Source: Anaerolineales bacterium
GTDB taxonomy: Bacteria > Chloroflexota > Anaerolineae > Anaerolineales > Villigracilaceae
Assembly: GCA_049514195.1 (NCBI GenBank)
Contig: JBEKVG010000001.1
Location: 1-27,612 of the forward strand
Length of the DNA: 27,612 nucleotides
Reading direction: 5' to 3'
A program made the position numbers and the translations under genes. Below the pieces are notes generated by a model, which searched no databases, was not told the DNA's origin, and saw only the letters and a program-made list of their open reading frames with translations. Each line of letters starts with the position of its first letter. The first letter of the stretch is position 1. Shown here piece after piece: positions 1-27,612 of the stretch.

Positions 1-88
1 TTGGACGAGTTCGCCCGTTCAACACCCCCACATTTCCCTCAATCACGGGGATTCCCAAAAAACCCCTATCTTCTATAGGAGATGAAAA

Positions 89-331
89 ATGGACTCTGGA
101 ATGATCGGAAAGATTGAAAAAGCCAAGCGATACGCCCAGGAACGTGAAAGATTCCACTTTGAAGCCCTCACGGTTTTGATAGACGGCGCAAATAATCCTC
201 ATCGCATTTCCTTTGCAGACGGGAAATGGAATTGCGACTGTGACTTCTTCCACAGTCATGGCCTCTGCACCCACACGATGGCCCTCGAAGAACTCCTGAA
301 AGGCATGCTCCCGGTTTCCGCAAGCTCCTGA
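89..331 (+). CDS. Small SWIM-type zinc-finger protein (80 aa)
   Basis: C-terminal CxC-x7-CxH (CDCDFFHSHGLCTH) fits the SWIM motif. AGGAG RBS upstream and a terminator directly downstream. Confidence 0.8.
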   Translation: MDSGMIGKIEKAKRYAQERERFHFEALTVLIDGANNPHRISFADGKWNCDCDFFHSHGLCTHTMALEELLKGMLPVSASS

Positions 332-355
332 GCAGGTCAACGAACCTTAGTTTCG

Positions 356-392
356 ACCTCCGAGGTTTTCCTGCCTCGGAGGTTGCTTTTTC
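356..392 (+). terminator. Intrinsic terminator after the SWIM gene
   Basis: 10-bp stem ACCTCCGAGG (356-365)/CCTCGGAGGT (374-383), 8-nt loop, then TGCTTTTTT. Confidence 0.75.
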
Positions 393-395
393 AGG

Positions 396-401
396 TACAA
401 T
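396..401 (+). promoter_or_regulatory. -10 hexamer (TACAAT) placed for a leaderless transcript of the L,D-transpeptidase gene
   Basis: TACAAT, 7 nt (TCCCTCC), then ATG409. No Shine-Dalgarno. Confidence 0.5.
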
Positions 402-408
402 TCCCTCC

Positions 409-1434
409 ATGAAAACGATTTCTCGGCGTGAATTTCTCAAGCTAGGCGGCCTGACCCTCGCCAGCCTGGCTTTCACATCCTTTTTACCGGAATTTACCGG
501 CTACGAAGATATAGATTTGGTACGTGTGGCAAAAGACCCGGTCAGCGTTTATAAGGAGCCTTCCGATCAGAGCGAGATTGTTCATACCTGGGTGCGCGAC
601 AATCTGGTCCACGTTTACGACTCGTTACAGGTCGCCACCACTGGCAACACCTCGCTCTGGTACCGGGTCTTCGGTGGGTATATGAACGCGGGACGTCTGC
701 AAAAGGTAAAGATTCATTACAATGGGTCGCTTTCCAGTATCCCGGCAACCAAGCTATTATCCGAGTTAACCGTCCCCTATACAGACTCTTACCGCTATGA
801 TAAGTGGAACGGCTGGTACCAGTATCACCGTCTGTATTACAGTTGCACCCAATGGATTACCGACATCGATACTGGTCCGGACGGTAAAGCTTGGTACAAT
901 CTTCAGGACAATGAAGATACAAATCTTCATTATTACGTTCCAACTGAACAATTACGCCCCATTTCCCCCGCCGAGATGGCCCCTCTCTCCCCGGATGTGC
1001 CGATGGGTCAAAAACGGATTGACATAAACTTGACCACACAAACCCTTACCTGTTACGAAATGGACAAGCTCGTCTTCTCCACCCAGGTCTCGTCTGGCCA
1101 GGGAAGTTTGATGGCCACGCCAACCGGCAACTTCAATGTCAACGATAAACTTCCCTCCCGGAACATGAGCACCACCAGCCGTCTGGCGGATGATATCATC
1201 CCATTGGTCGGTGTCCCATGGTGCAGTTTCTTTACTGCCGAAGGTCACGCAATGCATGGAACCTATTGGCACAACAATTTCGGCTTCCCGATGAGCCATG
1301 GCTGCGTGAATATGCGCAACGAAGATGCATTATGGCTTTTCCGCTGGAACCAGCCAATTACCGCCTTTGATAATATTAACAGATCGACCCTGGACGTTAA
1401 GGGCTATGGGACGCTTGTCCATATCCACTATTGA
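409..1434 (+). CDS. Tat-exported L,D-transpeptidase (YkuD/ErfK family), 341 aa
   Basis: Twin-arginine signal SRREFLK plus hydrophobic stretch. C-terminal YkuD domain (RIDINLTTQTL..VSSG..TPTGNF) with catalytic HGTYWHNNFGFPMSHGCVNM. Confidence 0.92.
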   Translation: MKTISRREFLKLGGLTLASLAFTSFLPEFTGYEDIDLVRVAKDPVSVYKEPSDQSEIVHTWVRDNLVHVYDSLQVATTGNTSLWYRVFGGYMNAGRLQKVKIHYNGSLSSIPATKLLSELTVPYTDSYRYDKWNGWYQYHRLYYSCTQWITDIDTGPDGKAWYNLQDNEDTNLHYYVPTEQLRPISPAEMAPLSPDVPMGQKRIDINLTTQTLTCYEMDKLVFSTQVSSGQGSLMATPTGNFNVNDKLPSRNMSTTSRLADDIIPLVGVPWCSFFTAEGHAMHGTYWHNNFGFPMSHGCVNMRNEDALWLFRWNQPITAFDNINRSTLDVKGYGTLVHIHY

Positions 1435-1435
1435 T

Positions 1436-2689
1436 ATGCCGACCCTGACCTGGCCTTCAAAAGCACTCCCAGATCTACAACCTACCAACCTCATTCTGGA
1501 TTCAGTCATTTATCCACAGGGCCATGGCTATCCAGCTGGAATTCCCGAAAGCCAACTCTTTCTGGGGGATAATTTGCGCGTGATGGCTGCCCTGTTGCCG
1601 GAATATGAAAACCGCCTGGATCTCATATATGCTGACCCGCCTTTTTTCACCAACAAACATTACCCGGCCCGCATCGGGCGTGGTGAGGATTCTCGTCGCC
1701 CACAGGAGTGGCAGTTGGCGGAAGGCTATGGCGACCATTGGGAGGACATGGATGATTATCTGGATTTCCTGTATCCGTGCCTGGCACTTATGTACCGCCT
1801 GCTCGCCACGCATGGGAGCCTCTACCTGCACCTGGACTGGCATGCGGATGCCTGCGCCCGCCTCCTGCTCGACGAACTCTTTGGCTACGACCACCTGGTA
1901 AATGAAATTATCTGGACTTATCACGGACCTTCTCCTGTTCGTCGTGCCTTTAACCGGAAACATGACACAATCCTAGTTTATGCCAAAGGTGATCATTACA
2001 CCTTCAATGCCGATGCAGTCCGGGAACCTTACCATCCCAACACGGTCAAAACCTTCAAATCATCCATCAAGGCCGGGTTCGGAAAAATCCCAGACCTGGA
2101 ACGCGGCAAAGTTCCGGAAGATTGGTGGTATTTCCCTGTTGTGGCACGCCTGCATAACGAACGCACGGGCTATCCAACGCAAAAGCCCGAGGCGTTGCTG
2201 GAACGCATCATACTGGCTAGCTCCAATCCCAATGACTTGGTCGCCGATTTCTTCTGCGGTTCTGGAACTACCCCGCTCGTTGCCGCCCGGCATGGACGCC
2301 GGTTCCTGGCTTGTGACGTCACCTGGCGCTCTGTCCACACCACCCGCAGCCGCCTCTCCGAACAAAAACACCCTTTTATACTACAAAAAGATGCTGATTG
2401 TGTCATCCCTGAAACGTCTGCACTTATCAAGGTTGACATGCTTGCTGATACCGTCCGGCTTGTCGATGCCCCGGATTTGGATTATTGGGAAGTGGATCCC
2501 ACCTGGGATGGGGTTACCTTCCACAGCGCCATGCAAGCCCGCCGTCCGAATCGTTCGGGGAAAATTCCCCTAGAAATAAAACTGCCCGCCGTGCCGACGA
2601 ATGTCTGCGTGCGGGCCGTTACCATAGATGGACAGCAAATCCAACTACACGTCCAGCCTGTATCCCACTCCCCGGATAGTCTTCAATAA
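1436..2689 (+). CDS. Amino-DNA methyltransferase (m6A/m4C), beta class, Mod-like, 417 aa
   Basis: LFLGDNL, motif IV DLIYADPPF, then YPTQKPEALLERII and motif I DFFCGSGTT (order IV-TRD-I). Start placed at ATG1436, 1 nt after the upstream stop; the ORF-track start at 1325 overlaps the upstream gene. Confidence 0.9.
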   Translation: MPTLTWPSKALPDLQPTNLILDSVIYPQGHGYPAGIPESQLFLGDNLRVMAALLPEYENRLDLIYADPPFFTNKHYPARIGRGEDSRRPQEWQLAEGYGDHWEDMDDYLDFLYPCLALMYRLLATHGSLYLHLDWHADACARLLLDELFGYDHLVNEIIWTYHGPSPVRRAFNRKHDTILVYAKGDHYTFNADAVREPYHPNTVKTFKSSIKAGFGKIPDLERGKVPEDWWYFPVVARLHNERTGYPTQKPEALLERIILASSNPNDLVADFFCGSGTTPLVAARHGRRFLACDVTWRSVHTTRSRLSEQKHPFILQKDADCVIPETSALIKVDMLADTVRLVDAPDLDYWEVDPTWDGVTFHSAMQARRPNRSGKIPLEIKLPAVPTNVCVRAVTIDGQQIQLHVQPVSHSPDSLQ

Positions 2690-3307
2690 CTGTGGTTCTT
2701 CCGGATCGACCTCGATGGCACGCCTCAGCCAGGAAATATGCACATCCAGCGTGCGCGTGTCATCGGTGTAGTCCGTCTCCCAGACCTGTGAGAAAAGAAC
2801 TCTGCGTTCAATCACTTCCCCCCGGTGATTGATCAAGGTTCTTAACAGGCCCATTAAGCGTGGCGTCAGGCGGGTTTGTTTGTCCAGGCAGCGGACAATC
2901 CGCTTTTCAACATCCAGGCGTAGCGGACCGGCGTGGAGGTCATCACTGCCATCACTCGGCAAAAGATGCCGGATCCGATTGACCAATTTTTGGGCGGTAA
3001 AAGGCAGTGATAGGATAATGTCTGCCTCCACCTTCTCGATCTTCCGGTCTGGATCGAGAATCAAAAGAATGGGCAATTTGGGTGCCTGGTCCCGCAGCGA
3101 CTGGCAAATCCGTTTACCGCTGGTGCGTAAGGAAGCCGCGTTAACCACGACAACGTCGGGACTGAAGCCGGCGGAGAGACGCGCTAAAGCTTCGCTGCCA
3201 CTGGAAACCAATTCAACAACGAAGCCTTTTTTTCGTAAGGCAGGGACAAACGCAGGATGGTCTGCGTGCTTGCCCTCAATGACCAGAAGCGTGGAATCTC
3301 TCATCAT
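2645..3307 (-). CDS. OmpR/PhoB-family response regulator with degenerate receiver domain, ~220 aa
   Basis: C-terminal winged helix (RLTPRLMGLL..VWETDY..DTRTLDVHISWLRRAIE..P.LLKTIRGVGYRL). Start placed at MMRDS (3307 or 3304); the longer ORF-track N-terminus runs through promoter and repeat DNA. Confidence 0.88.
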   Translation of the reverse strand: MMRDSTLLVIEGKHADHPAFVPALRKKGFVVELVSSGSEALARLSAGFSPDVVVVNAASLRTSGKRICQSLRDQAPKLPILLILDPDRKIEKVEADIILSLPFTAQKLVNRIRHLLPSDGSDDLHAGPLRLDVEKRIVRCLDKQTRLTPRLMGLLRTLINHRGEVIERRVLFSQVWETDYTDDTRTLDVHISWLRRAIEVDPEEPQLLKTIRGVGYRLDV

Positions 3308-3336
3308 GATAAGGGATATGAAACCGAAATAATTTT

Positions 3337-3385
3337 TCCCATTATACACCAATGTTAAAAAATCGTTGTTGGTGGTCCCATTATA
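3337..3385 (-). promoter_or_regulatory. Two copies of a 10-bp repeat, each holding a perfect -10 (TATAATGGGA on minus strand), upstream of the regulator
   Basis: TCCCATTATA at 3337-3346 and 3376-3385. Confidence 0.45.
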
Positions 3386-3398
3386 AGAAAGTATCATT

Positions 3399-3454
3399 GC
3401 CTGCAACCGCCTGCACCGTGCCTTAGGCACAGGTGTGACGCAGGCACAGGTGCG
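3399..3454. repeat. REP-like GC-rich imperfect palindrome
   Basis: CACCGTGCCT/AGGCACAGGTG inverted pair and GGCACAGGTG twice. Shares CAGGTG/CACCTG-type motifs with 5077-5160. Confidence 0.5.
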
Positions 3455-3507
3455 AAGGAGCGCAGCGACTGAAGCAATCCCCGGGAAAGGGAATAGGTTC
3501 ATTAACC

Positions 3508-4851
3508 TTACAGGACAAGCCCTCCGATAAACTCTCTTAACACGGAATCGACCGGAACAATCGTATCATCGGGAAATGGGAAGATGGATTGGAGCAAAGC
3601 CTCCACGCGTGCTGCCCGGGTGTATGCATCCTGTCGGAGCGGGTCCTCCTTATATTCTCGTGACCATTCTTCGAAATAGTCTATTAACTTCGGCTGGTAT
3701 ATCGACAACTCATACGGCATTCCACTGTTGACAATAAAATCGGCTGAAGAAATATATGGCAGGATATTCCCCAGCTCACCCGACCTAACATAATGCCAAT
3801 GGGTCAATGTTTGGCCATAATCCGCTGCCCGGCTTGTGGCATCCCGCAACATTCTGCGCATCAGCCGGATGTCCGTCCACCTGACATATTCCCCATCATT
3901 ACCCTTTAATTGCAAAAGCGGCTCAATATAGACCTTGAATGACGCATTTTTCACCCCCTCCGTAAGAGCGGGATACAAGCCATACAGGCTGTCAATCAGG
4001 ATTACATCATTTTTCGATAAGTGGGTTGGTGTAGTTTTTAAACTGCGCTTCCCCGTCTTAAAGTCATAATACGGCATCTGGATCTCTTTTCCATCAAGCA
4101 GCTCCTTGATATGATGGTTGATCAGCTCGATATCCAGAGCCTGGGGAGTTTCAAAATCGTAATCACCGAATTCATCTTTTGGATGCAGCTCCAGATCAAA
4201 GTAATAATTGTCCAGGTTTAGCTCCACAAAAGTAACCCCTTTTTCAGCCAACCTGAGAGCTATTTTCCGGGTTGTGGTGGTTTTACCTGAGCTGGAAGGG
4301 CCGGCAAAGATCGCCAGCTTAATCTCCCCTCTTTTTTCCAGAATGGAGTTTTCCACCACGGTTATATCGTGGTTATAGGTGGTTTCCGATTCCATGACGA
4401 TATCCGGCATCTCCCCGTTCGCTATTCTTTTATTCAGCCCTTCGATGGTATTTACACCATGATCCACGGCCCAATTCAGCACCGACCACAACTTTGCCCA
4501 GGGAATGTTTTCCTTGTTCTGTTCTACAGTGGATTTCCCCTGCAGCCTGCGCCGGTTTCTCTCATCCCGGTAAAGAATATAGGCTTTGGCAACCTTCGCG
4601 TGGCCATTTTCGATCAAGACCTTTTCAACCACATCCTGGATTTCCTCAACAGAGGGTACTTTATCCGATCCAAATTGCTTTTCCAACAGAGAAACCACTT
4701 GGTCGCTTAATTTCTGAGAGGTGGCTTTGTCCCTTCCGCCAACCGCGACGGCCGCCCGATAAATGGCATTCGTGATCCTTTCCTGCGTAAAGGGTACTAC
4801 CCGTCCATCACGCTTTGTCACACGCTCAATTTTCGCCTTTGGCGCATTCAT
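3508..4851 (-). CDS. ATP-cone domain fused to uridine kinase/phosphoribulokinase-family P-loop kinase, ~447 aa
   Basis: N-terminal ATP cone (VTKRDGRVVPF..ERITNAI..VEEIQDVVEKVLIENGHAKVAKAYILYR). Walker A GPSSSGKTT, LDNYY, DFETPQALD, YDFKTGKR, RLMRRMLRD. Start 4851 has GGAG 7 nt upstream; 4857 is an alternative. Confidence 0.85.
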   Translation of the reverse strand: MNAPKAKIERVTKRDGRVVPFTQERITNAIYRAAVAVGGRDKATSQKLSDQVVSLLEKQFGSDKVPSVEEIQDVVEKVLIENGHAKVAKAYILYRDERNRRRLQGKSTVEQNKENIPWAKLWSVLNWAVDHGVNTIEGLNKRIANGEMPDIVMESETTYNHDITVVENSILEKRGEIKLAIFAGPSSSGKTTTTRKIALRLAEKGVTFVELNLDNYYFDLELHPKDEFGDYDFETPQALDIELINHHIKELLDGKEIQMPYYDFKTGKRSLKTTPTHLSKNDVILIDSLYGLYPALTEGVKNASFKVYIEPLLQLKGNDGEYVRWTDIRLMRRMLRDATSRAADYGQTLTHWHYVRSGELGNILPYISSADFIVNSGMPYELSIYQPKLIDYFEEWSREYKEDPLRQDAYTRAARVEALLQSIFPFPDDTIVPVDSVLREFIGGLVL

Positions 4852-4922
4852 AGTCATCTCCATTTCCTGATCGATCCCAGGCCAGCGCTTTCTGAAATAA
4901 CCAACCAGAAACACCCATGTAA

Positions 4923-4952
4923 ATTATATAGCAATTTCCCCATCCATTTCAA
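4923..4952 (-). promoter_or_regulatory. sigma70-type promoter of the ATP-cone kinase gene
   Basis: Minus strand TTGAAA-N18-TATAAT. Confidence 0.6.
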
Positions 4953-5076
4953 TATACTAATCCCTGGGATTCAGCTTTTCACCCCGAAGGTAGCAAAAAG
5001 CGCCAATTTACCGCTCAATTCAGACTGGGTAATCTCATTTTCTGCCATATCCTGCCTGTATCCCAAGCGTGAAGAA

Positions 5077-5160
5077 CACACTTGCACCTGCCTGCGCCAG
5101 CCTGCCCTGGCGGCCAGTCCAGGGTACCGCAGGTACAGGTGCGCTGCAAGTGCAGGTGTC
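5077..5160. repeat. REP-like nested palindrome
   Basis: CACTTGCA (5079-86)/TGCAAGTG (5145-52), GCACCTG (5084-90)/CAGGTGC (5136-42), CCCTGG (5105-10)/CCAGGG (5119-24). Confidence 0.55.
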
Positions 5161-5169
5161 GGGACGATG

Positions 5170-5336
5170 AAAATCGCGACCTGCCCTGCGTGCTAAGTAG
5201 CATCCAGCCGTCACAGCTCCTGCGGCTGACACGATATCGTGCCCGTTAGGGTAGTCAGCGGCTCATAGCCTGGTAGCGCTGACGCTGCTCACGGCTTTGG
5301 GCGGGTTGTATAGGCGGACGGGAGGTGTGTGATTTT
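5170..5336 (+). ncRNA. Putative structured ncRNA, 6S RNA-like rod (167 nt)
   Basis: End-to-end pairing AAAATC/GATTTT, ACCT/AGGT, CCC/GGG, then an irregular central region, then AGCCGT/ACGGCT and CAGC/GCTG. G-U wobbles in the closing stem favour the + strand, but the strand is not certain. Length and architecture fit 6S RNA. No covariance search run. Confidence 0.45.
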
Positions 5337-5467
5337 TAGGGTTTTATTGGTAAACACGACTAGGAGTATCCCCAATGCGCAAATTCTATCTCTTACTTGG
5401 AAAGTATTTCACTTTAATCTTTGCTGTCATATTTGTCTTTACATCAACATTGGTTTACTGAATAGCA

Positions 5468-5476
5468 TGGTATGAT
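5468..5476 (+). promoter_or_regulatory. Extended -10 (TGGTATGAT) for the 62-aa gene
   Basis: TGnTATGAT about 35 nt upstream of ATG5512, with an AGGAG RBS between. Confidence 0.5.
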
Positions 5477-5511
5477 TCCCCGAAAAGCCCTTTATCCTTA
5501 GGAGATGAGAA

Positions 5512-5700
5512 ATGATCACCGCTGAAATCAAGAAGGATAACCAGACTATTGGCGTTTTGACGGCCTCAGAGAAAGTTTTCAAGACCGGTTCACGTGGCTT
5601 CTTCGGGATGGGGAAGATTCAGATTGACGATAAGCGTTACCAGGTACAGGTACAGTTAGTAGAGATTGGGTCGAAGCCGAAAATTGAAGTGGCAAAATAA
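5512..5700 (+). CDS. Small basic hypothetical protein (62 aa)
   Basis: Own extended -10, AGGAG RBS and downstream hairpin. Beta-strand-like sequence FKTGSRGFFGMGKIQIDDKRYQVQVQLVEIGSK. Confidence 0.75.
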   Translation: MITAEIKKDNQTIGVLTASEKVFKTGSRGFFGMGKIQIDDKRYQVQVQLVEIGSKPKIEVAK

Positions 5701-5701
5701 A

Positions 5702-5727
5702 AAGACCCTCGCTCTGGCGAGGGTCTT
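5702..5727. terminator. Bidirectional terminator between the 62-aa gene and tRNA-Gln
   Basis: 11-bp stem AAGACCCTCGC/GCGAGGGTCTT, 4-nt loop. The flanking A-tract gives a U-tract on the tRNA strand. Confidence 0.8.
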
Positions 5728-5734
5728 GCTTAGG

Positions 5735-5805
5735 CTGGGGGCAAAGGATTCGAACCTCTATTGACTGATCCAGAGTCAGTTGTCCTGCCATTGGACGAGC
5801 CCCCA
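5735..5805 (-). tRNA. trnQ: tRNA-Gln (anticodon CTG), CCA not encoded
   Basis: TGGGGGC/GCCCCCA acceptor stem, GTCC/GGAC D-stem, ACTGA-CTCTGGA-TCAGT anticodon arm, GGTTCGAATCC T-arm. The 3' end reads G-CCT. Confidence 0.96.
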
Positions 5806-5819
5806 TTTCCAGCGGGCGG

Positions 5820-5849
5820 ATTTTACCACGCCGGGAGGACATCCGTCTA
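5820..5849 (-). promoter_or_regulatory. Stable-RNA-type promoter of tRNA-Gln
   Basis: TAGACG-N18-TAAAAT with TGn extension and GC-rich discriminator CCGCCCGC. Confidence 0.6.
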
Positions 5850-6165
5850 GGGTTTTTCTTCCGACAATTTGTATCTTCCAACTCCTTGATATACTTGCCT
5901 GGGTATATCTAAAAATCATTTTCCTGAGGAGTGAGACCATGCCTGCGTTTGAACCGGGCAAGATGATCTTCTTTGCCCGTTCCCTCCATGGATGCATGTC
6001 AGTTTAGGAGCGGCGAAATGTGAGCCCTCCATATCCCCTTTGGCAACGATGTGTTTAAGCTATAGACTACCTTAACCTTTTTATCTGTGGTGAATATCAT
6101 AATTACCCATTTATCCCTATTCATCTCTGGTGAAAAGGAACGGGGTCTCTTATCAGGAGGATGGC

Positions 6166-6897
6166 ATGTCCCAATATTTTGCGTATGACTACAAAGGCGC
6201 GCCGTTCGTCCTCTTCGGGACCTGGCACCTGGTGGCGCTCCTGGTCATCGTCCTGATCAATATTGCCATGCTGGGATTACGACAGTCCTCGGAGAAGGCC
6301 CGCACCGTCATCCGTTGGAGCATGGCGATCCTGCTCTGGCTGGACGAAGCCTCCTGGCATATCTGGAATATTTACTGGGGCCATTGGACCGTGGCACAGT
6401 TGCCCCTGCACATCTGCAGCCTGTTGATCTGGCTGGCCGGTTTCATGTTAATCTTCAAGAACTACCGTATCTATGAATTCGCATATTTCATCGGGATGGG
6501 GGGAGCCATGCAAGCCCTGCTGACCCCCGATGCAGGGATTTACGGATTCCCCCATTTCCGCATCTTCCAGACCATGATCTCGCACGGCCTCCTGCTGACT
6601 TCCGCTATTTATATGACCACCGTGGAGGGCTTCCGGCCCACCTGGAAATCTTTCTGGCGAGTGGTGATTGGTTTGAATATCTATGCAGTTTTGATCTTCC
6701 CGATCAACCTGCTTCTTGGTACGGACTTTTTATACATCAACAGCAAGCCCGCCACAGCCAGCCTGCTGGATGCGCTGCCACGCTGGCCATACTATCTGAT
6801 CTACATGGAATTGATTGGCCTGGCCATCTTCCTGCTCCTGTACTTGCCTTTCATCATCCGGGACTGGCGTGCGAAGACCAAAGCCAAAGCAATCTGA
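6166..6897 (+). CDS. YwaF/TIGR02206-family integral membrane protein, 243 aa
   Basis: Motifs LPLHICS, GAMQALLTPD, FPHFR..ISHG, LG.DFLYINSKP..SLLD.L..WPYY. GGAGG RBS before ATG6166. Confidence 0.85.
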   Translation: MSQYFAYDYKGAPFVLFGTWHLVALLVIVLINIAMLGLRQSSEKARTVIRWSMAILLWLDEASWHIWNIYWGHWTVAQLPLHICSLLIWLAGFMLIFKNYRIYEFAYFIGMGGAMQALLTPDAGIYGFPHFRIFQTMISHGLLLTSAIYMTTVEGFRPTWKSFWRVVIGLNIYAVLIFPINLLLGTDFLYINSKPATASLLDALPRWPYYLIYMELIGLAIFLLLYLPFIIRDWRAKTKAKAI

Positions 6898-7014
6898 CGA
6901 ACTTTGTCCCAGCTCTTTTCGATGGGGATTTAAAGCAAATAGATAACCACACTCTGCTAATATACCCTATAATAGCAGAATGATGGCTTGCTCATTTTGA
7001 GGCCGCACCACGGT

Positions 7015-7040
7015 TGTAACTATTGTATGACTTTGGCGTA
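7015..7040 (+). promoter_or_regulatory. ECF sigma-type promoter
   Basis: TGTAAC-N16-CGTA, matching the SigW/SigX-like consensus (TG[AT]AAC-N16-CG[AT][AC]), 37 nt upstream of ATG7078. Confidence 0.6.
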
Positions 7041-7077
7041 CATCATAATAAGTCTGATTCATAAAAGGAGAATTCAT

Positions 7078-7605
7078 ATGGAAAAGAGGAATCGCACGCA
7101 ACTGGTTTTGGGTCTGATACTCATCCTGGTAGCTGGCTGGCTGATCGCCACCCGCATCAACCCTGACCTGTCAAGATTCATAGCCCTATCGCCCTTTGAA
7201 TGGCCCATGTGGGTGATATTCGCCGGAGCGGCCTTGCTGATTATCGGCCTGCTGGTCGGGGCACCAAGCATGGCGGTCCCAGCTTGCATTGTGGCGGGGA
7301 TTGGCGGCATTTTGTACTATCAGAATGCTACCGGCAATTGGGAATCCTGGGCTTACATGTGGACGCTCATCCCCGGATTCGTCGGAATTGGCAGCATCCT
7401 GACCGGCCTCCTGGGCGAAGATACCAAACAATCAATCCGCCATGGATTGAATTCCTTGATCGTAAGTGTCCTGCTTTTTGCCATCTTCGGCACTTTCTTC
7501 CATGCCTGGACCATCTTCGGAGCTTACAGCATGTATGTACCGATTGCTTTGCTCTTCCTGGCAGGGATCTGGCTCATCGTGCGCGGCCTTCTACGCCATA
7601 AATAA
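7078..7605 (+). CDS. Multi-pass membrane protein with LiaF/DUF5668-like TM hairpins, 175 aa
   Basis: AAAGGAG RBS. Pattern LVLGLILILVAGWLI..WESWAYMWTLIPGFVGIG..WLIVR. Confidence 0.75.
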   Translation: MEKRNRTQLVLGLILILVAGWLIATRINPDLSRFIALSPFEWPMWVIFAGAALLIIGLLVGAPSMAVPACIVAGIGGILYYQNATGNWESWAYMWTLIPGFVGIGSILTGLLGEDTKQSIRHGLNSLIVSVLLFAIFGTFFHAWTIFGAYSMYVPIALLFLAGIWLIVRGLLRHK

Positions 7606-7616
7606 AGGAGAATACC

Positions 7617-8411
7617 ATGCATCAACGTAGTAATCTCTTCTGGGGCATCGTTCTCATCCTTTTGGCAGCCTTGCTCTTCTTCAACCAACAGGGCTGGCTG
7701 AAAGGAAATGTATTCGATTATTTCTTGCCGGCAATTGTCATCCTGTTTGGAATCTGGTTATTGATCGGCGCCTTTGGTAAAGGGCGGTCAGGCGTGAGTG
7801 GACAAAACCTTTCCATTCCCCTGGAAAGCGCCCATAGCGCCCGGATCAAACTGGATCATGGAGCTGGCCGTCTGAACATTCGAGCAGGGGCCACTTCCAC
7901 CGAAGTGCTCAACGGCGTTTTCGGTGCAGAAGTGGATTATAAGTCACAGCTCCAGGCAGACCAACTCCAGGTCAAAGTACGCAACTCCCCACATTTCTGG
8001 GGCTGGTTCCCGGGCGAAAGCCTAGACTGGGATATCCGCCTCAATGGCGATGTTCCGCTGAATTTAAAAATCGACAGTGGTGCAAGCGCCTCGACCCTCG
8101 ACCTGACGGATCTGAAAGTAGTTGAGCTCGACATCAACACCGGTGCAAGCAGCACGGAGGTCAGCCTGCCTGCTAGCGCTGGCAATACTCTGGTGGATAT
8201 CGATTCAGGCGCCGCTTCTGTGAACATCAACGTCCCAACCGGAGTGGCAGCCCGCATCAAGATCAAGAGCGGTATCGCCTCAGTCAATGTCGACTCAAAT
8301 CGCTTCCCGCGCCTGGATGGTGGTCTCTACCAATCCACAGATTTTGCGACTGCAGCCAACCGCGCTGATATTACCATCGACACAGGCGTCGGCTCGGTAG
8401 CTATTAAGTGA
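7617..8411 (+). CDS. LiaF-like protein: N-terminal TM hairpin plus C-terminal repetitive beta-solenoid domain, 264 aa
   Basis: LFWGIVLILLAALLFFNQQGWL..FLPAIVILFGIWLL, followed by six (I/L)x(I/L)(D/N/K)(S/T/H)G(A/I/V)(S/G/A) repeats. AAAGGAG RBS. Confidence 0.75.
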   Translation: MHQRSNLFWGIVLILLAALLFFNQQGWLKGNVFDYFLPAIVILFGIWLLIGAFGKGRSGVSGQNLSIPLESAHSARIKLDHGAGRLNIRAGATSTEVLNGVFGAEVDYKSQLQADQLQVKVRNSPHFWGWFPGESLDWDIRLNGDVPLNLKIDSGASASTLDLTDLKVVELDINTGASSTEVSLPASAGNTLVDIDSGAASVNINVPTGVAARIKIKSGIASVNVDSNRFPRLDGGLYQSTDFATAANRADITIDTGVGSVAIK

Positions 8412-8421
8412 GGAAAGACCT

Positions 8422-9033
8422 ATGAAACGTCTCGATTTCCGTATCTTGGTAGGCATAGCATTGATCCTGGGTGGCATTTTAATGTTGCTCGACCAGACCG
8501 GCGTACTGAAAGGCGCCACTGATTTCTTCTGGGCTGGTATTTTGGCAGTCGGCGCAGCCATCTTCCTGTTCTGGTTCTTCAGCGACCGTTCCAAATGGTG
8601 GGCTGCTATCCCCGGTTTCGCCCTGGCTGGCATGGCCGCCGCGACTCTCTTGCTCAACCAGATCGGCTGGGGTGGACTGGCCTTCCTGGGCGGGATCGGC
8701 CTGGGTTTTTGGGCCATCTATTTTTCGGGGCGTGAGCGTTGGTGGGCTATCATTCCAGGCGGTATCCTTCTCACCCTGGGTGCTACTTCGGTGATGACCG
8801 AAGCCTATGGCGTCGTGGATTCCGGCGGAGTGTTCTTTGTAGGCCTGGGGATCACCTTTGTGTTGGTAGCCTTGCTGGCAAAAATGAAATGGGCATTCAT
8901 CCCGGCCGCAGTTCTGCTTCTGTTGGGCTTCTTCCTTGGCACGCCTTTTGTGGGTGTCATGCAATATATTTGGATCGGAATTCTGCTCGTTGCCGGCGTT
9001 ATCCTGATCGCTTCGGCAATCCGGTCAAAGTAG
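8422..9033 (+). CDS. Multi-pass membrane protein with repeated WW(A)AIIPG motifs, LiaF-TM-like N-terminus, 203 aa
   Basis: RILVGIALILGGILMLLDQTG; internal repeats KWWAAIPG, RWWAIIPG, KWAFIPA. GAGGA RBS. Confidence 0.75.
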   Translation: MKRLDFRILVGIALILGGILMLLDQTGVLKGATDFFWAGILAVGAAIFLFWFFSDRSKWWAAIPGFALAGMAAATLLLNQIGWGGLAFLGGIGLGFWAIYFSGRERWWAIIPGGILLTLGATSVMTEAYGVVDSGGVFFVGLGITFVLVALLAKMKWAFIPAAVLLLLGFFLGTPFVGVMQYIWIGILLVAGVILIASAIRSK

Positions 9034-9050
9034 AATCTCTACATACAGTC

Positions 9051-9084
9051 GACGGCCCCTCAGAATTTGTCCTGAGGGGCCGTC
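9051..9084. terminator. Strong hairpin between convergent genes, probable bidirectional terminator
   Basis: 13-bp stem GACGGCCCCTCAG/CTGAGGGGCCGTC, 8-nt loop. U-tracts are weak. Confidence 0.6.
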
Positions 9085-9152
9085 GTCTTGTCCATTAACA
9101 CAGATGGTAATGCCAGCTTACCTGGAACTGCCTCTGGCGGTGGATAACGGAT

Positions 9153-9404
9153 TTATTTTACTTCCTCGACTCGTTCAATTTCCGGGAAGAACTGTCTCAC
9201 TGTTCCCTCCACCCAGCCATGCAGCGTGGCAGGAGATAGTGGGCAGCCCAGACAGGCTCCGCCCAGCCGTACTTTCAGTATCTTTCCATCAAAAGAGATA
9301 TATTCGGCTGAACCGCCGTGAAAAGTCTCAATGTAGGCACTCAATTGCTCCACCAGTGCTTTCATTTGCAGCTCGGTTTTCGGGTCCGTTATTGATTCAG
9401 TCAT
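9153..9404 (-). CDS. NifU/NfuA C-terminal-type Fe-S carrier protein (83 aa)
   Basis: YIETFHGGSAEY..VRLGGACLGCP.S..TL..VEGTVRQFFPEIERV with CxxC. GAGGAGG RBS. Confidence 0.9.
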   Translation of the reverse strand: MTESITDPKTELQMKALVEQLSAYIETFHGGSAEYISFDGKILKVRLGGACLGCPLSPATLHGWVEGTVRQFFPEIERVEEVK

Positions 9405-9413
9405 GCTACCTCC

Positions 9414-9887
9414 TCAGTTCTTGGTCGGCTGGCGCATCCCGCTTGCCAGGATGGAACTTACCTGCGCCTGTTGGCTGCGCTTGCGTTCTGCGATGACTCC
9501 CGCCAGACGCTCTAGGATGATCCTTCCCAATTCCGAGTGTTTTTCACAGATCGCTCGTAGGTCTATCCCTCGCATACGCAGAACTTCGCTGTCCAGCGAA
9601 CACACTGCACCAGACGTATAGGCCGGGTTGTTCATGGCTGCCGACCAACCAAAGATTCCTCCAGGCTGGACGCGTGTCACGGTCATCACTGGTCCGTCGT
9701 GTGGCTTAAAGCGGATGGTGACTTCTCCGCTGACAACAAGATAGAGATACTCGGCATAGTCATCCTGCTCGAAAATGACAGTTCCCGCCACCCACGTCTG
9801 TGGAGCGAAATAAGGCGCCAGCAATTGGATATCCGCCGTTTGCAGACCATTAAAGAAAGCCAGGTGACTATACTTTTCAAGATTCAT
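9414..9887 (-). CDS. Stand-alone cyclic-nucleotide-binding (CAP_ED) domain protein, ~157 aa
   Basis: GTVIFEQDD.AEYLYLVVSGEV..GGIFGWSA..YTSGAVC. No C-terminal HTH. Alternative start at 9926. Confidence 0.85.
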   Translation of the reverse strand: MNLEKYSHLAFFNGLQTADIQLLAPYFAPQTWVAGTVIFEQDDYAEYLYLVVSGEVTIRFKPHDGPVMTVTRVQPGGIFGWSAAMNNPAYTSGAVCSLDSEVLRMRGIDLRAICEKHSELGRIILERLAGVIAERKRSQQAQVSSILASGMRQPTKN

Positions 9888-10031
9888 TATTATATAGGAT
9901 ATTAGCGAAACCTGCTCTTCCTTCATAGTGGCAAATATCCTAAAAGGCTTGACATTCGTCCGTGTGTTTTGTCATGGAAATATCAGGTTTCGTGTATACT
10001 CTAGCCGGCAACTGTATCTTCTTAAAAATAA

Positions 10032-10076
10032 GGGGGGGGTGGGTGTGCGGGTGGCAGAGCCGCCCGCACACCCCCC
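10032..10076. other. Very stable GC hairpin preceded by a G8 tract in the divergent cNMP/ECF intergenic region
   Basis: 15-bp stem 10041-10055/10059-10073 with one G-U and loop AGA. G8 at 10032-10039. Confidence 0.55.
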
Positions 10077-10151
10077 ACTTGCCCCGGTACTTTCGAGGTT
10101 CCCCAGTTTATTAAGATATTACCGGCAACTTTCACACAAGGAAATCATCTA

Positions 10152-10766
10152 ATGAGTAACAGCCAGACTGAAATCTCCATCCAGGCTTTGCGCAACAGAG
10201 ATCGCCGCGAGTTCGCCCGGTTAGTGGATGCATATTCAGGCCCACTCCACCGTTTGGCACTCAAAATGCTTGGCAACGAACCAGATGCCGATGATGTGCT
10301 ACAGAATACATTCCTGAAGGGATTCCAACACATGAACGAATTTGAGGGCCGTTCAAGCCTTTCTACCTGGTTATACCGGATCGCATCCAACGAAGCTTTG
10401 ATGATGCTACGAAAACGGCGTCCGGAAATCACCTTTACCGACACTGTACCGGAGGATGAAGATGACAATAATTTCGATCCAGTCCAATTCACCGATTGGT
10501 GCTGCCTGCCGGAGGAAGAATTTCTCACAACCGAATCGCAGGCTGCTCTGGACCGCGCCGTACAACACCTTCCAGAGAAGCTGCGTATCGTCTTTATCCT
10601 GCGTGATATCGAAAATCTGTCCATCCAGGAGACCAGCCAGACCCTCGGCTTGAGCGAGACAGCCGTCAAAACCCGCCTGCTACGTGCCCGTTTACGTTTG
10701 CGGGAGGAATTGAGCAGCTATTTCGGCAAACGGCTCATAAAAGGAGCAAAAGATGAGCGAAGATGA
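10152..10766 (+). CDS. ECF-family RNA polymerase sigma factor, 204 aa
   Basis: Region 2 (DADDVLQNTFLKGF..FEGRSSLSTWLYRIASN) and region 4 (LPEKLRIVFILRDIENLSIQETSQTLGLSETAVKTRLLRAR). Confidence 0.95.
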   Translation: MSNSQTEISIQALRNRDRREFARLVDAYSGPLHRLALKMLGNEPDADDVLQNTFLKGFQHMNEFEGRSSLSTWLYRIASNEALMMLRKRRPEITFTDTVPEDEDDNNFDPVQFTDWCCLPEEEFLTTESQAALDRAVQHLPEKLRIVFILRDIENLSIQETSQTLGLSETAVKTRLLRARLRLREELSSYFGKRLIKGAKDERR

Positions 10767-11013
10767 TCATTCCAAATGCAAATCGTTACTAGGTTTCCTG
10801 TCCGATTACGTGGATGGTGAACTCAGTGAAGAACTATGCCGGGAAATTGAAAACCACGCTGCCGAATGTCAGAACTGTCGCGTTGTGGTCGATACTCTCC
10901 GCAAAACCGTCTCTCTCTATCATCAATCTGCCACGGAACCCACCGAAGTCTCCGGTGCGACACGCGCACACCTGTTCAAAACTCTGAACCTGGAAGATTT
11001 CCTACAACACTAG
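10753..11013 (+). CDS. Soluble zinc-binding anti-sigma factor (zf-HC2/ZAS), 86 aa
   Basis: C..L..LSDYVDGEL...C..IE.HAAECQNC (HxxxCxxC). Overlaps the sigma stop, AAAGGAG RBS, no TM segment. Confidence 0.92.
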   Translation: MSEDDHSKCKSLLGFLSDYVDGELSEELCREIENHAAECQNCRVVVDTLRKTVSLYHQSATEPTEVSGATRAHLFKTLNLEDFLQH

Positions 11014-11016
11014 AAC

Positions 11017-11601
11017 ATGGAAGAACAGCAGAACTCCATGCAAAACCCGAAATCGCGTGCACCTCTCTTCCTCACCTTGATTGCAGCCGGGATTTTCCTG
11101 GTTGGCGCGCTGCTCACCCCGCTACTAGTGCGCAGCCAGGAAACCGCTCTCCAAAGTTCCGGGCTCATCCGACCGCCTGCAGTCATAGATCAGGCCGCTC
11201 CACAACTGACCTTGACCGACTTGAAGGGTCAGCCGGTTTCCCTGGCAAATTACCAGGGTAAAGTGGTCCTGGTCAACAACTGGGCCACTTGGTGTCCGCC
11301 TTGCAAGACCGAAATGCCCGACTTGCAGGCTTACTACCAGGCCCACAGCGCCCAAGGCTTTGTTATCATCGCCATCGAATCGGGCGACACCGCCGCTACC
11401 GTCAGCGCTTTTGTCAGGCAGCTTGGGTTGACTTTCCCAGTCTGGCTCGATCCGCAGGGTTGGGCAGCGGGAGACTTCAAGAACTTGAATTTTCCCAGTT
11501 CCTATCTGGTTGACCGGCAGGGCCGCCTGCGCATGAGTTGGACCGGGCCGATTAACCAGGCAACCCTTGAAAAATATGTCACCCCTCTTTTGGAGAAATG
11601 A
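11017..11601 (+). CDS. Membrane-anchored TlpA/ResA-family thiol-disulfide oxidoreductase, 194 aa
   Basis: N-terminal TM helix; APQLTLTDLKGQPVSL..GKVVLVNNWATWCPPCKTEMP; FPSSYLVDRQG. Confidence 0.92.
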   Translation: MEEQQNSMQNPKSRAPLFLTLIAAGIFLVGALLTPLLVRSQETALQSSGLIRPPAVIDQAAPQLTLTDLKGQPVSLANYQGKVVLVNNWATWCPPCKTEMPDLQAYYQAHSAQGFVIIAIESGDTAATVSAFVRQLGLTFPVWLDPQGWAAGDFKNLNFPSSYLVDRQGRLRMSWTGPINQATLEKYVTPLLEK

Positions 11602-11602
11602 G

Positions 11603-12067
11603 ATGGATGCAAAAGTCATCTGGAAGCAAGGTTTGAGCTTTACCGGAAGCGCTGACAGCGGCTTTTCAGTGCCAGTCAGCACCAACCCGGAGCTGGGCGG
11701 TTCCGACGATGGGTTCCGTCCTTTGGAGTTGATGGCGGTCAGTCTGGCAGGTTGCACCGCCATGGATGTAGTTTCCATCCTTAAGAAAAAGCAACAGGAT
11801 GTGACCGCCTTTGAAGTCAAAGTCCATGCTGACCAGGCCAACGAGAACCCGAAAGTATTCACGCAGGCGGTCATTACCTATCTTGTCACGGGACATTCTG
11901 TGGACGAGGCCGCCTTGCGGCGCTCCATAGAGCTCTCCGCGACGAAGTACTGCCCAGCCCAAGCCATGCTCGGTAAGGTGGTGCCAATGGAGTTATACTA
12001 TGAGATTTTTGAAGGGGAAAGCGTGGAGGTGCGCAGGCTGGTGAAGAGAGGCACGTACGCGGTCTGA
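11603..12067 (+). CDS. OsmC/YhfA-family protein, 154 aa
   Basis: GFRPLELMAVSLAGCTAMDVVSIL.K and AIELS-type SIELSATKYCPA. ATG 1 nt after the upstream stop. Confidence 0.9.
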   Translation: MDAKVIWKQGLSFTGSADSGFSVPVSTNPELGGSDDGFRPLELMAVSLAGCTAMDVVSILKKKQQDVTAFEVKVHADQANENPKVFTQAVITYLVTGHSVDEAALRRSIELSATKYCPAQAMLGKVVPMELYYEIFEGESVEVRRLVKRGTYAV

Positions 12068-12126
12068 TACGCAAATACTGCACCTTTTCCTTTTTACTTC
12101 TTCATTTTCCTTATTACTTCTTTGTC

Positions 12127-13599
12127 TTACTTCCCCGCCCGGATATGACTGGCTGCATCCGAACAGGTACAGGCGGTAACCGTTTGGTCTCCACGCGTCA
12201 GGGTTCCCTGATAAGCTGCATTACCGTCATGAGCGATCCAGCCTTCCAGGTTGAATGGAATGACACCATCGGCCGGTATCCATTCGCCATTGTATTTACG
12301 AGCAATATGAACGTGCGTCCCGGTCGCTTCTCCGCCCTCGCAGGAGGGGAAACCGAGCGGGTCGCCTTTCTTCAATATCTGCCCAACCTCGGCGCGTCCA
12401 ACAGTCGCAATGTGTAAATAGAGAATATCCCAGCCGGTGCGCTCATCCCCGTCACCATCGAGATCCTCCATTACGACACCCGTCTCCGAACGGGCGACGA
12501 TTCCATCTGCCATTGCCACCACCGGATTATTGGAGGGATTACAACCACTGACCGGTGGTGCCAGATCGAGCGCAGACCAGGGCGGGAGTTCTGCCGTCCC
12601 CCAGCCAGCATGAGGACCACCGGTGAGACTCCACGTCTCTCCATCCTTAAAAGGAAGACGCAGGGCGGGTTGTTGTAGGCTGACCGGAATATGCGGCAGG
12701 TCCACATTTGCAGCCCAGGGGTCACCGAACAGATTACGGTAGGTACGCGCCAGACCTTCCGGTCCGATTGCGAGTGTGTACTGGGGAATCGGCGTACTCA
12801 GGGAAAAATAATACTGGAACGCCACTGTGGCGGAGGTCTGCCAGGGATCGGGGCGTTCCAGGCTGCCATCGGGATGTTGGAGCTCGGTCAGGCTGCCGGT
12901 ACGCCAATCATAGTAACCGACATTCAGCATGTTCGCCGCCCAGATAAGCTGCAAATAAAGGCCTGCATAGTTATAATCCACATAGCCAAGTGGATAATCA
13001 CCCACTGGCTGGACAGGTTGGGAAAGGGCGCCGGTCTGGTAATCCAGAAGAGCCAGCAGGACTCGCGGACTGATGCTGTAGTCGAGCGCTACCATATCCA
13101 CAAGTTCCGCCCCAGAGTGATTGGCATTCGCTGCATAGGCTTCGTACTCCTTCAGCCAGCCAGGATGGCTTGCAACAAATGCACCAGTATCGAAACCGAT
13201 GGCAGAAGGACCATTGACAAACTGGCTATCCGGCAAAATCTGGAGGGGCGTCCCCCAGAAAGGCAAATAGTAGATTGGAATTTTCATCGGCATGCCAGCT
13301 GGCATGGTGGTGACGTCCTTGGGGATCTGCGGGTTGGCGGCTTGGATTTCGGCAATAGATGTATTGAAATGGGCCGCCAGTGCCGGCAGTGTGTCGCCGG
13401 TCTGAGCCACGTAATCCACCAGTTCGCCAGGGTTATACTTCGGGCGCGTTGGCAGCGGCGTGGCGGTCGGGCCCGCCGTAGGTGTCGGGGTAGGTGGAAC
13501 GAGAGTCAAGTCCCCAGCACCCTGCGGCACACAGGCTACCAGAGAAAGAGCGAGCATTAACAGGTAAAACCGCTTGTATTGGAACACGGAAAAGGTCAT
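12127..13599 (-). CDS. Lipoprotein with LysM domain and LasA-like M23 metallopeptidase (copy 1), 490 aa
   Basis: Lipobox LVAC; LysM YVAQTGDTLPALAAHF; GGPH-x14-D, YLH, SCEGGEATGTHVH. ATGA overlap with copy 2. Confidence 0.88.
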   Translation of the reverse strand: MTFSVFQYKRFYLLMLALSLVACVPQGAGDLTLVPPTPTPTAGPTATPLPTRPKYNPGELVDYVAQTGDTLPALAAHFNTSIAEIQAANPQIPKDVTTMPAGMPMKIPIYYLPFWGTPLQILPDSQFVNGPSAIGFDTGAFVASHPGWLKEYEAYAANANHSGAELVDMVALDYSISPRVLLALLDYQTGALSQPVQPVGDYPLGYVDYNYAGLYLQLIWAANMLNVGYYDWRTGSLTELQHPDGSLERPDPWQTSATVAFQYYFSLSTPIPQYTLAIGPEGLARTYRNLFGDPWAANVDLPHIPVSLQQPALRLPFKDGETWSLTGGPHAGWGTAELPPWSALDLAPPVSGCNPSNNPVVAMADGIVARSETGVVMEDLDGDGDERTGWDILYLHIATVGRAEVGQILKKGDPLGFPSCEGGEATGTHVHIARKYNGEWIPADGVIPFNLEGWIAHDGNAAYQGTLTRGDQTVTACTCSDAASHIRAGK

Positions 13600-15269
13600 T
13601 CACCCGACTGACGGATGATCTGCGACTCCTTGACGCCAGTCTGGTTGGCAATGATCGTCTGGTCACCCTTGGTGAGCGTACCCAGGTAAGGAGCACTCCC
13701 TTCATGCGCTATCCAACCGCTCAAATCAAAAGGCAAGGGACCGCCAGCAGCCACCCACTCGCCATTGTACTTCCGGGCAATGTGCAAGTTCGTTCCGGTG
13801 GCTTCGCCGCCTTCGCAGGATGGATGCCCAATGCGAGCCCCGGCATTCACCCACGTACCCGCAGGGATGCGGTCTTTGGTGGCAATGTGCTGGTAAATCA
13901 CCACCCAGCCAGTCTGCTCGTAACCATCCCCATCCAGGTCAAGTACCACATAACTGCTTTCAGAACGCACGATCTGCCCGGGGGCGATGGCTATTGCCCA
14001 GGCATCGGACACGCTGCAACCTGTGACAGCCGCGGCCGGCGCAAAGTCCAGGGCGCCCCAGGCGCTTTCCGCTTCCCAGGCCGGGTGCGGACCGCCAGTG
14101 AAAGCCCACAAGGCACCAACTTCAAAGGGAAGAGTGAAAGTCGGCTGGTTCAGGTTTGCTGGAAAAAGCGGTCCGAGTTCGTCGGCGCGTTCCCATGGAT
14201 CACCGAACATGCTCTTATAAAGGGATAAAAAACCAGTATCCGGGTTAATTGCTTGCAGCCAATCGGCATAGTTGAGGTGCTTGGAGAAAAAATATTGCAA
14301 GGCAACGCTGCCTGCATTCAAGCTCGGCGCGATGCGCAGGGTTGTCCCATCCGGAAAAGTCAGCGAATCTAAATTCCCGGCACGCCAGCCGTAATATCCG
14401 GTCAAGAGATCCTGAATAACCAAGCGCATTGGCTGGTACAGTGTTGGGGTAGCCGGGTTGTAAGATGGATCGACATAGCCAAACAAATGACTTTCGTCCA
14501 GACCCGATTTCGGTTGTCCCTGCACCCAGCCAGTGTAATACTGGATAAGCGCCAGCAAAAGGCGCGGACTGATGGAACTTCCCACGGAGATGATCTTTAC
14601 AGCCTCCGCTCCGGAAATAGTGCCAACCGGGTTATGAAAATCTGAAAAGGTGCTCAATTTTCCCCCGGCGGAATCCACGTAAGATTCGATATCAAAACCA
14701 ACCGCGCTGGGGGAATCCACCAGTTCGCTATCCGGGATGATGCGCTGAGAAGGGGTAGTGGGAGTTTGGGATGGAGGCTCAGGCAGGAACAGAAGCGTAC
14801 CGGGGTTGATAAAGCCGGTGGCAGGCAGGGGCGCCGGCGATGTAATCTCCGAAGTTGGGACCCCAAAATGAATAGCAACCACGTTCAGGCTGTCACCCGA
14901 TTGCGAAGTGTAGGAGATGGTGTTCGCCGGTACATCGGTGGTCACGACTGGTGTTGCCGTACTGGAGGGTACGGTGACAGTTGCAGGTTGATCCGTGGCC
15001 AGCGGTGGCAGGGGGGAAGCAGTGAGAATTGGCGATGTGGGTGTTGTTGATACAAGCTCCGGTAGAACTGTTCGGCTGTTTATGGGGCCTGTCCCGGCCT
15101 GCCCCGGTACTTTCGGGGTACTTCCGGGACCTGTCCCGGTTATTTCGGGAGTGTGCGTCAGGTACGGTTCATAATTTCCCCACAGGTCGCTGCCGCAGGC
15201 AGACAAGAGCAAAACAATGACAAGAAACAATGCGAGTGTTTTGCTCGGATGCAACGAAGTAGGTTTCAT
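13596..15269 (-). CDS. Lipoprotein with LysM domain and LasA-like M23 domain (copy 2, HxH changed to NxH), 557 aa
   Basis: Lipobox LSAC; long Pro/Thr linker; LysM YTSQSGDSLNVVAIHF; GGPH-x12-D, YQH, SCEGGEATGTNLH. Confidence 0.88.
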   Translation of the reverse strand: MKPTSLHPSKTLALFLVIVLLLSACGSDLWGNYEPYLTHTPEITGTGPGSTPKVPGQAGTGPINSRTVLPELVSTTPTSPILTASPLPPLATDQPATVTVPSSTATPVVTTDVPANTISYTSQSGDSLNVVAIHFGVPTSEITSPAPLPATGFINPGTLLFLPEPPSQTPTTPSQRIIPDSELVDSPSAVGFDIESYVDSAGGKLSTFSDFHNPVGTISGAEAVKIISVGSSISPRLLLALIQYYTGWVQGQPKSGLDESHLFGYVDPSYNPATPTLYQPMRLVIQDLLTGYYGWRAGNLDSLTFPDGTTLRIAPSLNAGSVALQYFFSKHLNYADWLQAINPDTGFLSLYKSMFGDPWERADELGPLFPANLNQPTFTLPFEVGALWAFTGGPHPAWEAESAWGALDFAPAAAVTGCSVSDAWAIAIAPGQIVRSESSYVVLDLDGDGYEQTGWVVIYQHIATKDRIPAGTWVNAGARIGHPSCEGGEATGTNLHIARKYNGEWVAAGGPLPFDLSGWIAHEGSAPYLGTLTKGDQTIIANQTGVKESQIIRQSGE

Positions 15270-15409
15270 CAGCGTGAGATTATACCTTAGCTATTGGAGA
15301 GCAGAGATTAGAGGGTGGTAAGGAAACATCGCCAGCAAAACAGATTGATTTGAATACAAGGGTGGGAGATCCTGTCGCCAACGCAGAGCACTCTCTCGGG
15401 GTTAATAGT

Positions 15410-16966
15410 TCACCTTTGAATTTGATTGGCTGTACTGTTTCCATCAAAGTTTTGGATCACCACGCCGTTGCGCGTGAGTGTGCCAACATATTCCTCGCCC
15501 TTCCCGGCAGATATCCAGCCGCTCAGGTTGAATGGGACCGGACCCAGCGCAGACATCCACTCGCCGTTGAACTTTCGCGCCAGGTGGACGTGTATGCCAG
15601 TGGCTTCCCCTCCCTCGCAAGACGGATGCCCCACCCAGTCGCCGGCGTGCAGCATCGTGCCAGGCTGGACCCGGTCACGGCTCTCGATATGCATGTAGAG
15701 GATGACCCAGCCGGTGCCCTCGTTGCCATCCTCGTCCAGATCCAGGATCACCTCGCCGTTACCAGTACGCGTCACCAAGCCATCCGCCACTGCCGTGACC
15801 CAGGCATCGGACTCATCATCGCATTGGGTATCGCCAGGAGGGGCGAAATCCAGCGCCCCATAGGGAGTGCCGTCAAGCCAAGCCAGGTGCGGGCCCCCGG
15901 TGAAGAACCAGATCTCGCCCGTGCCAAACGGCAGGCTCAGCATAGGCTGGACCAGATGGGCTGGGACGAGCGGTTCGATCGTTAGGTCAAACGGGTAGCC
16001 AAAGAGCTTGTAGTAAGTATCAAAGAATCCGCCCGGCGATACATCCCGTAACCAGGTGGAATAATTATCCAGTTGGGCGAAGAAATTCTGCACACCGGCT
16101 GTCCCGGCGTTGATCGTTGGAGCAATCGGGACAACGGAACCATCCGCCAACACCCAACTGGTGACAGCATTTGAGCGCCAGCGGTAGTAGCCGCCGTTAA
16201 GTTGGATGGTCGCCCACTCCAACTGACGGTACAGGCCGTGATACCAGGCATCCGAGAAGCCAAAAGGCTGTTCATCCAGAGCTGGGTCTGGATTGGTCTT
16301 TGTCAGCCAGCCGGAACGATATTCTAATAGCGCCAGCAGGAGGCGCGGGTTGATCGAGGATTCCTTTGCAGCAAGTTCCACGACCTGCGCAGCGGTCAAG
16401 GTTACTCCATTTACAGCCTGAGTGTAATTCGCCAGGTGACCTGCCTTGCTGCGGATAAAGGCGTCCACATCCGTCTGGGTACTGAGTGGCCCGTATACCA
16501 GTTCGGAATCAGGGATTATTTTATCGGCTGGGCCAGTTGGCTGAGGGGATACGACCGGGATGGTCAGCGTCTGTCCCACTTCCAACGTATTCTCGTCCGT
16601 GATGTTGTTGGCCTGAGCCAGCGTCTGAACCCCGATGCTGTACTTTTGCGCTATCGCGCTGAGCATGTCTCCAGATTGGACAACATAGGTCTGCGGGCTG
16701 CGCAGTGTCCCAATCTGATAATGCGCGGCATCCGGCGTAGGCGTCAAGATGGGCGACCCCGGAATCCGCGTTGGCGGGATGCTGTAGGATAAGGTTGGGG
16801 TGCCTGAGGCCGCCATGGTCGTATCTGGCTGGCCCGAAACCCAGATGGAAACGGGAGTAATCGATAGATTGGATGGTTTGGAGGTCCCGCACGCGCTCAA
16901 ACCTATATCCAGCACCGCCGCAACCATTATGCAGAGAGCAACCATCCAGAGATTTCGTGGAAACAT
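15410..16966 (-). CDS. Lipoprotein with LysM domain and LasA-like M23 metallopeptidase (copy 3), 518 aa
   Basis: Lipobox LSAC; LysM YVVQSGDMLSAIAQKY..ANNI..LEVGQTLTIP; GGPH-x12-D, YMH, SCEGGEATGIHVH. Confidence 0.88.
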   Translation of the reverse strand: MFPRNLWMVALCIMVAAVLDIGLSACGTSKPSNLSITPVSIWVSGQPDTTMAASGTPTLSYSIPPTRIPGSPILTPTPDAAHYQIGTLRSPQTYVVQSGDMLSAIAQKYSIGVQTLAQANNITDENTLEVGQTLTIPVVSPQPTGPADKIIPDSELVYGPLSTQTDVDAFIRSKAGHLANYTQAVNGVTLTAAQVVELAAKESSINPRLLLALLEYRSGWLTKTNPDPALDEQPFGFSDAWYHGLYRQLEWATIQLNGGYYRWRSNAVTSWVLADGSVVPIAPTINAGTAGVQNFFAQLDNYSTWLRDVSPGGFFDTYYKLFGYPFDLTIEPLVPAHLVQPMLSLPFGTGEIWFFTGGPHLAWLDGTPYGALDFAPPGDTQCDDESDAWVTAVADGLVTRTGNGEVILDLDEDGNEGTGWVILYMHIESRDRVQPGTMLHAGDWVGHPSCEGGEATGIHVHLARKFNGEWMSALGPVPFNLSGWISAGKGEEYVGTLTRNGVVIQNFDGNSTANQIQR

Positions 16967-16972
16967 GGCAGG

Positions 16973-16995
16973 ATTCTACCAGTTTCTGCTACAAT
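16973..16995. promoter_or_regulatory. Back-to-back extended -10 elements
   Basis: Minus: TGGTAGAAT (16981-16973), 6 nt before ATG16966. Plus: TGCTACAAT (16987-16995). Confidence 0.5.
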
Positions 16996-17003
16996 CATCA
17001 CAA

Positions 17004-17270
17004 CCTGAAACTTTCAGCAATTTGCTTGCCTATTCAAAATCACGATTGAACCTGAATCCTGCCTCCCCCATCTTCGGCTCTATTACCGCTACCCCTAAAC
17101 CCGGCTGGAGCAATACCGACATCCTTGGGCAATTCCGCAGGTATTTTAATGTACCAATGGCTTTCAACATAGATGTTAACGCGGCGGCTTTCGGCAAGTA
17201 TCACTGGCTCCCTGAAGACCGGGGGATTGATGCACAGGTCTATTTCACCAAAGGAAAGAGGAGCGACTGA
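17004..17270 (+). pseudogene. Remnant of a ROK-family sugar kinase (fructokinase-like)
   Basis: In-frame NLNPASPIFGSITATPKPGWSNTDILG..FNVPMAFNIDVNAAAFGKYHW..YFTKG matches the ROK core (G.ITATPK.GW, DVNAAALGE, Y.T.GTG). The N-terminal GGTK motif, the GIGSFGP segment and the C-terminal half are absent. Confidence 0.7.
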
Positions 17271-17518
17271 TGTCCAATAATACAAATGTAGTGGAACAGC
17301 ATGGCTGTATTGTTTGTGGAAAAATATACAACCTTTTAGTCATATATGATCCGGATGGCAGGTTGGTTGACTGTGCAGTTACCAGTCCCGGCGGGAATCG
17401 GGTTCAGGATGCCCACCGGCCTCTGGTTGCTTGTGTTAGGCACACGCCGGCGGAGATTAAGGCTGCCCTTGCTGACCATTATCCTGGTGAGGTAAAAGAA
17501 GACCTCGAAGACGATTGA
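17270..17518 (+). CDS. Small Cys-rich hypothetical protein, possible Zn-binder (82 aa)
   Basis: GAGGAG RBS; CIVC, a single C, then CVRH; acidic tail. Confidence 0.7.
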   Translation: MSNNTNVVEQHGCIVCGKIYNLLVIYDPDGRLVDCAVTSPGGNRVQDAHRPLVACVRHTPAEIKAALADHYPGEVKEDLEDD

Positions 17519-17545
17519 AATTATCTTTCCCTGCCAGCCACCTCA

Positions 17546-18247
17546 ATGGAGAAACTAATGATGAATCCCAATCGAAAATTCTGGAACGGACAACAACAGT
17601 TATTGCGCCAGTTACTCGCGCATGCAGATACCCACCAAAAAGCCATTGATCTGTTTCTAAGCCAGCACGCCATGCTCCACACTGCGGAGATGTCGCATGC
17701 CGGTTTGTGGTCTTTCGAAGATGAAATTCTGGAAGGAGTAACCTTACAGCAGATGCGTCAGATTCCCCGCAACTGCGATCACTCCATAGCCTGGATACTC
17801 TGGCACATGACCCGCATCGAAGACGTAACGATGAACCTGCTGGCATCCGGAAGGCCGCAAGTTCTATTCCGGGAGGACTGGCTCAAGCGGATGAATATTA
17901 CCATGCGTGATACCGGCAATGGTATGCCTATCGCCAAGATGGCGGACCTCAGCACAACGATAAACATTGAGGCGTTGCGCGCATATCGTCTGTCTGTTGG
18001 CCGCCGGACGCGCGAGATTACAAAGCTCCTCCAACCGGGACAACTGAAACAGAGAGTCGACCCAAGCCGCCTGCAACAAATAATCGCGCAGGGAGCCGTG
18101 CATGAGGCGGCCAGCGACCTGCTGGATTATTGGGGAGGACTAACGCTGGCAGGCCTCCTGTTGATGCCACCCACCCGGCATACCTTCATCCATTGGAACG
18201 AGGCATCGCGGGTGAAACAAAAACTTGGACTCTCGACAACCGTGTAA
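17546..18247 (+). CDS. DinB/DUF664-superfamily protein, 233 aa
   Basis: HSIAWILWHMTRIED..N and C-terminal RHTFIHWNE, the DinB metal-binding His pattern. Confidence 0.8.
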   Translation: MEKLMMNPNRKFWNGQQQLLRQLLAHADTHQKAIDLFLSQHAMLHTAEMSHAGLWSFEDEILEGVTLQQMRQIPRNCDHSIAWILWHMTRIEDVTMNLLASGRPQVLFREDWLKRMNITMRDTGNGMPIAKMADLSTTINIEALRAYRLSVGRRTREITKLLQPGQLKQRVDPSRLQQIIAQGAVHEAASDLLDYWGGLTLAGLLLMPPTRHTFIHWNEASRVKQKLGLSTTV

Positions 18248-18321
18248 TAAATACATTACCAGGAAGACACCCGTGGTCAGCACCCGGTAGCAGACGCCGG
18301 GCAGTGACCAGCTCATCCAGG

Positions 18322-18349
18322 TTTCACTTTTTCACCATTGGGTTATAAT
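18322..18349 (+). promoter_or_regulatory. sigma70-type promoter of the ftcD operon
   Basis: TTTCAC-N16-TATAAT; GGAGAG RBS before ATG18373. Confidence 0.5.
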
Positions 18350-18372
18350 CCTGGCGTTCTTTGGAGAGAGAT

Positions 18373-19911
18373 ATGCCAAATCCACTTGTCGAATGTATAC
18401 CTAATTTTTCTGAAGCCCGCCATCCGGAGGTGATCGAGGCCATCCTGGCCTCGATTATCTCCGTGCCAGAAATTGCCCTGCTCAACCAAAGTTCCGATAA
18501 CGACCACAATCGCAGTGTAGTTACATTTGCGGGGCCGCCCATGGCAGTCGAAGAAGCCGCGTTCCGGGCCATTCGGAAAGCCGCCGAGTTAATCAACCTC
18601 GATCAACATAGCGGTTCGCACCCCCGCATAGGTGCCACGGACGTGGTACCCTTGGTGCCAATCTCCGCTGTCACCATGGAGGATTGCGTCCAGATGGCGC
18701 GCAGGCTGGGCGAACGCGTTGGCAGGGAACTGAACATCCCTGTTTACTTATATGAAGAAGCCGCCACCCGTCCTGATCGCGTCAAATTGGAGAACATCCG
18801 TCGCGGGCAATATGAAGGGCTCAAAACAGAGATCGAAACGAATCCGGAGCGGCAACCGGACTTTGGTCCAGCCCGGCTTGGACCCGCCGGAGCCACCGTT
18901 ATCGGCGCACGCCAGCCACTCATCGCCTACAATGTCTACCTGAACAGTGACGATGTCAGCATTGCCAAAGCCATCGCCAAAAAGATCCGCCAGTCTTCCG
19001 GGGGGCTGCCATCCGTGAAGGCACTCGGGATGCTGGTGGAAGGAAGGGCACAGGTCTCGATGAACCTGACAAACTACCGCCAGACCTCTGTAAGGCGCGT
19101 GGTGGAGGCAATCCGCAGCGAAGCCAGGAAGCATGGTACAAAAATTCACCACTGCGAATTGGTCGGTCTGATCCCACAGGAGGCTTTGATCGATTCGGCG
19201 ATTTGGTATTTGAAATTGGAAGGATTCCAACCTGAGCAAATTTTGGAATATCAATTGTCAAAAGCCACCGCGCAGTCCAAGCCTATTACCAGCAGCACCT
19301 TCCTGGATGCCCTGGCGGCTGCCACTCCCACCCCTGGCGGCGGCTCTGCGGCTGCTCAAGCTGGAGCCATGGGCGCCGCCCTGGTAGCAATGGTCGCCCG
19401 ATTGACAATTGGTAAGAAGAAGTACGCCACGGTCGAAGCGCAGATGAATGAAATCCTGAACCAAGCCGAACGCCTGCGCCGGGAATTAACCGAGGCGGCG
19501 GAAGAAGATTCTGCTGCCTTTGAAGGCGTTCTGGCTGCTTTCAAACTGCCGCAAGAGTTGCCTGAGCAACAGACACAGCGCCTGGCCGCCATCGAGCAAA
19601 CCAGCCTGCACGCAGCACGAGTGCCCCTGGCAGTTGCCCAGAAGGCCGTGACCGTCATGGCACTGGCCGAGCGCTGTGCAGCCTTGGGCAACCTGAATGC
19701 CATCAGCGACGCGGCTTCCGCCTTGGCCCTGGCGCATGCCGCCCTGACCTCGGCCGGGTACAACGTACGCATCAACGTCAATGGACTGAGTGAAAAGACT
19801 GCCGGCGATAGTCTCCTGATCCAATTGCAGTCTCTCGAAGAACGCGCCAGGAAGCTGGAAAAAGACGTGCATAATTCACTGACAGAACGTGGGGGCATTT
19901 TCACAACATGA
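18373..19911 (+). CDS. ftcD: Bifunctional glutamate formimidoyltransferase / formimidoyltetrahydrofolate cyclodeaminase, 512 aa
   Basis: LVECIPNFSEAR..DNDHNRSVVT..HSGSHPRIGATDVVP..QVSMNL, followed by the cyclodeaminase domain PTPGGGSAAA..GAAL..MVARLT..GNLNAISDA. Confidence 0.95.
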   Translation: MPNPLVECIPNFSEARHPEVIEAILASIISVPEIALLNQSSDNDHNRSVVTFAGPPMAVEEAAFRAIRKAAELINLDQHSGSHPRIGATDVVPLVPISAVTMEDCVQMARRLGERVGRELNIPVYLYEEAATRPDRVKLENIRRGQYEGLKTEIETNPERQPDFGPARLGPAGATVIGARQPLIAYNVYLNSDDVSIAKAIAKKIRQSSGGLPSVKALGMLVEGRAQVSMNLTNYRQTSVRRVVEAIRSEARKHGTKIHHCELVGLIPQEALIDSAIWYLKLEGFQPEQILEYQLSKATAQSKPITSSTFLDALAAATPTPGGGSAAAQAGAMGAALVAMVARLTIGKKKYATVEAQMNEILNQAERLRRELTEAAEEDSAAFEGVLAAFKLPQELPEQQTQRLAAIEQTSLHAARVPLAVAQKAVTVMALAERCAALGNLNAISDAASALALAHAALTSAGYNVRINVNGLSEKTAGDSLLIQLQSLEERARKLEKDVHNSLTERGGIFTT

Positions 19912-20579
19912 AAGCCGGCATGGATCATGAACTTGACCTCTGGATTCACAGATTTGAATTGCAGCTAAGTTCTTCGGAACGGCAGTTTTTATCCGGCCTG
20001 GATAGCCCGGCAGCCATCCAGGCCTTCCTGAACACCGTCCCTTACAGTGAAGACGAATTCTATCGCTGCCCGCTGCGCCTCCTGCGTGACCGGAAAGGTC
20101 ACTGCTTCGACGGTGCTCTATTCGCGGCGATGGCATTGCGACGCATCGGCTTTCCCCCGCTGATCCTGGAACTCATTCCGAATGAGCGCGACGACGATCA
20201 TCTCTTGGCGCTGTTCAAAAAGAATGGCGGCTGGGGCGCTGTAGCCCAGTCGAATTTCAGTGGTCTGCGCTACCGTGAGCCAGTCTACCATAGCCTGCGC
20301 GAACTGGTCATGTCTTATTTCGAAGACCACTTCAATTCCGCCGGTGAAAGGACCCTACGCGGATACCGTGGCCCGATTCATTTGAAAACCTTCGACCACT
20401 TAGACTGGATGAATAGTGATGCGGGTCTGGAAACCATGTCCGACGGCTTGGACCGCTACCGCGTCCACTCCATCCTCTCAGATGAAATGGCTGCCAGTCT
20501 TTCCCTGGTGGATGAACGCAGTCTCAAAGCCGGGCTGATGGGAGCCAATCCAGCAGGGCTGTTCAAAGTTCCGGATTGA
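19908..20579 (+). CDS. Conserved hypothetical protein, transglutaminase/papain-like Cys-His candidate, 223 aa
   Basis: GHCFDGALFAA..DDDHLLA..WGAVAQSNFSGLRYREPVY. ATGA-coupled to ftcD. Confidence 0.7.
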   Translation: MKAGMDHELDLWIHRFELQLSSSERQFLSGLDSPAAIQAFLNTVPYSEDEFYRCPLRLLRDRKGHCFDGALFAAMALRRIGFPPLILELIPNERDDDHLLALFKKNGGWGAVAQSNFSGLRYREPVYHSLRELVMSYFEDHFNSAGERTLRGYRGPIHLKTFDHLDWMNSDAGLETMSDGLDRYRVHSILSDEMAASLSLVDERSLKAGLMGANPAGLFKVPD

Positions 20580-20730
20580 GCGGATGAGCAGTATCCATCG
20601 ATCAACAAAGCAATTACCAGCTCCGGGACACGACATGCCGCCAACTTGTTTGCCATGAAGAACCATTACCTGGTTACACCTTGGAATAGATGACAAATTT
20701 CCACTCATGCGAAAGAAAAGGATTTCTAAA

Positions 20731-21894
20731 ATGTTTACAGACCGAGTCAACTCCCTCCAGGCCGAAGGCGCTTACGCCGTCCTGGCACATGCCCAGGCGC
20801 TGGAAGCCCAGGGCCGAAAAATCCTTCACCTTGAAATTGGCCAGCCCGATTTCCCCACCTTCCCCAACGTCAGCCAGGCCGGTATAGAAGCAATCAAGCA
20901 AGGGCAAACGCGCTACACTTCTCCGGGCGGGATGCCGGCTCTGCGTGCAGCCATTGCTGGTTTCGTTTCCAGGCAGCTCGGCCTCAATATAGGACCGGAA
21001 TGTGTCGTTGTCGGACCGGGCGCCAAACCAGGACTTTTCTTCCCCACGCTGGCCTTGGTCAATCCCGGCGATGAGGTGCTCTATCCGGATCCCGGCTTTC
21101 CCACCTATCCAGCCATGATCCGGGTGGCGGGCGGGATCCCCGTCCCAGTCCCATTGCGTGAGGAGAACCAGTTCTCCTTTGACCTGCATGCCTTCGACGC
21201 CCGCATCTCGGACAAAACCCGCCTAATCGTGTTAAATTCCCCGGCCAATCCTACCGGCGGAGTGATCCCGCTGAATGACCTCAAACACGTTGCAGAGAAG
21301 GTCCGGGAGCATGATACATGGATTATGTCCGATGAAATTTATGCCCGCCTGGTTTACGATGGGCTGCGCGTGCCAAGTATTACCGCCCTGCCCGGAATGC
21401 TCGAGCGTACCATCATCGTGGACGGTTTCTCCAAGACCTATGCCATGACCGGCTGGCGGCTGGGGTACATGGTGATGCCCGAGACGCTGGCCGAACGCGT
21501 GGAACTTCTGCTGACGCATTCCATCGGTTGTACTGCCACCTTTACCCAGATTGCCGGGGTGGAAGCGTTGACTGGTCCCCAGGAAAAAGTGGCTGAAAAT
21601 GTTGCCGAGTACCAGCGCCGGCGTGACTATATCGTTTCCGGATTGAATGCTATCCCGGGAGTCAGTTGCCAGGTCCCGCAGGGTGCGTTTTACGTTTTCC
21701 CCAACGTTAAATCTTTCGGCATTTCATCAAAGGAGATTGCGAGGCGGATGATCGACGAGGCGGGTGTAGCCGTGCTAGCAGGTTCGGATTTCGGGTCCGG
21801 TGGCGAAGGCTATTTGCGGCTGTGTTATGCCACCTCATTGCAAGTCCTCCAGGAAAGCCTGGAAAAAATGGCGGCCTGGTTCAAGCTGCTTTAA
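20731..21894 (+). CDS. PLP-dependent aminotransferase class I/II (aspartate aminotransferase-like), 387 aa
   Basis: LEIGQPDF, LNSPANPTG, MSDEIY, DGFSKTYAMTGWRLG (PLP Lys), PQGAFYVF, GYLRLCYA. Confidence 0.95.
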   Translation: MFTDRVNSLQAEGAYAVLAHAQALEAQGRKILHLEIGQPDFPTFPNVSQAGIEAIKQGQTRYTSPGGMPALRAAIAGFVSRQLGLNIGPECVVVGPGAKPGLFFPTLALVNPGDEVLYPDPGFPTYPAMIRVAGGIPVPVPLREENQFSFDLHAFDARISDKTRLIVLNSPANPTGGVIPLNDLKHVAEKVREHDTWIMSDEIYARLVYDGLRVPSITALPGMLERTIIVDGFSKTYAMTGWRLGYMVMPETLAERVELLLTHSIGCTATFTQIAGVEALTGPQEKVAENVAEYQRRRDYIVSGLNAIPGVSCQVPQGAFYVFPNVKSFGISSKEIARRMIDEAGVAVLAGSDFGSGGEGYLRLCYATSLQVLQESLEKMAAWFKLL

Positions 21895-22083
21895 TTGAAA
21901 ATAGGGAGATTTTCATTTTATCCGCTAATCCACGCCAATCTCTGCTAATAATTTATAAAAATATGGAGAGTATGGCCAGCACTTTCGGCCATACTCTCAT
22001 AATATTCAATAATATGGAATGGGGGCTTCTCAATTTTCCGGTTTGCTCCTCACATTTATGAGCCATCTCCGTGTTAGGAGAAA

Positions 22084-22734
22084 TCATGCTTTTGCCGTTT
22101 TCCTGACGAGCACATTTATGTACAGCCAAGAAAAGCCAAAGGCCAGCGCCAGGCCAAAGATCAGATCGGCAATATAGTGCTGCTTGATGAGCAGGGTTGA
22201 GGCCACAATCAGTGCTGTCCAGATACTTAGTACAATCCCGAGCGGTTTATTCACCTTGACCCAGTGAATGGCCAGGATGGTGGACAGAGAGGTATGCAGA
22301 CTGGGAAAATCATTGAATTGATTATCCCCAGCATAGACATTCATGACCATTTTGGAGAAGGTGTCCGTTCCGGTCAATATCGGACGGATAACTTCACTCT
22401 GCAGGAAATAGTAGAAGCCATAACTGATGAACCACACTGTGATCATAGCCAGGCAAGCTGATTGGAAATACTTAGTCCTGAATAAAAGAAAGAGGATCAA
22501 TGTGGCATAGATATAGGGCTGCAGGGAATTGTAAGGGATGACAAAGACCGGTACTACTGGGATCGCTGAATCGAGCAGCGTGTGCAAATTGAGCACAGCC
22601 GGACCGTGATTCAGAAGAACATAGATCTGGCTTGTAAAATAAACGCCAATCGCCAGTAGGATGCTGAAGATGGCATTCTTCCAACCAGTACAAAAAATAC
22701 CCTGACCGAAAACACGCTGTAATGTTTCTTTCAT
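22084..22734 (-). CDS. PAP2-superfamily membrane enzyme (phosphatase or AUR1-like phosphotransferase), 216 aa
   Basis: Multiple TM helices; NDFPSLHTSLS and STLLIKQHYIADL motifs. Confidence 0.85.
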   Translation of the reverse strand: MKETLQRVFGQGIFCTGWKNAIFSILLAIGVYFTSQIYVLLNHGPAVLNLHTLLDSAIPVVPVFVIPYNSLQPYIYATLILFLLFRTKYFQSACLAMITVWFISYGFYYFLQSEVIRPILTGTDTFSKMVMNVYAGDNQFNDFPSLHTSLSTILAIHWVKVNKPLGIVLSIWTALIVASTLLIKQHYIADLIFGLALAFGFSWLYINVLVRKTAKA

Positions 22735-22812
22735 GAGTTCACCTCAATCCAGTCTTCTTTCCAAATAGAACCCCTTCACGGAAAATTAGTTGTCCAAATT
22801 ATACAAACATAT

Positions 22813-22824
22813 TCGTAATTACGA
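22813..22824. promoter_or_regulatory. Perfect 12-bp palindrome, candidate operator
   Basis: TCGTAATTACGA in the divergent PAP2/hypA intergenic region. Confidence 0.35.
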
Positions 22825-22861
22825 GACTAAGATCGGTTCATCTTTCATCAATTTCCAAGCA

Positions 22862-22889
22862 TTGACAAAACGCAATGCCATAGTATGAT
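22862..22889 (+). promoter_or_regulatory. sigma70-type promoter of the hyp cluster
   Basis: TTGACA-N16-TATGAT. Confidence 0.7.
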
Positions 22890-22928
22890 AATGACCTGCT
22901 CTGCCTAACCCATATCTTTGAGGCTTTT

Positions 22929-23303
22929 ATGCACGAAGGTGCACTGACCGAAAACCTGTTTGACCACGTACTCATCCATGCCAGGGAAGCTAACGCCCGC
23001 CATGTCACACGTGTCAAAGTGACGATTGGGGCACTTTCGGATGTCACGGCAGAGTCTATCCAGTTTTACTGGGATAGCCTGGCTCCTGGTACGCTCGCCG
23101 AAGGAGCACTGCTGGAATTCGAAACCGCCCCGGGCTCCGCCAGGTGCAATACATGCGGCGAAGAATTTGAAATAGACGAAGTGTATGCCAGCTGTCCCAA
23201 GTGCGGTGCTTTTCCGGTAACCGTTACTGGTGGAAATGGCGTGTATCTCTCCAGCCTGGAAGTCGAAACGGATGGCGACCAGCACGAACATATTCATGAA
23301 TAA
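22929..23303 (+). CDS. hypA: [NiFe]-hydrogenase maturation nickel chaperone HypA, 124 aa
   Basis: MHE start, VTRVKVTIGALSDV..ESIQFYW, CNTC and CPKC. Short His-rich tail QHEHIHE. Confidence 0.93.
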   Translation: MHEGALTENLFDHVLIHAREANARHVTRVKVTIGALSDVTAESIQFYWDSLAPGTLAEGALLEFETAPGSARCNTCGEEFEIDEVYASCPKCGAFPVTVTGGNGVYLSSLEVETDGDQHEHIHE

Positions 23304-23304
23304 T

Positions 23305-23392
23305 TGTCGTTGCGAGGGCCGGGGCTCTTCCGGCCCGAAGCAATCCCATAGCAAAAGAAGATTGCTTCGCCGAAGAACGGCTCGCAATGACA
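23305..23392. repeat. 88-bp palindromic REP/MITE-like element
   Basis: Terminal inverted repeats TGTCGTTGCGAG/CTCGCAATGACA, inner CGAAGCAATC/GATTGCTTCG, side hairpin GGGCCGG/CCGGCCC. Confidence 0.75.
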
Positions 23393-23414
23393 GGCGAAAC
23401 TTTAGAGGTGCCTT

Positions 23415-23663
23415 ATGTGTCTCGGAATCCCAGCAAAAGTGATTGAATTGTATGAAACCAATGGGTTGAAAATGGCTAAAGTTGACTTCGGAGGTGTGAT
23501 CAAGGAAGTCTGCATGGAATACCTGCCCGAAGCCAAACTCGGGGATTACACCATCGTGCATGTTGGATTTGGGTTGTCCATCCTGGATGAGCAGGAAGCT
23601 TTGGAAACGATGGAATTGCTCAAGCAGATAGACACTTTGGGGGACGAAGGAATGGCTGCGTGA
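23415..23663 (+). CDS. hypC: Hydrogenase maturation chaperone HypC, 82 aa
   Basis: [28 protein letters not shown]. Confidence 0.96.
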
Positions 23664-24796
23664 AGTATCTCGACGAATACCGGGATGCAGACCTGACCCG
23701 GAAACTGCTCGCCAATATCCAGAAAACCGTCACCCGCCCGTGGACTCTTATGGAAGTCTGCGGCGGGCAGACACATTCCATCCTCAAATCCGGGCTGGAT
23801 CAGATGCTTCCGGCTGAGATCAACCTTATCCACGGGCCTGGCTGCCCGGTCTGTGTGACACCGCTTGAGCTGGTGGACAAGGCCATCGCCCTGGCCTCCC
23901 GCCCGGATGTGATCTTCACTTCTTTTGGTGATATGCTGCGCGTACCCGGTTCGAGCTGTGACCTGTTTGCCGTGAAAGCCGCTGGTGGGGATGTCCGCAT
24001 CGTCTACTCCCCGCTGGATGCTTTGATGGTTGCCCGGGACAACCCCCAGAAGACCGTCATCTTCTTCGCCATCGGCTTCGAGACGACTGCCCCGGCTAAC
24101 GCCATGGCAGTTCTCCAGGCCAGGGTGCAGAACCTCTCCAATTTTGCCGTGCTGGTTTCGCACGTGACCGTCCCAGCGGCGATTGCTGCCCTGATGGATT
24201 CGCCCGAAGTGCAGGTGGATGGTTTCCTGGCCGCCGGTCATGTCTGCACAGTTATGGGTTACTGGGAGTATGAGCCACTTGCCTCGAAGTATCACATCCC
24301 CATCGTGGTGACCGGCTTCGAGCCGGTCGACATCCTCCATGGGATTCTTGCTTGTGTACAAAAATTGGAAGCGGGTACCTGCCAGGTCCGAAACGCCTAT
24401 GCCCGCTCGGTAACGCGGAAAGGCAACGGACCTGCACAGGCAGTAATCCGGGAGGTTTTTGAGATGACCGACCGGGCCTGGCGCGGCATTGGTGTTATCC
24501 CCATGTCGGGTTACCGCTTGAGGAATGAGTTCGCCCTCTTCGACGCCGAGCAGCGCTTCCCAGAAGTACAATCCATTGAGACACATGAAAGCCCCCTGTG
24601 CATCAGCGGGCTGGTGCTGCAGGGACGTAAAAAGCCCAGGGAGTGCCTTGCGTTCGGACGGGAATGCACTCCGCAGACGCCGCTCGGCGCAACCATGGTC
24701 TCCTCCGAGGGCGCCTGCGCGGCATATTACCGGTACGGGCGGTATAAACCGGAGATACCCTACGGGTACGATGTGAACAAAGATGAACGAGAATAA
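23660..24796 (+). CDS. hypD: Hydrogenase maturation protein HypD, 378 aa
   Basis: [52 protein letters not shown]. Confidence 0.97.
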
Positions 24797-25856
24797 GGAG
24801 AAATTGAATTTGCTCGGGTGGACATGCCCGCGGCCTCTCCAAAACTACCCGACCATCGTGATGGGGCACGGCGCGGGTGGGCGGATGATGGCTGACCTGA
24901 TTGAACACCTGTTCGCGCCCGCTTTCAACAATGAGTGGCTAGCTCAAATGGGCGATTCCACCGTTTTTGAGCTTTCAGCTTTCAGCTTTCAGCAGTTGGC
25001 TTTCACTACCGATTCCTTTGTGGTCAGCCCGTTGTTCTTTCCCGGTGGAAACATCGGCGATCTGTCTGTCTATGGCACCGTCAATGATCTGGCCATGCGT
25101 GGAGCAAAGCCGCTCTTTCTCTCGGCGGGTTTCATCCTGGAAGAGGGCCTACCCATGGAAACACTCGGCAACGTTGTGACCGCCATGGCACAGGCCTGCA
25201 GGAAAGCCGGTGTGAAAGTTGTCACCGGTGATACAAAAGTCGTTCAGAAGGGTCACGGCGACGGCATGTATATCAACACTTCCGGCATCGGCGCCATCCC
25301 AACCGGGGTGGATATCGGCCCCGCCAACGCCCGTCCCGGCGACGCCGTTCTGGTCAGCGGGACGATCGGCGACCACGGCATTGCCATCATGTCAGTTCGT
25401 GAGGGGCTGACTTTTCAAACTGAGACCCAGTCTGACACTGCCCCGCTGAACGGGTTAGTCGAAACGATGATTGAGGCAGGAAAAATCCATTGTCTGCGGG
25501 ATGCCACCCGTGGCGGGCTGGCCGCTGTGCTGAATGATCTGGCCGGTTCCTCCAAAGTAGGCATCGAATTCGACGAGCGCAAGGTGCCGCTGCGACCGGA
25601 GGTCGACGCCGCCTGCGAGATGCTCGGCCTGGACCCATTCTATGTGGCTAACGAGGGCAAATTGGTGGCAATCGTTCCGGATGAGGCTGCGGAGCAGATA
25701 CTGGCCGCCATGCACCAGCATGAGTATGGCAAAGAGGCCGCTATCATTGGTAAAGTGGTGAAATCCCATCCCGGCCTGGTCACAGCCAGGACCTCCATCG
25801 GCGGGATGCGCGTGGTAGATGTTCCAGCCGGGGAATTGCTGCCGAGGATCTGCTAA
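24783..25856 (+). CDS. hypE: Carbamoyl dehydratase HypE, 357 aa
   Basis: [43 protein letters not shown]-terminal PRIC. Confidence 0.97.
24971..24991 (+). repeat. Heptamer tandem repeat (GCTTTCA)x3 inside hypE
   Basis: Three perfect copies (21 nt, frame-preserving) within the segment encoding ELSAFSFQ. Confidence 0.85.
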
Positions 25857-25867
25857 AAAACATACTA

Positions 25868-26728
25868 TCACCCTTTAACCGCCCCCGCCGTCAGGCCGCT
25901 GACAATATAACGCTGGAAAATGAACGCCAGGAGCACGGGTGGCAGAGCTGCCATGATGCCGCCTGCCATCATGCCATTGATATTAACGGCATAGCGCCCG
26001 ACAAACTCGGCAATGGCCACCGGCACTGTCTTCGAAGCCAGAGTACTGGTAAAGATCAAGGCGTAGAAAAATTCATCCCAGGCCAGCAGGAATGTGAACA
26101 TGGCTGTGGAGACCAACCCTGGTACCGAGATGGGCATCACCACTCGGAACAATATGCCCAGGCGTGTGCAACCATCCATGCGGGCTGCATCCTCCAATTC
26201 AATCGGGACGGATTGGAAGAAAGCCGCCATCATCCAAATGGCATACGGCAGGGCAAAGCTCAGATAGGTCACAATTAAGACAATTGGCTTGTTGATCAAC
26301 CCCAAACTGGAAGCGATAATAAACAGAGGCAATATCAGGGAGACTTCCGGGATCATCCGAGTGGCAATGATTCCAAGTTGAATCGTGCGATTGAACCGGA
26401 AGGGGATCCGTACCAAAGCATAAGCCGCCAGGCTTCCGATCACAATGGAAATCACTGTCACAGCGGAGGCGATCTTGAAGGAATTTAATAATGCCACCGC
26501 AAAAGTGCGCGGCACCGATGATGTGGCCAGGTTTGGGAAGATGATTTCCAGATAATTCTTCAGGGTCGGGTGCAGCGGAATCCAATGTATGGGAATTGCA
26601 TATAATTCCGCCTGCGTGGATAGGCTGGCGCTGACCAGCCAGAGAATGGGAAAGAATATGAAGAAGAAGACAGGTAAGGTCAGCATGGATAATAATAGCT
26701 TGCGGAGGATTTTATGGGAATAGGTCAT
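25868..26728 (-). CDS. Carbohydrate ABC transporter permease (MalG-like), 286 aa
   Basis: EAA loop ELEDAARMDGC..LPLSVP-type VVMPISVPGL, FLLAWDEF. ATGA overlap with the upstream permease sets the start at 26728. Confidence 0.93.
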   Translation of the reverse strand: MTYSHKILRKLLLSMLTLPVFFFIFFPILWLVSASLSTQAELYAIPIHWIPLHPTLKNYLEIIFPNLATSSVPRTFAVALLNSFKIASAVTVISIVIGSLAAYALVRIPFRFNRTIQLGIIATRMIPEVSLILPLFIIASSLGLINKPIVLIVTYLSFALPYAIWMMAAFFQSVPIELEDAARMDGCTRLGILFRVVMPISVPGLVSTAMFTFLLAWDEFFYALIFTSTLASKTVPVAIAEFVGRYAVNINGMMAGGIMAALPPVLLAFIFQRYIVSGLTAGAVKG

Positions 26729-27612
26729 TGGATTTCCTCCGGGCGGTATAAGAAACGGATGAAGATCAGCGCCATGCATATCGTGAAGAAGGAGATCAGG
26801 AACGACAGGGCTGCGCCAGTACCCTGTTTTCCCCAGGGGAAAGAGTTCAGGTATGTCAGATACGTTATCGTCAGGGTTTTGTTGGCTGGCCCGCTGTTGG
26901 TAATGATATAGACGATATCAAACACACGGAAGGCATCCACGGTACGGGCAATCAATGCCACCAGGATGGCCGGACGGAGCAAAGGAATGCGGATCTTCCA
27001 GAAACGCTGCCAGGCATTCGCGCCATCCACGGCGGCTGCCTCGTCAAGTTCCATGGGCAGGGTTGCCAGAGCCGCCTGCAATATCAGCGCCACGAACGGC
27101 AGCATGTGCCAGGCATCCGCCATGATGACCAACGGCATGGCCAGGTTCGGCAGGGTCAGCCAGGCGATATAGTGTTTAATCAATCCCAACTGCATCAGCA
27201 GGCCATTCAATGCCCCAAAATCCCCATTGTAGATCCAGCGCCACATAGCCCCGTTGACGATCGTCGGTATCGCCCAGGGAATGATCAAACTGAAGCGCAG
27301 GAACTTCCACCCCCAAGGATGAGAAGTGATCAACTGGGCAATTGCCATTCCCCCCACCATTTCCAGTCCCACCGAGACAACCGTAAAATACATCGTACGC
27401 TCGATGGTTTCCCAGAAAGTCTGATCCTGGATCATGTCTAGGTAATTGCCTAGACCCACAAAAGTTCTTACCTGGTTGATGCCGGTGGGTGCCCGGAAGA
27501 AACTTAGGATAAATGTGTAGATGATTGGCCACAAAGTCACTCCCAGGATCACCACCAGGCTTGGAATGATCAAAAACCAGGCAGTGCGGGCATCCTGTGC
27601 CCGCAAAGAGAG
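26725..27612 (-). CDS. Carbohydrate ABC transporter permease (MalF-like), probably 5'-truncated by the window edge
   Basis: FVGLGNY, PWAIPTIV, EAA loop ELDEAAAVDGANAWQRFWKI.IPLLRP. The frame is open to the window end; TTG27606 is a possible start. Confidence 0.92.
   Translation of the reverse strand, partial: LSLRAQDARTAWFLIIPSLVVILGVTLWPIIYTFILSFFRAPTGINQVRTFVGLGNYLDMIQDQTFWETIERTMYFTVVSVGLEMVGGMAIAQLITSHPWGWKFLRFSLIIPWAIPTIVNGAMWRWIYNGDFGALNGLLMQLGLIKHYIAWLTLPNLAMPLVIMADAWHMLPFVALILQAALATLPMELDEAAAVDGANAWQRFWKIRIPLLRPAILVALIARTVDAFRVFDIVYIITNSGPANKTLTITYLTYLNSFPWGKQGTGAALSFLISFFTICMALIFIRFLYRPEEIQ

What the first reader, a model, noticed from the sequence alone, without database searches (positions are those of the whole stretch)
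12127..16966. Tandem triplet of membrane-anchored LysM plus LasA/beta-lytic-type (M23A) peptidases
Seen: three co-oriented paralogues, each lipobox + Pro/Thr linker + LysM + middle domain + M23 domain. The first two Zn ligands are spaced H-x12/14-D rather than HxxxD, and each has LPF..G..W..TGGPH and SCEGGEATGxHxH.ARK.NG. Established: Pseudomonas LasA (M23A, staphylolysin) has a similar long His-Asp spacing and CEGGSSTGPHLHF, and its pro-region has an SINPKVLLTL-like segment, mirrored here by SISPRVLLAL/SINPRLLLAL. LasA-type enzymes are known as secreted proteobacterial proteases that cut Gly-rich cross-bridges. Inference: this is a cell-tethered, glycan-binding LasA-like system in a probable Anaerolineae genome, used either to remodel its own wall or to lyse neighbours on contact.
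Basis: partly seen in the sequence, partly recalled or inferred. Interest (0 to 1): 0.75.

Follow-up and report, generated by a model that had tools for sequence, protein, structure and literature searches.

The report
Tandem membrane-anchored LysM LasA-type peptidases
Three neighbouring genes of a peat-soil Anaerolineae bacterium encode membrane-tethered cell-wall-cutting enzymes of the LasA type, known so far from secreted Pseudomonas-like proteases; their "pro-peptide" part looks like a lysozyme-fold domain, and the middle copy has probably lost its activity.

Summary
Three co-oriented minus-strand paralogues (518, 557 and 490 aa, about 41% identical) each carry a lipobox, a Pro/Thr linker, a LysM (degenerate in copy 2), a ~190-aa middle domain and a C-terminal M23 domain.

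- The catalytic domain's nearest solved structures are the three M23A enzymes (Z 17.6-18.2, against 11.9 or less for M23B).
- All LasA active-site residues map one to one.
- The middle domain is homologous to the LasA-type propeptide (hhalign 98.6%, E 6e-16).

New here:
- The propeptide-like domain models as a lysozyme/GH73-like fold and is predicted to pack on the catalytic domain without touching the zinc site.
- Copy 2 has Asn at the LasA His120 position, and Gln where copies 1 and 3 and their relatives have an acidic residue.
- The family occurs in 57 of 151 genomes of the class, mostly as one copy. The triplication is specific to one lineage.

JGI already labels many homologues "LasA protease", and this scan noted the same triplet in two other genomes, so this is an uncharacterised variant of a known kind. 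Own-wall remodelling is the likelier role. Whether the enzyme is cleaved from its anchor is untested.

The parts
15410..16966 (-). P1 gene (518 aa): lipoprotein, LysM, LasA-type pro-domain, M23A domain with a complete active site
16889..16966 (-). P1 signal peptide with lipobox LSAC (Cys26)
   Evidence: the model shows helix 4-23; Lgt and LspA are in the genome
16550..16696 (-). P1 LysM domain (residues 91-139)
   Evidence: Pfam LysM 56 bits; VIA Z 9.5, rmsd 1.0 to solved LysM domains
15953..16525 (-). P1 pro-domain (residues 148-338). It is homologous to the LasA propeptide and has a lysozyme/GH73-like fold. Glu215 lies at 16322-16324.
   Evidence: homology; fold; Glu census
15413..15952 (-). 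P1 M23A catalytic domain (residues 339-518). H360, D373, H426, H459, H461 and Y493 correspond to LasA H23, D36, H81, H120, H122 and Y151. A DxDxDG insertion lies at 409-414.
13596..15269 (-). P2 gene (557 aa): same architecture, but with a degenerate LysM, Gln243 at the pro-domain acidic position (14541-14543) and Asn494 at the LasA His120 position (13788-13790)
12127..13599 (-). P3 gene (490 aa): lipobox LVAC, LysM (26 bits), pro-domain with Asp186, M23A domain with H-x14-D and an intact HVH

Best explanation
The three genes are an old lineage-specific triplication of a gene that many Anaerolineae carry once. Each encodes a lipoprotein tethered to the cytoplasmic membrane by its N-terminal Cys. 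A long Pro/Thr linker then carries three folded parts into the wall.

- A LysM glycan binder.
- A ~190-residue domain homologous to the propeptide of LasA-type (M23A) proteases. It has a lysozyme-like fold.
- A LasA/beta-lytic-type zinc endopeptidase domain.

P1 and P3 have every LasA catalytic residue. They are predicted to cut peptide cross-links of peptidoglycan. P2 keeps the zinc ligands but has Asn at the His120 position, whose substitution inactivates LasA. It also has Gln at a conserved acidic position of the pro-domain. It is most likely a non-catalytic partner.

The pro-domain packs tightly on the catalytic domain. By analogy with LasA, beta-lytic protease and pseudoalterin, it is needed for folding and may keep the enzyme latent.

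Shown: architecture, homologies, fold, residue mapping, distribution.
Inferred: the substrate is the cell's own wall (remodelling or septum processing in filaments); the state of latency or activation.
For: - M23A fold with a gap of 6 Z units over M23B.
- Top PDB sequence hits are pseudoalterin, BLP and LasA.
- One-to-one mapping of the LasA residues.
- Pro-domain homology.
- Lysozyme-like fold of the pro-domain: essentially all VIA rows down to about Z 4.3 are glycosidases or lytic transglycosylases, best Z 7.8. AFDB clusters give E 1e-7 and TM 0.55-0.68 to GH73-like proteins.
- Predicted pro/catalytic interface: ipSAE 0.91 against 0.00 for the best of 3 controls. In calibration, 51 of 78 solved complexes and 2 of 108 mismatched pairs reached the mark.
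- The pro-domain is as conserved as the catalytic domain (72-75% against 76-77%).
- Lipoboxes plus Lgt and LspA.
- For an own-wall role: the gene is single-copy and present in all or none of the sampled genomes in most GTDB families, in 57 of 151 class genomes. The neighbours are housekeeping genes, with no immunity or secretion genes.
- M23A pro-forms are inactive, cannot self-mature, and need the propeptide for folding. The reference list of the same paper also gives the title of the His-120 study (PMC8715609).
Against: - No activity, processing or expression data exist, and no RNA run was listed.
- Pfam M23 scores are below the cut-off (26-28 bits; none for P2).
- An HMM built from 25 gammaproteobacterial M23A domains did not separate these proteins from the genome's own M23B proteins.
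- The predicted interface contains none of the active-site residues, so latency by capping of the zinc is not supported.
- Characterised M23A enzymes are secreted bacteriolytic proteases. This would favour a role against neighbours.
Confidence: 0.6

Rival explanations
1. Released weapon. As in LasA, an extracellular protease cuts between the pro-domain and the catalytic domain. The lipid anchor, LysM and pro-domain stay on the producer. A free ~19-kDa M23A enzyme diffuses away and lyses neighbouring bacteria.
For: All characterised M23A enzymes are secreted pro-enzymes matured by other proteases, and they are bacteriolytic (PMC8715609; PMC9662197). The anchor and LysM lie upstream of the pro-domain.
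Against: The junction (residues 329-351) is modelled with pLDDT 86-96, and residues 330-339 lie in the interface, so it is not a loose linker. LysM is strongly conserved, which would be odd for a part that is discarded. The pattern of one conserved copy per genome in whole families looks like housekeeping. No immunity gene is adjacent.
Confidence: 0.2
2. Two-headed hydrolase. The pro-domain is not a propeptide here but a working lysozyme-family module that cleaves glycan. This would make the proteins phi29 gp13-like enzymes that combine a glycosidase and an endopeptidase.
For: The pro-domain has a lysozyme/GH73-like fold. The longest structural alignments are to the N-terminal domains of phage P68 and Andhra tail lysins (149-152 residues). 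An acidic residue at the end of a helix (Glu215) is kept in 108 of 115 P1-like and 111 of 115 P3-like proteins and is replaced by Gln in 102 of 110 P2-like proteins. It lies outside the interdomain interface. Pfam GH73 was found in only 1 of 61 genomes of the class.
Against: Z is under 8, and no sequence model of GH73 or SLT matches. The equivalence of Glu215 to the catalytic Glu rests on approximate offsets only. Asp variants occur, and LasA itself has Val there. No glycosidase activity is reported for any M23A propeptide in the papers searched.
Confidence: 0.15
3. Ordinary LysM-M23B lipoproteins of the NlpD, DipM or MepM kind, with a chance resemblance to LasA.
For: JGI names some homologues MepM/NlpD. 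NCBIfam hits to NlpD, DipM and MepM exist, but only over the LysM. hhalign to the genome's own M23B proteins gives 96% probability.
Against: Structure, the H-x12-D spacing, the full-length match to mature M23A including the C-terminal 35 residues, and the homologous pro-domain all point to M23A. The genome's four M23B proteins score 100-118 bits on Pfam M23, against 26-28 bits here.
Confidence: 0.03

Closest known systems
LasA (staphylolysin) precursor of Pseudomonas aeruginosa, MEROPS M23A
   Same: The layout is propeptide plus catalytic domain, collinear over residues 151-507 against LasA 58-408. The spacing is H-x12-D. H23, D36, H81, C111, H120, H122 and Y151 are all conserved in P1 and P3. 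The propeptide is homologous, including the SINP(K/R)-LL-L helix.
   Different: These proteins have a lipobox, a Pro/Thr linker and a LysM upstream of the propeptide. They carry a DxDxDG insertion where LasA has the Cys65 strand, and the partner Cys is elsewhere. Identity is 20-24%. The phylum is Chloroflexota rather than Gammaproteobacteria. Secretion and maturation are unknown.
Pseudoalterin (6ik4) and beta-lytic protease (8af1)
   Same: Pseudoalterin is the best sequence match in the PDB (46 bits, E 3e-11). Both match the whole mature enzyme at Z 18.1 and 17.6.
   Different: The pro-region of the Achromobacter BLP precursor was not aligned by Foldseek; only residues 200-369 were. Both are secreted and soluble, with no LysM.
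Phage tail-tip lysins of the phi29 gp13, P68 and Andhra type (lysozyme-like N-domain plus M23 C-domain)
   Same: The domain order is the same: a lysozyme-fold domain followed by an M23 domain. Their N-domains give the longest structural alignments to the pro-domain (149-152 residues, Z 6.3-7.4). A published tree places gp13 next to M23A (PMC9662197).
   Different: There is no detectable sequence similarity. The gp13 M23 domain matches only at Z 8.3. gp13 has H-x7-D. The two domains were not aligned together in one superposition.
Degenerate LytM-domain factors (EnvC, NlpD) and the Csd1-Csd2 pair
   Same: Like them, P2 is an M23 paralogue with an incomplete catalytic set, encoded beside intact paralogues.
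   Different: P2 keeps all three zinc ligands. No partner is known, and a regulatory role is only an inference.

Membership tests
MEROPS M23A (LasA / beta-lytic type) | Long H(x)nD motif (x12 in LasA) instead of HxxxD | tested here: met
   x12 in P1 and P2, x14 in P3. 115 of 120 P1-like proteins have x12. The LasA x12 spacing is stated in PMC9662197.
MEROPS M23A (LasA / beta-lytic type) | HxH motif with both histidines | tested here: met
   P1 has HVH and P3 has HVH. Not met in P2, which has NLH (Asn494). 48 of 115 P2-like homologues also have Asn.
MEROPS M23A (LasA / beta-lytic type) | Fold closer to M23A than to M23B structures, including the C-terminal extension | tested here: met
   VIA Z 18.2, 18.1 and 17.6 (160-162 aligned residues, 338-518), against 11.9 or less for M23B. 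Foldseek E 1e-10 to 1e-11 against 3.5e-7 or weaker.
MEROPS M23A (LasA / beta-lytic type) | N-terminal propeptide of the LasA type | tested here: met
   hhalign Prob 98.6%, E 5.8e-16, 161 columns against pro-regions alone. HMM 25-36 bits.
MEROPS M23A (LasA / beta-lytic type) | Sequence models separate it from M23B | tested here: inconclusive
   An HMM of 25 gammaproteobacterial M23A domains scores 17-25 bits here and 22-34 bits on the genome's own M23B proteins. hhalign gives E 1.8e-11 to M23A and 3.4e-9 to M23B. No MEROPS models were available.
MEROPS M23A (LasA / beta-lytic type) | Zinc-dependent cleavage of Gly-rich or other cross-bridges; maturation by another protease | not testable with these tools
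   Needs enzyme assays and N-terminal sequencing.
Pfam Peptidase_M23 (PF01551) | Score at or above the gathering cut-off of 28.7 bits | tested here: not met
   P1 26.2 bits, P3 28.1 bits, P2 no hit. In the six-frame genome search, the P3 region reached 31.1 bits.
LysM (PF01476) | Pfam score above the cut-off and the LysM fold | tested here: met
   P1 56.1 bits and P3 25.9 bits against a cut-off of 20.9. Z 9.5, rmsd 1.0. P2 gets no hit, so the feature is not met for P2.
Bacterial lipoproteins | Lipobox [LVI][ASTVI][GAS]C after a signal helix, and Lgt/LspA in the genome | tested here: met
   LSAC, LSAC and LVAC. Lgt 210 bits and LspA 118 bits. Lipidation itself was not tested.
Lysozyme-like superfamily (GH73/GH23-like) for the pro-domain | Lysozyme-like fold | tested here: met
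   Essentially all VIA rows down to about Z 4.3 have this fold, with Z 4.2-7.8. AFDB clusters give E 1e-7 to 1e-5 and TM 0.55-0.68, several of them named GH73-like. Every Z is below 8, so this is moderate evidence.
Lysozyme-like superfamily (GH73/GH23-like) for the pro-domain | Catalytic Glu in the canonical place; sequence-model membership | tested here: inconclusive
   Glu215 is conserved at the end of a helix, but no residue-level superposition was available. There is no Pfam GH73 or SLT hit, no PDB profile hit, and no hhalign hit to one GH73 protein.

The most novel reading that the evidence does not exclude
The LasA-type 'propeptide' descends from the lysozyme-like head of a two-domain wall hydrolase of the phage gp13 kind. 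In the Anaerolineae proteins it would be kept as a working glycan-binding or glycan-cutting module, not discarded. The tandem set would then be two active two-headed enzymes plus one doubly disabled paralogue (Glu to Gln, His to Asn) that regulates or scaffolds them.
Probability: 0.2. Interest if true: 0.75.

Novelty: new variant of a known kind. Interest (0 to 1): 0.5.

Why it matters
M23A peptidases have been studied as secreted bacteriolytic proteases of Proteobacteria, and they are of interest as anti-staphylococcal enzymes. This work shows a large, conserved branch in Anaerolineae. The pro-domain defines 1,810 clusters at 50% identity.

In this branch the enzyme is built as a membrane-tethered, LysM-bearing wall protein. 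That suggests the LasA type began as, or can serve as, a housekeeping autolysin.

The lysozyme-like fold of the propeptide is not mentioned in the papers I could search. If it holds, it gives a structural explanation for why M23A enzymes need their propeptide. It also links them to two-domain phage lysins.

The naturally disabled middle paralogue offers a ready test of the His120 and Glu positions.

Tried and rejected
- An HMM built from 25 gammaproteobacterial M23A mature domains did not discriminate M23A from M23B. The set was selected by one exact motif and is too narrow.
- Pfam (E up to 10) on 64 pro-domains gave nothing consistent: one member hit Glucosaminidase at E 0.11.
- A PDB profile search with the pro-domain gave only a spurious ribosomal protein. 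The single-sequence PDB search gave only amylase noise.
- hhalign of the pro-domain against the single GH73 protein found in the class gave no match.
- The ESM Atlas search by features was uninformative.
- BFVD gave no significant row, although its top rows share the glycosidase theme.
- Grande 2007 and Gustin 1996 on LasA are not held. The His120 result is therefore cited only from its title in the reference list of PMC8715609.
- No RNA run was listed, and read laying was not used.
- The promoter and terminator scan showed nothing above chance for promoters.
- No conserved neighbours were found outside the window's own GTDB family, so I rejected the idea of a conserved partner gene such as an immunity gene, an activating protease, or the adjacent redoxin.
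- The idea that Glu215 caps the zinc as a 'switch' was rejected, because it is not in the predicted interface.
Full report
**Observation.** The window holds three consecutive minus-strand ORFs: P1 at 16966..15410 (518 aa), P2 at 15269..13596 (557 aa) and P3 at 13599..12127 (490 aa). They align end to end at 38-41% identity with about 120 invariant columns. The P2 stop overlaps the P3 start, and P1 and P2 are 140 nt apart.

Each protein begins with a signal helix and a lipobox: LSAC, LSAC and LVAC. The genome encodes Lgt and LspA. A Pro/Thr-rich linker follows; in the model of P1, residues 22-51 have pLDDT below 50.

Pfam finds LysM in P1 (56 bits) and P3 (26 bits) but not in P2, whose aligned segment keeps only the outline of the motif. 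The His-Asp spacing is x12, x12 and x14. P2 reads NLH.

**Is it M23A?** Pfam's M23 model scores only 26-28 bits for P1 and P3 and nothing for P2. The genome's four ordinary M23B proteins, all with HxGxD, score 100-118 bits.

By sequence, the best solved relatives of the catalytic part are pseudoalterin (46 bits, E 3e-11), beta-lytic protease and LasA. All three alignments start at the mature N-terminus.

An AlphaFold model of P1 (pLDDT 87, pTM 0.86) was compared with the PDB.
- LasA, pseudoalterin and BLP give Z 18.2, 18.1 and 17.6. They align 160-162 residues and cover 338-518.
- The best M23B gives Z 11.9 with about 120 aligned residues, ending near 483.
- Foldseek ranks them the same way.

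Aligned with a LasA orthologue fetched from Pseudomonas paraeruginosa (L040), the residues map as follows:

| P1 | LasA |
|---|---|
| H360 | H23 |
| D373 | D36 |
| H426 | H81 |
| C450 | C111 |
| H459 | H120 |
| H461 | H122 |
| Y493 | Y151 |

One test failed to discriminate. An HMM of 25 gammaproteobacterial M23A domains scores these proteins no better than the genome's M23B proteins. hhalign prefers M23A only modestly, at E 1.8e-11 against 3.4e-9. Membership therefore rests on fold, motif spacing, full-length coverage and the propeptide.

**The middle domain.**
- BLASTP of P1 against 30 gammaproteobacterial precursors gives collinear alignments through both the pro-region and the mature region.
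- A profile of the Chloroflexi middle domain hits the gammaproteobacterial pro-regions on their own at 25-36 bits.
- hhalign gives 98.6% probability, E 5.8e-16, over 161 of 193 columns.
- Foldseek's best Swiss-Prot hits are the two LasA precursors, aligning residues 151-507 with 58-408.

**A new point: the fold of the pro-domain.** The domain was modelled alone (pLDDT 93) and compared with 48,161 PDB representatives. Essentially all rows down to about Z 4.3 are lysozyme-superfamily enzymes: GH73 LytB (Z 7.8), the N-domains of phage Andhra and P68 tail lysins, MltF, g-type lysozyme, FlgJ and others. Unrelated proteins appear only below Z 4.3.

AFDB clusters give E 1e-7 to 1e-5 and TM 0.55-0.68, and several of those proteins are named GH73-like. 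The PDB and viral Foldseek lists show the same theme without significance. No sequence model detects the relationship. I rate the fold assignment likely, at about 0.85, and any catalytic competence as open.

An acidic residue at the end of helix 207-218 (Glu215) varies as follows:

| Group | Residue at the Glu215 position |
|---|---|
| P1-like | Glu in 108 of 115 |
| P3-like | Glu in 111 of 115 |
| Single-copy orthologues | Glu in 3 of 3 |
| Gammaproteobacterial precursors | Glu in 11 of 16 |
| P2-like | Gln in 102 of 110 |
| P3 of this window | Asp |
| LasA itself | Val |

**How the domains sit.** Pro-domain and catalytic domain were folded as two chains with zinc. The score was ipSAE 0.91, against 0.00 for the best of three controls. 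In calibration, 51 of 78 solved complexes and 2 of 108 mismatched pairs reached the mark.

The interface uses pro-domain residues 153-163, 201-204, 250-265 and 330-338. On the catalytic side it uses 363-368, 400-407, 415-419 and 465-472. It contains none of the six active-site residues, and not Glu215.

So the model supports a tight two-domain body. It does not show a zinc-capping latency switch. Published work says that M23A pro-forms are inactive, cannot mature by themselves, and need the propeptide to fold (PMC8715609).

**Paralogue 2.** Asn494 (13788-13790) sits at the LasA His120 position. A study listed in PMC8715609 reports that a His120 substitution blocks LasA activity; I could not read that paper itself. 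Among 115 P2-like homologues, 48 have Asn, including the 16 closest. The change is therefore inherited, not an error. Together with the Gln in the pro-domain and the degenerate LysM, P2 looks like a non-catalytic paralogue.

**Distribution and history.** Many are named 'LasA protease' by JGI and 'LysM peptidoglycan-binding domain-containing protein [Anaerolineales bacterium]' by NCBI.

In a sample of the class, 57 of 151 genomes have the gene, in most GTDB families either in all sampled genomes or in none, and mostly as one copy. A tree rooted on the gammaproteobacterial precursors puts single-copy orthologues of other families outside a group P1+(P2+P3). Each paralogue clade is supported at 98-100%.

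The order P1-P2-P3, followed by the redoxin gene, is kept in a complete genome of the same family. No neighbour is conserved in other families.

The pro-domain is as conserved as the catalytic domain (72-75% against 76-77%). A profile of it finds 1,810 clusters at 50% identity among 1.84 billion representatives. The DNA occurs in peat and soil metagenomes, and no RNA run was listed.

**Function.** Four things favour action on the producer's own wall:
- the lipid tether;
- the conserved LysM;
- the housekeeping-like distribution;
- the absence of immunity or secretion genes nearby.

A LasA-like release of a free lytic domain is the main rival. Because the anchor and LysM lie upstream of the pro-domain, the two readings differ by a single cleavage event that only experiment can settle.

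**Novelty.** I found no paper on such proteins in Chloroflexota, or on the fold of an M23A propeptide. Automatic annotation already calls them LasA protease, and this scan noted the same triplet on two other genomes. I class it as a new variant of a known kind.

Noticed in passing
window 15725-15742 (P1 residues 409-414); P2 residues 444-449; P3 residues 379-384: A DxDxDG motif (DLDEDG or DLDGDG), the pattern of a calcium-binding loop, is invariant in the three paralogues. It sits in an insertion that the gammaproteobacterial M23A enzymes lack, next to the predicted pro-domain interface (415-419).
   Followed up: partly
window 7617-8411 (+), 10152-10766 (+), 11017-11601 (+): A LiaF-like protein (cell-wall-stress response), an ECF sigma factor and a membrane-anchored AhpC/TlpA-like redoxin lie just downstream of the triplet. 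The redoxin, the cNMP-binding gene and the LiaF-like gene stay next to the triplet in a complete genome of the same family (L055).
   Followed up: partly
class-level genome sample: The Pfam GH73 glucosaminidase family was found in only 1 of 61 genomes of the class searched, although it rings in 5 of 14 control genomes.
   Followed up: no
window 5733-5805 (-): tRNA-Gln (CTG). It is the only Rfam match at gathering threshold in the window. The 6S-like RNA proposed by a first-reader note at 5170-5336 got no Rfam match.
   Followed up: partly
window 3508-4914 (-): An ATP-cone domain fused to a PRK/uridine-kinase domain (Pfam 87 and 69 bits).
   Followed up: no
ESM Atlas clusters (rows 6, 9, 10): Structural look-alikes of the pro-domain occur as a ~189-aa stand-alone protein in clusters labelled mostly viral. 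They also occur fused to a PcsB-type coiled coil (Actinomycetota) or to ricin-type lectin domains (Saccharimonadota).
   Followed up: no
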